Positions 1 through 64,000 of a stretch of 64,000 nt of DNA are shown in pieces (the first letter of the stretch is position 1; every line of letters begins with the position of its first letter). The stretch covers positions 416,001-480,000 of the forward strand of contig JANRKS010000019.1 of assembly GCA_033763315.1 (NCBI GenBank), in the 5' to 3' direction. The DNA comes from Deltaproteobacteria bacterium. GTDB taxonomy: Bacteria; Myxococcota_A; Polyangia; Fen-1088. The notes under the pieces were generated by a model. The model worked only from the letters and a program-made list of their open reading frames with translations. It made no database searches and was not told the DNA's origin. The position numbers were made by a program, and so were the translations under genes.

Positions 1-1
1 C

Positions 2-175
2 TACAGCCGCGCGTATTTATCGCACCTGTTCCGTGCCAAGGAGATCTTGTTCTACCGCTTGGCCACACTGCACAACCTGCAGTTTTATCTAGATCTCGTC
101 CGCGGTGCCAGGCAGGCGATCTTCGAGGGGCGGCTGGATTCCTACGTCAACCAGGCGCTTGCGCGCATGGGGTAG
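2..175 (+). CDS. tgt: Queuine tRNA-ribosyltransferase, C-terminal fragment (gene starts before the window)
   Basis: Manual translation [43 protein letters not shown] matches the Tgt C-terminal 'YSRAYLxHL...HNL' motif; stop TAG at 173-175. Confidence 0.9.
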
Positions 176-204
176 GTTAACCAGCCACGGCAGAGGGGGC
201 CGTT

Positions 205-717
205 TCACTCCATGCCGCGGTTGCGCTTCATCTGCTCAAGCACCTTGTTGTATTCGACCTCCCAGGTCGCGGTGCCTTCTTCAAGGTTGCGGATGCGGCG
301 GCGCACTTCAGCGTCAAGCTCGCCATCGGCGGCCATGTGGCGCTTGAGTATGGCGGCCATCGACTTTCGTAGGACGTTGTCTTCCACGAACACTTCGTCG
401 ATGTGCGGTGAGTTCAAGAACGATTCGATCAGTTGGTTGGTGATCCAATCCAAACCTTCGTCGCCCAGGGCAAACTTCTTCTCGTCGGCCACCGACCGTT
501 TCACGCGGCCGAACTGCTCGTAAGGCAGTCCCTTCTTTTGAAGAATGTCCTTCGCCTTGTCGGTGATCTCGCGATCAAGGCGCATGTATTCCTTCAAAAC
601 GGCTTGAACGTCTAGTTCAGCCTCTGCTCGGTCGCTGACGGCGATCGCTTCTTCATCCAAGAGGGCCTTAACGACCTCGGTGCCGATCAGAGGAATTTTC
701 GTGCTGTAAAGACGCAT
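205..717 (-). CDS. DUF507 family protein
   Basis: MRLY...E(E)MELD(I)EVR-like pattern, ends KRNRGME; typical of Deltaproteobacteria/Myxococcota DUF507. Confidence 0.75.
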   Translation of the reverse strand: MRLYSTKIPLIGTEVVKALLDEEAIAVSDRAEAELDVQAVLKEYMRLDREITDKAKDILQKKGLPYEQFGRVKRSVADEKKFALGDEGLDWITNQLIESFLNSPHIDEVFVEDNVLRKSMAAILKRHMAADGELDAEVRRRIRNLEEGTATWEVEYNKVLEQMKRNRGME

Positions 718-728
718 GCCTGCCGAGG

Positions 729-758
729 TTTATAAGGGCCCACGCGTGTAAGCGTCAA
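729..758 (-). promoter_or_regulatory. Sigma70-type promoter for the DUF507 gene
   Basis: Minus strand TTGACG-18nt-TATAAA, 11 nt before the ATG. Confidence 0.5.
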
Positions 759-797
759 GGAAAGGCGGGTCGAAGATGGCGATTCGTAGCGAAAGTC

Positions 798-825
798 TTG
801 ACAGAGCGAAACGCTTGAGCAAAAT
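798..825 (+). promoter_or_regulatory. Sigma70-type promoter for tRNA-Met
   Basis: TTGACA (798-803), 16 nt, CAAAAT, just upstream of the tRNA. Confidence 0.5.
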
Positions 826-836
826 CGCGTCTCCCC

Positions 837-910
837 GGTGGATTAGCTCAGCTGGTTAGAGCGGGCGTTTCATACGCGCTAGGTCCGGGGTTCGAGTCCC
901 TGATCCACCA
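837..910 (+). tRNA. tRNA-Met (CAT), probably elongator; CCA not encoded
   Basis: Acceptor stem GGTGGAT/ATCCACC, D-arm TAGCTCAGCTGGTTAGAGC, anticodon loop TTCATAC, T-loop GGTTCGAGTCC; G1-C72 pair argues against initiator. Confidence 0.93.
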
Positions 911-949
911 CAAAAGGCCAAAACAAACGCCACGTTTGTTCGGCCAAAG

Positions 950-987
950 AAAAACGCCGAAGGCCACGTGTTCCTTCGGCGTTTTTT
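950..987. terminator. Bidirectional intrinsic terminator
   Basis: AAAAACGCCGAAGG-loop-CCTTCGGCGTTTTT between the convergent tRNA and lipoprotein gene. Confidence 0.85.
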
Positions 988-1027
988 GTTTTCGTCCGCT
1001 TTGTTTTCGTCCGCTCTGGGCGGCGGC

Positions 1028-1768
1028 TTATTTGACCGGAGGCGGCTCTGTGCCCGCGGCGGCGGGTGGCTCGGTGCCTGCGGGCGCCGCGGCGGGAGTG
1101 GCGGCGCCTTCGGCAGCGGCCGTTTCCTCTGGTGCACGGTCGAACTTATCCGCCTTGCCCGTGCCTTTGGTGTCGTAACCGATACGGTCCAGCTTACCGT
1201 TTTCGTAGTATTGCCATTCATCCACACGGCCGTCACCGTTCGAGTCGCGCTCGATGCGGGCCACTTTGCCGTTCTCGTAGAACTCCACGTAGTCGGGCTT
1301 GCCGTTGAAATCCATGTCGCGCTCCAGGCGGACCTTCTTGCCCGTGTTGTAAAACACGGTTTGGTCGAAACGGCCATCAAAGTCCAAATCGAACTCAGAC
1401 ATTTCGACCTTTTGATCGGCGCCATAGTGGTCAACCAGGTCGACCTTGCCGTCCACGTTTAGGTCAACCTGCTTGCAGGTCAGAGCCTGGCCGCCGCTGC
1501 CTTCGGCGTAGAACTTCCACACGTCGGGTTTGCTGTCTTGATTCGTGTCTGCGGTGACCACCTGCTTGCCGCTTTCCTTGCAGCGAGACCGATCAAGGTT
1601 CCCCATGCCCCAGTCCACTTGGGCACCGGTGGCGGCGTTGGCTGTGCCCGTCTTTTGAGAACCACCGCAACCCACCGCGAAGAGACCCACCAAAAGACCC
1701 GAAGCCAACCACGCAGGGGCCCCAAAACTGAAGTTGAGCTTCCTGCCCCTCGATTCACTTTGCATCAT
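1028..1768 (-). CDS. Lipoprotein with about 6 DxNxDGxxD (Ca2+-binding-like) repeats
   Basis: Lipobox LFAVGC; repeats DTNQDSKPD, DLNVDGKVD, DLDFDGRFD, DMDFNGKPD, DSNGDGRVD, DTKGTGKAD; start uncertain. Confidence 0.75.
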   Translation of the reverse strand: MMQSESRGRKLNFSFGAPAWLASGLLVGLFAVGCGGSQKTGTANAATGAQVDWGMGNLDRSRCKESGKQVVTADTNQDSKPDVWKFYAEGSGGQALTCKQVDLNVDGKVDLVDHYGADQKVEMSEFDLDFDGRFDQTVFYNTGKKVRLERDMDFNGKPDYVEFYENGKVARIERDSNGDGRVDEWQYYENGKLDRIGYDTKGTGKADKFDRAPEETAAAEGAATPAAAPAGTEPPAAAGTEPPPVK

Positions 1769-1935
1769 GACGCCTACGGTAAGGCTAAAGGCCCGCGGCA
1801 TCAAGAGAATGAACGCGCCCACCGGGGGAATCCTTCGTCAATGCGCCCGCCGCGCCAGCGAGGCCTCCGGAGGCAGGCCGTTTCCCAAAAGTTCGGCCTT
1901 TGACTATTCACATATGGTCATGCATGGTCCTGCGT

Positions 1936-2130
1936 ATGGCGCGGAACAAGATCTCCACGACCGTTTACATCACGCCTGAACAAAATGAGCTGCTGAAGGC
2001 CTTGCACGAGCGAACGAAAGTGCCCGTGGCGGAATACATCCGCCAAGGCATTGATTTGATGTTGGAGCGGGAACGGCACAACTTGCCCGGCCAGCAACAA
2101 CTCTTGCTCAATATGCCAAAGTCGAAGTAG
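1936..2130 (+). CDS. Ribbon-helix-helix DNA-binding protein
   Basis: [40 protein letters not shown] fits the RHH beta-alpha-alpha pattern. Confidence 0.85.
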
Positions 2131-2164
2131 GACCGTCTCCCACCATTCCTCAAGTGCAAAATCC

Positions 2165-3970
2165 GTGACCACTGACACGCGGCTGATCCGTAACTTCTCC
2201 ATCATCGCCCACATCGACCACGGCAAATCGACCCTTGCCGATCGGTTGCTGGATGAAACCGGCGCGCTTACCCAGCGTGAGCAGCGAGCGCAGTTCATGG
2301 ACAGCATGGATCTGGAGCGCGAGCGGGGCATCACCATTAAGGCGGCCACCGTGCGCCTGAGCTACAAGGCCAACGACGGTGAGACTTACGAGCTCAACCT
2401 CATCGACACCCCGGGCCACGTCGACTTTCACTACGAAGTGTCGCGCTCGCTTAAAGCCTGTGAGGGCGCTCTTTTGGTGGTCGACGCTTCCCAAGGCGTG
2501 GAAGCGCAGACCATGGCCAACGTTTACATGGCTTCGGAACTCAGCCTGGCCATCGTTCCGGTGCTGAATAAGATCGATTTGCCAGCGGCCGACCCGGAAG
2601 GCGTTCGACGCCAGGTGGAAGAAGTCATCGGCATCGACGCCAGCGAAGCGATCTTGGCCTCAGCCAAGGATGGCCGCGGCATCAAAGAGATTCTCGAGGC
2701 CATCGTGGCCAAGGTGCCTCCGCCCACCGGCGATCCCGAGGCGCCGCTGAAGGTCTTGCTGCTCGACAGCTGGTACGACACCTACCGCGGCGTGGTGCTG
2801 CTTGTACGCGTGTTCGACGGTGTGCTGAGGCACGGCCAAAAGATCTTGTTGTGGGCCGCAGGACGTGACTTCGAGTTGCAGACGATCGGCGCCTTCGCGC
2901 CGTTTGCGCGCGAAGTGGATCACCTGGGGCCGGGCGAAGTGGGGTTCATTACCGCTGCCATCAAAGACGTGGCGCTGGCCCGCGTGGGCGACACCATCAC
3001 GGAAACGGGCCGCCGCTGTGCCGCTCCCTTGCCGGGCTTTCAGCCTGCCAAACCCATGGTGTTTGCGGGCATTTTTCCCACCGATTCAGCACGCTACGGG
3101 GATTTGCGTGATGCGCTTGAAAAGCTGCGCCTCAACGACGCGTCGATTTCCTGGGAGCCAGAAACGTCAGAGGCCCTGGGATTCGGCTTTCGCTGCGGTT
3201 TCTTGGGGTTGTTGCACATGGAGATCGTGCAGGAGCGCCTGGAACGTGAGTTCAATCTGGATCTCATCACCACGGCACCCACCGTGCGGTTTCGCGTGGT
3301 GTTGAGGAGCACGCAAGAGGTCTTCGAGCTTGATAACCCATCGAAGCTGCCTTCTGAAGGTGACATCGAACGCATCGAAGAACCGATGATCGCCTGCACG
3401 ATTCACACGCCGCCCGAATACATCGGGGCCATCTTGAAGCTGTGTGAAGATCGGCGCGGCACCCAAACCGGGTTGCAGTACATCAGCGAATCGCGCGTGA
3501 TCATTCGCTATGACCTGCCTCTGACCGAGGTGGTTTACGGGTTCTTCGACAAACTCAAATCCGTGTCGCGTGGTTACGCCAGCATGGATTACGAGCCGAA
3601 CGATTACAAAGCGGCGCAGCTGGTTCGCCTTGATTTGATGGTCAACGGAGAAAAAGTGGATTCGCTGTCGGCCATCGTCCACCGCGCCACCTCGTATGAT
3701 AAAGGCCGCGATTTGTGCGAAAAAATGAAGGACTTGATCCCGCGCCAACAATTCGACGTGGCAATTCAAGCGGCCATCGGTTCAAAGGTCATCGCGCGAA
3801 CCACCGTCAAAGCTTTGCGGAAGAACGTCACGGCCAAGTGTTATGGCGGTGATATCTCCCGTAAGCGCAAGCTGCTTGAGCGCCAAAAAGAAGGCAAAAA
3901 GCGCATGAAGCAGGTGGGCAGCGTCGAAATTCCGCAAGAAGCCTTCTTGGCTATTTTGAAAGTGGATTAA
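2165..3970 (+). CDS. lepA: Translation elongation factor 4 (LepA)
   Basis: [44 protein letters not shown]. Confidence 0.99.
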
Positions 3971-3984
3971 GCAGCGAGATCACG

Positions 3985-4926
3985 ATGAGCGGATTCTTTT
4001 CAAACTGGCAGGAAAAGCGGATGTGGAAGCGCACGCGCGCTGAAGCCAAACACGCGTCGAGCGAATGCAAACGCATCCTCAAACGACGTGGCTATCTGGT
4101 TCCCGAGTCGGCCACCAAAGAACTGCAGATGTACATGCAGGGCGTGGAAACGGCGCTCAAGGGCAGTGAACACGACAAGCTGCGGGAGGCCTTGGTGGGC
4201 CTTGACGAACGCATGACGAAACACCTGTCTTTTGCCCGCAAGTCCGCGATTCGCGAATACGCCGAATCGATTGGCGTGGCGGTGGGGATCGCCATCTTCC
4301 TGCGTGCTTTTGTGGTCGAAGCCTTCCAAATCCCGTCCGGCTCGATGATCCCCACGCTGCAGGTGGGAGATCACATCTTCGTGGCCAAGTTCTCTTACGG
4401 CGTGACCGTGCCGTTCACAGACAAAAAGCTCGTGGACTTCGGCCTTCCGGAACGAGGCGATGTGGTGGTGTTCAAATACCCAGGGGATCCCTCGATCGAT
4501 TACATCAAGCGGGTGGTTGGCTTGCCGGGCGACACCGTTGAGGTACGCATGGATCAGATCTTCATCAATGGCAAAGCGATGCCGCGCGAGAACGTGCCCG
4601 GCGGGTGCGGCGCCGAAGAAGAGGGGCGCGTGTTCTCATCGTGCGAACTGTGGTCCGAAACGTTGGGCACCAAGGTTCACGACACCATGTTCTACGGCGA
4701 GGGCGACAGCTTCGGCCCGCGCAAGGTTCCTGAGGGCACCGTGTTCGTGATGGGTGACAACCGCGACAATTCCAATGACTCTCGCGTGTGGGGCCAGGTG
4801 CCGCTGGGCTTCATCAAGGGCCGTGCGCTGATCGTGTGGTGGTCGCGCGGGCCTGTGAAGCAAGACGGATTGCAGGGCTGGTTCGACGCCATTCGCTGGA
4901 AGCGTTTGTTCACGCGCATTCACTAA
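3985..4926 (+). CDS. lepB: Signal peptidase I with N-terminal extension
   Basis: IPSGSMIPTL (Ser), YIKRVVGLPGD (Lys), GDNRDNSNDSR; follows lepA. Confidence 0.96.
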   Translation: MSGFFSNWQEKRMWKRTRAEAKHASSECKRILKRRGYLVPESATKELQMYMQGVETALKGSEHDKLREALVGLDERMTKHLSFARKSAIREYAESIGVAVGIAIFLRAFVVEAFQIPSGSMIPTLQVGDHIFVAKFSYGVTVPFTDKKLVDFGLPERGDVVVFKYPGDPSIDYIKRVVGLPGDTVEVRMDQIFINGKAMPRENVPGGCGAEEEGRVFSSCELWSETLGTKVHDTMFYGEGDSFGPRKVPEGTVFVMGDNRDNSNDSRVWGQVPLGFIKGRALIVWWSRGPVKQDGLQGWFDAIRWKRLFTRIH

Positions 4927-4942
4927 ACGGGATGTGGCGTGG

Positions 4943-6154
4943 TTAGCGGCTGAGCAAAATCACCGCCAGCGCCACCACAAGCACCAGACCACCCACCACG
5001 GCGGCGAGCCGAAACACTTCTTTGCGGCGGGTGGCACCATCGGCGCTGGCCAGCACTTTGGCGATGTGTTCGCGCAGCTCTTCCACGGTGGCGTGACGAT
5101 CTTCGGGCCGTTTGGCCACCATCTTCAAAACCACCTCGTCCACAAAAGCAGGCACCGCCAAATCCGGCCGCAACTGTGACGGCGGAGGGGCTTGCTTGTG
5201 TAAGTGGAACTCGATGACTTCCGTTGAGCTTTTGGCGTCTTTGAACGGCAAGGCGCCGGTTAGCATTTCATAGGTCATCATGCCCAGCGCGTAGATGTCC
5301 GAACGTCCATCCAGGGCCTTGCCACGCAACTGCTCGGGAGACATGAACTCGAGCGTGCCCACCGTTTGCCCGATGGCCGTCAGCGCCGGGCCCCGAGACG
5401 ACGCGTCACCCGACACGATCTTGGCGATGCCAAAATCCAAAACCTTCACGAGATCTTTTCCGTCACGCGACTCGATCATCACGTTTTCAGGTTTCATATC
5501 GCGATGGACGATGCCTTGCCGGTGCGCTTCACCCAGCGCTTGGCCCACCTGGTCCAGAATGTCCAGCACGCGTAAGGGATCCAGGGTGCCTTCGGCTTTT
5601 TGCACTTGCTGCAAACTTTTGCCGGACAGCAACTCCATCGCCAAAAACAACACGCCGTCTTCGGTCTCGTCGAAGTCGTATGTGATCACGGTGTGGGGAT
5701 CGCGCAGCTTTGAACACGCTTCGGCTTCACGCCGAAAGCGAGCCACCACTGTGGCGTCGCTGACGTTGTGGGGATGCAGGATCTTGAGCGCCACATCGCG
5801 GCCCGTGGCCAACTGTTTGCCGCGGAACACCGCACCGAAGCCGCCTTCACCGATCTTTTTTTCGACCAGATAACGCCCGTTGAGGGTGCGACCGGCCAGC
5901 CGATCCACGGACCGTGCTTTTGCGTACGCTTTGCTGGCCAACGCCCGCGGATCTGCGGCGGGGCTGGGCGTGCGTTCAACCGGAGGCGCGGCGGAGGGGG
6001 CCACCTTTGTGGGCGCAGGCGGCGCAGAGGGCAGGGGCTGCGCCAGCGAAACCTCCAGACGCGCCCCGCATTCGCCACAGAAGCGCGCACCAGCCTCCAA
6101 GCCGGCTCCGCATTTGGGGCACAAAGAATGGGGCGAGGCCGAAGGGGCGGTCAC
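4943..6154 (-). CDS. Hanks-type Ser/Thr kinase with N-terminal zinc ribbon and C-terminal TM helix
   Basis: CPKC..CGEC, GEGGFGAV, HRDMKPEN, DFG, hydrophobic C-terminus. Confidence 0.95.
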   Translation of the reverse strand: MTAPSASPHSLCPKCGAGLEAGARFCGECGARLEVSLAQPLPSAPPAPTKVAPSAAPPVERTPSPAADPRALASKAYAKARSVDRLAGRTLNGRYLVEKKIGEGGFGAVFRGKQLATGRDVALKILHPHNVSDATVVARFRREAEACSKLRDPHTVITYDFDETEDGVLFLAMELLSGKSLQQVQKAEGTLDPLRVLDILDQVGQALGEAHRQGIVHRDMKPENVMIESRDGKDLVKVLDFGIAKIVSGDASSRGPALTAIGQTVGTLEFMSPEQLRGKALDGRSDIYALGMMTYEMLTGALPFKDAKSSTEVIEFHLHKQAPPPSQLRPDLAVPAFVDEVVLKMVAKRPEDRHATVEELREHIAKVLASADGATRRKEVFRLAAVVGGLVLVVALAVILLSR

Positions 6155-7380
6155 GGTGTTTGGGGGGCGGCGGGGGTTGGAGTTGTTGCGGCGGGTAGCA
6201 CCAGGTTTTGCTCCTCCTCAAGCGCCCGGGTGCGGTCAAAGTGCAACGACAACCCAGCCACCAGGGCGGCGATCAAAACCAAAAGCGCAAAGACCATAAC
6301 GGAGCGCCCGTCGGAATCTTTCCCACTCTTGTTGTTGCCACGTCCCGGAACGGGGATGTCCTGCAAGGTTTTGAGCCCAGCGTCGTTCGTCATCGAGATG
6401 AACTCGCGCGGAACGGTCACTTCTTGCGTCGCTTTTTCTGTGGGCTCGGGACGCTCGCCAGGCACGCGGCCTGGGTCGTAGGGGACGAATTCCACCAGGT
6501 CAGCTTCGGTGGGTTCAGGCAAGCCATCACCCTCGGCCTTGATCAACACCACGGTCACGTTGTCGGGGCCTTCGTGTTCCAACGCCCGCGCAATCAACAT
6601 ATCAGCGGCGCGTTTGATGTCGGGCTCGGCGCGCAGGATGTCGATGATCTCGTCGTCGCCCACCGGCCCGTGCAGGCCATCGGACGAGATCAACACCACG
6701 TCGCCTCGGCGCAGCGGCACCTGAGACAACACCACATCCACGCGCTCTTGCACGCCTAACGCCTGCAAGATGATGTTTGCGTGCTCGAATTGTTTGGCTT
6801 CTTCGGGCGTCATCGCGCCGGCCTCGATGAGCTGCCACGCCAACGACTGATCCTTGGTGACTTGAGCCAGCCGCCCCTTGCGTACCACGTAGCAGCGCGA
6901 ATCTCCGATTTGGCCCACCACAAGCGTGCCGTCCATCAGCGCGGCCACCGTGCATGTCGTGCCCATGCCGCGTTCGCTTTGGTTGTCGCGCGATTGTGCG
7001 TAGATCTTGTCGTTTGCGTCTTCCACCGCGCGCCGCAAACCACGAGCAAATTCATCACGCGTTGAAGGCGTGTTGGAAGCCATCGACGATGAGATGGAAT
7101 CCACCGCCATCAGGGACGCCACTTCGCCCGCCGCTGCACCACCCATCCCGTCGCACACAAGGAACACCGCGCCCTTGTTGCCTAATGTGAAGACATTCGG
7201 CGCCTCCATATCGTGCGTGCGGAAATCGGCGTCGATGTTGGCCACCAAGAAGTTGTCTTCGTTGTGCTCGCGAATCAATCCCACGTCGGTGCGGCCGAAG
7301 ACGGAGATCGTGATTTCACCGGCCGGCGTGCCACTGGCAGACGGGGCCGGTTCCTTGGGCGTCGAAGGGTCGTGGCTCAT
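6151..7380 (-). CDS. PP2C-family Ser/Thr phosphatase with TM helix
   Basis: REHNED, CDGMGG, GMGTT, GDSR, SDGL, GPDNVT. Confidence 0.95.
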   Translation of the reverse strand: MSHDPSTPKEPAPSASGTPAGEITISVFGRTDVGLIREHNEDNFLVANIDADFRTHDMEAPNVFTLGNKGAVFLVCDGMGGAAAGEVASLMAVDSISSSMASNTPSTRDEFARGLRRAVEDANDKIYAQSRDNQSERGMGTTCTVAALMDGTLVVGQIGDSRCYVVRKGRLAQVTKDQSLAWQLIEAGAMTPEEAKQFEHANIILQALGVQERVDVVLSQVPLRRGDVVLISSDGLHGPVGDDEIIDILRAEPDIKRAADMLIARALEHEGPDNVTVVLIKAEGDGLPEPTEADLVEFVPYDPGRVPGERPEPTEKATQEVTVPREFISMTNDAGLKTLQDIPVPGRGNNKSGKDSDGRSVMVFALLVLIAALVAGLSLHFDRTRALEEEQNLVLPAATTPTPAAPQTP

Positions 7381-7460
7381 GCGCGTGACTCCCCTTGGCG
7401 GAGGAGGCCCCGTGGGGATTGAAGGAGGGTGGCAAAACAGGGATTTAACACGGAGCGTTC

Positions 7461-8306
7461 CTATAATAACTCGAAGCGTAGGAGTTCGTCGCCTAGCCGA
7501 AGCATCTCTCCGCCGGAAAGTGTCTTTTGGCTTCGCAACCTCACGAAGGTGCCGTTGGAGCTCCCCAGGTCTTCCACCTCAAAAACACCGGATTTTGCGC
7601 GAATTGCCGCATGGCGCCGTGACATGAATTCATCACTGGAAAAAACGATGTCGCCTTGTTCTCTTCCCAGCACCATTTCGCTGCGGGTCAGGTGATAAAC
7701 GTCCCGGGCCGTCCCAGCCGCCGTCATCTGGCGCAGCCGGCCCCAAGGCGGGCGGGTGGGGGTGCCGAACAGCACCACGCCTTGTTCGATCCCAGGGGGC
7801 AACGTCCGCTCCAGCGCAGGCACTTCTTCGAACAACAGGACCTGCTTGCCGACCAGCAAATAGTCGCCCGTGGTCACCGCCGTTGGTCCTGAAATGCGCA
7901 GGTAGACGCCGTTGCGCATCTCGAGCGGCACCAACAAGAAGCCATGGCTTTGCCTAATGAGGCGCGCGTGTCGCGCCGCCAGGTGAGGATCGTCGAAGAG
8001 AAGGTCGCCCTCTGTGCGGCCGATGTCCAGCTGACTCTTCTCGAACGGATAGGCCGCGCCATCGGTTCCATCGCGTTTGACGGCCACCAAGCGCGCCCGC
8101 AGCGGGCCGACCGGGGGCGGCGGCACCACGGAGCTGGCGCTGCGCAGGCGGCTGCCGCATTCAAAACAGAAGTTGGTTTCGCCTGGATTTTCCGTACCGC
8201 ACTCCAAACAAAGCAGAGGGGGCAGCGGCTTTACGAGCGAGCGACCGCAGAACTGGCAAAATGATGCCGCGTTCACATTTGGTCGACCACACCCTGAACA
8301 ATTCAC
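7461..8306 (-). CDS. Double zinc ribbon plus two FHA domains
   Basis: Four CxxC motifs; IGR..ARHA..NG and LGR..SRRHA..SSNGT FHA motifs. Confidence 0.9.
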   Translation of the reverse strand: MNCSGCGRPNVNAASFCQFCGRSLVKPLPPLLCLECGTENPGETNFCFECGSRLRSASSVVPPPPVGPLRARLVAVKRDGTDGAAYPFEKSQLDIGRTEGDLLFDDPHLAARHARLIRQSHGFLLVPLEMRNGVYLRISGPTAVTTGDYLLVGKQVLLFEEVPALERTLPPGIEQGVVLFGTPTRPPWGRLRQMTAAGTARDVYHLTRSEMVLGREQGDIVFSSDEFMSRRHAAIRAKSGVFEVEDLGSSNGTFVRLRSQKTLSGGEMLRLGDELLRFELL

Positions 8307-8325
8307 TCGGTTACCCTCGCATCTA

Positions 8326-8338
8326 TATCAATCGCTTG
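8326..8338. promoter_or_regulatory. Putative IHF binding site
   Basis: TATCAATCGCTTG is a perfect WATCAANNNNTTR match; an imperfect tandem copy follows at 8339-8352. Confidence 0.45.
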
Positions 8339-8595
8339 AATCAATCGACTTGCTTGCACCACGGCTTGACCAGCGCGACTTCACAGCGGTGACGTTGAAC
8401 ATCGGCGGCACCGGATCACCCTTGGTGTTTGCAACTGGGCGCATCCTCTGGTAACAGGCGGAGTGTTGTTCATCGTGAGCACTGGCTGCACCCATCGTCG
8501 CCCCAAAACGACGCTTTTCCAAGCATTTAACAAGGCATCGTGACAGGCGTCAAAATCCTTCTCAGGGCCCTCATCAAAGGGCTTCCGCAACGGCT

Positions 8596-8611
8596 TGGCA
8601 ATCACTTTGCT
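8596..8611 (+). promoter_or_regulatory. Putative sigma54 (-24/-12) promoter
   Basis: TGGCAATCACTTTGCT = TGGC-N8-TTGC-type GG-N10-GC spacing, upstream of the lipoprotein gene. Confidence 0.45.
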
Positions 8612-8659
8612 GCGCATGTCGACCTTGCCACTCCGAAAAACGCGTCGTTTCGGCGAGCG

Positions 8660-9787
8660 GTGTGGAGGCGAAGGGCTTGGGCAAGGGGGCCCGCGGTGAT
8701 CGCATTGGTCACATTATGGTCGTTGGCGGCCTGTGGCCCGATGGTCATGAAGGCGCCGTTTTCGAGCCGCCCCGATACGCTGGATCCCGGGGACTTGCTG
8801 GGATCGTTTGATGGCCTCGTGATCGATTCGGAAACGGAGCGCCCCATTCCTGAGGCAACCGTGGAAGCCACGTGGGCGTTTGAACGGGGCGTGGGCTTGG
8901 TGGGGCCGGCGGGTGAAAAGACGGTGTACACACAAACCAATCCCGATGGCCGCTACGAGATCCCGCGCCTGACGGAATTTCCCGAAGGTGCATCGGCGCG
9001 GGTCGCGCGTTTCACCCTGGTGGTATACCGCCGCGGCTATGTGGCGTGGCGAAGCGATCAGATGTTCCCCGTGCCAGGCATGCGGCACGACTTCAGCCAG
9101 CGCCGCAACCGAGTGCGCTTGGTGCAGTGGAAAGATTCGTGGTCGCATGCCAAGCATCTGGCGTTTATGGGTGGCGGCGAATCCATCAAGCGTGCGGCCG
9201 CATGGGAGCGCCAGCCTGCCGCCATCGAACTGTTGCCAGCCGGGGCCAACCAGAACGGCGAAGGCGTGGTCGCGGGGCCAGCGTTGCTTGATGCCGCGGG
9301 CTTGCTCACCGAAGCCGACGTGCGCGCGCTCAATAGATACACCCTGCCGTTGTCCGTGGGCCGCTTGCCCGATCTGCCACGCAGCGAATTTTACGATACG
9401 TTGCACTTTCAATCGGAAGCCAAGAGTGAACGCTACGACGTCGCGATTCGCGTCTGGCGGCTGGGCGATGTGGCCGGCGAAGCGCAGTACAAGAAGCTCT
9501 TGGCCGATCTGCCCGAACCAGAGGCCACACAAGAGGTAGGCGACGCTTCCGCCCGCGTTTCGGCTGGCGAAGTGCGCGCCGTTGTTTTCCTTGTGAAAGA
9601 GCCGGGGATCGTGGTGTCGGTCACCTGTGGCCTTGGCCAGTGTGTAAGCCCGCCGTCTGTGGTGGGGCTGAGCAAGCTGGTGCAAAGCCGCCTCGGATCG
9701 CTTGATAAGAAGCCACCGATGGATGCGCCTTTGGATCCGTTTGCCGCACCACTTAACGCCGCCCCCACGCCGGAGTCGCAACCTTGA
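8660..9787 (+). CDS. Lipoprotein with carboxypeptidase-regulatory-like domain
   Basis: Lipobox SLAAC; GLVIDSETERPIPEATV..TNPDGRYEI; start at GTG 8660 or 8696. Confidence 0.7.
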   Translation: MWRRRAWARGPAVIALVTLWSLAACGPMVMKAPFSSRPDTLDPGDLLGSFDGLVIDSETERPIPEATVEATWAFERGVGLVGPAGEKTVYTQTNPDGRYEIPRLTEFPEGASARVARFTLVVYRRGYVAWRSDQMFPVPGMRHDFSQRRNRVRLVQWKDSWSHAKHLAFMGGGESIKRAAAWERQPAAIELLPAGANQNGEGVVAGPALLDAAGLLTEADVRALNRYTLPLSVGRLPDLPRSEFYDTLHFQSEAKSERYDVAIRVWRLGDVAGEAQYKKLLADLPEPEATQEVGDASARVSAGEVRAVVFLVKEPGIVVSVTCGLGQCVSPPSVVGLSKLVQSRLGSLDKKPPMDAPLDPFAAPLNAAPTPESQP

Positions 9788-11307
9788 AAACTGTGTTGAA
9801 ACAGAACGTGCGGCTGCGATCGCTGTGGTGGCCGGCGTGCGCGTTGGCGCTGGCTTGGCCCCGGGTGGCCACCGCCTGGGAGCCCGCCACAACGCAGGCG
9901 GGGTTGGCCGAAAAAGCAGCCGTCGCATCGAACGTTCACCAAGTGCTGGTGTCAAGCTTGCAGCGGCCGTTGGGGCTGTTCGAACCGATCGCGGTGGCGG
10001 CGAGCGAACGAGCCGCGCCGGGGCTCAAGAATCTATGGCTGCGGCTCAACGCGCTTAGCGGCGCGGAAGGTTACCGGCCGTCAGCCGCGACCGGCGCCAA
10101 TCCAGCTTTGTCGTGGATTGCGGCGGGCGCCACTGTGGAGGGCGTGCCTGCAGAGCGCGGACGGCATCACTTCTTCGATCCAATAACGGGCAAAGGACTG
10201 CACGATGACCCGGGCGTCACAGGAGGGTTTCACAGCCTGAAGTTGGCGCTGGACCAAGGAAGCGCAAGCGGCGGGCTACGTGGGCTTGCCACAGGCTCGA
10301 CATTCGATCTCACGGGCCGTCCCGCGCTTGGCTGGGTGCTGTCGGATGACAACGAGCTTGGTCTGCCTCAATTCTTGTTGGCCATGCAGGCTTCCGTGGC
10401 GGCAGAACGGCTTGACGCGCGGCAGGCCGCGTTGGCGCACGCACTCATGTGCTTGGGCGCGGTTGGTGCTGTGTTGGCGGATGTGGGCGAGCCAGCCCAC
10501 GTGCGCAATGACTTTCGTGCCGCTTTTCTCGGCGGCGGCAGCGCCGGCTCGTGGGATCAAGCCTCGGACTTCGAACGCTTCGTGGGGCGCACCTATGGCC
10601 GTGCAGGCATTCCCGATGCGTCCAGCGTGGTCACGCGCCCGTCTTTGCAGGCGTTCTTTACAGCGAACGACGGCCAAGGGTTGGCCCAGCGAACCCAATC
10701 GCAATTTTTCTCGGCTGGAACGCTGCCCCAAGACATCGTGACGGATGCGACCACCACACCCAAGGGTGTGCGTGACGAAGCCAACCAATCGTTGCTTTAC
10801 CCGCAGCCCGCCGTGGGCCGCTTGCAACTGCGAGATACGTACCGCCATTACCAAACCGTCAACGGTGTGCGGCAGCTGGCCTACCAGCGCACGGCGAACG
10901 AGGTGCACTTCTTCCTAGACGAAGCGGTTTACGCCGACGTTTCGCAAGCGTGGTTGCCCGTGGTTGCCGGTTACGTGGCTGGTCTTTATAACAACCTGCT
11001 ACGCGTCCAGGCAGACCTATCGGTTCGGAACGAAGGCGGAGGCCACAAGGTGGTAGTCACGTTGAAGGGCCTGGCTCCTGGAGCCACAGGCACGCTGCGT
11101 TTGTTCGCCGAAGAAGCGGGGGGCAAGCGCCACGAAGTGGGCTCGGCCTTGGCGATCAGCGTTTCGTCTTCGGACGCGGCTTCGACGCCGCTTTCGTTCG
11201 AGCTGCCGGCTGGCGCTTCGCGGGTGGCCGTTGCGGTGCAGGGGCAGGACGCGGCGGGCGCTTTTGTGGCGGTGGCTGAACGGGCGACGGCGCTGGGCGC
11301 TCCTTGA
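9784..11307 (+). CDS. Secreted protein with putative zinc-dependent phospholipase C / P1-nuclease-like fold, partly degenerate
   Basis: Signal peptide ending ATA-W; HHFFDP; D-x5-H in LADVGEPAHVRND; downstream FE. Confidence 0.55.
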   Translation: MKTVLKQNVRLRSLWWPACALALAWPRVATAWEPATTQAGLAEKAAVASNVHQVLVSSLQRPLGLFEPIAVAASERAAPGLKNLWLRLNALSGAEGYRPSAATGANPALSWIAAGATVEGVPAERGRHHFFDPITGKGLHDDPGVTGGFHSLKLALDQGSASGGLRGLATGSTFDLTGRPALGWVLSDDNELGLPQFLLAMQASVAAERLDARQAALAHALMCLGAVGAVLADVGEPAHVRNDFRAAFLGGGSAGSWDQASDFERFVGRTYGRAGIPDASSVVTRPSLQAFFTANDGQGLAQRTQSQFFSAGTLPQDIVTDATTTPKGVRDEANQSLLYPQPAVGRLQLRDTYRHYQTVNGVRQLAYQRTANEVHFFLDEAVYADVSQAWLPVVAGYVAGLYNNLLRVQADLSVRNEGGGHKVVVTLKGLAPGATGTLRLFAEEAGGKRHEVGSALAISVSSSDAASTPLSFELPAGASRVAVAVQGQDAAGAFVAVAERATALGAP

Positions 11308-12286
11308 GCAGCGTTAACCGCTTGCCGGTCACCACGGGCACAAAGGCGTCGTTGAGCGGCGCCACCTGGTCGTAAGCTTCTGTATCGTCTTCCGCCACGG
11401 CAGCGGCCGCCGCTTTTTGCAGGTCGGTCTGCAAGCCCGGTGATAGACGCAACGCTTCGGCCGCGGCGGCGGCGCGACCGGCTTCGTTGCCGGCTTGCTT
11501 GAGTGCACACGCGCGCCAAGCGCAAAAGCGCGCGGCTTGGGCGGCATCGTGGCCATTGTGGTTTGCCGCTTGCTCGAACCCGTGCGCGGCCAGATCCCAC
11601 GCTTCTTGTTCCATATAAGCGCGGCCGAGGTCAAACCAGGCCCATGCGTTGGTTGGATCAAGCTCAGAAGCTTTTGCAAACGCCGCGCATGCTTCGTCGA
11701 GGTGGCCATTGCGGCGCAGGGCCACGCCCAAGCTGTGGTGAAGCTCAGCTGCCTTGGGATCCTTGCGCACAACCTTGCGCGCGAGTTTTAAGGCAAATGT
11801 TGGCACCAGGGCCAATCCATCTTCCTCGAAAGCATCCATCACGAATTCGCCTTCGGAATCGTAAAGTGGCAACTCGTAGGTCACCGTGGCGGCCAACCAA
11901 TTCTCCAGCGTTGACCCTGCCAGCCACCGCTCGTCCCAGGTTGCGGGGCCTTCTTCATCAGAGAGACCACGCAAACGGATCACACGCTCGGCATCGTCGA
12001 GAACCAGCAACTCGCCCGCGGCGGTGTCACCGATCGCGAGGTCGGTTTTTGCCAAACCTTGCGGCCGCGCCGAGGTGTTGGCGTGGATGAGCGATCCGAA
12101 CTCGTTATCCAAACCATACAACCGCACGCTTTCTTGAAACAGATCGGCACCATTCCAAGACCGCAAAAACTTTTCAAGCTGCGGCGGCAATTTGCGGCCA
12201 AGCGCGCGCACGGTTTCGGCGACTTCATTCGCTGTTGCTGGAGGTCCAGTGCGAATCAAGCCGTCGGCCGCGCGCGACAGCGCCAA
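11156..12286 (-). CDS. SMI1/KNR4 domain plus TPR repeats
   Basis: E..LGRKLPPQLEKFLRSWNG, IGDTAAGE, TLENWL; TPR LGVALRRNGHLDEA..AWFDLG; may start at CTG 12310. Confidence 0.8.
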   Translation of the reverse strand: MALSRAADGLIRTGPPATANEVAETVRALGRKLPPQLEKFLRSWNGADLFQESVRLYGLDNEFGSLIHANTSARPQGLAKTDLAIGDTAAGELLVLDDAERVIRLRGLSDEEGPATWDERWLAGSTLENWLAATVTYELPLYDSEGEFVMDAFEEDGLALVPTFALKLARKVVRKDPKAAELHHSLGVALRRNGHLDEACAAFAKASELDPTNAWAWFDLGRAYMEQEAWDLAAHGFEQAANHNGHDAAQAARFCAWRACALKQAGNEAGRAAAAAEALRLSPGLQTDLQKAAAAAVAEDDTEAYDQVAPLNDAFVPVVTGKRLTLLKERPAPSPVQPPPQKRPPRPAPAPQRPPAKRQPAARTKAASKPRPKTKR

Positions 12287-12306
12287 ACGAAAGTCGTCGA
12301 AGAAAA

Positions 12307-14091
12307 TCAGCGCTTCAAAACCTCGTTCGGCACGGCTTTGCCCCTGTTTTCCAGGGTTTTTGCCAAGCGCGAACTTGTGCCAGAGGCCTTCCAGGCGCCT
12401 TCTCGGCCCTTGGCCTCGAAGACCAGCAGGTCAACAGCGTCGATGCGGCCTTCTGCAGAGACGGTGGGTTCGGCGACGCCTGAGATGCGCCAGCCGCCTT
12501 GCACCAAGCTGTTCACGTGAACCACCAAGTCGAATGCCGTGGCGATCAACTTCGCTGCAGATGCCGAGCGGAAAGAGGCGCCCGTGGCCGCTTCCAGGCG
12601 AGCCAAGGCATCGCGTGTGGAGCGCCCCGCGGCCAACACCACGGCGCCTTGTTGGCCAAACGCGCACTCGTGCAACACATCGGCCGCGATCGCCGCCGCC
12701 GTGACATCAGCGAACAGATGTTCGGCGTGAAGGTGGGCCGCCGCGTGTAGCAGGTCAGGGTTTCGAGGCTCGGTGGCCAACACCACCCAAGGCGCCTCAG
12801 GATCGGGGCTTGCCACCAATTCGCCCACGCTCACCACGCGGCTCTTGGAACTGAGTTCCTTCGCCAAAGCGCGCAAAAGCATAAGGCCTGGATCGCGATC
12901 ACCAGCAACCAAGATGTTGCAGCCTGTGGCCAACGCCGCCTGCAAAAGTGTGCGGATCTCAGGCGACAGTGCACCCGCTTGCTGCAGATCAGTGAGGTTG
13001 TCGTCGATCGCGGCGCTGCGTGTGAAAGTGGCACAAACAACGCGCGCATACGGTGGGAAGATGGCCACCAGACGCGCGCCGCCCTCCAAAGGCACATCGC
13101 AGACGCCCGAATCAACCGAGCCACCCGCACGTTCGACCAACGTCTTCAACGTCAAACCAAGCGCGCGCGCTTCGCCTTCACCCAAAGCAACATCTTCGCG
13201 TTTGCCATTGCGCTCAAGCTGAACCGATTCAGGCCCCATGAGGTAGACGGCAGACACGGTTGCATCCGCCAGCAACGCCGTGATCCAGGCCGCTGGGTTG
13301 GCGGGATTATCGAAGCGGTTGGGTGCCACGGCGCCACGTTTTTTTGTGGCGGTGACGGCGTCGCTGAGAGCGCGTTCGCGCAGGTCATCGTCGCCTTCGG
13401 GTGCGCCGGGCGCCATGGGGGCCGCCGCAGCAACCGGCGCTGCAGGGGCTGGCGGTGCCGGGGGCGCCGGCGGAGCGGTCCGCATAGGAGGTGGCGTGGG
13501 CGCCCGCGGAGGCGGCGCGGTGGCCAAGGGCTCGTCGTCGTCCAGGTCAAGCACGGTGGCTGACGGCGCCGGCGGAGGGGGCGGGGGTGGCGCAGCGAAC
13601 ATGGGCGGGTCGTTCGACGTTGGCACCATCGTGTCGCGGCGGCCAGAAGGCGGTGGCGGAGGGGGAGGGGCGCTGCGGCCGGCCTCATCAACCACAGGCA
13701 TGGCGCCGGTGGCGCGGCCCGGAGGGGGAGGCGGACGACGGCTGGCAAGCGCGGTGCTGAGCGAGCCAGCCTCGGTGCCAAGGTTTGCGGCTTCAGCCGT
13801 GGGAGCGTTTTCGATGCGGACGATGAAATCGCCCACGTAGATCTTGTCGCCGCCAAACACTTCGCTGGCGTCAGTGAGCTTGCGGCCATTGACGTATGTG
13901 CCGTTCGTGCTCTTCAAATCTTCGACAAGGAACTTATTGTCTTGGATGAAGATGCGGCAGTGACGTTTTGAAACGTTGCCCTTGGGTAGGACGATGTCGT
14001 TCCCCTGTACCCGTCCGATGCCCACTTCGTTTTTGTCGAACTGGAGCTGCTTCGTTTCGCCACCCTTTTCGGTAAGGCTCAAAATCACCAT
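12307..14091 (-). CDS. FHA domain, Pro-rich linker and catalytically degenerate CpaF/TadA-like domain
   Basis: IGRVQGNDIVL..VSKRH..STNGT; CpaF-like LLADATVSAVYLMGP..ERNGK; Walker A position reads AGDRDPGLM; start placed at ATG 14091. Confidence 0.8.
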   Translation of the reverse strand: MVILSLTEKGGETKQLQFDKNEVGIGRVQGNDIVLPKGNVSKRHCRIFIQDNKFLVEDLKSTNGTYVNGRKLTDASEVFGGDKIYVGDFIVRIENAPTAEAANLGTEAGSLSTALASRRPPPPPGRATGAMPVVDEAGRSAPPPPPPPSGRRDTMVPTSNDPPMFAAPPPPPPPAPSATVLDLDDDEPLATAPPPRAPTPPPMRTAPPAPPAPPAPAAPVAAAAPMAPGAPEGDDDLRERALSDAVTATKKRGAVAPNRFDNPANPAAWITALLADATVSAVYLMGPESVQLERNGKREDVALGEGEARALGLTLKTLVERAGGSVDSGVCDVPLEGGARLVAIFPPYARVVCATFTRSAAIDDNLTDLQQAGALSPEIRTLLQAALATGCNILVAGDRDPGLMLLRALAKELSSKSRVVSVGELVASPDPEAPWVVLATEPRNPDLLHAAAHLHAEHLFADVTAAAIAADVLHECAFGQQGAVVLAAGRSTRDALARLEAATGASFRSASAAKLIATAFDLVVHVNSLVQGGWRISGVAEPTVSAEGRIDAVDLLVFEAKGREGAWKASGTSSRLAKTLENRGKAVPNEVLKR

Positions 14092-14098
14092 GGCCGCA

Positions 14099-14127
14099 AC
14101 GCTAAGCTGAGGGTCCAGATCGGTCAA
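14099..14127 (-). promoter_or_regulatory. Sigma70 promoter predicting a leaderless mRNA
   Basis: TTGACC-17nt-TAGCGT-7nt-ATG(14091). Confidence 0.6.
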
Positions 14128-14345
14128 GGATTTTGGATGGATACGTCGCCTGAGAGCAACGCCAACAGCCCCGGACCAAACACTGTTACAATGCCTGTGA
14201 TAAACAAAACGGCCATTCCGATCGTCACGATCTTCGATGTCCCCTCAGGACGGGGCGTTGACCCAGAAGGCTTTTGCGAACGCGGGGCTCGCGTGACGGA
14301 GGTCTGCGTGGCCGGGCCAGACGGGTCGGAGGGAATGGATCGCAC
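14124..14345 (-). CDS. Small single-TM protein
   Basis: Fills the intergenic gap; TM IVTIGMAVLFITGIVTVFGPGLLALL; GATAAT-7nt-GTG start. Confidence 0.4.
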   Translation of the reverse strand: MRSIPSDPSGPATQTSVTRAPRSQKPSGSTPRPEGTSKIVTIGMAVLFITGIVTVFGPGLLALLSGDVSIQNP

Positions 14346-14370
14346 AGCTCGTATTATCTTCGGAGGCACC

Positions 14371-14997
14371 ATGCTGACAAGCACGACCTTGACCAAACGC
14401 CGCTTCGCACGTTCACTTTTGCTGGTGACAGCTGCCCTTGGCGCCATCGCTGTTCTTGTTGATGGCGACGCGCGAGCCGCCGCCGCGGGGGGAAAACACT
14501 ATTTCCAAGTTGTTGAGGTGAAAGGCGACGTGCCAGAAGCGACGCGCGGTTTGGCACGCGAGCTGCTTGAAAAGGAGCTTGCAAAGCGGGACCAATTCAC
14601 CGGCGATCTCGGCGGCGTGCCCGCATCCGGGGAAGCCTTGAAGGCCCGCGGCATGCGTGGCTTCGATGTTTCTTTGCGCTTCGAATCCACCACCAACAAG
14701 GTGGACGAGCCAAAGCCGGGAAAGCGCGGCAAGCAATTGACGGTTGGCACGCGCATCACCGTGTTTGGCAGCGAGATCCCCGACAAACGCTTGGCTTTTT
14801 CAGGCGAAGGCGAATCCACGCAGATCGCTGAAGTGGATGAACGCCGGATCGAAAAGGAAACCAAACTGATGACTTCTGAGGTGTTGGGCGATGCCATCCG
14901 GCAAGCGGTGGATCAAGCTGTGCTGAAGCTTTCAGTGTCAAAGGCGCGCGCACCCGAGCTGGCGCCCAAGAAACGCAAAACCAAGAAGGCCATTTGA
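14371..14997 (+). CDS. Exported hypothetical protein
   Basis: GGAGG SD before ATG 14371; KRRF plus hydrophobic signal ending ARA. Confidence 0.7.
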   Translation: MLTSTTLTKRRFARSLLLVTAALGAIAVLVDGDARAAAAGGKHYFQVVEVKGDVPEATRGLARELLEKELAKRDQFTGDLGGVPASGEALKARGMRGFDVSLRFESTTNKVDEPKPGKRGKQLTVGTRITVFGSEIPDKRLAFSGEGESTQIAEVDERRIEKETKLMTSEVLGDAIRQAVDQAVLKLSVSKARAPELAPKKRKTKKAI

Positions 14998-15009
14998 GGG
15001 TTCGCTTCA

Positions 15010-15708
15010 ATGAATCGAATTTTTGTTATTGGGTTCCTCGCGTTCACGCTTGTGCCCGCCTGTCGCAAAGAAGTGCCTGCCACGCCACCACCCGCAGCGG
15101 AGTCCAAGCCCGTTGAGGTCGCCAAGGACGGCGGCTGGCTGTTCACTTACGCCACGCCTGAAGGCGAGTTCTGCACCGTTGAGGCCCCGGATCAAGTGCC
15201 GGAGGTATCGCGCGGTGTGGTGCGCGCCATTAACCCCAAAGACAACCCAGCCGCGGCTCGCTCTGAGGTTTTGGTTGTTGATGTTGCGAAGCTGTTAGAC
15301 AAAGGCAAAACCCCGGCCAAACGTGTGGGACGCGATTTGTTCGAGACCCAAGCGCTGGCGTTGCTGCCACCGGGCGCTTCATCGATTTTGGCTGATCGCC
15401 CATCAGATGCCGACGGGGGCGCTGCCGACGAAACGAATAACCTCAACGGACGCCAAGCGGCGGTGATTCTTTACGGCACGAGTTGGTGCGGGGCGTGTCG
15501 CACGGCTCGCCAATACTTCATCGCGAAGAACATTCCCTTCGTCGACAAAGACGTGGAGAAAGACGCTGCGGCGGCCGATGAACTGCAGAAAAAGGCGGCT
15601 CGTCTGGGCGTGAGCACCGATCGCGTGCCCATCCTCGATGTGCGTGGCCGCCTGCTGATAGGTTTTGATCCGAAGCGTGTAGAAGCCCTTTTAGGAGACG
15701 TTATATGA
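15010..15708 (+). CDS. Glutaredoxin-domain lipoprotein
   Basis: Lipobox VPAC; YGTSWCGAC, DKDVE, VPILDV..IGFD. Confidence 0.85.
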   Translation: MNRIFVIGFLAFTLVPACRKEVPATPPPAAESKPVEVAKDGGWLFTYATPEGEFCTVEAPDQVPEVSRGVVRAINPKDNPAAARSEVLVVDVAKLLDKGKTPAKRVGRDLFETQALALLPPGASSILADRPSDADGGAADETNNLNGRQAAVILYGTSWCGACRTARQYFIAKNIPFVDKDVEKDAAAADELQKKAARLGVSTDRVPILDVRGRLLIGFDPKRVEALLGDVI

Positions 15709-16505
15709 ATCGCCGCCCTCTCGTGTTTGCCAGCAGCTTGTGTGCCGGCCTGCTTTGCGCCTCGCAGGCAGACGCCAAACTTCTCGATGTCTACGGCTCC
15801 ACGAAGATGGGATACATCACGGGGCGGGGCACCAACACGTTAAACCCAAACGCTTCGGATTATTTCGACATCGAAAAGGGTCCGGCCTTCGGCTTCGAGG
15901 TGGGCGCCGAGATCTTGTTTTTGGATTTCATGATCAACGGCACGCGGATCTTTGATCAAGCGGCCGACAGCCGCGGCGAAGACGGTGCCGGATATTTCTT
16001 TCAATTCCTCACCGGAATCGATGGCGATTTCGCGGTAGGCGAGGGCGACGACCCTTCTACATTCTTGCGTGTGGGCGTCAACGGCGGCGCTGCCTTGGGC
16101 ACGCACCGGAAAGTCAAAGCGCCATTGGACAACGCCCAAGTCTCGGACAAGGGCTTTGTTGCCAACGGCGTGGTGGCCTTGGATTACCACCTGGGAAAGC
16201 TGTTCGTGGTCGGCGTTGAGCTGATGCCCGGTTACCACTATTTCTTTCCGGGCGGCGACAGCGACAAGAACCAAAGCCTCAACGGCGACGATCAATCAAA
16301 AGGCATGCACGTGATGGGCATGGCCTTCCTGCAGTTTCACCTCGATCCCCTCAGCTGGGCCGACGATCCGGATAAGCGAAGGCCGGATCCGCGTCCAGCG
16401 ACGTATGCAGAACCCCCGGTTCCCACACCGCCGAAGCCGAAAACGCAGGCGCAGACGGTGGAAGATGACGATGACGATGACGACGCTGTTTCGCCCGCGA
16501 AATGA
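15705..16505 (+). CDS. Probable outer-membrane beta-barrel protein with Pro/Asp-rich tail
   Basis: Signal peptide ending ADA; alternating amphipathic strands; ATGA overlap with the upstream gene. Confidence 0.6.
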   Translation: MNRRPLVFASSLCAGLLCASQADAKLLDVYGSTKMGYITGRGTNTLNPNASDYFDIEKGPAFGFEVGAEILFLDFMINGTRIFDQAADSRGEDGAGYFFQFLTGIDGDFAVGEGDDPSTFLRVGVNGGAALGTHRKVKAPLDNAQVSDKGFVANGVVALDYHLGKLFVVGVELMPGYHYFFPGGDSDKNQSLNGDDQSKGMHVMGMAFLQFHLDPLSWADDPDKRRPDPRPATYAEPPVPTPPKPKTQAQTVEDDDDDDDAVSPAK

Positions 16506-16540
16506 AAGAAAGCCCCTTGCGAGTTCGCAGGGGCTTCTTT
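16505..16540. terminator. Bidirectional intrinsic terminator
   Basis: AAGAAAGCCCC..GGGGCTTCTTT between convergent genes. Confidence 0.8.
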
Positions 16541-16558
16541 GGTTCCGGAGCCTAATCG

Positions 16559-17932
16559 CTAAACGAGCAGTTCGTTTATGGGCCCGGTGGAATCGGCGTG
16601 ATTTTTGTTTATGCCGAAGGCACGTAAGAACGTGGTGAACAGGTCTGACTGTTTTCGCGTGTCGAATTTCCAGTATTGACCTGTTTTTAGTTTGCCGCCC
16701 GCGCTGCCGCCCACCACAACGGGATAGTTGTTATGTGCATGGTCACCCATCGCGACGTCTGATGATATGTAGACCACCGAGTTGTCGAGCAGCGTCTTGC
16801 CGCCGCCTTCGTCGATCTTGTCCAGCATGCCTAGGAACGAGGCATATGTATCAAAGGTGAACTTATCGATCTTGCGCAGCTTGGTGAGCTTTGATTCATC
16901 ACCGCCGTGGTGAGAGATGATGTGGTGTTGCACGTCCGCGCTGTAAGGCTGCGAGGGATCGCCAATGCCAAGGAAACCGTAGCTCTGGTTCGAGAACCCG
17001 GCGCCCAACATGTACGTGACCACGCGCGTGAGATCACACTCAAGCGCCATCGCGATCATCTGGTACCAGCCTTTTTGCCAGTCACCGTAATAATTGGTGT
17101 TCGGCACGCGCACGGGTGCCGCATACCGTTTGCCGCATCCGGCGGCTCCCGTGCCGCCCCCAGAAGTTGAGCCCACCCGCTTTTCAAGCGCTGACACGCC
17201 CGACATGAAGCGGTCCAGCTTCACCTGATCTTCGGCACCCAGCTTGTTTTTCAAGCTGTTGGCTTCCGCTAAGTTGGCATCGAGCACGCTCTTTTTGTAT
17301 TTGGCGCGTTTGATTTGATCCGTGTTTGAGGCCACCGGATCGGAACCGGAGAACAGGTTCGCGAATTCTTTGTCTGGCCCTTGGCGAAACGGCAGCTGCT
17401 TGGTCTTGGATTCCCACGAAACCGAGTTGATGTACGCGAGGCTCACTCCGAAGTCGCCCGCGCCACCGCCGCCTTGGCCCACGGTGCCGGCCCAACCCAC
17501 ATTGAGGTAAGGAAACTTCGTCGGCTGCGTTCCCAAATTTTGCACGAGCAACTGATCGATTGATGGGCCACCCGCCTCGATGTCGTTGCCCACGGTTTGT
17601 TTGGCGCGCAAATTCGTCATGAACGACGCCGTTCCGTTGGCGTGATCGCCGGGGAACTTGCCCACGCTGTTATCGAGGTGCATCGGCAGCGCCACTTTCG
17701 CGCGCAGCGGCTGCAAGGCCGCCAACGAGGGTGGCATCGTGTAATCAGCGCCCGTCTTGTTTGGAAAGATCGAATCCCAGACGAAGCCGTTGGGGCTAAA
17801 GATGAAAACCGCTCGTTGGATCGGGCCCGCGGCCATCGCGCGCTTGGGCACCAGGGATTCCAAGAAGGGCAGGGGTAAGATGGTGCCAGCACCACCCAGG
17901 AAGGCACGTCGGGACAACGGACGCCACTTCAT
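16559..17932 (-). CDS. DUF1552 (HXXSHH) family protein
   Basis: SRRAFLGG..LPLPFLESL, PNG, SIDQ, CDLTRV, HHIISHH. Confidence 0.92.
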   Translation of the reverse strand: MKWRPLSRRAFLGGAGTILPLPFLESLVPKRAMAAGPIQRAVFIFSPNGFVWDSIFPNKTGADYTMPPSLAALQPLRAKVALPMHLDNSVGKFPGDHANGTASFMTNLRAKQTVGNDIEAGGPSIDQLLVQNLGTQPTKFPYLNVGWAGTVGQGGGGAGDFGVSLAYINSVSWESKTKQLPFRQGPDKEFANLFSGSDPVASNTDQIKRAKYKKSVLDANLAEANSLKNKLGAEDQVKLDRFMSGVSALEKRVGSTSGGGTGAAGCGKRYAAPVRVPNTNYYGDWQKGWYQMIAMALECDLTRVVTYMLGAGFSNQSYGFLGIGDPSQPYSADVQHHIISHHGGDESKLTKLRKIDKFTFDTYASFLGMLDKIDEGGGKTLLDNSVVYISSDVAMGDHAHNNYPVVVGGSAGGKLKTGQYWKFDTRKQSDLFTTFLRAFGINKNHADSTGPINELLV

Positions 17933-19671
17933 TAGTTTGCTCCTTTGCTGAACGCGCGCCGCTTGCGGAACGGGTCAGACGCAACGATCGAGTTAATCAT
18001 GGCTGGCAGCTTCCAGCCCGTGCCCTTGAGGTCATCCTGCAGCTTCGCAAGGACGCCCTCATCCATGTCGCCACCACCATCGGTGGGATCGGGCCCGCGG
18101 CCAAGGGCGAAAGCATAAACTGACGCGGTCACGCACTGTCCGTAGCCTTTGCTGGTCGAGATGTACTTCGCCAGCTCAAGCGCGTTGGCGAATTCCTTTT
18201 CACCATCGTCGGTCTCGAACTTTACTTTGGTGTCGATGGGCAAATCACGATCCATCGTGCGGAACCCACCGATGGCGTCGTATTGCTCAAGCACCAAGCC
18301 GGGGGGATCAAGCAGCCTGTGGCAGGCAGCGCAGCGGGGTTGAGATTCGTGCGCTTCGAAGTCCTGCCTCACTGTGTTGCCGGGCTTGCGTTCGATCTTC
18401 GTGTTGACGTCCGGCGGTGGATCACCAACCGCGCCGCACAACATCTTTTCATAGACGTAACGGCCGCGCTTCACCACGGAGGTAAGTGCCGGTTGCGACG
18501 TGGCTGCCAAGAATGATCCCTGCGTTAAGAACCCAGCGCGCTCGGTGTCCTTTGTTGAGACTTTCTTCAGTGACGAGGATCCGGGCTTCGGCAACCCGTA
18601 ATGCTCAGCCAATCGGTCGTTGGCATACGTGTAATCGCCATACATGAAGTCTGAAAAGCCAATGCTGCCTTGGAACAAGTCGCGCAACAGGCTGCGCGTC
18701 TCTTCCGTCATCGCCGTTCGCAGGCCGTCGTCGAAGTTCTTGAAAATGGCCGTATCGACCTCGTGTGGCTCCACGCCGCTGCCGCCCGCGAACGATCGCA
18801 GCGGCGTCCACAGCGCACCGAAGGTATCAATGAAGGCCTCGGCCTTGGAATCCTTCAGCATGCGATCCACCTGCGTCTTCACCTGAGCCACGGTTTTCAA
18901 CTCGTCGTTGTCGGCGGCCTTGAACAGTTCAGCATCAGGCATCGTGCTCCACAAGAAGTACGAAAGCCGCGAAGCCATCTCGTGCGAAGACACAGCGTGA
19001 GGCGTTTTCGAGTTAGGATCGGGATCGTATTCAATGCGGAACAAAAAGTGTGGCGAGCTCAAGATGCCTTGAATCGCCAAGCCGATACCCACTTCCGCTG
19101 AATCGCCCTCCGTCGTCGCGACCTTCACGAGGTCTGCAAAAATCTTCACTTCTTCATCTTTCACAGGCCGGCGGAACGCGCGGCGCATGAAATTCTTGAG
19201 GATGGTGTTCACACAAGCGTCGCCCGATGAGGGCGCACAGGTGAGAAGCTTGCCTTTCAAGGTGGAGTTGGCCAGAACGTCGGCGGCAATCTTTTCAGCC
19301 GACGCTGTGTAGCTTTCAAGCTGCACGTCATCCACTTCAAGCACGCTGGCGTTGTTGTCAAAGCCATAGCCGTAGCGATCCTTGAAACTGAAATCGTCGG
19401 CGGGCTTGAGGTTGGTGCCCAGCAGATCTCGAACGGTGTTGTTGTATTCCGTCGAATTCAAGCGACGCATAGCCACGCTGCCCGGGTCAGACCCCGAGGG
19501 CACGGAGCCGCCATTGCCACCCGACCCGCCGTCGCCGTCTGAGCCACCATCGCCATCCGAGCCGCCCGAACCGGACTTGCCCGAGCAAGCGGGTAGGGCC
19601 ACCAAGGTACCTAACAGGAGCCCGCTGCCGAGCAAGGGGAACCAAACGCTACGCGCGCGCCTAAGATGCAT
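17932..19671 (-). CDS. DUF1592/DUF1588-domain lipoprotein
   Basis: RRLNSTEYNNTVRDLLG, GFDN, ASRLSYFLWSTMPD, VKRG, CAACH; lipobox LPAC. Confidence 0.92.
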   Translation of the reverse strand: MHLRRARSVWFPLLGSGLLLGTLVALPACSGKSGSGGSDGDGGSDGDGGSGGNGGSVPSGSDPGSVAMRRLNSTEYNNTVRDLLGTNLKPADDFSFKDRYGYGFDNNASVLEVDDVQLESYTASAEKIAADVLANSTLKGKLLTCAPSSGDACVNTILKNFMRRAFRRPVKDEEVKIFADLVKVATTEGDSAEVGIGLAIQGILSSPHFLFRIEYDPDPNSKTPHAVSSHEMASRLSYFLWSTMPDAELFKAADNDELKTVAQVKTQVDRMLKDSKAEAFIDTFGALWTPLRSFAGGSGVEPHEVDTAIFKNFDDGLRTAMTEETRSLLRDLFQGSIGFSDFMYGDYTYANDRLAEHYGLPKPGSSSLKKVSTKDTERAGFLTQGSFLAATSQPALTSVVKRGRYVYEKMLCGAVGDPPPDVNTKIERKPGNTVRQDFEAHESQPRCAACHRLLDPPGLVLEQYDAIGGFRTMDRDLPIDTKVKFETDDGEKEFANALELAKYISTSKGYGQCVTASVYAFALGRGPDPTDGGGDMDEGVLAKLQDDLKGTGWKLPAMINSIVASDPFRKRRAFSKGAN

Positions 19672-19949
19672 CTAAACCTCCGAACTACAAAGATGCTTGC
19701 GGTGTCTCGGCCTGAGACTTGTTGCAGACAGGTTGGTTATAACTTGCTGCTCATAGACGCTAGGCCTGGCCGATCTCAAAGTCCACTGTCCGAAATACCT
19801 ATTCGGCGTAAAATCGAACATTTTACGGTATGCCTATACAGACGACGTTCTGCCTCGACAGGGATACTTGCCGTCGACCGGGGATTTGCTTACAGCCCGT
19901 GGGCTGTTTTTAGACGTTGCTGTGCAAACCCATATAGGCTCCTTTTCGA

Positions 19950-20852
19950 ATGTCGGTTCCTCCTCACATCGTGTTCCGCAAAGCCGCGCTGCTCGGCGTC
20001 GGTTATATGGGCGGTTCGTTGATGCTTGCGGCACGCCGCGCTGGATGCGTGGAGGAAGTGACAGGCTTCGATTTAGACCCAGCGGCCGGTTTGCCAGCCA
20101 TGGCCAAGGGTGTGGTGGACGCCATGGCGCCCACGCCAGCCGCCGCGGTTCAGGCCGCCAATCTTGTGGTGTTGGCCGCCCCCGTGGGCAGCTTGCCGGG
20201 CTTGGCCGCCGCGGTTGCGCCCCATCTTTCGCCAGGGGCCTTGGTCATTGATTTGGGCAGCGTGAAAGGATCTGTCATCGAAGCCGTTAGATCCGTGTTG
20301 CCAGCGGCGGTCTCTTTTGTGGGCTGCCATCCGCTGGCGGGGCGCGAGGCCTCCGGTGTGGCGGCTTCTGATCCTGACGTCTACGACGGCAAGCCGTGCT
20401 TGATCTGCGCGGACGCTGCGGCCACCGCGGACGTTGAACGGGCGTTTGCGTTTTGGGCCGCCGTGGGTTCGAAGCCTGTGAAGGCAGACGCGCGGGCGCA
20501 CGACGCCTTCATGGCTGCCGCCAGCCATTTGCCTCATGTGGCGGCGTTTGCTTTGGCCCACGCGCTTGGGGCGCAAGCCGAGGCCTTGGCCCAGGCGATG
20601 CCTGCGGGCGCCAGCCCCACGAGCTTGCGGGACACAACGCGCATCGCTGCATCGTCACCCGCGGTGTGGCGCGATATCTTCGTGGCCAATCGTCAGCAGC
20701 TCTTGCCAATGGTGGACGCCTTGGCGGCGAGTGTGGCCGCGCTGCGCGACGCCATCGCAGCGGAGGACGAATCCACTTTGCAGGCGTTCCTCGTGGCCGC
20801 GCGCGCGTCGCGGCGGATGTTGATTGGCGAAACCACACCCAGAGATTCATGA
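19950..20852 (+). CDS. tyrA: Prephenate/arogenate dehydrogenase
   Basis: GVGYMGGS, DLGSVK, HPLAGRE, SHLPH, RDTTRIA. Confidence 0.92.
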   Translation: MSVPPHIVFRKAALLGVGYMGGSLMLAARRAGCVEEVTGFDLDPAAGLPAMAKGVVDAMAPTPAAAVQAANLVVLAAPVGSLPGLAAAVAPHLSPGALVIDLGSVKGSVIEAVRSVLPAAVSFVGCHPLAGREASGVAASDPDVYDGKPCLICADAAATADVERAFAFWAAVGSKPVKADARAHDAFMAAASHLPHVAAFALAHALGAQAEALAQAMPAGASPTSLRDTTRIAASSPAVWRDIFVANRQQLLPMVDALAASVAALRDAIAAEDESTLQAFLVAARASRRMLIGETTPRDS

Positions 20853-21847
20853 AGGCCCTTGCTCCGATGCGTTTAGCGACGCTGACCCCGCTGTTGGTGC
20901 TTTGTTCGTGCGCCGCTCCCGAAGCGGTTCAACGTGCGGCACCGCGGCCAGCCCCGTCTCCACCCGTGCACAGCCTGTTGAACAACGTTCCGTCAAACGC
21001 GGTGTCGGTTCTTTACGTGAACTACCAACACCTGCGCGGCGATTGGAAGAAGGTGCTCGACGCAGGCGAGCCTCCTAAGCAGCGGCGCGAACAGCAAGGC
21101 TTCGTTGAGAGCGAGGATGTGGATCACGCCGTGACCTGCGCGCTTGGCGAATCAGCCTCGCCAGACAACCTCAGTCTTTATGACGGCCGCTTTCGGGACG
21201 CGGCGATGGAAGCCAGCCGCATCGGTTCAAGCGGCGATTTGCCGCGGTACCGTGACGCCGCGATGTGGGGCACCGATGGGCAAGCGATCGCGAAGCTTTC
21301 GGCCAAACGCGTGGGGGTGGGGACCCGCGTGGGCTTGCAGGCAAGCATCGACGTGGCGGCGGACGTTGCTGAACCGCTGACTGCAGAGACATGGTTCACG
21401 GAGGCCAACGAACGCATGACCTTGGCGTGGCCCGCCGTTCGGCGTGTGGGCATCGAGCTCACAGCGAAAGCCACCGGCCCCATGCGGCAGCGGCTTGAGT
21501 CGGCGTTGCCTGAGGCCAAGGCCTTGCGTTGGTTTTCCGCCCGGGCGGGTGGAACCGATGAATTCGATCTTGTGGCGTTGGGCCAAGCCGAGACCGCCGA
21601 AGGCGCGCAGGCGTTGGTGTATGCGTTGGCGGCGCGTGCGGAGCAGTGGGCCGGGCGGCCACAGGCCCGCTTTATGGGGCTGTCTGGCGTGCTGCAAGCC
21701 ATTCACTTTGATCACCAAGGCACGCTGGCGAAAGCAACGTTGCACATCAACGCTTCCGAGTGGCGATCGCTCAAGCAGCGGTTTTCGGAGCTCTTGGCCT
21801 TCCTGCGCAAACGGCAGTCCCAGTCCGAAGGCAGTGGACGCAAGTGA
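20849..21847 (+). CDS. Hypothetical lipoprotein
   Basis: ATGA overlap with tyrA; lipobox LCSC. Confidence 0.65.
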   Translation: MKALAPMRLATLTPLLVLCSCAAPEAVQRAAPRPAPSPPVHSLLNNVPSNAVSVLYVNYQHLRGDWKKVLDAGEPPKQRREQQGFVESEDVDHAVTCALGESASPDNLSLYDGRFRDAAMEASRIGSSGDLPRYRDAAMWGTDGQAIAKLSAKRVGVGTRVGLQASIDVAADVAEPLTAETWFTEANERMTLAWPAVRRVGIELTAKATGPMRQRLESALPEAKALRWFSARAGGTDEFDLVALGQAETAEGAQALVYALAARAEQWAGRPQARFMGLSGVLQAIHFDHQGTLAKATLHINASEWRSLKQRFSELLAFLRKRQSQSEGSGRK

Positions 21848-21892
21848 CGCGCGTTCCGTGACGTGCAGACGAACCGGGTATACCATTTCAAT

Positions 21893-22252
21893 ATGCGTTG
21901 GTTCGGCGTTGGCCTGCTGGCTTTGGCTTTGTGTGCGGGATGTAAATCGCGCAGGCGATACGACGGCACGTGCCAAACAGATGCGGATTGCCTCGATTTT
22001 CAAAAATGCGCGGCGCAGGTGTGCGTACGAAAGAACCCCATCTTCCAGCCATACAAACCGCCGCCTGTCCCCCAGGCAAGCGCTCCGCCTCGCAAATCCA
22101 GCAAATCTCGCACGGCGCCTTTCGAACCTCAGCCCGAGCCGCCGCCCCCACCCGTTAAGCCCGCGCCACCCAGCAAGCCTGATTTAGGGCCCGCTGTGCC
22201 CTCGCACCGGCGTGATCCCGCCCAGGCGGGTAAGTTCCGCTTGGACGCGTAA
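21893..22252 (+). CDS. Small Cys-rich, Pro-rich lipoprotein
   Basis: Lipobox CAGC; CQTDADC..C..C module; GTGACG-17-TACCAT-6-ATG upstream. Confidence 0.65.
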   Translation: MRWFGVGLLALALCAGCKSRRRYDGTCQTDADCLDFQKCAAQVCVRKNPIFQPYKPPPVPQASAPPRKSSKSRTAPFEPQPEPPPPPVKPAPPSKPDLGPAVPSHRRDPAQAGKFRLDA

Positions 22253-22273
22253 CTTGTTGGCTTTGGAAGTACC

Positions 22274-23188
22274 ATGAAGCGACGAACGTTATTGGCGGCG
22301 GCAAGCGCTGTGGGGCCGCTCGCTTGGCTGGGGAACGCGTGGGGCGCACGGAAAAAATCCAAACCGCACGCGAAGTCGCGTAAGCCGGCCGAAGCGAATA
22401 AAGACGATGACGATCCCAACTGGCAGCCATTGTTCGACGGCCAGTCACTTGAAGGTTGGCAGCCGTTCTTCGCGCCACCTGCCCCAGGCAAGCCCGCGCC
22501 CGCGTTGCCGCAAAACGTGTTCACCGTGATCGAGGACGACGGCCACAAGCTGCTGCGGATCTCAGGCGAAGCGTTTGGCGCGCTGGTGTCGGCGAAAACC
22601 TACGGGAATTATCAGCTGCGCGTGCAGTGGCGTTGGGGCAACGACAAATGGCCGCCACGGGCGCATCTGCGACGATCAAGCGGTGTGATTCTTCACGCCG
22701 TGCCCAAGGGGCCCTTGTTTGGCGACGGCAAGCCGTGGCCCACGGGTCTTGAACTCGAATTGCAGGAGGGCTCCTGCGGCGACCTTTGGGTGGGCGCAGG
22801 CGTGCGAGTGGACGTGCCATCCCGCCGCGAGCGCTTCATGGGCAATCCGCTGCTCATGTATACCGCCGGCTATCCACTGCAAACGCTTCCCGCCGCCGAC
22901 GCTGAACCACGCGTTGTGAAGAGCAACGACTATGAAAAAGGCTTCGGCGAGTGGAACACCAGTGAGGCCTTGGTGTTTGGCGGCAACATCGCTTTTATGA
23001 CCAACGGCAAACTCACCATGCAGTGTGCGAACGCGCGCACCTTTACCGGCGATGTGGAAACGCCTTTGAATGAAGGCGCGATCGCTTTGGCATCAGAAGG
23101 CGCCGAGATACATTTCAAGCGGATCGCGCTTCGTCCGCTCGCTAAGCGGCCCGATCGTTGCCGCCTGCCTGAGAAAAGGCCTTCGTAG
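22274..23188 (+). CDS. DUF1080 / 3-keto-disaccharide hydrolase family, Tat-exported
   Basis: KRRTLL signal; LFDGQSLEGW, SSGV, GEWN, GAIALASEGAEIHFK. Confidence 0.85.
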   Translation: MKRRTLLAAASAVGPLAWLGNAWGARKKSKPHAKSRKPAEANKDDDDPNWQPLFDGQSLEGWQPFFAPPAPGKPAPALPQNVFTVIEDDGHKLLRISGEAFGALVSAKTYGNYQLRVQWRWGNDKWPPRAHLRRSSGVILHAVPKGPLFGDGKPWPTGLELELQEGSCGDLWVGAGVRVDVPSRRERFMGNPLLMYTAGYPLQTLPAADAEPRVVKSNDYEKGFGEWNTSEALVFGGNIAFMTNGKLTMQCANARTFTGDVETPLNEGAIALASEGAEIHFKRIALRPLAKRPDRCRLPEKRPS

Positions 23189-23189
23189 C

Positions 23190-24212
23190 TTACGGCGGCG
23201 ACGCGGATGGCGCCGGGGCGGGGGCAGGCCGCATGGGCTTGGCCGCTTCGCCGTAGAGGAATACGCCGCCGATCGATGTCAGCGCGCCGGCGCCCATGCA
23301 CGCGCCGCCCAACGCGGCGAGGCCCTTGTCACGATCGCCCGCGGCGGCCAACACAATGGTGCCTGCGATGATGGACGTTAAGCCCACCGCGATCGCAGAC
23401 ACCGCAAACTTTTTGGAGGATCGCAGTGAGGGCGGAGGAAGCATCGGCCGTTCCGACTCAAGCAGGCCCGGCTCGTCAGGCACCCGGATGCCATCAGCCA
23501 AGCGCAACATCGCCTCTCGCGCTTCGGTGACGGTGCACACATCACAAAAGCGCGATTGCGTTTCAATTGGCAACGCGGCCGGTGCGGCGCCCGTGGTTTG
23601 AAACACGCGGGCGGACATCCGATAGCTGTTGCCCGTAATGCTCACCTGCACACGCACCACATAACGCACGGCCAACTCTTGCCCCAACTGCTTAAGGCAC
23701 GGCGACGTATCACACGCCCACAGATCTGGTTTGCCTTTGAGGCGATTCTTGAGATCTTCGTGATCGATCACCCGCACGCCTGCGCGCACCAACCCCAAGA
23801 TGAAGCCGTCTTGCAATTGGTAAACGAGCGCCGCCGGCGGGTTGTCGCCTTCAACGATGAACGCGCTGATGGCGAGCTTCGATGGCGGCGTGCTGTCAGT
23901 AAGCTGCGGCATCAGATCGGGTGGGGGGCCCGCCGCGGAAGCGGGAAGAGCCGCGGCGGGTTTGGGCGCCTCGGGCGGCTGTTCCACCACCACGGGTTTG
24001 GCAGCTTCTGCAGGCTTGGCGGCAGGCACCGGCTTGGGTGCGGCGGCGGGTTTGGCGGGCGAGCGCTTTTTCTTTTTCTTGGGTGAGGCGGCCGCGTCGG
24101 CGCCCGCCTCCGCTTCTGGGTTGGCCTGTGCGCTGGCCAGCGAAGGACAAAGCCCCGCCGGGATGCTGACGGCCACGGCCAGAAAGGTAGACAGCGTTAA
24201 AAGGCGGCGCAT
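23190..24212 (-). CDS. Exported/membrane hypothetical protein
   Basis: Signal peptide, CDTSPC and CDVC motifs, two C-terminal TM helices. Confidence 0.65.
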   Translation of the reverse strand: MRRLLTLSTFLAVAVSIPAGLCPSLASAQANPEAEAGADAAASPKKKKKRSPAKPAAAPKPVPAAKPAEAAKPVVVEQPPEAPKPAAALPASAAGPPPDLMPQLTDSTPPSKLAISAFIVEGDNPPAALVYQLQDGFILGLVRAGVRVIDHEDLKNRLKGKPDLWACDTSPCLKQLGQELAVRYVVRVQVSITGNSYRMSARVFQTTGAAPAALPIETQSRFCDVCTVTEAREAMLRLADGIRVPDEPGLLESERPMLPPPSLRSSKKFAVSAIAVGLTSIIAGTIVLAAAGDRDKGLAALGGACMGAGALTSIGGVFLYGEAAKPMRPAPAPAPSASPP

Positions 24213-25633
24213 TCGGGTCTGGGGTTGTCGCACGTCGCAGGCAGACTGTGAACGGACACGTCGAAGCAGACCCGTTTGGAGTCCTTGTTTGGAAGTCTGG
24301 GGCAGCGTCCGACGGCGCGACATTGATCCGATGAGCCCGCCTCGCAAGAGACGATCACGCGAGCGGGCCTGGGACGATAATCGAGCTCAATGCGTAAAGA
24401 CTTGAGGGCCGAGGCTCCGAGAAGACCATCTATTTCGGGCCCCTCTGGACGAATTTCTGCGCGTACGGCCTGCAAAATGGCGCTGTTATCAGGAATCACA
24501 AGCACTTCGATTCCTTTGTTCAATTCAACGTAGGCCGCGCTTGCCACGCCCTTTGAGGTTTCGCGAGGGTCGCGGTCGCAGGGTTCCGGACAATGTGCGA
24601 CCGAAGAGCTTTGGCTTTGGCTGATCGCCACAAGTTCCGTGCGGCGCGCGCGGCCAAGCTCAACGCAGGCGCCGGGATCTTGGGCGGCGCTGGTTTCCAG
24701 GTTCACCAACGCCAAGCTGGGCAAGCTGGCCCGGCGGCCAATGATGGGTTCTGAATGCGCGGGATGAAAGATGGGGACCGCGTCGGCCGGCGTCGCGGCA
24801 GGGGCGGGCAGACGCGGAAAGATGCGCGCCCAAGCCGATTCGGCGATCAACACGCCGCCGAGGCCCGTGGCCAGGGCCAGCGACACATCCACGCCGGTGG
24901 CCAGCGTGCGCTCTTGGCCCTTGCAACAGGTGGGCAAAACCTCGGTCGAAGGCACAAAGGCGGCAGGCGCCGCACACCCACGCAGAACAACCTGGGACCC
25001 GGGGAACTGATGAGGTCCTCGGATGCCGAAGATGTCGGGTTGTCCCTTGGCGTTCAATTGACCGCCCCCCAACAAATTCATCTCAAGCACGGCGTATTTG
25101 GCGGTGTCGAGAAAGCCCGTGCTGGCGGGTTGCCGATCCCAAATTGTTACAGTGGGCGCCGCGGTGGCTTCACGTCGCGCGAAGGTAGGCACATAGCTGC
25201 GCAGGAACTCACCACCCAGAACCGCCAACACGGGTCCATCGAGCCCTGGAGGTGGCCCCGTCAGCGCCAGGGGCTGGGCCCACAAGCCTTTGAAGCTGCC
25301 ACGCAGCAGGGGCTGCGCAGAATCGGCGGCCAGCAGGTCGAACCCGTGCTCTTGCAGCCCCCCGCCGGGCGTGCCATTCCACAGGTTCACCGGCGACGAC
25401 GTGTCGAGCAGGGCCCAACCCACTTGTTGCGTGCTGCGATCGCGGATGCGGGCCCACAAGGCGCCGTCAGAGGCCGCAGACAGCGTCACCGGCTCCCCGT
25501 CAAACGTGCAACAGTCGTCGCCGCAGGCGGGCAGGTAGGCCAAGGCAGCGAACAAAACCAAAACGCCTCCCCATTTGCCGAAGGGAGGCGCACACGAGCG
25601 TCGATGCAGGGCGGCGGATGCGCGGAACGTCAC
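24197..25633 (-). CDS. Cys-rich lipoprotein with aspartic-protease-like motifs
   Basis: LPAC lipobox; ALLDTSSP..AVLGGEFL; second lobe LATGLG..DGLLG. Confidence 0.55.
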   Translation of the reverse strand: MTFRASAALHRRSCAPPFGKWGGVLVLFAALAYLPACGDDCCTFDGEPVTLSAASDGALWARIRDRSTQQVGWALLDTSSPVNLWNGTPGGGLQEHGFDLLAADSAQPLLRGSFKGLWAQPLALTGPPPGLDGPVLAVLGGEFLRSYVPTFARREATAAPTVTIWDRQPASTGFLDTAKYAVLEMNLLGGGQLNAKGQPDIFGIRGPHQFPGSQVVLRGCAAPAAFVPSTEVLPTCCKGQERTLATGVDVSLALATGLGGVLIAESAWARIFPRLPAPAATPADAVPIFHPAHSEPIIGRRASLPSLALVNLETSAAQDPGACVELGRARRTELVAISQSQSSSVAHCPEPCDRDPRETSKGVASAAYVELNKGIEVLVIPDNSAILQAVRAEIRPEGPEIDGLLGASALKSLRIELDYRPRPARVIVSCEAGSSDQCRAVGRCPRLPNKDSKRVCFDVSVHSLPATCDNPRPECAAF

Positions 25634-25642
25634 CCGCGAAGA

Positions 25643-26377
25643 CTACTTCGACTTGCCCTTGCCGTTCTGCTTTTTCTCGTCGAGCTTTTGCTTCAATTTC
25701 GCAAGCAGGGCTTCGAAGGATTCCTTCTTGATGACCTTGTTGAATTCCGCGCGATACGTTTCAAGAAGGCTCTGTTCGTCAGTGACAACGTCATACACAA
25801 CCCAGCCGCGTTGTTTGTGGACCAAGCGGTACTCCATCGCCACGTCCACGGGCTTGCCGCGCGACACCGTGGTCAACTTTGCCTGCACGGTGGCTTCGGT
25901 CGGCTTAAGGTCTTCCTTTTCCCAGTCCAACTTGTAGTTGGCCGAACCGTTCATCTGGTCGATGTAGTTGCGTTCGACGAGCTCCCGCAAGGTGGCGACG
26001 AACTCCCGTCGCTTGGCGGGCGCGATGCCATCCCAGTGCTTCGACAGCGAGCGCTGCGCCAGCTCTTGAAAGTCCAAGAAGCCATTGACCACGTCACGCA
26101 CTTCCTGCGTTTTGGCGTCGTTCTGTGGCGACCAAGAGGGGCTGCTCTTGCCCACCAGCTTTTGCAGCTTCACGTGTGACTTCTTGAGGTCTTCCATAGG
26201 GTGCGACCCTGGAGGAGCGGGAACCACAGGCGATTCTGGCTCCTCAGCCGGCGCTTTTACGGCAGCGGCTGGCGCGGGGGCCACGATTTTCTTCTTTGCG
26301 GGCTTCGCTGCGGCGAAGGCGGGGGCGGTGGCGAACGAAACCGTCAGCAATGCGACGAGTGAAAAGTGAGCTTTCAT
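25643..26377 (-). CDS. mlaC: MlaC/Ttg2D phospholipid-binding protein
   Basis: DFQELAQRSLSKHW, YRL..WVVYDV..SLLETYRAEF. Confidence 0.85.
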   Translation of the reverse strand: MKAHFSLVALLTVSFATAPAFAAAKPAKKKIVAPAPAAAVKAPAEEPESPVVPAPPGSHPMEDLKKSHVKLQKLVGKSSPSWSPQNDAKTQEVRDVVNGFLDFQELAQRSLSKHWDGIAPAKRREFVATLRELVERNYIDQMNGSANYKLDWEKEDLKPTEATVQAKLTTVSRGKPVDVAMEYRLVHKQRGWVVYDVVTDEQSLLETYRAEFNKVIKKESFEALLAKLKQKLDEKKQNGKGKSK

Positions 26378-26455
26378 ATGGATCCCTCTATACTTGAGAC
26401 GGAGCCGGGGCAAAAGTTATGCACGGCGAATTCGGGCGCTGCGGAAAATACCACG

Positions 26456-28714
26456 ATGGACCAATCTTTTGATGCCAGAGGGTGGCTGGGGTCGCTAGCC
26501 GGCGAAACCCGCGACGTTTACGCCAAGAACCGGCGGGTCATGTCGTTCGGCGAATATCTGGCGCTGTTTGGGGAAAATCCCAAACAACAATCCAGGTCTG
26601 CGGCCGAATACCTGCGCGACGTGTTCGACCATTTCGGACACGAAGCGGTCAACACGCCCCGGGGCGAGATGAAGCGCTTCAAACTGTTCGATTGCCCCTG
26701 GGATGGCGGGCGCGATCGGTTGATGGGCCAAGAAGAGGTGCAAGATCTCGTTTATCGCCTGCTCTCAAATTTCGCGCGGGAAGGGCGCACCAACCGCCTG
26801 ATTCTGCTGCACGGACCAAACGGCAGCGCCAAATCAACCTTCATCGGCTGCGTGCAACGGGCGATGGAGCATTATGCGTCTCTCGACGAGGGCGCCGTCT
26901 ATCGCTTTAACTGGATCTTCCCAGTGCAAAAGCTTGTGAAGGGCGGCATCGGCTTTGGTGACCGCGGGCCCGAACCAACGCCGGTGAGCGATTCATACGC
27001 CTACCTCGACGATGATCTAATCGAGGCAAAATTGGTGGATGAACTCAAAGACCACCCCCTGCTGCTGATCCCACGGGATAAGCGCAAGCTGTTGCTCGAT
27101 GACGTTTTGGCGGGTCCTTTGCGTGAAGGGTTTCGGCCGGCGCGTTTGCTGGCCGATGGCGATCTGAACCCGCGCAACCGGATGATCTTTGAGGCCTTGC
27201 TCAATTCTTACCGGGGCGATCTCGGCCGGGTTTTGCGGCATGTGCAAGTGGAGCGCTTTTTTATCTCGCGCCGCTACCGCGTGGGCGTGGCCACCGTGGG
27301 GCCGCAGCTGGCTGTGGACGCTTCGGCCCGCCAATTGACGGTGGGCAAGAACTTGGCCGGCTTGCCGCCGGCAGTGAGCGCTTTGCCGCTGTTCGAATAC
27401 CAAGGCGAACTGGTGGATGCGAACCGCGGTGTGGTGGAGTTTGCGGATCTGCTGAAACGCCCGCTGGACGCCTTCAAATACCTGCTTGGCACCGTGGAAG
27501 ACGGGCATGTATCGCTGGACGCCGCCAACCTGCAGGTGGATACCGTGTTCCTGGCGTCTTCAAATGAAGGTTATCTTTCGGCCTTCAAGGAAATTCCTGA
27601 GTTCCAATCCTTTAAAGGCCGCATGGAGCTTGTCCGCGCGCCTTATCTGCTCGACTACAAAATCGAAGAGCAGATCTATCAAGAGCATCTGACCAATGCG
27701 GTGGGCGGCGGCACGCGACACGTGGCGCCGCACGTGGCGTGGGTTGCGGCCTTGTGGGCCGTGCTCACGCGCATGCGTAAGCCGATGACCGAAAAGTACG
27801 GCAAGGCCACCGCGGACCTTGTGGGGCGGCTATCGCCCATCGAAAAGGCCACCTTGTATGCGGGCGACGATCTTCCCGAAGGGTTCACGAGTGATCAGAT
27901 CCGCGATCTAAATGCCGAGCGGGAAAAAGTGGCGCGCGAATCCGACAGCTACCCCAACTACGAGGGCCGCTCAGGGGCGTCGCCGCGCGAGATGAAGCTG
28001 GCAATCATGAACGCCGGCCAAAGCACGCGGTTTTCGTGCTTCTCGCCTTTTGCAGTTCTGGATGAATTGGAGGAACTGGTCAAAGCGGTATCGGTTTACG
28101 ATTTTCTTAAGCAGGAGCCGGTTTCAGGGGGCTACCACGAACACCGCAAGTTCGTGTTTCAGGTGCGCGAAAAACTGATTGATCGGATCGATCATGAGGT
28201 GCGCGTATCGATGGGGTTGGTGGAGGAGCAGCGGTATCTGGATCAGTTCAGCCGCTACATCTCGCAGGTGTCTTCGTGGATCAAGGGCGAGAAGGTTTAC
28301 AACCCGATCACGCGCAAAGAAGAGCCCGCCAGCGAAGAGTTCATGTCTGAGATTGAAAAGCATCTTGACGTGGGCACGGGCAGCAAGCGCGAAGAATGGC
28401 GGCGCGACATCATCTCCCGCATTGGTGCATGGTCGGTGGATCACCCCAACCGCCGGCCCGATCTCGAGACGCTGTTCCCTCGTCACATTCAGAGCCTGCG
28501 CGAGGCGTTCTTTAATGAAAACAAAAAGCGCATCCGCAAACTGAACGAAAGCCTGTTGCGCTACCTCACCGAAGGCGAATCGGCACTGGACAAGGACGCC
28601 CTTGAAGACGCCAAGCAAACGCTCAGCGTGCTCAAGAGCCGCTTCGGCTATTGCCAAGACTGCGCCAAAGATTCGATCGTGATGCTGGTGAAGAAGCGCT
28701 ATAGCGGCAGCTGA
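26456..28714 (+). CDS. prkA: PrkA/YeaG family AAA+ serine protein kinase
   Basis: LLHGPNGSAKST, ANRGVVEF, EGRSGASPRE, FGYC. Confidence 0.9.
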   Translation: MDQSFDARGWLGSLAGETRDVYAKNRRVMSFGEYLALFGENPKQQSRSAAEYLRDVFDHFGHEAVNTPRGEMKRFKLFDCPWDGGRDRLMGQEEVQDLVYRLLSNFAREGRTNRLILLHGPNGSAKSTFIGCVQRAMEHYASLDEGAVYRFNWIFPVQKLVKGGIGFGDRGPEPTPVSDSYAYLDDDLIEAKLVDELKDHPLLLIPRDKRKLLLDDVLAGPLREGFRPARLLADGDLNPRNRMIFEALLNSYRGDLGRVLRHVQVERFFISRRYRVGVATVGPQLAVDASARQLTVGKNLAGLPPAVSALPLFEYQGELVDANRGVVEFADLLKRPLDAFKYLLGTVEDGHVSLDAANLQVDTVFLASSNEGYLSAFKEIPEFQSFKGRMELVRAPYLLDYKIEEQIYQEHLTNAVGGGTRHVAPHVAWVAALWAVLTRMRKPMTEKYGKATADLVGRLSPIEKATLYAGDDLPEGFTSDQIRDLNAEREKVARESDSYPNYEGRSGASPREMKLAIMNAGQSTRFSCFSPFAVLDELEELVKAVSVYDFLKQEPVSGGYHEHRKFVFQVREKLIDRIDHEVRVSMGLVEEQRYLDQFSRYISQVSSWIKGEKVYNPITRKEEPASEEFMSEIEKHLDVGTGSKREEWRRDIISRIGAWSVDHPNRRPDLETLFPRHIQSLREAFFNENKKRIRKLNESLLRYLTEGESALDKDALEDAKQTLSVLKSRFGYCQDCAKDSIVMLVKKRYSGS

Positions 28715-28717
28715 CCT

Positions 28718-29941
28718 TTATCGATGGCGCGCGGCCACCCGCTCAATGCGTTCGAGCAATGAGCGGGCGTTGGGCGTCTTCGTGAACACGTAAAGAGCGG
28801 CGGCCGTTTCGTCCCCCAAGACGTCCTCGGACACGCGCAGCGCTTTGCTTACGCCAAACACCACCGAAAACGGCAGGCCGGCTTCGCAAAGCTCCACGCG
28901 CTTCCACACAGCCGCGCGGCTCCAGTATCCCAGGAGTTCAAAAAACACCGTATGACCGGTGTTCACGTGGGTGAATTCGAGATCCGGGACGCACAACCCT
29001 GCGCCTGGAAGATCCAGCACACGCGCGCTTGCCGCCGCCGTCCAATCGCATTGCAGCGCCGGCCATCGTTGCAAGATCACACTGACGGGCTCGGCCATGG
29101 TTGTGCCGCTTTCGTCACAGGGGCGGCTTTGGCCCTTTTGTCGAAAGCGCAATGGCTTGCGCTCACGTCCCCATAAAACGTCGGCGGTGAGGCTCCACGC
29201 ATCGCACGCCATGATCGAGGGCAGCGCCAACGCCAACTTCAGGCCATAGCGGGTGCCTGCATCGAACATCGAGAAGGGCCCATCAAGGGTGATCTCGTAG
29301 CCACCCGCCGGCACAGGTGTGAGGGTGAATAGCAGTTGATGAAACTTTAGTGTTCGAAACAGACCGCGGAACTGAGCCGGATCCTGGCACGCCACGCGCG
29401 CGACCACACGTGTGGCACGCAACAACACCGCTTGAATCTGGGCCAATTCGTATAGCTGCAACAACCGATCGGGCGGCGGCACCAGGGCTTGCTTCAGAAT
29501 GTGCGCCCCCGGCAAATCGCCATAAAGCGCGGCGTCGAGCAGGGCCGCTGGCTGGCCCAAAGGCTCCGCGGCCGCTTGCAACACGATTTGCCGGCTAAAC
29601 TCCTCTGGACGCGTCGCTTGCCGCCGCAGTTCGGCCGCGCGCGTGAACACATCGGCGCGCACTTGTTGCGAGTCGAGCGGCGTCTCTTCCTCGAACACGC
29701 ATCGGTCCAGCACGAGTTTAAAAATGCCGTCGGCCAGCTTTCGATCTTTGGCGCCCCACGATGGCGTCAAAGCCTTACAGGCCTCCATGAAACTCTGCCG
29801 ATCTTTGCCGACGAAGGCGCGTGCGAGCTCACCATAGGCTTCGGCCATCGCCTGCGCGGCAAGCCGCTGCCTTTCGTCGAGCGGCACCACAAGCAATTCG
29901 TCTGCACGGCGGCGCGTGTGAACGTGCTCAGCGGTAAGCAA
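28718..29941 (-). CDS. DUF790 (Bax1-like) nuclease
   Basis: LYGDL, YELAQIQAVL, LDGP.S..YG..LA, VPD..FELLGYW. Confidence 0.88.
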   Translation of the reverse strand: MLTAEHVHTRRRADELLVVPLDERQRLAAQAMAEAYGELARAFVGKDRQSFMEACKALTPSWGAKDRKLADGIFKLVLDRCVFEEETPLDSQQVRADVFTRAAELRRQATRPEEFSRQIVLQAAAEPLGQPAALLDAALYGDLPGAHILKQALVPPPDRLLQLYELAQIQAVLLRATRVVARVACQDPAQFRGLFRTLKFHQLLFTLTPVPAGGYEITLDGPFSMFDAGTRYGLKLALALPSIMACDAWSLTADVLWGRERKPLRFRQKGQSRPCDESGTTMAEPVSVILQRWPALQCDWTAAASARVLDLPGAGLCVPDLEFTHVNTGHTVFFELLGYWSRAAVWKRVELCEAGLPFSVVFGVSKALRVSEDVLGDETAAALYVFTKTPNARSLLERIERVAARHR

Positions 29942-31304
29942 CGTGATCCCTTCGCCGCGAGCTGGTGCTGGCCTCAGAGGTATCACCTGTCACAAGTTCA
30001 TAAAGCAAGGCACGTTTTCCCGCGGATTTTCGCAGCACGCGCCCCAAGCGTTGCACGTGTTCGCGCACGGAGCCGCTGCCTGAAAGGACGATCGCCACGT
30101 TGGCCGCGGGTATATCCACGCCTTCGTTGAGCACCTTGGAGGTGACCAAGACGCTGTAGTGGCCTTCGGCAAACTTCTGCAGCGATAAAGTGCGTTCTTT
30201 GACCTTCGTGTGATGCGTGATGGCTGGCACCAAGAAAGTGCGCGACACCTGGTAGCATGTGGCGTTGTCTTGCGTAAAAATCAGCACGCGATCATGGCGA
30301 TGCTGAAACAACAGACGTTGCAGGTAATCAAGTTTCGCAGGCGCGGTGAAGGCCAGCTCTCGCTGCCGCTGGTACGCCTTCATGGCCCGCCTGCCTGCCT
30401 CGCTGCGTGACGCACGAATGATGAACTGCGACCAGCCATCGGGTTTCGCCATCGCGATGCCTTGCTCGCGCAGGAAGCCCACGTAAATCGAACGGGCTTC
30501 GTCATACTGAGCCCGCTCCTCGGCGGATAGATCAACGGCCACGCGAACCGTTTCGTATTCGGCCAGGTAGTCGCCCGACAACTCGACGATGTCTTTGCGA
30601 TACACAATGGGACCGACCAGCGACGCCGAATCGCTTTCCCGTCCGTCGGTGCGTTCAGGCGTGGCCGTCAAACCCAAGCGAAAGGGGGCCAAGGAAAACC
30701 GTGCGGCCAAGGCATAAGAGGCCCCCGGCAAATGGTGGCATTCATCAAACACCAACAGTCCGAAACGCGCGCCCAGATGCTCCATGTGCAAATAGGCCGA
30801 GTCGTACGTGCTAACCGTGATCGGCTGCACGTCATAATCGCCGCCACCGATCACGCCGATGGGTCCACCGAAAGCATCGGTCAACTGGGTGTGCCATTGC
30901 CGAACGAGATCTAAAGTGGGCGCCACCACCAAAGTGCTGCGGCGGCGATCATCGATCGCCATCAGTGCCACCTGTGTCTTGCCTGCGCCCGTGGGTAGCA
31001 CCACCACGCCGCGCCCGTGCGCCTTTTTCCATGCCGCCAAGGCCTCCGCTTGATACGGGCGTGGCTCGCGGTGCACGCGCGCCCCCTCCGCCAACGTTGC
31101 ATAGGCGCGGGCCGCATCATTGTAAGCCACGCGGTTCGCAATCAGGTACCGAACCGCATCGGCGTATTGGCACGCAGGTGCACGGTGGCAGGCCGTCCGT
31201 TCATCGAACACGAAACCAGCGGGAACGTGCAGCTCACCCGCGGGCCAGTGGCGCAGTTCCAATGTGCCGCCGGCAAAGCGTATGTCTACGGTCGAAGCTT
31301 GCAT
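29928..31304 (-). CDS. XPB/Rad25-like SF2 helicase
   Basis: RPYQ, LPTGAGKT, DECHH, LTATP, NEGVD, QRLGRVLR. Confidence 0.92.
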   Translation of the reverse strand: MQASTVDIRFAGGTLELRHWPAGELHVPAGFVFDERTACHRAPACQYADAVRYLIANRVAYNDAARAYATLAEGARVHREPRPYQAEALAAWKKAHGRGVVVLPTGAGKTQVALMAIDDRRRSTLVVAPTLDLVRQWHTQLTDAFGGPIGVIGGGDYDVQPITVSTYDSAYLHMEHLGARFGLLVFDECHHLPGASYALAARFSLAPFRLGLTATPERTDGRESDSASLVGPIVYRKDIVELSGDYLAEYETVRVAVDLSAEERAQYDEARSIYVGFLREQGIAMAKPDGWSQFIIRASRSEAGRRAMKAYQRQRELAFTAPAKLDYLQRLLFQHRHDRVLIFTQDNATCYQVSRTFLVPAITHHTKVKERTLSLQKFAEGHYSVLVTSKVLNEGVDIPAANVAIVLSGSGSVREHVQRLGRVLRKSAGKRALLYELVTGDTSEASTSSRRRDHVAYR

Positions 31305-31361
31305 CGTTTTGCGGCGACGGATGATAGCGCACTTGTTAAAGTGGCGAGCCGCTGGTTCCTC

Positions 31362-32246
31362 ATGCCTCGCAAAGCTACGTCCGCACAGCTTGAAATCATT
31401 CGTGCCGCTTTGGCTTTGGCCAGCAAGCGACCCTTTGCGCATTTGCTTTACGTCGGGGATTTGCCGCTGCCCGAAGAACCCTTTCGCGGCCGTTCGCAGG
31501 TGCGAAAGAAGTTGGTGCAAGCCATCGTCAGCCCCGCGCAACGGCAAGTGGTGGAGGCCATGGGCATCCCCGTTCTGCCGTTGCCTAAGTATGATCTGGG
31601 CCGTAGCGAGAAACTGAAGATCGCCATCGTTACCGGCATTGCGCGGGGCCTTTACTCTGAGGGCGAAAGCGTGGTGGCACTTTTGTCTCGCAAGCCGGCT
31701 TCGTTGCCCGATTCCATTTTGGTGGTGACGGTGGGGGGCGAGGGCGAAGAGGGTGGCTTCTCGTTCTTGCACGACGAATCCATTCCCCCCGAGGTGCTTG
31801 AGGCGGTGATCGATCTTGCCGTTACCACCGGCGTGGAAGGGTGGGAGGGGCGACCGTTGGGCGCGCTGTTCGTGATCGGCGACTCAAACAGCGCCATGGA
31901 GAACTCCCGTCAGATGTCGCTAAACCCGTTTCGGGGCTATTCGGAAGACGAACGCAATCTGCTGAACCCCGACGTGCAACGCTCGCTGCGCGCGTTTGCC
32001 GTGTTGGACGGCGCGTTTGTCATCCGCGAGGACGGCGTGGTTTTGGCGGCGGGGCGATACCTCAACTTCGACGAACAAAACGTGCAGGTGCCGCTGGGGT
32101 TGGGCGCTCGTCACATGGCTGCGGCCGGCATCAGCACACAGACCGAGGCCATTGCGGTGGCCGTATCGCAAACGTCGGGGGTCGTGCGCGTGTTCAAAAA
32201 GGGGCGTGCCGTGCTGGAATTGGCGCCGCGCACCCGCCGCGGCTAA
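31362..32246 (+). CDS. Diadenylate cyclase (DisA_N domain, DacZ-like architecture)
   Basis: EGRPLGALFVIGD, NPF.G, LDGAFVI, GLGARH.AA, VSQTSG. Confidence 0.88.
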   Translation: MPRKATSAQLEIIRAALALASKRPFAHLLYVGDLPLPEEPFRGRSQVRKKLVQAIVSPAQRQVVEAMGIPVLPLPKYDLGRSEKLKIAIVTGIARGLYSEGESVVALLSRKPASLPDSILVVTVGGEGEEGGFSFLHDESIPPEVLEAVIDLAVTTGVEGWEGRPLGALFVIGDSNSAMENSRQMSLNPFRGYSEDERNLLNPDVQRSLRAFAVLDGAFVIREDGVVLAAGRYLNFDEQNVQVPLGLGARHMAAAGISTQTEAIAVAVSQTSGVVRVFKKGRAVLELAPRTRRG

Positions 32247-33895
32247 GGCGCGGGCAGCACAACACGGAACAAGCCCGCTGGGTCCGTAACGGTTTCTGCG
32301 CGCAGCACCGCCGGAGCGGTGAGAGGCCCTTCGTAGACCATCACGCGGCACGCGCCACACGGCGTTTGCAGTGGTGTGACGACCTTGCCTTGGGCGACAC
32401 GACCGGACGGCAAGGTGAGGTTCAGCAACAACCCTTCGTTGCTTATCGTCGCGTTCCAAACCGTGAAGGGAATGGCTTCGCCTTGAGGAGGCCTCACCTC
32501 CACGCGAAACACGCCTGCGTCCACTCGCAGGCGGAAGGCCCCCCCGGCGTCTGTGGTTGTAACCGCGTCGCCCAGCCAATGGGGAACCCCGCAGTCCATC
32601 GTGCCCGGCAATGGCCCCAGTCGAACGGCAGTGACCACGGCGCCCCTCAACGGTGACAGGTCCGCTCGCTTCAACACGCCGGCCAAAGCGGGCCTTCGCG
32701 GAAGTTCGAGGGCGGCCGTGGTGGGCACGTTCGTCGAGTCGGAGGCTGCAGGCCCCACGCCGAACGACCGCACGCACGACGACGCCGCCTCCGAACCGCT
32801 GGGGCTCACCACCTGCACCGCGTATTGGCGTACGCCTTCGAGCGTCCCCGCAATGAGTGGGACATCGACCGTTCCATCAGCGCCTGCTTGAACGTCCTGC
32901 CCGTAGCGGGCAGACACGCCGACGCCGGTAGAAGGCAGTTTGGTCTCAAAGCGCAGCAAAGCCGCCACAACCGGCGTGTACGCTCCCATCGAATCCACCG
33001 CGACGACTGGCACACGGAATAGTTGTGGCGTGGGATGCGCTGGGAACCGAAGAACGCCGGCGTCCGTGGCCGCGGGTGGGAGCGCGTAGAACAAACTGGG
33101 CGCGGGGCCTGTTCCTGGCAAACCTAACTGTAGCACGGCCGCATCGGTCGCAGGGTCGCTAGCCCGGGTAAATGTGACACGAAAACGGCCGTCGGCACCT
33201 ATCGGTGCCTTTGCGCTCACCAGCTGACCGTCGCGGAACACTTGCGCCACATAGCCGACCGCACTTTGGTCGAACTCTGTCCGAACGCTGCCTTCCACAA
33301 CACGAAGTTCCGCCAGTGGGGGCAACAAAAGTTCCATGCGCTCCTGCAGAGCCAAGGTGTGAGCCGAAGGGGGCGTCACGGTGTCAACCGGCGAGCGTGG
33401 CAGCACGACGACCGTCGCCACTTCTTGCGCCCGCGTTTGCGGCACAGACAAAGTAAACGCAGCGCCACCTCCCATCACCGCGATCGCTGCCACCGCGTTA
33501 AAGAGCAAAGGGGGGGCGCCTGGAACGAGCGAAGGCAGTTGTGCACTGACGGCCAATTCACCCTGCGAAAGCTGCGCGAACTGCGACGTCGGGGCGGCCT
33601 TCACTGTGCCCGACACGCTCAGCCTGGCCGACAGGGGCAAAGGCGTTACAGAACTTGCGCCAAACACCGCGTTGGGAAACTCGGTGATGGCCGCCTCCAA
33701 GCCCGGTGCGGGAAAGACCGCGACATGCAACAACCGCGGGCCCGGCTCCTTCGGCACACACGTTTTAGCCAAGCAGGTCTCGGAAACGGAACATTGGCTA
33801 TCACTGCCGCAACCGCCCGCCATCGGTTCCGTGTTGCAGGCACCAAGAGCCCAGACGCTGGCAGCGACCACAGCGCCCATCCCCTTCATTGACAT
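32243..33895 (-). CDS. Lipoprotein with Cys-rich module and repeated beta-sandwich domains
   Basis: LGAC lipobox; CGSDSQC..C; repeated TDxxGxF motifs. Confidence 0.7.
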   Translation of the reverse strand: MSMKGMGAVVAASVWALGACNTEPMAGGCGSDSQCSVSETCLAKTCVPKEPGPRLLHVAVFPAPGLEAAITEFPNAVFGASSVTPLPLSARLSVSGTVKAAPTSQFAQLSQGELAVSAQLPSLVPGAPPLLFNAVAAIAVMGGGAAFTLSVPQTRAQEVATVVVLPRSPVDTVTPPSAHTLALQERMELLLPPLAELRVVEGSVRTEFDQSAVGYVAQVFRDGQLVSAKAPIGADGRFRVTFTRASDPATDAAVLQLGLPGTGPAPSLFYALPPAATDAGVLRFPAHPTPQLFRVPVVAVDSMGAYTPVVAALLRFETKLPSTGVGVSARYGQDVQAGADGTVDVPLIAGTLEGVRQYAVQVVSPSGSEAASSCVRSFGVGPAASDSTNVPTTAALELPRRPALAGVLKRADLSPLRGAVVTAVRLGPLPGTMDCGVPHWLGDAVTTTDAGGAFRLRVDAGVFRVEVRPPQGEAIPFTVWNATISNEGLLLNLTLPSGRVAQGKVVTPLQTPCGACRVMVYEGPLTAPAVLRAETVTDPAGLFRVVLPAP

Positions 33896-34410
33896 GCTTT
33901 CTTCACGTTCCACGTCAACCGCAACACGCGCGCGGTTTCAGGCACCACATCAAACGGAAACTCTGAAGATGGAGATTCTTCAAACCCCCGATCGGAAACC
34001 ACCAACATCGCACGGTGCTCTGATCCGCCCACGAGATCGCGAAAACAGATGGGCTTGAACCTAACCACGCGCGTGCGCACTTCCGCGCCGCCCGCAGAGG
34101 GTTCCAAGATCTCACCATCGAACCGTCGGCTCACCAGCCTGGAATAGGGCGGATAGTTAAATAGCCACCGCAGTGACAAGCGATCTTGTGGATTCGGATC
34201 CGCAAGCGTCACCACGATCTCATCGTTTTCGCCCACTGGGGATCCAATGGGTGGCGACACGTTCACCACGTACGGCGAAAGGTTTGGCTCAGGATCCTGG
34301 AACTCAGGCGACACGGGAAGAATGCAGGCGCAAGGCATCAACGCCACGGCCAACGTCACGGCCCAACGTCGCCAGCGAACCACCTTTGATGTGCCGCCCA
34401 AAAACTGCAC
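33886..34410 (-). CDS. Hypothetical lipoprotein
   Basis: Hydrophobic signal ending CAC; DPNPQDRL..RW. Confidence 0.65.
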   Translation of the reverse strand: MQFLGGTSKVVRWRRWAVTLAVALMPCACILPVSPEFQDPEPNLSPYVVNVSPPIGSPVGENDEIVVTLADPNPQDRLSLRWLFNYPPYSRLVSRRFDGEILEPSAGGAEVRTRVVRFKPICFRDLVGGSEHRAMLVVSDRGFEESPSSEFPFDVVPETARVLRLTWNVKKACQ

Positions 34411-34435
34411 CGCTCACATCTTAACGCGAACGCCG

Positions 34436-36265
34436 CTATCGATCCCAGGCTTCGTCCGAAGCATTTTCGCCGCCCGCGGGCAGCGGCCCGTCTTCCTTTT
34501 CCAGGTGACGGAAAATGGTGCGCGGATCCACGCCCAGATCGCGCGCGGTCTTCGTGCGGTTGCCATCGTTGAGCGCCAAGATCTCGTTGATGTACTCGCG
34601 CTGGAATTTTTCCTTGGCCTCGTTCAAAGGCAGGATAGGGGGCAGATCCGTCGGCAGAAGCCCCAGATCTTCGGGACCCAGCAGTGCCTTGTCGGCCAGC
34701 ACCACCGCTTTTTTGATCCGGTTTTCAAGCTCCCGGATGTTGCCCGGCCAGTTGTGCCGCTTCAGCGAAGCGATGGCACCAGGTGAATAACCCTTCACCT
34801 TGCTGCCGTATTCGGGCGCATACCTGCCGAGCATGTAGCGAGCCAGCATGACTATGTCTTCGCCACGCTCGCGCAGCGCCGGCAGGTGCAACTGCACCAC
34901 GTTCAGACGGTAATACAGATCCTCCCGGAACCGGCCGTTGCGTATCTCTTCTTCGAGGTTGCGGTGGGTGGCCGCGATGACTCGGATGTCGACCTGCTCT
35001 TGTTTGTTGTCACCCACGCGGGTCACAACCCGCTCCTGCAACGCGCGCAGGATCTTCACCTGCAGCGACATCGGCATCTCGCCAATCTCATCCAGGAACA
35101 ACGTGCCGCCGTTGGCCGATTGAAAGCGGCCCACCTTATTGGTCACGGCACCCGTAAAGGCGCCTCTGACATAACCGAACAGTTCCGACTCCAGCAGGTT
35201 TTCGGGAATGGCACCGCAATTGATGGTAACGAAGGGCCCCTTGGCGCGCGCCGATCGGTTGTGAAGCTCGTGCGCGATGAGCTCCTTGCCCGTGCCCGTT
35301 TCGCCCGTGACCAACACCGAAATGTCGGTGGCCGAGACTTTCTGTACCTTCCGAAACACCTCTTGCATCGGTGGGCAAGAGCCCACGATCTCGCCAAAGC
35401 GCATGCGCTCCAGGTGTTCCAGCAACGAACGTTTGTCGAGGCTCAGTTCGTTCACCATCAAGGCGTTGCGAATGATGAGCGACGCCTGTGCCGCGAAGAT
35501 CGAGAGCAGTTCAAGATGCGTGTCATCGAACAAGCGGGCGACGTTGTCGTTGCCCACGTAGATCACGCCCAGCAAGTCGCCACGCTCCAGCATCGGCACG
35601 CACATCACCGAAGTCAGCTTCAGGTTCACCACCGAAGCGGCCGTGCGGAAGCTGTCGTCGTTGAGCGCATCTGAAACGATGATGGCCTTCTTCGTTTCCA
35701 CCACCTTGGCCAAGATGGAATCCGAAAGGTGGCTAATCGCGTTCGCGATGCTTTCGCGCCGCAGGTTGCGCGCCACCTTCACCACGGGCTCGCCTGATTC
35801 CACCAGCACGATGAAGCCTTTGTCAGCGTTGCTGACTTGAATCACCATGTCGATCAGCGATTCCAGCAGCGCGGGTACCTCATAGTTGCCCATCAACTGT
35901 TGAGAAAACTCGAACAGTTTCTTGTATGAGTTCAGCTCGGCAATCGTTTTTGCAGCCACGTCGTCGGAAACGGGGGTGTCGTAAAGCGAGAACTCGAGCT
36001 CGGCTGGCCCCATCCGCACGCGATCCTCGTGTGCCAAACGATGCTTGGTGCGCTTGCGGCCGTTGACGAACATCTCGGCGCCGCGCTCAAGCACCGCCAA
36101 GTGAAAGTCGCGCCCGTCAAAGTTGATGTGGGCGTGGGTATCACCCAGCAGGGGATCGGGCAACACCACGTCGCAGTCCTCGCCCCGCCCTAAGGACGTG
36201 AGCTTCTTATAGATGTGATAGACCTTGACGCCTGACGCGGGCAGATGAATTTTCAGCGTTGCCAT
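34436..36265 (-). CDS. Sigma54-dependent activator, FHA-GAF-AAA+-Fis HTH
   Basis: GETGTGKE, GAFTGA, LFLDEIG, WPGNIREL; N-terminal FHA and GAF. Confidence 0.96.
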   Translation of the reverse strand: MATLKIHLPASGVKVYHIYKKLTSLGRGEDCDVVLPDPLLGDTHAHINFDGRDFHLAVLERGAEMFVNGRKRTKHRLAHEDRVRMGPAELEFSLYDTPVSDDVAAKTIAELNSYKKLFEFSQQLMGNYEVPALLESLIDMVIQVSNADKGFIVLVESGEPVVKVARNLRRESIANAISHLSDSILAKVVETKKAIIVSDALNDDSFRTAASVVNLKLTSVMCVPMLERGDLLGVIYVGNDNVARLFDDTHLELLSIFAAQASLIIRNALMVNELSLDKRSLLEHLERMRFGEIVGSCPPMQEVFRKVQKVSATDISVLVTGETGTGKELIAHELHNRSARAKGPFVTINCGAIPENLLESELFGYVRGAFTGAVTNKVGRFQSANGGTLFLDEIGEMPMSLQVKILRALQERVVTRVGDNKQEQVDIRVIAATHRNLEEEIRNGRFREDLYYRLNVVQLHLPALRERGEDIVMLARYMLGRYAPEYGSKVKGYSPGAIASLKRHNWPGNIRELENRIKKAVVLADKALLGPEDLGLLPTDLPPILPLNEAKEKFQREYINEILALNDGNRTKTARDLGVDPRTIFRHLEKEDGPLPAGGENASDEAWDR

Positions 36266-36352
36266 TGTTCTTCCGTGCCGTTGCCTGTCTATAGCGCAGA
36301 GCGCCGATAGGCAACCCCAAGTAGTATCACGGCTTGCAGGCCACAGGGCTAG

Positions 36353-37402
36353 TCAGAACCGCAAAGCCAAGCCTGCGCCCAGGCGGTCGCCGACCATCGC
36401 TGGGAACAATGACACCTTGACGCCCTCGTGTGGCAGCGGCTTGGTGCCAGAAACGGGCACCAAACGAGGCGAGCCGATCATCACGACGTCCTCGTAGTGC
36501 AACAAAGCGTCCACCACGCCCCAGGTGGCAACGGCGAAAAAAAGGCCCCCCGAGACAAGCTGCACGTTCAACAACAGCGCCGAACGTTTCTCGGCCGTGC
36601 GATCCACGTCCTCGGACGCACAATCGCCCGAGGCGCCGCCCGTCACCGCGGGAGTTTTCTTGCACCGCAACGTGTAGTTGGTGCCATACAATAAGAAGTT
36701 CGTGGTGAAGGCCGCCAGTGACACGGCGGCCAGGGCTGATTCCGCCCCCATGAACATCCATCCCTTGCTGGCCTGCCCGTTTTGAAACTGGCCCGCACCG
36801 AAGGGAATGAGCGCCACGGCCAAAGAGTGCCGCTGGTAGTTGCGCTCAAGGATCTGTTGCGGCCGCGGCTTCACCCGCTGGGCCTCCGCCTTCTCAGCCT
36901 CATGGCGCCGCCGCTCAAGGGACGCGATCTGCGCCTCTTGGTCGCGCAAAATCTCGTTGAAGAAGTCGACCACCCGGGGCGGGTCAAGCAGCGGATCGAA
37001 ACGATAATCAGGGCGCAATTCCAGCAAGCGCAGGAACTCTTGGCGGGCTTCGGTCGGCTGGTTCTCAAAGAGGTGCGCCACGCCCAACATGCGGTGCGAC
37101 CGCACCACCTGGCTCTCCTCGTCGAAACGGATGTCGGGGTAGAGCATCGGCCGCAGCAGCTCGATCGCGCGGGCGTATTCGCCGCGATCAAAAGCGATGC
37201 GGCCGCGTTCAAAGGTTTCGGCCGCGGTTGCAATGGGCGGTCGATCTGGCGCCAGCGTGGGTTCGGGCTCAGGCGGCGGGGGCGTCTGCACACGGGCCGG
37301 CTTTGGCTTGGGCTTCGGCGCCGGAGCCGCGCGCGCGTGTTCAACCCAAATCAGGGTACACAAGGCACACGTGGCAAGGCAGCACGAAAGGGACGGACGC
37401 AT
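36353..37402 (-). CDS. Exported TPR protein with C-terminal membrane segments
   Basis: Signal ending ARA; TPR-like helices; IPFGAGQFQNG motif. Confidence 0.75.
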   Translation of the reverse strand: MRPSLSCCLATCALCTLIWVEHARAAPAPKPKPKPARVQTPPPPEPEPTLAPDRPPIATAAETFERGRIAFDRGEYARAIELLRPMLYPDIRFDEESQVVRSHRMLGVAHLFENQPTEARQEFLRLLELRPDYRFDPLLDPPRVVDFFNEILRDQEAQIASLERRRHEAEKAEAQRVKPRPQQILERNYQRHSLAVALIPFGAGQFQNGQASKGWMFMGAESALAAVSLAAFTTNFLLYGTNYTLRCKKTPAVTGGASGDCASEDVDRTAEKRSALLLNVQLVSGGLFFAVATWGVVDALLHYEDVVMIGSPRLVPVSGTKPLPHEGVKVSLFPAMVGDRLGAGLALRF

Positions 37403-37423
37403 CAGAATCTGGGTTTGCGGCGC

Positions 37424-39271
37424 TTAGGGCAGCTCAACGGTAATGGTTTTGGCTTCACCGGGCGTGACGTTGAGCTCCTGCATCACGGGACGATTCCTCT
37501 CATCCACCACTGTAACAATCAAACTCTTTCTCAAATCATCGTCTGCGAAAAACGGCACGCGCACAAGTTGCCCTGGCACGGCCGCGAACTGCCATTTGGA
37601 GGTCCCCCCGACGCTGCTCAAAAGCACGCTCGCTTTGCTGCCGGCCGGGGTCACTTTCACGATCAACGCGGCTGGCTGGCCCTGCAGGCGTGCTGTGATG
37701 TGATCGTTCACCGGGCGATACTTGTTCGGACCCACGGTCACCCTTGCCGCATAAAAACCATCTTTGCGAAATTCAATGATGTGTTCGCCGTCCCATGGCA
37801 CTGAAAGCTGGTGGTTCTCGGGGCCGTAATCGAACTGTTTCACGCCGTCCAAGAAAACGGCCACGGCTTGGGGGTTGGGCCCCAAGGTGAAACGCACCGG
37901 CGGTGCAAGCGCGGGCGCCACAGGAGGCTCCGTCACAACCGCCGGCTCGGGCACCGAATGGACCGCGGTGCGTGTTCTCTTCGGAGAGCCTACGGGTGCC
38001 AAAGCGATCGGTGAGGGCGAGGGCGCCGCCGGCTCGGTGCGCGGGGGCAACGCCGCCGCGACTTCAGTTTTTGGCGGCGCAGTGTTGTTTGGCACGGTCT
38101 GCTGGCTGGCAGCCCCCGTGACGACTTTTGTTGGAAGAGGGTCGGGCACCAGCCGGAACACCAACGCGGTTCCCGACACCAAAACAGCCGTCGCAAACAC
38201 GCCCACCAAGGTACGACGCAGCCGCTGCCCCCGTTCAAGGGCACGCACAGCCGTCAACGCCGCCGGGTAATGCGGGTCCAGCGCCAGGGCACGATTCCAC
38301 AATTCGATCGCCAAAGCCGTGCGCTTGTTGCCCAATGCGGTTTTGCCCGCCTCCGTCAACGTGGCCAGCATGCGGGGTTTCAAATCCGCCGCGTAAATTT
38401 CAGGGGCGGCGAAGAACTTATGCAGTTCCTGGCGCGGGTCGACCAAGCCAGCCTGGGCCACGTACTCGCGCAGATCGTCGGCCAACGCTTTGGCTGTGGG
38501 GTAACGGTCGTCCGGCTCCCTGGCCAAGGCGCGGGAAATGATTTTGGTCAGCTGTGCGCCGATCAGCTGGTTTTTGCTGCGTGGATCCGGATAACGCGCA
38601 TCGGTGATGCGCTTGAACACCTCGTGCGGGTTTCGGCCGGCAAAGGGCAGGGCGCCCGTCGCCAGCTGGTACAGAATAATCCCCAAGGCAAAGACGTCGG
38701 TACGCACGTCCACTGAGCGACCTTCGATAAGTTCGGGGGCCATGTACGCGGGCGAGCCGATCAACTGGCCCGTCACGGTCATACGCTCCATGTCCATCAC
38801 TTGGGCAACACCAAAGTCCATCAGCTTCAGCAAGCCGTCTCGCCGAACCATGATGTTCTCGGGCTTGATGTCTCGGTGAAGGATCCCAAGGCCGTGCGCG
38901 TGGGCCAGGGCGTTCGCCACCTCGATGACCATCATCGCCGCCAGTTCGGGGTAAACCAGATGGCGGTCTGTGAGCCATTGTTTGAGGGTGAGCCCTTCGA
39001 TGAACTCGGTGACGATGTAAGCCGAAGCCGAGTCGGGGCCCGAGTAGTCGAAGATCTGCACGATGTTCTCGTGCTGCAACTTCGCCACCGCCTGTGCCTC
39101 GCGCCGCAGACGCGCTTTTGATTCGGCCTCGGCGAGCAAATGGCTGTGCAGCACCTTCACCGCGACGTCGCGCTGAAGGCTTTCGTCGCGCGCTCGATAC
39201 ACGACGGCCATACCGCCTTGGCCAACTTCTTCAAGGACGCGGTAGCGAGAGGGGATCTCCGCGGGAAGCAA
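37424..39271 (-). CDS. Membrane Ser/Thr kinase with TPR and periplasmic domain
   Basis: GQGGMAVV, HRDIKPEN, DFG, MAPE; central TM. Confidence 0.95.
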   Translation of the reverse strand: MLPAEIPSRYRVLEEVGQGGMAVVYRARDESLQRDVAVKVLHSHLLAEAESKARLRREAQAVAKLQHENIVQIFDYSGPDSASAYIVTEFIEGLTLKQWLTDRHLVYPELAAMMVIEVANALAHAHGLGILHRDIKPENIMVRRDGLLKLMDFGVAQVMDMERMTVTGQLIGSPAYMAPELIEGRSVDVRTDVFALGIILYQLATGALPFAGRNPHEVFKRITDARYPDPRSKNQLIGAQLTKIISRALAREPDDRYPTAKALADDLREYVAQAGLVDPRQELHKFFAAPEIYAADLKPRMLATLTEAGKTALGNKRTALAIELWNRALALDPHYPAALTAVRALERGQRLRRTLVGVFATAVLVSGTALVFRLVPDPLPTKVVTGAASQQTVPNNTAPPKTEVAAALPPRTEPAAPSPSPIALAPVGSPKRTRTAVHSVPEPAVVTEPPVAPALAPPVRFTLGPNPQAVAVFLDGVKQFDYGPENHQLSVPWDGEHIIEFRKDGFYAARVTVGPNKYRPVNDHITARLQGQPAALIVKVTPAGSKASVLLSSVGGTSKWQFAAVPGQLVRVPFFADDDLRKSLIVTVVDERNRPVMQELNVTPGEAKTITVELP

Positions 39272-39404
39272 CGGTCGAATCCTAGTCCTGAACGGATGTC
39301 AAAGCGACCGAAATTCCCGGTCTCGCAAAAGGCCCGCAGCCTGATTGTGCCAGGAACACCGCCCCGGCTAGCCCCATCCTCGCTTTCGTCCTAAGCTCTA
39401 GCCG

Positions 39405-40205
39405 GTGCCCGGCACAGACAACAGCGGCGTTTCGCGTCGCCTGCTCTTGCGTCGCCGTGTCTCCCGGCGGGTCAAGCCTTGGGCGGCAGGCGCATTGGTG
39501 TCGGGCGCTGTGTTGGCGGCGGTCCTCACCATGGGCGCCACGCACGCCCCCCGTTGGGAATCGGTGGGTCCGGGCATTGAGCACCGGTTCTTGGACGCCA
39601 GGGACGTTCAGGCCGATCTTGTGCGGTTCGACCTTGAGAGGTTCAATCCCACGCTTGAAATCCCAGGCGCGGCCGGCCCTTTGACGGCGGCGGGCCTAGC
39701 CAAAAGCCACAATGTTGTGGCGGCGATCAACGGGGGCTTCTTCGATCCGCAGTGGCGTCCGCTGGGGCTTCGCGTGTCACAGGGCCACGTGCGATCACCG
39801 CTCCGCTCGCGCGCCGATTGGGGCGTCTTTTTCACGCGAGCTGGTCGCGCTCGCATCGTCCACACCAGTGAATACGAGCCGCACCCCGCAGATGAAACGG
39901 CAATCCAAGTCGGGCCGCGGCTGCTTATTGATGGTGCGGCTGTGAAGTTGAAACCGCAGGTGGCATACCGCAGCGCCTTGGCCGTGGGCCACGAGGGACG
40001 TCAGTTGACGTTGGTCTCCACGGCGGTGCCGGTGGACGCCAACGCCTTAGCGCATGCCCTTGAACGGTTGGGCGAATTTGATTCCGCCCTATTGCTCGAC
40101 GGCGGACCGTCCGCGCAGTTGTTTGTGCAGACGGGAACGTTCGCCATCGATCGCCCCGGCGCCTATGGGGTGCCCGACTTGTTGGTGATGCAGCCCCGCC
40201 ATTAG
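39405..40205 (+). CDS. Phosphodiester glycosidase (NAGPA/DUF2233) family
   Basis: AAINGGFF, GPRLL, RSA, LDGG.S. Confidence 0.85.
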   Translation: MPGTDNSGVSRRLLLRRRVSRRVKPWAAGALVSGAVLAAVLTMGATHAPRWESVGPGIEHRFLDARDVQADLVRFDLERFNPTLEIPGAAGPLTAAGLAKSHNVVAAINGGFFDPQWRPLGLRVSQGHVRSPLRSRADWGVFFTRAGRARIVHTSEYEPHPADETAIQVGPRLLIDGAAVKLKPQVAYRSALAVGHEGRQLTLVSTAVPVDANALAHALERLGEFDSALLLDGGPSAQLFVQTGTFAIDRPGAYGVPDLLVMQPRH

Positions 40206-41290
40206 GGGTGCGCGTTGTTCAAGTGTTCACGCAGCAGATCGCGGCCAAAATCTCCGTTGAAGTCGCGCCAAATGGTGTGCACGTGGTTGGCGCCATTTTG
40301 GGTGTTGTCGTATTCCACCAAGAACGTGGGGCCACTGATGCGGTAATAGTGCGGATCCCCGCGCTTGATGCCGCCGGCCCAACCGAACCGCAGTTTGTCG
40401 GCACCTGCCGCTTTGACCTTTGCCAAACGTTCGGCAGCCAAAGCCGGATTCAGCGTGCCCGCAAAGACACCAAGCAGTGCCACGAGGGTGCTCTTGTGTT
40501 TCGCATCCAGTGAAGCCGCACTGATGCCAACTTCGGGCAGGGGCTTCACTTCGCTGGCGGGGCCGGTCACAATTTCGGGCGGCGCCGTTTGATCGAAGAT
40601 GGCCTTCGCGCGCAGCTCGTCTGAAAGCGACATCAAGAACTTGCGCCCCTCGTCCTCCTCGGTGCCAAGCGCGCGTGTGCCTTTCATCGGCCCCTCACGC
40701 ACCTCACCGGGGTTGGCGCCCAAGAACGACGGCGACGTGGCCACGAGGTGCCCGTTAACGATCGTAAAGTTCAATGAGATGTGATGCCCTTCGACCTTCC
40801 ATCCCCAGTTACCGGCGGGCGTGGGCGTGCCGAATACCGAGAACCAATATTTCTCCGGGTCGCGCTTGATGGGATCCTTCTCCATATCCCGCAACACTGT
40901 CTCAAGCGTCATAATGAGCTTCGCTTTCGCGTAGCCGGGAACGCTGAGGCCTGTCTTCAATAAGGCATGTGCGAGCGTGCGTTGCTGGGGCGACATGGCC
41001 TTGATCGGCAGGCCCGTGCGGTCCTTCGGAATGAAATGCCACTCTGTCCGTCCCGGAACATCGAAGGCAAACACCGCGCGCGCTTTTTCTTCGGCCGACA
41101 ACGCCGCAACGAAATTATCCGCTGCCTTCGCCATCGCGGCGGCGGGTCCGGCGGGGCCGCGTGCGATCACCCAAGCCGCTGACAGTGCCGTGGCGAAGAA
41201 GCCCATAAGGCCGACCAAGCCCAACGCCAACCAACCCCGGTGGGGCGACACAAACCAACCCCGGTGGGGAATCACACCTGACATGCGCAT
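40202..41290 (-). CDS. DUF3500 family protein
   Basis: WHFIP, WGWKVEGHHISLN, YYRISGP, EYDNTQNGANHVHTIWRD. Confidence 0.9.
   Translation of the reverse strand: MRMSGVIPHRGWFVSPHRGWLALGLVGLMGFFATALSAAWVIARGPAGPAAAMAKAADNFVAALSAEEKARAVFAFDVPGRTEWHFIPKDRTGLPIKAMSPQQRTLAHALLKTGLSVPGYAKAKLIMTLETVLRDMEKDPIKRDPEKYWFSVFGTPTPAGNWGWKVEGHHISLNFTIVNGHLVATSPSFLGANPGEVREGPMKGTRALGTEEDEGRKFLMSLSDELRAKAIFDQTAPPEIVTGPASEVKPLPEVGISAASLDAKHKSTLVALLGVFAGTLNPALAAERLAKVKAAGADKLRFGWAGGIKRGDPHYYRISGPTFLVEYDNTQNGANHVHTIWRDFNGDFGRDLLREHLNNAHP
41229..41269. repeat. 17-bp direct repeat, 2 copies, 24-bp period
   Basis: AACCAACCCCGGTGGGG at 41229 and 41253; encodes PHRGW twice. Confidence 0.8.
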
Positions 41291-41416
41291 AAGAGGACTC
41301 AACGGCTTTTCGGCCCGCACGTCAACCGCCCGACGCGCGGGAGGCCAAAGTCACGTGGCCCAACGCACGCAGGTGATACCGCGCAACTTTGTTGTCTTGG
41401 CCGCGATAACGGGATC

Positions 41417-42151
41417 ATGACCGCCTTGCAATGGCTCAAACTGCAAAGCCGCGAGCTGCTTTGGCCCTCGCGCTGTGCCGCATGCGACGCCTTCGTCGCT
41501 CCTGACGTGGCCTTCTGTGCCGCTTGTGAGCCGTCGATCACCGCCCTGGGGCAAGCATGCACGCTGTGTGCGATGCCCAGATCTGCATTGGGTGAAGGCG
41601 AGGGCGAGGGGCCTTGCCAGCGGTGCCAACGCCAGCCGTGGCGCTTCGCATCCGTGCGGGCCGCTGTTTTGTATGGCGGCGCCATCAGCACCGCCCTTGT
41701 GCGCTTTAAGCACGGTCGCCAAGACCTGGTGCATGCGTTGGCCCCACTGGTGTGGGCTGGTTTGGCAGCCACGCCGGATTTGGCGGAGGCCCTGATCGTG
41801 CCTGTGCCTTTGCACCCTCGACGTTTGCGACAACGCGGGTTCAATCAGGCCTTCGATTTGGCCCGCGCCGCCACAGAGCAAGCGGCTGCCGGTTTGCGCC
41901 TGGCGCTTGCCCCTTTGTGCATGCGGCGTCTCACCGACGGTCTGCACGTGGCCCAAGAAACGGCGGCCGCGCGACGGGCGCGAGCGCAAGGTGCTTTTGC
42001 GGTCGCACAGCCCAGGCGCGTCGCTGGGCGTCCCGTCATATTGGTCGACGATGTCCTCACGACGGGCGCCACCAGTGGCGCTTGTGCCGAAGCCCTGCTG
42101 GCTGCGGGCGCCACATCGGTCAGCCTCGTGGTGGCCGCCCGCACCGTCTAA
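41417..42151 (+). CDS. comF: ComF family protein (zinc ribbon plus PRTase)
   Basis: CxxC motifs; PVPLH..RGFNQA; LVDDVLTTGAT. Confidence 0.92.
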   Translation: MTALQWLKLQSRELLWPSRCAACDAFVAPDVAFCAACEPSITALGQACTLCAMPRSALGEGEGEGPCQRCQRQPWRFASVRAAVLYGGAISTALVRFKHGRQDLVHALAPLVWAGLAATPDLAEALIVPVPLHPRRLRQRGFNQAFDLARAATEQAAAGLRLALAPLCMRRLTDGLHVAQETAAARRARAQGAFAVAQPRRVAGRPVILVDDVLTTGATSGACAEALLAAGATSVSLVVAARTV

Positions 42152-44421
42152 CGGGCCGTTTGATCGGGCAAGCGAACGGCTTCGCGCAACGTTTTGGCGC
42201 TCCCGGCCGGCGGCGGCGCCGGAGGCTTCGCGGGCACAGGCGCCGGTGGCGGGGTCGGAATTTCCGGCTCGTCGGTGGGGGGCGCTGCTTTGCCTGCCGG
42301 CTCGGCTAGCGACGACCTTTTGGGTGTCGTCGTCTTGTCTGCCGGCGCGGCAGGTGTTGGCCCCGGCACCGCCTTCGTCTGGGGCGCAGGAGCCTCCTTG
42401 GGGCCATTTTCGACCCCCGGCATTTTCGGTGTCTGCTTGGCGGGCGGCGTCTCTTGCGGCGTTCCCTTTCCACCGGGAGTCACCTCGGCCTTGTCCTTCC
42501 CTTCAACCTCGGCCTTTTGTTTGCGGATGAGTTCCGCTTCATCGAAAACCTTTTTCGAGTTCGGTGGCAAACGGCTGCTGAATACGCCTTCAATGTGGAA
42601 CATCACGCGCCGGTTCCGTGCCCGGCCTTCATCCGTCTCGTTGTCGGCCCAAGGCTTGGCGCCACCTTGGCCAAGCGCTGACAGCCGTTTCGGATCCACC
42701 CCTTTACCAACCAAATACGCCACGACGGTTTCGGCGCGCATGACCGAAAGCCTCTGATTCCAGTCGTCGGGGCCGGTGGCATCCGCGTGGCCCTCAACCG
42801 CGCAGCGGCCGATTTCAGGGTGCGCCTTCAGCGTGAGCGCGATCTGATCCAGGATGTTCCAGAAGCGGTGCCGCACCCGGAAGCGGTTGGTGGTGAAGAA
42901 CACCGCCTGCAGGGTCTCGAGCTCCTTTTCGCCGATGCGCACCTGAGGCGCGCCTTCGTCAGGGCAACCATCGTCATCTTGGCGGCCGTTGATCGTTTCG
43001 GCCTGGGCGGGGCACTTGTCGTCTGCGTCCAAGATGCCGTCTTTATCGTTGTCGGGATCAGGGCAGCCGTCCTCGTCTTCGAAGCCATCTTTGTCTTCGG
43101 CGTCGTCAGGGCATTTGTCGTCGCGATCCAAAATGCCGTCGCCGTCTTTGTCGGTGGCGGGCACTTCGTCGGGGCAGCCGTCTTCGTCTTGGAACTCGTT
43201 TATGGTTTCCGGCTCATTCGGGCACTTGTCAGTCGCGTCCGCGATCCCGTCTTTGTCGTTGTCGAGGTCGGGGCAGCCATCTTCATCCTCGAAGCCGTCC
43301 AAATCTTCGGGATCCGAAGGGCACTGATCGAGCGCGTCCAAGATGCCGTCTTTGTCATTGTCAGGATCGGGGCAGCCATCCAGGTCCTCGAAGCCGTCTT
43401 TGTCTTCCGGGTCGTCGGGGCACGCGTCTTTGGTGTCAACCAACCCGTCGCGATCGGCGTCGGGCGGATCGTTGGTCCAGGCAAGCGTGGCAAGCACTCG
43501 CCACGCGGGTGAGCCAACGCCAGAAACCACACCCAACCCGGCCGCGGCGCCAACGTTGAATTGACCCATCTGGTACCGGCCGCCAACAAGTGCCTCAAGC
43601 GGGGTCAGGCGGCGCTTCAGAACGCCATCCGTGGCAGGCGTTGAACCAAGCAATTCAACAATGCCGTGAAACGCACGCCCGAAACGCTTGTCGGCTCCTG
43701 CGCCGAACGTCACCTCGTTGCGAACGGGCGTGCCAAGCAGGCTGGTGCTTTCGCGAAGCCTCATCCCAAGGCGTGCGCCCCACTGCAAGCTGCGGCGTTT
43801 GTGCGCCAGCACCAGACGTGGCTCCACCGTTAACCCCGGATTGTTGACGTACGTGCCCGTTTGCCCAAACGGCGATGTGGCGGTCAGTCCCGCGCCAAGG
43901 GACCAACCATCCGCACCTTGTTCCCACAACCGTGCTCGCACCGTGAAGCGCGCGTCGCCCACACCCGTGTCTGGCGTGGGCGCGGCGCCGAGCGGCGCGT
44001 CACCCGCCTGCGACAAGGTCACAGGCAAGGCCACCGCCAATTCGAAGCGACCCAACAAGCCGATCGCCATCATCAAGTCGGCGGCTGCGGCCGAGCGAAC
44101 CGCGTCCTTGGTGGTGCTGGTCCCAGCCGCCAGCGACGTCACGCGCAGTGCAGACGCGGCGTAATTCACGTCCAGGGCCACCGCTAACTTCAAGTGCCCG
44201 AGCGGCTTGGTGCCCTCCAACCCAAAGCCGCGATTGGCCGCCGTGACGGGCCGATAGCGTTGCAGTTCGACCACGCCTTGGCTTTGGGCATGAGCAACCG
44301 AAGGAACCAGCAGAGCACCACCCACCGCCGCCAATCCAGCCAGACCAGCGAGCCGGCCAGGCGAAAGACGGTCTTCGCTCTTAGGGATCTTCAATGTGGG
44401 CTTCACCGTATCAGCTGTCAC
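42148..44421 (-). CDS. OM beta-barrel, thrombospondin type 3 repeats and OmpA domain (TraB-like architecture)
   Basis: Repeats DxDGxxDxxDxCP..EDxDGFEDxDGCPD; EGHAD, N..LS..RA, NRRV. Confidence 0.9.
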   Translation of the reverse strand: MTADTVKPTLKIPKSEDRLSPGRLAGLAGLAAVGGALLVPSVAHAQSQGVVELQRYRPVTAANRGFGLEGTKPLGHLKLAVALDVNYAASALRVTSLAAGTSTTKDAVRSAAAADLMMAIGLLGRFELAVALPVTLSQAGDAPLGAAPTPDTGVGDARFTVRARLWEQGADGWSLGAGLTATSPFGQTGTYVNNPGLTVEPRLVLAHKRRSLQWGARLGMRLRESTSLLGTPVRNEVTFGAGADKRFGRAFHGIVELLGSTPATDGVLKRRLTPLEALVGGRYQMGQFNVGAAAGLGVVSGVGSPAWRVLATLAWTNDPPDADRDGLVDTKDACPDDPEDKDGFEDLDGCPDPDNDKDGILDALDQCPSDPEDLDGFEDEDGCPDLDNDKDGIADATDKCPNEPETINEFQDEDGCPDEVPATDKDGDGILDRDDKCPDDAEDKDGFEDEDGCPDPDNDKDGILDADDKCPAQAETINGRQDDDGCPDEGAPQVRIGEKELETLQAVFFTTNRFRVRHRFWNILDQIALTLKAHPEIGRCAVEGHADATGPDDWNQRLSVMRAETVVAYLVGKGVDPKRLSALGQGGAKPWADNETDEGRARNRRVMFHIEGVFSSRLPPNSKKVFDEAELIRKQKAEVEGKDKAEVTPGGKGTPQETPPAKQTPKMPGVENGPKEAPAPQTKAVPGPTPAAPADKTTTPKRSSLAEPAGKAAPPTDEPEIPTPPPAPVPAKPPAPPPAGSAKTLREAVRLPDQTAR

Positions 44422-44493
44422 GGAGTGGGGAAATGTTGCGCGTCAAGATCGCGACAACTCAAGCCATCCACTTCGGAACTTCTCACTCTTTCC

Positions 44494-44521
44494 TTGACAC
44501 CTGCGGTTGGGTAATTAGTGT
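44494..44521 (+). promoter_or_regulatory. Sigma70-type promoter for tRNA-Val/infC
   Basis: TTGACA-16nt-TAGTGT. Confidence 0.5.
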
Positions 44522-44544
44522 ACGCAAACTGAATTTAACCAAAC

Positions 44545-44619
<75 letters not shown>

Positions 44620-44782
44620 GTTTGTCTGCCGGAAGCCGTGCATCTCTGCGCGCCCGGCGCAATCTGGAGGCCCGCCTGCAGGCCAATTTGGGTGCTATGT
44701 TGGTCCACCCTTTACCGAATCCCTATATGCTTGACCTCAATATGCCGATGCACGGCATCCCTCTGTCGAAAAAGTAGAGCGC

Positions 44783-45478
44783 ATGAACATTAGAAGGCGA
44801 CCGTTTCCCGAGCGAAGGACTGATGATAACCACCGTGTGGGGCGAAGAATCCGCGTACCTGAAGTTCGCGTGATCGGTGCGGATGGCAAGCAAGTAGGCG
44901 TTATCCCCACGCATGAAGCGCTCTCGATGGCGGATGCCCTGGGCCTTGAGTTGGTTGAGGTCGATCCGCGCGCCAAGCCGCCGGTGTGCCGCATCTTGGA
45001 CTACGGCAAGTTCAAGTACGAGACGTCGAAGAAGGAAAAGGCTTCACGCAAACACCAAAGCACCGTGGTGGTCAAAGAGATCAAGCTGCGCCCGAAGACG
45101 GACACGCACGATTTCGAGTTCAAGCTTAACCACATCAAGCGGTTCTTGGGTGAAGGCAACAAGTGCAAGTTGGTGGTCGTGTTCCGCGGCCGCGAGATCG
45201 TTCACCCTGAAACCGGTGAAGCGATGTTGAGCAACGTTTTGGCTGCGTTGGGTGACTACGCGCAAATCGAACAGCGGCCGTCGTTGGAAGGCAAGCGCAT
45301 GGTCATGATCATCGGACCCAAGGCTGGCGTCATCCGTCCGCGACCGGTGGCACCTGCCCCTGGTCCTGCTGGCGTTGCTGGGCCCGCAGCGGCTGCCCCC
45401 GCACCTGCCGGGGCGCCCGCGTCGTCGGCCGCCGCGCCCTCGGCGCCACCCGCGCCTGGCCCTGGCCGCCCTGCGTAA
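44783..45478 (+). CDS. infC: Translation initiation factor IF-3 with Pro/Ala-rich C-terminal extension
   Basis: IRVPEVRVI, PPVCRILDYGKFKYE, FRGRE. Confidence 0.97.
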   Translation: MNIRRRPFPERRTDDNHRVGRRIRVPEVRVIGADGKQVGVIPTHEALSMADALGLELVEVDPRAKPPVCRILDYGKFKYETSKKEKASRKHQSTVVVKEIKLRPKTDTHDFEFKLNHIKRFLGEGNKCKLVVVFRGREIVHPETGEAMLSNVLAALGDYAQIEQRPSLEGKRMVMIIGPKAGVIRPRPVAPAPGPAGVAGPAAAAPAPAGAPASSAAAPSAPPAPGPGRPA

Positions 45479-45520
45479 CTAAAAAACCCACCGAACCAGC
45501 GATTTTGCAACGCAAAAGTG

Positions 45521-45548
45521 TTGCATGCGGTCGCCGGGTCTATATACT
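45521..45548 (+). promoter_or_regulatory. Internal promoter for rpmI-rplT
   Basis: TTGCAT-16nt-TATACT, 11 nt before the ATG; no SD. Confidence 0.55.
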
Positions 45549-45559
45549 CCGCCGCTCTC

Positions 45560-45763
45560 ATGGCCAACTACAAGATGAAGACGAACAGCGGCGCCAAAAA
45601 GCGCTTCAAGCTGACTGCAAAGGGAAGGGTCAAGCGCAAACGGGCCAACCTGCGCCACAACCTGACCAGCAAGTCAGCCGAGCAAAAGCGGCGGCTGCGC
45701 AAAGGCGGATACATCGCCAAGTCACAAGAGCATCAAATCAAGGCGATGCTCCCCTACGGTTAA
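45560..45763 (+). CDS. rpmI: 50S ribosomal protein L35
   Basis: KMKTNSGAKKRFKLT. Confidence 0.96.
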   Translation: MANYKMKTNSGAKKRFKLTAKGRVKRKRANLRHNLTSKSAEQKRRLRKGGYIAKSQEHQIKAMLPYG

Positions 45764-45826
45764 TCTGATTGTGTCTCCAGCGTCTCTCGGAGATACGCAG
45801 CTACGGAATTAAAGGAATAGTAGCCA

Positions 45827-46177
45827 ATGCCTCGCGCTAAAGGTGGTTTTAAAACTCGTCGTCGTCGCAACCGCATATTGAAGCACGCCAAGGGCTTCCG
45901 CGGTGGACGTCATCGTTTGTGGAAGACGGCTGTTGAGGCCGTTCATCGCAAGTGGCGTTATGCCCTGTTTCACAGGCGGAAGAAGAAAGGCGACTTCCGC
46001 GCCTTGTGGATCGTGCGTATCAACGCCGTGGCTCGTGAGCTTGGCACAACGTACTCGCGCTTGATCGCTGGCCTCAAGAAGGCTGGCGTTGAATTGGATC
46101 GTAAGATTTTGGCCGATCTCGCTTTGACCGACCCCAATGCCTTTGCCAAGGTCGTTGAAGTCGCCAAGGCTGCGTAA
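45827..46177 (+). CDS. rplT: 50S ribosomal protein L20
   Basis: [28 protein letters not shown]. Confidence 0.98.
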
Positions 46178-46227
46178 GCCCCCGATTCATTCCCATCGCG
46201 ACTGGCCCAACGCCAGACGCCGAAAGA

Positions 46228-46261
46228 AACGCGGAGCCCAGTCTTGGGTCTCCGCGTTTTT
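46228..46261 (+). terminator. Intrinsic terminator after rplT
   Basis: AAACGCGGAG-CCCA..TGGG-T-CTCCGCGTTTTT. Confidence 0.8.
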
Positions 46262-46318
46262 GGTTTTAAAGTCGCAACGCTTCGCTAACGCCGTGAAGGC
46301 TTCAGAAAAAGGTGTGCC

Positions 46319-47392
46319 GTGAGCACAGAGGGCGCCGCCAACGTAGAGCCATTGATTGCAGAGCTGCGGCAGATACCTGCGGCTTTTGCCGCGGAAATCG
46401 CAGGTCTCGTGACGGAACCCGAGATCCGCGCCGTGCAATCAAAGTTCCTGGGCAAGAAGGGACGCCTCGCGGAAGTGATGAAGCTGCTCGGGCGCCTCTC
46501 GGCCGAAGATCGCCCCAAAGTGGGCGCCGCCGCGAACGACACCCGTTCGGAGATGGAAAAGGCTATCGAGGAACGTTTGGCCGCCGTTGAGGACGCAGCG
46601 TTGGCAGGAGACTTGGCTCGCTCGGTGGATGTGACTTTGCCGCCACGAGGGCAGGGGATCGGCACTTTGCATCCGCTCACCTTGGTGCGCCTTGAGATTG
46701 AACAAGTGTTCGCACGCATGGGCTTCGAGGTGCGTACAGGGCCGTGGGTCGAGTCGGAGTGGAATAACTTCGACGCTCTCAACACCCCTGCGGATCACCC
46801 CGCGCGCGACATGCAGGATACTTTCTTCGTCGAAGGCGGGTTGGTGCTGCGTTCGCACACGTCCCCGGTGCAGATCCGCACCATGCTGGCAGGGCCGCCA
46901 CCCGTGCGCATCATCGCGCCCGGCAACGTCTTTCGGCGCGACGACGACGCCACCCACACGCCGATGTTCCCTCAGGTCGAAGGGCTGGAAGTGGGTCCCA
47001 ACGTTAGTTTCGCGGATCTCAAAGGCACCTTGCTTGATTTCGTTGGCCGCTTCTTTGGTCCAGGCACGCGCATTCGCTTGCGCCCCAGCTTCTTTCCCTT
47101 CACAGAGCCTTCGGCCGAGCTGGATGCCAGTTGCTTTAAGTGCGATGGCAAAGATGGCTCGTGCCGGCTGTGTAAAGGCACGGGCTGGGTTGAGATCGGC
47201 GGCTGCGGGATGGTGCATCCGAACGTGTTCAAGCACGTGGGATACGACCCGCAGCAGGTCACGGGCTACGCGTTCGGCATGGGGCTCTCCCGCATGGCGA
47301 TGCTGAAATATGAAATTTCGGATCTGCGCTTGTTCTACGACAACGACGTGCGGTTCCTTCAACAATTTTCTCAATCGTTATCGCAAGCTTAG
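46319..47392 (+). CDS. pheS: Phenylalanine--tRNA ligase alpha subunit
   Basis: HPARDMQDTF, FFPFTEPS, GYAFGMG. Confidence 0.98.
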   Translation: MSTEGAANVEPLIAELRQIPAAFAAEIAGLVTEPEIRAVQSKFLGKKGRLAEVMKLLGRLSAEDRPKVGAAANDTRSEMEKAIEERLAAVEDAALAGDLARSVDVTLPPRGQGIGTLHPLTLVRLEIEQVFARMGFEVRTGPWVESEWNNFDALNTPADHPARDMQDTFFVEGGLVLRSHTSPVQIRTMLAGPPPVRIIAPGNVFRRDDDATHTPMFPQVEGLEVGPNVSFADLKGTLLDFVGRFFGPGTRIRLRPSFFPFTEPSAELDASCFKCDGKDGSCRLCKGTGWVEIGGCGMVHPNVFKHVGYDPQQVTGYAFGMGLSRMAMLKYEISDLRLFYDNDVRFLQQFSQSLSQA

Positions 47393-47401
47393 AGGCCCAT
47401 C

Positions 47402-49819
47402 GTGAGAATTTCCTTTAACTGGCTGCGCGATTTTTTGCCCACGCTTCCCCGCGACCCTGTGCAGGTCGCGGCCGATCTGACGCGCCTCGGGTTTGAGGTT
47501 GAGGGCACCACGCATCTGGGCCGTGGGTTGTCGGGCTTGTTGGTGGCCGAAGTGCTTGCCTATAGGCCTCACCCGCAGGCCAGCAAACTTCGCATCGTTA
47601 CGGTGAAGGCCGGCGCGCGCACGGACGAAGTTGTGTGTGGCGCGGCCAATGTTCCCGAGCCAGGTGGCAAAGTTTGCTGGGCGCCCCCAGGGGCCACGTT
47701 GCCTGGGTTCACGATGGCGGCGAAGGAGATTCGCGGCGTGATGTCGCCTGGCATGTTGTGCAGCGAGGAAGAGCTGGGTCTCGCGCCAAGCGCCGACGGG
47801 ATCTTGATCTTGGACGCCGATGCGCCCTCCGGTGCTGATCCGGTTTCTACGTTTGGCTTGGCCGATACAGTTTTCGAGGTGAACGTCACGCCCAACCGGG
47901 GCGACGCGCTTTCGCATCTCGGTCTAGCGCGCGAACTTGCCGCGGCCTACAGCGCGGAATTGGTCATGCCTGCGACCCCCGCGTTGAAGGTGGGCGCAGG
48001 CGCCCAAGCCTTGGACGTAGTGATCCAAGACAACAAGGCCTGCCGGCGCTACCAGGCCCGTTTCTTTGCAAACGTCGTTGTTGGTCCCAGCCCACTCGCC
48101 ATGCGGATGCGTTTGTTGGCCTGCGGTGTGCGTTCGATATCGAACCTTGTCGACATCACAAACTACGTGCTTCTGGAGCTGGGGCACCCACTGCATGCCT
48201 TCGACCTGGATAAGGTCAAAGGTGCCGTTTACGTGCGGCGCGCCCATCCCGGCGAGCGATTGGTTACGCTCGATGGCGTTGAGCGCGTGCTCGAAGCTGG
48301 CGACACGGTCATTGCTGACGAGCAAAGCCCCATTGCCTTGGCCGGCGTCATGGGAGGCCAATCGACAGAAATCGGGCCCAACACGAAGAACGTGTTGCTT
48401 GAGACGGCCACATTCGATCCCGTGAGCGTGCGCAAGACAGCCAAGCGCTTGTCGCTGCATAGCGAAGCTTCGCACCGCTTTGAGCGTGGCGTGGATTCTG
48501 AGGGCATTGCACGCGCAGCCGCAAGGGCCGCTGAATTGATTTGCGGTTTGGCGCAAGCGCAACAGGCGGATCAAGTTGTGGATCGCTATCCTTCGCCGCC
48601 CACGCGCCGACAGGCCTCATTAACGTTGGCCACGCTTCGCAAGCTTTCGGGCGACACAAACCGAAACCTCGAAGGCGCCAAGCGAACCTTGTCGCGGCTG
48701 TGCGACGAAGTGCGTATCACGGGCCACGGCGACAGCGCGCGTTTGGATCTGGGGATTCCGTCGTACCGGCCCGACCTCAGCATGGAAGCCGATCTGGTGG
48801 AAGAGGTGCTGCGGCACGAAGGCTACGAAAGCGTCGTTCCCCGCCGTATGATTTTCAACGCCAAGGCCGCGCCGAACCCCGAAGCGCCGAGCGATCTGGC
48901 GCGCGCACGTTTCGTCTCCGCGGGGCTCAACGAAGTTGTGACCTGGGGCTTCGTGCCGTCGGGGTGGCTCTCGGCCTTGGCTCCTGCCGCGCCCGAAGCG
49001 CATCAACGCTTGGTCCGCGGGTTGGCCGTGTCCAATCCTATATCCGCCGACTACGAAGTCATGCGCACCTCTTTGTTGCCCGGATTGGTGGAGACGGCGA
49101 AGCGCAACCTTTCGCGTGGCGTTCAAAGCCTTGCGTTGTTCGAGGTGGGGCCTGTGGTTGAGCGCGCGGAACAGGCCGGCCATGTGACGGCTGCACAGCA
49201 AAACCACGCCTCAGCGCTGTTGTGCGGTTTGCAACCCGGGTGGCTGCGGCCCGGCGCAGCCGTCGATTTCTTTGACCTCAAACGCGTCGCCGCCGCGGTG
49301 CTTGCGGGCTTCGCCTTGCAGGACGCGCGCTACGTCCCTGTCAGTGACGTGCCGTTCTTGCATCCTGGCGTGGGGGCCTCGATCGAAGTGCAGGGGCAGC
49401 GGGTGGGCTTGTTGGGTGAACTGCACCCTCGCACGCGCAAAGCCCTGCGGCTGACCGAGACGGCCTTTTACCTCGAGCTTTACCTCGACCAATTTCCGGC
49501 CGCTGCAGCCGCGATCCACCCGATCCTGCCTCCGCGGTATCCAGCCACGACGCGTGACATCTCGTTCTGGGTGGATGAAAGCGTCACCGCCCAAGCACAA
49601 CAGGATGCGTTGTGGTCCACGCCGTCGCCGCTGCTTCGCGCGGTATCCGTGCTTGAGGATTTCCGCGATCCGAAATATGTGCCCGCCAAAAAGAAGGGCA
49701 TGCTGTGGACGCTCACGTACCGCGCGGACGACCGCACACTCACGGATGCCGAAGTGGATGCCGCGCACGCTGGCGTGCTGGCCGCCTTACAAGCGGCTTT
49801 CCCACTGCAACTGCGGTGA
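47402..49819 (+). CDS. pheT: Phenylalanine--tRNA ligase beta subunit
   Basis: VCGAANV, TPNRGD, RFERGVD, RTLTD. Confidence 0.98.
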   Translation: MRISFNWLRDFLPTLPRDPVQVAADLTRLGFEVEGTTHLGRGLSGLLVAEVLAYRPHPQASKLRIVTVKAGARTDEVVCGAANVPEPGGKVCWAPPGATLPGFTMAAKEIRGVMSPGMLCSEEELGLAPSADGILILDADAPSGADPVSTFGLADTVFEVNVTPNRGDALSHLGLARELAAAYSAELVMPATPALKVGAGAQALDVVIQDNKACRRYQARFFANVVVGPSPLAMRMRLLACGVRSISNLVDITNYVLLELGHPLHAFDLDKVKGAVYVRRAHPGERLVTLDGVERVLEAGDTVIADEQSPIALAGVMGGQSTEIGPNTKNVLLETATFDPVSVRKTAKRLSLHSEASHRFERGVDSEGIARAAARAAELICGLAQAQQADQVVDRYPSPPTRRQASLTLATLRKLSGDTNRNLEGAKRTLSRLCDEVRITGHGDSARLDLGIPSYRPDLSMEADLVEEVLRHEGYESVVPRRMIFNAKAAPNPEAPSDLARARFVSAGLNEVVTWGFVPSGWLSALAPAAPEAHQRLVRGLAVSNPISADYEVMRTSLLPGLVETAKRNLSRGVQSLALFEVGPVVERAEQAGHVTAAQQNHASALLCGLQPGWLRPGAAVDFFDLKRVAAAVLAGFALQDARYVPVSDVPFLHPGVGASIEVQGQRVGLLGELHPRTRKALRLTETAFYLELYLDQFPAAAAAIHPILPPRYPATTRDISFWVDESVTAQAQQDALWSTPSPLLRAVSVLEDFRDPKYVPAKKKGMLWTLTYRADDRTLTDAEVDAAHAGVLAALQAAFPLQLR

Positions 49820-49905
49820 CGCCGTGCACGCGATGGCGTGCTGTGGCAGCCAAGTGGGCGCAAGGCTTTGACATCAGGGGGGAACTGGGGCTTAATTGTC
49901 CCGCC

Positions 49906-50184
49906 ATGACGAAAGCCGACATCGTCGAAATCGTGTACGAGAAGGTTGGGGGATTTTCGAAGAAAGAAGCGGCCGACATCGTCGAGACGGTCTTCGATAC
50001 GATCAAAGACACCTTGGAAAAGGGTGAGAAGATCAAGATCTCCGGTTTTGGCAACTTCGTGGTGCGCGACAAGAACTCGCGTGCAGGCCGCAACCCCCAG
50101 ACCGGCGAAGAGATAACGATCAGCGCGCGCCGCGTGTTGACGTTTAAGCCAAGCCAAGTTCTCAAGAACGCATTGAACGACTAA
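49906..50184 (+). CDS. ihfA: Integration host factor alpha subunit
   Basis: MTKADIVE..KISGFGNF..GRNPQTG; follows pheT. Confidence 0.95.
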   Translation: MTKADIVEIVYEKVGGFSKKEAADIVETVFDTIKDTLEKGEKIKISGFGNFVVRDKNSRAGRNPQTGEEITISARRVLTFKPSQVLKNALND

Positions 50185-50237
50185 TCCCGCAGCCCCAGCG
50201 GGTGGCTTGGGTCTCATTGTTTTGAGCGCTGACGTTC

Positions 50238-50618
50238 ATGCCACGCCCGAAAAAACGCACCGTTCTTTCGCCTGAGATTCCCGACAGACCCTTCTTCAAG
50301 ATCGGCGACGTCGCGAAGCTGTGTGCCGTAAAGCCGTATGTGCTTCGGTACTGGGAAACAGAGTTCAAATCTCTGCGGCCGCAAAAGACCACGTCCGGGC
50401 AACGCCTCTACACACGAGAGCACGTGGACCTCGTGCTGCGCATCCGCGATTTGCTGCACAACCAACGTTTTACGATCGAAGGCGCACGCGCCTCGCTGCG
50501 CGATCAGGGGCTGAAAGAAGAGACAACAGCCAAGGTTCCCGACCCAGCGTTGGACCGCGAGACTTTGAAAAAATTAAAGCAGGGGATCATTGACCTTTTG
50601 GCGTTGGTAGAGCAATAG
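50238..50618 (+). CDS. MerR-family transcriptional regulator
   Basis: FKIGDVA..VLRYWETEF..FTIEGA; conserved position after ihfA. Confidence 0.92.
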   Translation: MPRPKKRTVLSPEIPDRPFFKIGDVAKLCAVKPYVLRYWETEFKSLRPQKTTSGQRLYTREHVDLVLRIRDLLHNQRFTIEGARASLRDQGLKEETTAKVPDPALDRETLKKLKQGIIDLLALVEQ

Positions 50619-50665
50619 TACACGGCCTCGCAGGACGGTGGTCTGCCACCTAAAGTGAGGAAGTT

Positions 50666-50741
<76 letters not shown>

Positions 50742-50796
50742 CCAAAAACCCTACCTAAGCTTTCAAGGCCAACTCTTAACCGTTGGAGATCTGCGA

Positions 50797-51594
50797 TTGC
50801 AACAGCGACCGCTTATCCTGCTCAGCAATGACGATGGGATAGGAGCGCCGGGGCTCGCAGCCTTGATAGCGGCGGTAGAGGATCTGGGTGACGTCATCGT
50901 TGCCGCTCCCGATCGCGAGCGCAGCGCCGCCAGCCATTCGATCACGCTCAACAGCCCTTTGCGTGTTGATGAGATTGCGCCTCAGCGTTACGCGATTGAT
51001 GGCACGCCCGTGGATTGCATCTACATCGCGGCCCTGCACTTGGCGCCGCGCAAACCGGCGCTTTGCATCTCGGGCATCAACGACGGCTTCAATCTCGGCT
51101 CAGACGTGTTCTATTCGGGCACTGTGGCCGCGGCCGTGGAAGCCACCTTGCGAGGCATTCCTTCAATCGCCGTTTCAGGGGAGCGGCAGCGGCCGCATGA
51201 TTTTGCCGCGGGCGCGGCGTTTGTGCGTGAGCTGGCGGCCGAGACGCTGGCCCGCGGGCAAAAGCAATCGCCGTTTCCCGAGGGCGCGTTGTTGAATGTG
51301 AACATTCCTGCGGGCGCGCTGTCAGGTTACCAAGTGACCTTTCTCGGCCGGCGTGTGTACCGCGATCAGGTGGACGTTCGCGCCGATCTGCGCGGCCGTT
51401 CGTATTATTGGATCGGCGGCCCGGAAGAAAAGGCCACGGATCTGCCGGGGAGCGATTGCAGCGCCGTGCAAAGTGGCGTGGCTTCGGTGACGCCGTTGGC
51501 CTTGGATCTCACGCACGGTGCCTTGCTGCGCGATCTGCAGTCTTGGGACGTGGGCACGTTTGTCCGCGCCGCCACCACGCACGAAAAACCTTAA
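50797..51594 (+). CDS. surE: 5'/3'-nucleotidase SurE
   Basis: ILLSNDDG, GTPVDC, SGIN, YSGTVAAA. Confidence 0.96.
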   Translation: MQQRPLILLSNDDGIGAPGLAALIAAVEDLGDVIVAAPDRERSAASHSITLNSPLRVDEIAPQRYAIDGTPVDCIYIAALHLAPRKPALCISGINDGFNLGSDVFYSGTVAAAVEATLRGIPSIAVSGERQRPHDFAAGAAFVRELAAETLARGQKQSPFPEGALLNVNIPAGALSGYQVTFLGRRVYRDQVDVRADLRGRSYYWIGGPEEKATDLPGSDCSAVQSGVASVTPLALDLTHGALLRDLQSWDVGTFVRAATTHEKP

Positions 51595-51601
51595 GGCAAA
51601 C

Positions 51602-52354
51602 ATGTTACGCGCGTCGCTGCTGTGGGTTTTGGGCTTGGCGTTGGCGACGAGCGGTTGTGGTGGCAGCTGGCCTTACTGGCCATGGTCGCCGTCTGACAAG
51701 CCGCTGCACGCGGAGCCGCCGCCCGGCACGTGGCACGTGGTCAAAGAAGGCGAAACGTTGGCCACGCTGTCAGAGAAGGCCGCCGTGCCGGTGGAAGATC
51801 TGCGCGAGATCAATGGCCTTGCGAAAGGCCAAGAGCCCAAAGCCGGGCAGCTGCTGTTCTTGTTGGGCCCCGACAAACACGAACAAACCAAAATCGTGGG
51901 CGCCACCGAGGTCCCCCGCCGCGGGCCCGGCAGCGTCACGAACACCGAGCACCGGCCGCAGGCGCGCGAAGATGGGCGCTTGGCTTGGCCCGTGGCGCGG
52001 CCGCTGGTGTCATCAACGTTTGGTGATCGCTGGGGCCGGCATCACGAGGGCATCGATCTGTCAGCGCCGTTGGGCACCGCTGTGTTCGCGGCCGACGATG
52101 GCGTGGTGATCTACTCAGACAACCTGCTCTCGGGCTACGGCAACATGATCATCATCGAACACCGGGGCGGGCTGCTGACCGCGTACGCGCACAATTCGGT
52201 GTTGATGGCTCAACGAGGCGACAAGGTGCGCCGCGGCCAGCCCATCGCCCGCGTGGGGCAAAGCGGCCGTGCCACGGCGCCTCACCTGCATTTTGAGGTG
52301 CGCCTGGGCGACGAGCCGCGCGATCCAATGCAGTTTCTGCCGCCGCTAAAGTGA
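51602..52354 (+). CDS. LysM plus M23 peptidase lipoprotein (NlpD-like)
   Basis: TSGC lipobox; HVVKEGETL; HEGID, YAH, HLHFE. Confidence 0.9.
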   Translation: MLRASLLWVLGLALATSGCGGSWPYWPWSPSDKPLHAEPPPGTWHVVKEGETLATLSEKAAVPVEDLREINGLAKGQEPKAGQLLFLLGPDKHEQTKIVGATEVPRRGPGSVTNTEHRPQAREDGRLAWPVARPLVSSTFGDRWGRHHEGIDLSAPLGTAVFAADDGVVIYSDNLLSGYGNMIIIEHRGGLLTAYAHNSVLMAQRGDKVRRGQPIARVGQSGRATAPHLHFEVRLGDEPRDPMQFLPPLK

Positions 52355-52411
52355 AAAAGGGTGTCGCTTTTTCAAGCGGCACCCTCATTCATCAAAGCCT
52401 ATTCTGCTGTT

Positions 52412-54382
52412 TTACTTCGACCAAGGCCCCATCGTGGACACCAGCGTTTCGAGCGACATTTCGCCCAACTCGCCCTTGTCGCGCGAGCGAACGTTGATGC
52501 TGTTGTTGGCTTGTTCTTTTTCGCCAACCACGATCACCAACGGCAGCTTCTGCAAGCTGGCGTCGCGAATTTTGTAACCCACACGATCGTCGCTGAGGTT
52601 CACTTCGGCACGGATGCCTTGGTCCAACAACTTGTTGTGGATCTCGCGCGCGTACCCGATGAACTTTTCGCTGATGGGGATCACCAACGCCTGCACAGGC
52701 GACAGCCATAAGGGGAAGGCGCCCGCGTAGTTTTCGATGATGATGCCCAAGAAGCGCTCAATGCTGCCGTAGCAAGCACGGTGCAACATCACAGGCGTGT
52801 GCTTTTGCCCATCGGCCCCGATGTACGTCAAACCAAAGCGCTGCGGCATCGAGAAATCAAGCTGAATGGTGCCGCATTGCCATGAGCGCTTGAGAACGTC
52901 CCGGATGTGAAAGTCGATCTTCGGCCCATAGAACGCACCGTCGCCGGGGTTCAGCTGGTACTCGACCTGCTTTTCATCCAGGGCTTCTTTGAGCGCCGTC
53001 TCGGCCTTGTTCCACATCTCATCGGTGCCCAAGCTCTTGGCCGGGCGCGTGGACAATTCAAGCCGCACGTCCGTGAGATCAAAGGTGCCATAAACCTCGC
53101 GGAAGAAATCGATGAGCATCGAGATCTCCGACTTGATCTGATCGATCGTACAGAAGTGGTGCGCGTCGTCCTGCGTGAAGGCTTGCACGCGGAACAACCC
53201 GTGCCGTACGCCCGAAAGCTCACGACGGTGTACCAGCCCCATCTCGGCGATGCGCAACGGGAACTGGTTGTGCGAGTGCATGTGCGTTCGGTAGGTGATC
53301 AAGTGGCCCGGGCAGTTCATGGGCTTGACCGCCATCGGCCGATCTTCTTCAACGTTGTCGCGCACCTTTTCCGGGTTGGCCGGATCGCGCAGCTTCAACT
53401 TCGTGAAGAACATGTTCTCAAGGTAATTGTCGTAGTGGCCGGACGTGTGCCACAGCTCCTCGCTCAATACGAGGGGCGTTTTGACCTCCATATAGCCGCG
53501 GCGGCGCAACAGTTTGCGCATGTAATCCGTCAGCGTCGTGAACAGCGTGGTGCCGCGCGGATGGAAAAACGGAAAGCCTGGGGCCTCGTCGTGAAAGCTG
53601 AATAGATCCAGCTTCTCGCCCAAAAGCCTGTGATCGCGCTTCTTTGCTTCTTCAAGGACGTGCAGGTATTCCTTGAGATCGTTCTTATCGAAGAACGCCG
53701 TGCCATACACGCGCGTGAGCTGCTCACGGTTGGCGTCTGCGCGCCAATACGAACCGCCCGTCTTCGTGAGCTTCGTGTTCTTCAGCCACCCCGTGTGCGG
53801 CACGTGCGGACCGCGACACAAATCGATGAAATCGCCGTGCTTGTAGAACGTCAGCTCTTCGCCACGCCCCTTGATGTCGCCGACAATCTCTTGCTTGAAT
53901 TTGTTGTTGCCACCATCAATCGCGCGGTAGCGGGCGAAGTGCTCGTTCGCCTCGTCGTAGCTGGAAACACAGCGCACAAACGGCGCGTTGCCGTCGGCGA
54001 TCTTCTGCATCTCTTCTTCGATGCGGGGCAAATCGTCGGGCGAGATCTTCCCCTCGGGCAAAAAGATGTCGTAGTAAAAGCCGTCTTCGATCACCGGACC
54101 GATCGTCAACTGCGCCTTCGGATAAAGCCGCAAAATGGCATCGGCCATCAAGTGGGCCGCGGAGTGCCGCAGCACTTCCAGGGCTTCGGCGTCGCGCTTG
54201 GTGAGCAAGGCCACCTCGGCGCCATTGGGCAGCGCGCGCTGCAGATCCACCACCGTGCCGTTGACCTTGGCGGCCACGGCGGCCTTGGCCAGGCCTGGTC
54301 CAATGCTGGCAGCCAAATCGGCGGCGCTCGCACCATCGGCCAGATCCCGGGCCGACCCATCGGGAAGTTTCACACTGATCAT
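52412..54382 (-). CDS. thrS: Threonine--tRNA ligase
   Basis: RHSAAH, DLCRGPH, KPMNCPGH, GAFYGPKID, QCGTIQLDF. Confidence 0.99.
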   Translation of the reverse strand: MISVKLPDGSARDLADGASAADLAASIGPGLAKAAVAAKVNGTVVDLQRALPNGAEVALLTKRDAEALEVLRHSAAHLMADAILRLYPKAQLTIGPVIEDGFYYDIFLPEGKISPDDLPRIEEEMQKIADGNAPFVRCVSSYDEANEHFARYRAIDGGNNKFKQEIVGDIKGRGEELTFYKHGDFIDLCRGPHVPHTGWLKNTKLTKTGGSYWRADANREQLTRVYGTAFFDKNDLKEYLHVLEEAKKRDHRLLGEKLDLFSFHDEAPGFPFFHPRGTTLFTTLTDYMRKLLRRRGYMEVKTPLVLSEELWHTSGHYDNYLENMFFTKLKLRDPANPEKVRDNVEEDRPMAVKPMNCPGHLITYRTHMHSHNQFPLRIAEMGLVHRRELSGVRHGLFRVQAFTQDDAHHFCTIDQIKSEISMLIDFFREVYGTFDLTDVRLELSTRPAKSLGTDEMWNKAETALKEALDEKQVEYQLNPGDGAFYGPKIDFHIRDVLKRSWQCGTIQLDFSMPQRFGLTYIGADGQKHTPVMLHRACYGSIERFLGIIIENYAGAFPLWLSPVQALVIPISEKFIGYAREIHNKLLDQGIRAEVNLSDDRVGYKIRDASLQKLPLVIVVGEKEQANNSINVRSRDKGELGEMSLETLVSTMGPWSK

Positions 54383-54397
54383 GTTTTTCTCCTGTGT

Positions 54398-54457
54398 GCG
54401 AGACGGATACCCCCGAACTCGCGGTTGTTAAAGGCAGACCGGATACTGCCGGCTGCC
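54398..54457 (-). promoter_or_regulatory. Twin-hairpin thrS leader, candidate tRNA-Thr anticodon mimic
   Basis: GGCAG-CCGG-CAGUAU-CCGG-U-CUGCC and GCGAG-UU-CGG-GGGUAU-CCG-U-CUCGC, 4 nt before SD AGGAG. Confidence 0.6.
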
Positions 54458-54506
54458 GACGTTCAAAATGCCGTGACTTGCCCCAGTCGTCAAGGCACAC
54501 ACGCGG

Positions 54507-54989
54507 CTACGCAGGGGCAGGGGATGTCACATCCCGCTTCACAAGCGCGCCGCCCGCGGTTTCGATAATGAAGGTCACCGGGCCATCGTTGGCCAAAGTG
54601 ACCAGCATATCGGCGCCAAATCGGCCGGTTTGAACATGCACGCCGGCCCCGCGCAGCTGCGACACAAACAGCTCATAAAGCGCATTGGCCCGCTCGGGCG
54701 CTTCTGCGCTGTCGAAGCTCGGTCGGTTGCCCTTATACAGCCGACCCACAAGTGTAAATTGGCTGACGGCCAACACCTCGCCGTTGACGTCCTTGATGGT
54801 GAGGTCCATAGGCGTTTTCCCCGCGAACATGCGCAGCGCCACAAGTTTGCGAACCGTGGCCTCAACGTCGGCTTCCGTGTCGCCCCGAGCCACGCCCACC
54901 AAAACCATCAGACCGTGGCCGATGCGGCCCACCACCTCGTCGCCCACCGTCACCTGGGCGTGCTGCACCCGTTGGACCACGGAAATCAT
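54507..54989 (-). CDS. dtd: D-aminoacyl-tRNA deacylase
   Basis: VVQRV, VSQFTL, GNRPSF, NDGPVT. Confidence 0.96.
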   Translation of the reverse strand: MISVVQRVQHAQVTVGDEVVGRIGHGLMVLVGVARGDTEADVEATVRKLVALRMFAGKTPMDLTIKDVNGEVLAVSQFTLVGRLYKGNRPSFDSAEAPERANALYELFVSQLRGAGVHVQTGRFGADMLVTLANDGPVTFIIETAGGALVKRDVTSPAPA

Positions 54990-55522
54990 CGCGCGCCCTC
55001 ACGTGGCTGCCCGAACACCTTGCACCACAGGTCATCGGCCGCGCTTTCTAAGCCGGGTTGCAAAGCGGGCAGAGCGCTGAACACGTCTTTGATTCCCTGG
55101 TCGATGAGCTGGCGCATGGGTGCAGGTAGGTCTGGTGGCAATTCATCTTCGTCAAGCACTTCGGGTGAAGCGCCTGGGCGGCACAAAACGTCTAACTCCA
55201 GGTCGTGCCACTGCAACGCATCGGCCGAAATGGTGGTTTCGTGGGCAATGTTGAAATAGTGGGCCAAGGTGGTGCCGGTGGGGGTGAGCCAATGGTAAAC
55301 GTTGTAAAGGCGGTCGCGCCAAAAATGCCCAAAGGTCACGGTGCCCGTGGGCAGGTCAATGTCAGCCACGCGCATGGGGCGGTCGGAAATGAAAAGCACG
55401 GTGACATTTGTTTCGTTACCGTCCAACCGCTGGCACGTAAACACCTTGTGCTGACCTTGCAAGGTAATCTTGGTTTCGACGATCGTGCTGAACGGTTTGG
55501 CGATATCGTGAGACGAAGCCAC
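54986..55522 (-). CDS. DUF402 family protein
   Basis: YNV..YFNIA..DLELDV..VLDEDE. Confidence 0.8.
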   Translation of the reverse strand: MASSHDIAKPFSTIVETKITLQGQHKVFTCQRLDGNETNVTVLFISDRPMRVADIDLPTGTVTFGHFWRDRLYNVYHWLTPTGTTLAHYFNIAHETTISADALQWHDLELDVLCRPGASPEVLDEDELPPDLPAPMRQLIDQGIKDVFSALPALQPGLESAADDLWCKVFGQPREGAR

Positions 55523-55574
55523 GCCCGCAAGCTAGCAGAGACAGCCGGCCACGAGGGTCGCGAAGGAAACACCC

Positions 55575-56540
55575 ATGGACTCACGCATTAAACGGACACG
55601 ACTGCTGGGCAACCCACCTCCGGCCAGCGAGATCACGCCGGAGGCGGTTTATAAAGCGCGGCGGCAATTCATGGCGGGCGCCGTGGCTGTGGGCCTCACA
55701 GGGGTGCCGGCGCTGGCGCAGGCAGAAGGGGCAGCGAAAACGGCTTCGTTGGGTGGCGTCAAACCAAGCCCCCTGTCGGTGACAGGCGAAGAAACCAGCA
55801 GCTGGGACAACGCCACCACCTACAATAACTTCTATGAATTCGGCACCAGCAAATCGGACCCCGCAGAAAATGCCCACACGCTGAAAACCAAACCATGGAC
55901 GATCGTGTGTGAGGGCGAGCTCAAGAAGCCACAAAGGATCGACATCGACGTGTTGATCAAGATGTTCCCGCTCGAAGAGCGCGTGTCCCGTTTTCGCTGC
56001 GTGGAAGCGTGGTCGATGGTGATTCCCTGGGTGGGCTTCTCGTTGAGCAAGCTGCTGCAAAAGCTTGAACCCAGCTCGCGCGCCAAGTACGTGGCCTTCG
56101 AGACGCTTTACGATCCAGACCACATGCCGGGGCAACATCGTGCGGTGCTCGATTGGCCTTATGTGGAGGGCCTGCGGATCGACGAAGCCATGCATCCGTT
56201 GGCGATGCTCTCGGTGGGCATGTATGGCCGCGTGCTGCCCAATCAAAACGGCGCGCCCCGGCGCTTGAGCGTGCCATGGAAATACGGCTTCAAGAGCATC
56301 AAATCCATCGCGAAGATCAAGCTTGTGGAGCAGCAACCCAAGACGGCCTGGAACGTCAGCAACCCCGGGGAATATGGCTTTTATTCAAACGTGAACCCGC
56401 AAGTGGATCACCCGCGCTGGAGCCAAGCGAAGGAACGTCGGATTGGCGAGTTTTTACGCCGCAAGACGCTGATGTTCAACGGCTACTCAACCCAAGTGGC
56501 CAGCCTGTATACCGGCATGGATTTGCGGAAGAACTACTAG
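55575..56540 (+). CDS. msrP: Methionine sulfoxide reductase catalytic subunit MsrP
   Basis: Tat RRQF; [26 protein letters not shown]. Confidence 0.97.
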
Positions 56541-56543
56541 GGC

Positions 56544-57152
56544 ATGTCGCGTTCGCAAGTGGTGTGGTTGGGTAGGGCGCTCGCAATTGTTCCGGCGGTG
56601 GTGCTTGGCGCGCAGGCGCTGACGGGCGGCCTTGGCGCCAATCCGATTGAAGCGCTGCTTAACCGATTGGGGTGGTGGACTTTGCTGGTGTTGCTGGCCT
56701 CGCTGGCGATCACGCCGGTGCGAACGATGTTCAAGGTTGGCGTGGTGGCGCCGTGGCGCCGCACATTTGGTTTGGCGGCCTTCTGGTACGGTCTTGCACA
56801 CGTCAGCGTCTACCTCGGCGTCGATAAATTCTTCGACGTCGCCGAAGTGTGGGAAGACGTTGTGAAGCGGCCCTTCATCACCGTGGGCGCCTTCGCTTTT
56901 GTGTTGCTGCTGGTTCTGGCAATCACGTCGACTGCACGTATGGTGAAACGATTGGGAGGCAAACGCTGGCGCGCCGTTCACCGGATGGCTTATGTCGCGG
57001 CGGCGGCGGGGGTGGTGCACTTCATCTGGCGCGTGAAAGCGGATCTGCGAGAGCCTCTCATCTTCGGCAGCGTGCTGGCGATCCTGCTGGCCGTGCGCGT
57101 GGCGCTGTGGCTGCGTAAGCGCACGCCGCTTGGCGCAGCAAAACTAAAGTGA
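56544..57152 (+). CDS. msrQ: Heme-binding membrane subunit MsrQ
   Basis: GANP, RR.FGL, KRPFIT.G, W..VHR..Y. Confidence 0.95.
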   Translation: MSRSQVVWLGRALAIVPAVVLGAQALTGGLGANPIEALLNRLGWWTLLVLLASLAITPVRTMFKVGVVAPWRRTFGLAAFWYGLAHVSVYLGVDKFFDVAEVWEDVVKRPFITVGAFAFVLLLVLAITSTARMVKRLGGKRWRAVHRMAYVAAAAGVVHFIWRVKADLREPLIFGSVLAILLAVRVALWLRKRTPLGAAKLK

Positions 57153-57223
57153 CCCCGGCGAGGCTCGAACACGCGACCTACGGTTTAGGAAACCGTCGCT
57201 CTATCCAACTGAGCTACGGGGCC
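57150..57223 (-). tRNA. tRNA-Arg (CCT); CCA not encoded
   Basis: Reverse complement GGCCCCGTAGCTCAGTTGGATAGAGCG-ACGGT-TTCCTAA-ACCGT..GTTCGAG..CGGGGTCA. Confidence 0.94.
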
Positions 57224-57278
57224 GATCAACGGTGACCTTAGGATAGAACACCTGCCTTGTCCACCGCACGCGCTGGCG

Positions 57279-58277
57279 CTACACGCGGTTGCGCAGCATC
57301 AGTTCTTTGGGGTGGGGCTGTAGATACGTTTGGCCCAGCAGATACTCCACGTTGTGCCGTCGGATGTGGTGCTTTAGCAGCGTCAGCGGCACGATCAAAG
57401 GTGATTGGCCGCGGCGGTGATCATCGATGAGCGACATCACCTCGTTGCGATCGTCTGCGTCCAGGTGGGGGCGCAAATAACCCGCCATGTGTTGCATCAC
57501 GTTGGCGTGGCGGCCCGGCGTCGCCCGTTTTTTGAGCGCCGCCATAAACTCGGTTTCGTATCGTTCGCGCAATTGCGCGCGCGGCATCGCCTTAGCGCCT
57601 GCCACCAGTTGCCCCAGGCTTTTATAAGCTTCCGGTGAATGCGCCATCAGCGTCAGTTTGTGCGCCGTGTGAAAAGCCACCAGCGCGCCCACCGTCCAAC
57701 GTTGGGCCCACAAGGCTTTGAGGCGTTTATACGCAAACAGCCGTTCGATGAAATTCTCGCGCAGCGCCGGATCTTCAAGGCGACCTTCTTCTTCGACCGG
57801 CAGATTCGGAAAACGAGAGAGCAGGGCGGCCGCAAATAAGCCGACGCCGTCTTTGCTTGGTTGGCTCGGCTCACCGTTGTCACCCGCAGGCGGGTAAAGC
57901 TTCACCCGCTCCATACCGCAGCTGGGGGACGCCTTTTTCAGGACGTAACCGTCCAAATCTTCGTCATCGAGGTCGGCCGTGCGTTTGTGGGCGAAGCGCT
58001 CCATGCGCGCGGTCCAGTCTTCGCCGCTGTCGGGAGCGATCATCAGCGTCTTGCCCGCTTTGTTACGCACAAGCCGAACGGTGGGGCGTGGAATCGACAT
58101 GCCCGCCTCAATCTCAGGGCACACCGCCACCCATTGCACATAGGGCCCAAGCACATCCACCAAGAACCCGTCGCGTTTGTGCTGGCCGTCGAAACGCACC
58201 TTGGCTCCCAACAGGCACATCGAAACGCCGACGCGTAAGGCATCCACGCCCGGCTCTGGTTTGTCGCCTTGCCCCAT
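57279..58277 (-). CDS. ybgA: YbgA family protein (DUF523 plus DUF1722)
   Basis: CLLG..VRFDG, VCPE, SPSCG, EEEGRL, YLQPHP. Confidence 0.92.
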   Translation of the reverse strand: MGQGDKPEPGVDALRVGVSMCLLGAKVRFDGQHKRDGFLVDVLGPYVQWVAVCPEIEAGMSIPRPTVRLVRNKAGKTLMIAPDSGEDWTARMERFAHKRTADLDDEDLDGYVLKKASPSCGMERVKLYPPAGDNGEPSQPSKDGVGLFAAALLSRFPNLPVEEEGRLEDPALRENFIERLFAYKRLKALWAQRWTVGALVAFHTAHKLTLMAHSPEAYKSLGQLVAGAKAMPRAQLRERYETEFMAALKKRATPGRHANVMQHMAGYLRPHLDADDRNEVMSLIDDHRRGQSPLIVPLTLLKHHIRRHNVEYLLGQTYLQPHPKELMLRNRV

Positions 58278-58326
58278 GGAACAACAATGGCCGAGATCTG
58301 GAGGCCCTGCTACTTTCCGCGTGCCC

Positions 58327-59349
58327 ATGCCCGATTCACCGCCTGCCTCTGGTCCGCCGCCCTCCAACCAAAAAGGCGGGGAAAGCGTGCAGACAGGCGG
58401 CGGTTTGCCGATCCGGGCGCGCACCGTCTCGTTCGTGGCCGCACCCGACGACGTGGGACAGCGCCTCGATCAATTATTGGCCAAGCGCATTGAGGGTTTG
58501 TCGCGGCGCCAGGCCCGCACGCTGTTGGATTTGGGCGGCGTGTTCGTGAACAAGGTGCGGACCAAGTTTGCGGCGCGGCCCACGCAAGCGGGCGATGAGG
58601 TCACGGCTTACATCGGCGGGGCGCTGTCGCGCGCGAAGAACCAGGTGGGAACGGCGGCGCGTGAGGAAGATGCCGCCAAGCTGCCGGCTTACGAAGTGAT
58701 GTTTGAAGACGAGGACATCGTGGTGGTGAACAAGCCCGCGGGTCTTCTCACCGCGCCCACGCCCGAAAGTGACCGCAACAATTTGGCCGATCTGTTGTCC
58801 CGCCGGGGACCACGGCGTTCGCGCCTGTTTGTGGTTCACCGGTTAGATCTGCAAACGAGCGGCGTGCTGGTGTTTGCCAAATCGCCCTGGGCAAATCGCG
58901 TGTTGTCAGAGCGTTTTGCCGTACACGACATGTTCCGCGAATACTTGGCGGTCGTGGCGGGCGCCTTCCCCGGTGACGTGGCCACAATTGATCGTCCGGT
59001 CGGGGGCAAGCGGGCGGTGACGCACGTTGAAGTGGCGGAGCGGCTGGGTGAACTGGCCTCGGTGTTGCGCCTGCGTCTGGAGACCGGCCGCACCCACCAG
59101 ATCCGGCTGCATGTGCGCTCCCTTGGGTGCCAGGTGCTGGGGGATCCCGACGTGCCCAAGGTCAAGGGCCTGCCCGTTCCGCCCCGCATGGCTCTTCATG
59201 CAGCGCGTCTCGAATTTGCGCACCCCGTAACGCGGGAAGCCCTGGCCTACGAGGCGCCTGTGCCTGTGGAGCTTGGGAACTACATTACGAAGCTGCGGGC
59301 AGGTGCCGCCGAACCGTCTGGGCCATCTGTTGGCCCGGAAGGGGAATAA
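58327..59349 (+). CDS. RluA/RluD-family pseudouridine synthase with S4 domain
   Basis: QRLDQLL, NKPAG, VHRLDLQTSG, TGRTHQIR; start uncertain. Confidence 0.93.
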   Translation: MPDSPPASGPPPSNQKGGESVQTGGGLPIRARTVSFVAAPDDVGQRLDQLLAKRIEGLSRRQARTLLDLGGVFVNKVRTKFAARPTQAGDEVTAYIGGALSRAKNQVGTAAREEDAAKLPAYEVMFEDEDIVVVNKPAGLLTAPTPESDRNNLADLLSRRGPRRSRLFVVHRLDLQTSGVLVFAKSPWANRVLSERFAVHDMFREYLAVVAGAFPGDVATIDRPVGGKRAVTHVEVAERLGELASVLRLRLETGRTHQIRLHVRSLGCQVLGDPDVPKVKGLPVPPRMALHAARLEFAHPVTREALAYEAPVPVELGNYITKLRAGAAEPSGPSVGPEGE

Positions 59350-59497
59350 AGAACTTCGGATTGCACTTTATGTGCGACCAAATGGTGTCGTTGGCTATCT
59401 TACTCTCCACTAGTTTTGGTCTAACCACTAAGGCCCAAGATATGGAATACGAAAGCTCAGCATCGTTGTGCGCGCGCCGGTGGGACGGGGGGATTCG

Positions 59498-60373
59498 GTG
59501 AATCGAGATACTTATGTGGCAATCGGACTGATGGTGTTCCTGGGCACGTCAGTCTTGGCATACTTAGGAAGGTTGATCATGCGCGGCCGGGCCCGTGTGG
59601 ATCGGCTGAACCAAGACGGCGGCAGCGCCATGCTCTCCGTGCCGATCATGGAGTTGGGTTACTGGGTGCTGCGGCCGGTTGTGAAGCTGCTCGATCGAGC
59701 CGGAGCCACACCCAACGCGGTGACCCTTTTTGCGGTGGTTCCTGCGTGCTTCGCCGCGGTGGCGGGCGGTTTTGGAGCCTTCGCGACCGTGTGCCTCCTG
59801 GGGATGACTTCTGCCTTTTGCGATGCGCTTGATGGCATGTTGGCCAAGTACCAGGGGGTGTCGTCGCGTTCGGGTCAGGCGCTTGATTCAGTCTTGGACC
59901 GCGTCACAGAATCGGTGATTCTCATTGGGTTGGCGGTCTACTTCCGGGGATCCGTCTCGCTGTTGTTGGTCGCCTTGTTGGCGCTGTTCGGTGGCTATAT
60001 GACCAGCTACGTCTCAGCGAAGGCCGAGGTGATGAAGGTGGCTATCCCGCGAGGGCAAATGCGCCGCCCCGAGCGTGCCGTTTACTTGATGAGTGGGTGT
60101 GCCTTCACGCCTTTGTGGGCCTTGCTGATGCCATCCGCCGCACATCCTGCGTTGCGCTTCCTGCCTGTGGTTGTGGCCATGGCTTTGATCGGCGTCATCG
60201 CCACCTGGTCGGCGCTTGCGCGCTTGCATGCGCTTGTCGTCGGCGCCGCTTTGCCGCTTGAGGCAGCGGACGCGGCCGCAGACCGCGCGCCCCGCGCCGC
60301 CACGCAAGAGCTGACGCCCATCCCGGTCACCCCAGAAGCCTTCGCGCCCGCAAAGTCCCGGGGTGTGGCGTAA
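59498..60373 (+). CDS. CDP-alcohol phosphatidyltransferase
   Basis: TPNAVT; DALDGMLAK..G..LDSVLDR. Confidence 0.9.
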   Translation: MNRDTYVAIGLMVFLGTSVLAYLGRLIMRGRARVDRLNQDGGSAMLSVPIMELGYWVLRPVVKLLDRAGATPNAVTLFAVVPACFAAVAGGFGAFATVCLLGMTSAFCDALDGMLAKYQGVSSRSGQALDSVLDRVTESVILIGLAVYFRGSVSLLLVALLALFGGYMTSYVSAKAEVMKVAIPRGQMRRPERAVYLMSGCAFTPLWALLMPSAAHPALRFLPVVVAMALIGVIATWSALARLHALVVGAALPLEAADAAADRAPRAATQELTPIPVTPEAFAPAKSRGVA

Positions 60374-60379
60374 CCGCGC

Positions 60380-61540
<1,161 letters not shown>

Positions 61541-61553
61541 GGGGTGTCTTTCG

Positions 61554-63920
61554 TTAATTCCGCAGGGGCTTGCTGGTGGTCAACATGTGTTGAATGCGTG
61601 CGCGGGTCTTCTCCTCGCCGCACAATGACAGGAAGGCTTCGCGCTCAAGATCCAGCAGGTGCTGCTCGGTCACCTTGGCGCCGCCTGCCACGTCCCCACC
61701 GCTTAAGATGCGCGCGAGGTGCCTTCCGATTCGTGCGTCGTGCTCGCTGATTCGATGGGCGTCGGCAAGGTTGTGCAAAGCCGCATTCATCGTGGCGGCC
61801 CCCGACGCGCCCACCACTTTAATCCGGCGCGGGGGAGGGGGACGGTAACCCGCGCGCGCCAGCCCAAGCGCCCACTGCTTCGCGTCGGCGAGCAATGTAT
61901 CCCGGCTCATGGACACCGAATCGCCCGTGCGCAGGTAACCGAGATCTCGCGCTTCCTCGGCGCTCGTGGATACGCGGGCCGTGCCCAGGTACTCGAACGG
62001 CTCGCGAACAACGCCCAGCAGATCGATGTTCGGGTTGCTGCCCACCATCGCGCTGGCTCGCGCGGCCAGTTCCATGCAGCCGCCACCCGCGGGGATGAGA
62101 CCCACGCCCACTTCCACGCAGCCGACATAAAGCTCGGCCGCGGCTCGCACATATTGGCAACCAAGCACAACTTCGGCGCCGCCACCCAATGCCAAACCGA
62201 ACGGAGCGCACACCACGGGTACGTGCGCGTAGCGCGTGCGCATGCAGGCGTTTTGAAAGCCCACCAACATCTGATCGATGGCCTTGTAGTTGTTTTGCGA
62301 CAGACCCACCATCAGTGAGAACAGGTTGGCGCCGGCACAGAATGCTTCGGGGGCTTCGTTGCCAATGATGAGCGCCACGCCCTCGCGTTCGGCGCGGTCC
62401 ACACCCTTGTGCATCATCGCGATGATGTCGGGATCGATCGCGTTCATCTTCGAGTGAAATTCCACGCAGAAAACGCCGTCGCCGATGTCCAGCAATGAAG
62501 CGCTGGCGTTGCGTTCCACCTCGCCGCCCCAGGCACGCACCTCTTCAAGCGAGAGGCTGCGTTCATCCTGAGCCACCGGCCGATAGCCGCCGCGCGATTC
62601 CAGATAGGACAGCTGCGTAGGTGTCTCACGCTTGTAGAACCGCTCTTCCCCTGCAGCCACGCGTTCCTTCACCCACGCGGGCACCGAAAGTCCCATGGCT
62701 TCCATTTTGGCGACCGTGTCTTTGACGCCCAAGGCGTCCCAGGTTTCAAACGGACCGCGGTCCCAACCAAAGCCCCATTTCATGGCGCGATCAATGTCGA
62801 CCACGGAATCGGCGATCTCGCCCAAGCGATTGGCTGCGTAGATCAGCGTCTCGTAGATCACTTGCCGCGCCAAAGTCGAGGCGCGGTCGTCACCGTTGAC
62901 GACCCTGCGGGTGCGCTCGTCTACATCGTCAACGCCTTTGGTGGCCCCGATCGAGGCGAAGCGTGGCTTTTCGCCGGGCTTGTATTCGAGCGTCTTGAGA
63001 TCAAGTTGCAAGATGTCCTTGCCCTCTTTCTTGTAGAAGCCCTGGCGCGCTTTGCTGCCCAGCCATTTGCGTTCCACCAGCTGGCGTAACACGGGCGGCA
63101 GCGCGAACACGTCGCGGCGTTCGTCGTTGGCGAGCGCTTCGTAACAGTTGTTGGCCACGTGGGCGAGGGTGTCCAGGCCCACCACGTCGGCTGTGCGGAA
63201 CACGGCGCTTTTGGGGCGGCCCAAGGCTTTGCCGAAGATCGCGTCCACCTCTTCCACGGAATAACCTTGCTCGGCAGCCAAGGTCAGCGTTCGCATCAGG
63301 CCGAACGTGCCCACCCGGTTGGCGATGAAGTTGGGCGTGTCCTTGGCCCGCACAAGGCCTTTGCCCAGCAACGTGCCACACACGCGCTCGGCCAGGTCAA
63401 TGGCAGCGTCGGCAGTGTCGTCGCCGGTGACAACCTCCACCAACTTGAGGTAGCGGGGTGGGTTGAAAAAGTGGGTGATGAGGAAGCGCTTCTTGAAGGC
63501 CAAGCTGCGGCCTTCCACCAGTTCGGCCAAGGGCAATCCAGACGTGTTGGACGCGATGACGGCGTCGCCGCCCATGGCATCGAGGCGCTCGTAAAGCTTG
63601 CGCTTGATGCCCAGGTTCTCAATGACGGCCTCAACAATAAAGTCGCACTTGGCGGCGTCTTGCAGGTTGTCTTCCAAGTTCCCCACGCGGACAAGGGCCT
63701 CGAACCGCTTGGCAAAAAAGCTGGCCGGTTTGCTGGCTTTCGCCCGCGACAACCCATCCTCCGCCACCTTGTTCCGAAGGCCCGGCTTGTCGGGCGGGGC
63801 GTCCTTCGGAGGAATGTCCAGCAGAAGAACCTTCAATCCTGCATTCGCCAGGTGGGCGGCGATGGCGGCTCCCATCACGCCCGCACCCAAAACGGCGACC
63901 TCATCGATCGGCTTGGCCAT
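61554..63920 (-). CDS. fadN: 3-hydroxyacyl-CoA dehydrogenase / enoyl-CoA hydratase (FadN type)
   Basis: GAGVMG, SNTSG, HFFNPPRY, GGGAE, KPLRN. Confidence 0.93.
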   Translation of the reverse strand: MAKPIDEVAVLGAGVMGAAIAAHLANAGLKVLLLDIPPKDAPPDKPGLRNKVAEDGLSRAKASKPASFFAKRFEALVRVGNLEDNLQDAAKCDFIVEAVIENLGIKRKLYERLDAMGGDAVIASNTSGLPLAELVEGRSLAFKKRFLITHFFNPPRYLKLVEVVTGDDTADAAIDLAERVCGTLLGKGLVRAKDTPNFIANRVGTFGLMRTLTLAAEQGYSVEEVDAIFGKALGRPKSAVFRTADVVGLDTLAHVANNCYEALANDERRDVFALPPVLRQLVERKWLGSKARQGFYKKEGKDILQLDLKTLEYKPGEKPRFASIGATKGVDDVDERTRRVVNGDDRASTLARQVIYETLIYAANRLGEIADSVVDIDRAMKWGFGWDRGPFETWDALGVKDTVAKMEAMGLSVPAWVKERVAAGEERFYKRETPTQLSYLESRGGYRPVAQDERSLSLEEVRAWGGEVERNASASLLDIGDGVFCVEFHSKMNAIDPDIIAMMHKGVDRAEREGVALIIGNEAPEAFCAGANLFSLMVGLSQNNYKAIDQMLVGFQNACMRTRYAHVPVVCAPFGLALGGGAEVVLGCQYVRAAAELYVGCVEVGVGLIPAGGGCMELAARASAMVGSNPNIDLLGVVREPFEYLGTARVSTSAEEARDLGYLRTGDSVSMSRDTLLADAKQWALGLARAGYRPPPPRRIKVVGASGAATMNAALHNLADAHRISEHDARIGRHLARILSGGDVAGGAKVTEQHLLDLEREAFLSLCGEEKTRARIQHMLTTSKPLRN

Positions 63921-64000
63921 AAAACTACGATACCGCAACATGCCGTTCGTTGCGCGGTTGTGAACAAAATCTAAACGGCAACAATCCGGCGACGGCGTAA

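Follow-up and report, generated by a model that had tools for sequence, protein, structure and literature searches.

The 64,000-nt stretch of DNA analysed here (hereafter, the window) carries on its minus strand a thrS gene for a threonyl-tRNA synthetase (ThrRS). It lies between dtd, its upstream neighbour and no part of the element described below, and a convergent gene for an M23/LysM peptidase; since the latter comes after it, thrS is monocistronic. The encoded enzyme is full-length: the TGS, tRNA_SAD, class II core and HGTP_anticodon domains are all present (Pfam), and the protein matches E. coli ThrRS (1QF6) over the full length (E 9.5e-181). Between dtd and the start codon, the following elements can be differentiated: (i) a putative promoter; (ii) a distal hairpin (hairpin A); (iii) a linker; (iv) a second hairpin (hairpin B); and (v) a Shine-Dalgarno (SD) sequence (Table 1). 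On rereading the minus strand, the order and the coordinates given for these elements in the original prediction proved exact to the base, and the two 25-nt hairpins with their loops CAGUAU and GGGUAU, the SD and then the thrS ATG lie as it described them.

Table 1. Features of the thrS locus and of the presumed former thrS position in the window.
Feature	Position	Strand	Remarks
M23/LysM peptidase gene	51491..52354	convergent	3' of thrS
thrS, 656-aa threonyl-tRNA synthetase	52412..54382	-	ATG at 54382; Pfam
Shine-Dalgarno AGGAG	54389..54393	-	ACAC (4 nt) after hairpin B; 6 nt to ATG
Hairpin B (SD-proximal)	54398..54422	-	GCGAG-UU-CGG[GGGUAU]CCG-U-CUCGC; GGU in loop
A/U-rich linker UUUAACAACC	54423..54432	-	10 nt; unpaired in predicted folds
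Hairpin A (distal)	54433..54457	-	GGCAG-CCGG[CAGUAU]CCGG-U-CUGCC; AGU in loop
Possible -10 hexamer CATTTT	54465..54470	-	17-nt spacer from -35; 7 nt to hairpin A
Possible -35 hexamer TTGACG	54488..54493	-	read from sequence
dtd–thrS spacer		-	124 nt; contains putative promoter, two hairpins and SD
dtd (D-Tyr-tRNA deacylase)	54507..54989	-	Pfam Tyr_Deacylase
Presumed ancestral thrS slot, now empty	44545..45478	+	tRNA-Val(GAC) at 44545-44619, then directly infC-rpmI-rplT-pheS-pheT

The two hexamers of the proposed promoter are present at the proposed spacing, but the promoter is weaker than had been claimed: CATTTT agrees with TATAAT in three of six positions, and a consensus scan over the thrS leader calls no promoter-like site. 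TTGACG is invariant in G000, G014 and G019, while GCATTTT is kept in G014 and reads GCATTCC in G019. In these last two genomes the upstream neighbour of thrS differs from dtd and the upstream flanks do not align. Transcription from the putative promoter would possibly start near position 54458, right at hairpin A. A hairpin at the very 5' end would fit a structured leader that acts independently of ThrRS, either as a 5'-terminal stem-loop that protects the mRNA against 5'-end-dependent decay or as the site of some other protein that binds NGU-A loops.

When the 81-nt leader is folded without constraints, both hairpins appear in the MFE structure and in the centroid, and the SD is unpaired. The predicted energy is -28.9 kcal/mol (z -2.30), a stability reached by 4 of 200 shuffles; with 20 extra flanking bases, z is only -1.76 and 12 of 200 shuffles are as stable. 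The MFE structure adds one G.U pair inside loop B, leaving a GGUA tetraloop, which counts against reading the leader as an operator. In order to estimate chance, a rule was defined that accepts hairpins of -10 kcal/mol or lower with a 6-7-nt loop and GU at the place of anticodon positions 35-36. Among 3000 random 130-nt windows of the same genome, one hairpin passes this rule in 186, two do so in 4, and two with the spacing seen here in 2. The pattern CGG-N2-3-GU-D-N-CCG, for its part, occurs 856 times in the genome versus about 984 occurrences expected from composition, a single-hairpin regular expression being unspecific. Functionless hairpins that arose by chance in a G+C-rich intergenic region would be compatible with the single-hairpin and pattern counts and with the modest z-scores, but hardly with the rarity of two hairpins at the observed distances. 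In one genome alone, the pair exceeds chance only weakly and is suggestive only; the case rests on comparison.

For this comparison, ThrRS protein searches covered kin genomes, one genome per species, and metagenome contigs. Among the matches listed, the orthologues are 71-89% identical to the window ThrRS, and the next matches stand at 52% and below. At least 19 distinct loci with upstream sequence were gathered (G000, G014, G019, L031-L037, L112-L114, L192-L196 and L198), from which L197, a duplicate of L035, and L115, whose 5' end is missing, were left out. These 19 loci form one clade with a support of 100 in a FastTree of 195 ThrRS sequences; similarly, a quick IQ-TREE analysis of 66 sequences unites the 15 members sampled there with 100 SH-aLRT. 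Two hairpins with NGU loops lie upstream of thrS in 19 of the 19 clade loci examined, that is, the alignment of thrS upstream regions proposed as a check in the original prediction finds both hairpins kept in every distinct orthologous leader. Unconstrained MFE folds of 18 clade leaders contain both hairpins in 15 cases, with z from +0.42 to -4.09; the exceptions are L032 (both hairpins in the centroid only), L033 (hairpin A only) and L195 (neither). By folding energy alone, the clade leaders are unremarkable, a further point against the operator reading.

The position of hairpin B is kept as well: in 18 of the 19 leaders, its loop begins 27-36 nt ahead of the start codon. The exception is L112, where both NGU hairpins are found further upstream (B lies 66 nt ahead of the start codon) and a third, NGU-less hairpin adjoins the SD, an arrangement that counts against the operator reading. 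The linker is A/U-rich only in G000, G014, G019, L032 and L037, and short and G+C-rich in other members; its reduction to 4-5 nt in some of them also counts against that reading. Long linkers with a common extra small hairpin are present in L194, L196 and L112. Regarding the stems, their diversity includes CCGG/CCGG, GUCGG/CCGAC, CGGUGG/CCACCG and GGAUGG/CCAUCC, together with the A+T-rich stems of L037, namely CUAG-A-GCC/GGC-C-CUAG and UUGAGAUGA/UUAUCUCGA, which have almost no sequence in common with the other leaders.

Hairpin-only alignments were unusable for pair counts, and two other procedures, both of which lean towards the structure, were used: (i) a model-guided alignment, for which a first covariance model, based on five leaders (R1), served to align more leaders and was rebuilt from 13 of them (R2), giving 15 rows; and (ii) a loop-anchored count over all 19 rows. 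In the model-guided alignment, 91.7% of 241 cells are standard pairs, versus 35-44% once the 3' partners have been shifted by 1-3 columns, and 8 of 17 pairs show changes on both sides. Helix A provides the bulk of this signal (double changes in 6 of its 8 model pairs, versus 2 of 9 in helix B). Helix B is strongly conserved in sequence (GCG-A-GGRCGG / CCGUCC-CGC), and its covariation comes mostly from two or three divergent rows. The loop-anchored count finds 108 of 114 cells paired and all six pairs double-changed in helix A; the corresponding values in helix B are 106 of 114 and four of six. The covariation score of the 15-row alignment is reached by none of 500 shuffles and the loop-anchored values by at most 1 of 1000, figures that overstate independence and significance because the rows are related and both alignments are structure-informed. 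On an unguided MAFFT alignment, RNAalifold recovers helix B with 8 pairs, of which 5 show double changes, and misses helix A because the 6- and 7-nt loops fall out of register. The covariation check that accompanied the original prediction has, in consequence, come out positive for the stems in both the model-guided and the loop-anchored counts.

Because it is conserved across the clade, the hairpin pair is more than chance. Both hairpins are kept with compensatory changes in all 19 leaders, A+T-rich stems included, among ThrRS genes that, at the identities given above, are not near-copies of one another, and a functionless origin is thus scarcely credible.

In the anticodon, E. coli ThrRS depends chiefly on G35 and U36. 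Of the 38 clade loops, 24 have 7 nt and 14 have 6 nt; the 6-nt loops of the original prediction are right for the window, where both loops have this size, but they are not general, the canonical 7-nt loop being the more frequent one. The size of the two window loops counts against the operator reading. When the loops are numbered as an anticodon loop, position 34 is A in 9, G in 13, C in 11 and U in 5 of them, and position 37 is mostly A (29 loops), otherwise G (5) or U (4). Positions 35-36 are GU in 38 of 38 loops, a count in which the picking rule itself required GU; the same columns likewise do not vary in the MAFFT and model alignments, both built without that rule. The expectation that the loop GU would be conserved in relatives is thus borne out, with any of the four bases at the wobble position, and the comparative data favoured the prediction in each of its refutation tests that could be run in silico. 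As read from these sequences, a free position 34 together with a fixed G35-U36 would correspond exactly to the NGU set, the signature of the threonine anticodon box. Passages of one source list the threonine anticodon nucleotides as identity elements for ThrRS (PMC9976931). The three tRNA-Thr genes of the genome (UGU, GGU and CGU) have loops of the type UU-NGU-AA and anticodon stems unlike those of the leader, so that any mimicry would be confined to the loop core, the same as in E. coli. At positions 33 and 38, occupied by U and A in tRNA-Thr, the leader carries C or G and U, respectively; this mismatch and the dissimilar stems count against the operator reading.

The specificity of the motif was assessed with the two covariance models. 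R1 found 8 held-out leaders (E 1.3e-8 to 1.6e-3), L003 at 0.024, and the window's own leader at only 3.4; R2 found the held-out L003 at 3.5e-5 and the window leader at 0.005. Both models missed L037, and L112, L194 and L196 were found only in part. A scan set of 524 kb, in which the 64-kb window and the E. coli thrS region were joined to 98 thrS loci from outside the clade, gave a sole R2 match, at 54396-54461 on the minus strand of the window (E 0.031); for the 76 non-clade metagenome loci L116-L191, coverage came from the hairpin rule only. Over the whole 7.6-Mb genome, the thrS leader ranks first for R2 with an E of 0.44, which is not significant genome-wide. The runner-up, C9:135257-135311 (E 1.27), is G+C-rich with open frames throughout and was judged a chance match. 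Each of four other carrier genomes, all four being training rows, has exactly one R2 match, at the thrS leader.

These observations bear on the ThrRS-independent leader mentioned above. The stem GRCGG/CCGUC conserved in both hairpins exceeds what anticodon-loop recognition would need and is unlike the tRNA-Thr stems, a feature that, like the possible 5'-terminal location of hairpin A, would suit a stability element or the site of another protein. A stability element leaves unexplained, on the contrary, the fixed G35-U36 next to a free position 34, the occurrence at thrS only, and the fixed distance between hairpin B and the start codon. We regard a ThrRS-independent role as unlikely, while granting it some weight.

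A further explanation would be a tRNA-sensing or attenuation leader, either T-box-like or based on a leader peptide, which responds to uncharged tRNA-Thr or to a stalled ribosome and acts on transcription. In Firmicutes, thrS is under T-box control, and Rfam finds T-boxes (RF00230) upstream of the Firmicute thrS loci L071, L107 and L108 (three in tandem in L108), so the statement in the original prediction that Firmicutes use T-boxes instead is correct. Like the leader described here, the T-box of Firmicute thrS is a cis RNA in the thrS leader through which the identity of tRNA-Thr tunes ThrRS synthesis. Nevertheless, in a T-box the tRNA itself is bound by an RNA of more than 200 nt that shows a codon and works by transcription antitermination, and the window leader has none of these features: the loops show NGU anticodons rather than an ACN specifier codon, and the leader, at about 75 nt, has a third of the length of a T-box. 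Terminator-like sites between 54300 and 54700 number zero, and there is no U-tract. An Rfam search over 53900-55000 at E values up to 10 gave no family, only a chance snoRNA-like match (E 7), with the same library that finds the Firmicute T-boxes. As regards other types of element, this negative result carries little weight: the E. coli thrS leader likewise draws no match, and Rfam has no model for the E. coli operator. All in all, a leader of the T-box or attenuation type is highly improbable.

The thrS leader (about 75 nt) is therefore best described, in terms of probability, as a likely ThrRS-binding translational operator formed by two mimics of the tRNA-Thr anticodon arm. The anticodon-binding and N-terminal domains present in the window ThrRS speak for this reading. 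Of the autoregulatory operator put forward in the original prediction, the conserved, covarying hairpins and their NGU loops are seen in the data; the binding of ThrRS and the repression of thrS, as well as the competition with the 30S subunit and with tRNA-Thr and the use of both subunits of the enzyme, are what we infer from them. The mechanism would proceed as follows: (i) when ThrRS is in excess over uncharged tRNA-Thr, the dimer would bind both NGU loops, the two C-terminal anticodon-binding domains contacting hairpins A and B (as ThrRS is a dimer, two mimics fit two subunits); (ii) since hairpin B ends 4 nt before the SD, ThrRS bound to it would sterically bar the 30S subunit from the ribosome-binding site; and (iii) tRNA-Thr would compete for ThrRS and relieve repression, so that thrS translation would track the ratio of free enzyme to tRNA. 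In G000, G014 and G019, the A/U-rich linker may in addition represent the upstream half of a split ribosome-binding site.

The element was predicted as an operator of Myxococcota. It is indeed found there, but it is not a trait of the phylum: it belongs to one patchily distributed ThrRS lineage that is also present in MAGs labelled as other phyla. The clade ThrRS is carried by 3 of 89 genomes of the window's family (by neither of two genus-mates) and by 8 of 401 sampled genomes of the phylum; other carriers, among the matches listed and with labels as recorded, are MAGs labelled Pseudomonadota, Planctomycetota, Spirochaetales and Zetaproteobacteria. In the three carriers of the family, the cassette is located in three different neighbourhoods. 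Family relatives have a resident thrS, about 48% identical, between tRNA-Val(GAC) and infC; for instance, G002, of the same genus, has tRNA-Val, thrS (a 613-aa frame) and infC in that order. The window has the corresponding tRNA-Val and infC side by side (Table 1), and a protein search of its genome (completeness 90.85%) found no second ThrRS. From the gene order, it looks like the resident thrS was replaced by a foreign gene with its own leader, that is, by a self-regulating transferred cassette.

If the operator reading is true, it would explain how the gene of an essential synthetase can be transferred and can replace its resident counterpart without upsetting dosage, because thrS would bring its own feedback loop. 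It would also provide a minimal natural operator (about 60 nt) for structural and engineering work. The motif itself is a well-supported new cis-regulatory RNA motif, absent from Rfam. A broader proposal, namely that autoregulation by anticodon mimics arose again independently of E. coli, and that a promoter-operator-thrS cassette moves across lineages and phyla and can displace the resident thrS, is plausible and is advanced tentatively, the balance being slightly against it.

Among known systems, a likeness is found in the mRNA of yeast AspRS and in other mimics recognized by aminoacyl-tRNA synthetases: in the passages that deal with them, the mRNA of the synthetase contains a stem-loop similar to an anticodon arm, to which the enzyme binds (PMC7373986; PMC9976931). 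Elements of the yeast AspRS type are, in contrast, eukaryotic and involve another enzyme and another mechanism; they offer an analogy only. Within the openly accessible literature searched, no thrS operator is reported outside E. coli, which falls short of proving that none has been published.

The E. coli thrS operator is a textbook example of molecular mimicry in translational control. There, the N-terminal domains of ThrRS are required for ribosome exclusion, and the structure 1KOG is the complex of ThrRS with operator domain 2. According to the passages on this system, (i) the E. coli leader has four domains, of which II and IV resemble the anticodon arm of tRNA-Thr and are bound by ThrRS (PMC11088916; PMC9976931); (ii) ThrRS bound to the leader hairpins blocks 30S binding (PMC11088916; PMC9976931); and (iii) the operator stem-loop splits the ribosome-binding site, setting an upstream single-stranded enhancer apart from the SD (PMC7297116). 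The clade element resembles this operator in its location in the thrS 5' leader, in the order of its parts (distal anticodon-like hairpin, linker, SD-proximal hairpin, SD and AUG) and in loops with a threonine anticodon triplet followed by a purine. By its place, hairpin A would be the analogue of domain 4 and hairpin B that of domain 2, and the window linker UUUAACAACC a possible analogue of domain 3 or, in other words, of the upstream half of the split ribosome-binding site. Domain 2, as read here, is GUGAUCU[UUCGUGU]GGGUCAC, and its loop starts about 35 nt before the AUG, compared with 27-36 nt in the clade. The likeness to domains 2 and 4 that was originally pointed out holds, in this manner, as regards architecture and spacing from the start codon.

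The differences are equally clear: (i) there is no detectable sequence or profile similarity between both elements, and neither R1 nor R2 matches the E. coli leader (L111) or any proteobacterial thrS locus scanned; (ii) the clade element is about 75 nt long, with 25-nt hairpins and a linker of mostly 4-10 nt, whereas in E. coli the stretch read here covers about 130 nt, some 26 nt of which are linker; (iii) the clade stems are G+C-rich with the common core GRCGG/CCGUC, while the E. coli stem consensus differs; (iv) 14 of the 38 clade loops have 6 nt; and (v) the window thrS is monocistronic and has no infC behind it, unlike E. coli thrS.

The hairpin rule was also applied to 164 thrS upstream regions, the SD-proximal region being set at -20 to -45 from the ATG. 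Loci with an NGU-loop hairpin there number 18 of 19 in the clade, 13 of 29 in Gammaproteobacteria, 2 of 5 among those labelled only Pseudomonadota, and 18 of 74 among unlabelled metagenome loci, the last mostly with the gammaproteobacterial stem consensus; by the same rule, such a hairpin is found in none of 12 Betaproteobacteria, none of 7 Bacilli and none of the other named groups. The domain-2-like hairpins of Gammaproteobacteria, such as GUGGCCU[UUGGUAG]GGGUCAC, are similar to those of the clade in having a 7-nt (or 6-nt) loop of the type YU-NGU-AN at -24 to -39. They differ in their stems, which follow the E. coli consensus GUGRYCY/GGRUCAC, absent from the clade, and in that a second NGU hairpin passes the rule in only 2 of 29 loci.

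These sequence comparisons detect no homology between the clade element and the E. coli operator, and the former would constitute a separate, more compact RNA family. In the ThrRS tree, the 25 rows of the Proteobacteria group and the 15 of the clade fall into mutually exclusive groups, each with 100 SH-aLRT, and the clade ThrRS joins (support 92) the Firmicute, Desulfobacterales and Planctomycetota types, all of them without the element; a deeper sister relation between the clade and the Proteobacteria group is compatible with the AU test (p 0.369). Convergence with the E. coli operator, not proven, appears to be a more economical reading than common ancestry. If the operator reading is true, the clade leaders would be a second family, unrelated in sequence to that of E. 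coli and linked to a different ThrRS lineage, and control of thrS by anticodon mimicry would be a general solution, probably reached by convergence.

The promoter-leader-thrS unit lies in three differing neighbourhoods in three genera of a single family, represented by the window, L002 (thrS locus of genome G014) and L003 (thrS locus of genome G019). Among these three, dtd is found upstream of the unit in the window only. When the sequences upstream of thrS are compared among them, the point where similarity begins is the TTGACG box, the possible -35 hexamer of the unit. In genomes of the same genus and of the same family, tRNA-Val(GAC) is followed by a thrS of a type about 48% identical to that of the window, and then by infC. 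In the window, infC-rpmI-rplT-pheS-pheT comes immediately after tRNA-Val(GAC), with no thrS in between, and thrS is instead located on the opposite strand, 4.6 kb past pheT. The window's thrS is a xenologue and, since the ancestral slot is empty and this xenologue lies elsewhere, on the other strand, the resident gene has been displaced.

As regards the leader itself, the distal hairpin (A) and the hairpin proximal to the Shine-Dalgarno sequence (B) have a common core, GRCGG[loop]CCGUC, in the comparison of all 19 leaders. The two hairpins of several genomes also agree in the bases on the 3' side of the loop: (i) UU in both hairpins of L196; (ii) AG in L036 and L198; and (iii) AU in the window genome and L031. 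This matching of core and 3' loop bases hints at either duplication or co-adaptation to the cognate enzyme.

L112 is the only one of the 19 leaders that departs from the common spacing, its NGU hairpin B being placed 66 nt before the ATG. An extra small hairpin, GGGYMCARCGUUGGCCC, is common to the three long-linker members (L112, L194 and L196); it carries CGU in its loop, off the anticodon register by one base, and might be a spacer module or else one more mimic, a third one in degenerate form.

Coordinates of features in the window and in the compared thrS loci
Feature	Location	Strand	Remark
Ancestral thrS slot, empty	window 44545-49819	+	compared with L018 1290-3951
dtd	window 54507-54989	-	
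Hairpin GGGYMCARCGUUGGCCC	L112 296-312		in L194 and L196, in the A-B linker
Hairpin GCGCAG-GGCGA-CUGCGC	L112 375-392		without NGU; adjoining the Shine-Dalgarno sequence
T-box leaders	L108 675-1439		Bacillus sp. SA1-12

In the ThrRS tree, the protein of a MAG labelled Prochlorococcaceae cyanobacterium pairs with Halomonas (100 SH-aLRT), and that of a MAG labelled Verrucomicrobiaceae falls within Gammaproteobacteria (each is one of loci L103 and L061). Both placements point to transfer, mis-binning or mislabelling.

Regarding other thrS leaders, those of the Planctomycetota type (L039, L116, L119, L121 and L125) contain a conserved GG-N3-5-UAGUA-N-CGG stretch within the last 30 nt before the ATG, as well as a hairpin upstream; this is possibly a different conserved leader. 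Finally, the thrS of Bacillus sp. SA1-12 is preceded by three T-box leaders in tandem (Rfam bits 99.5-108.4).
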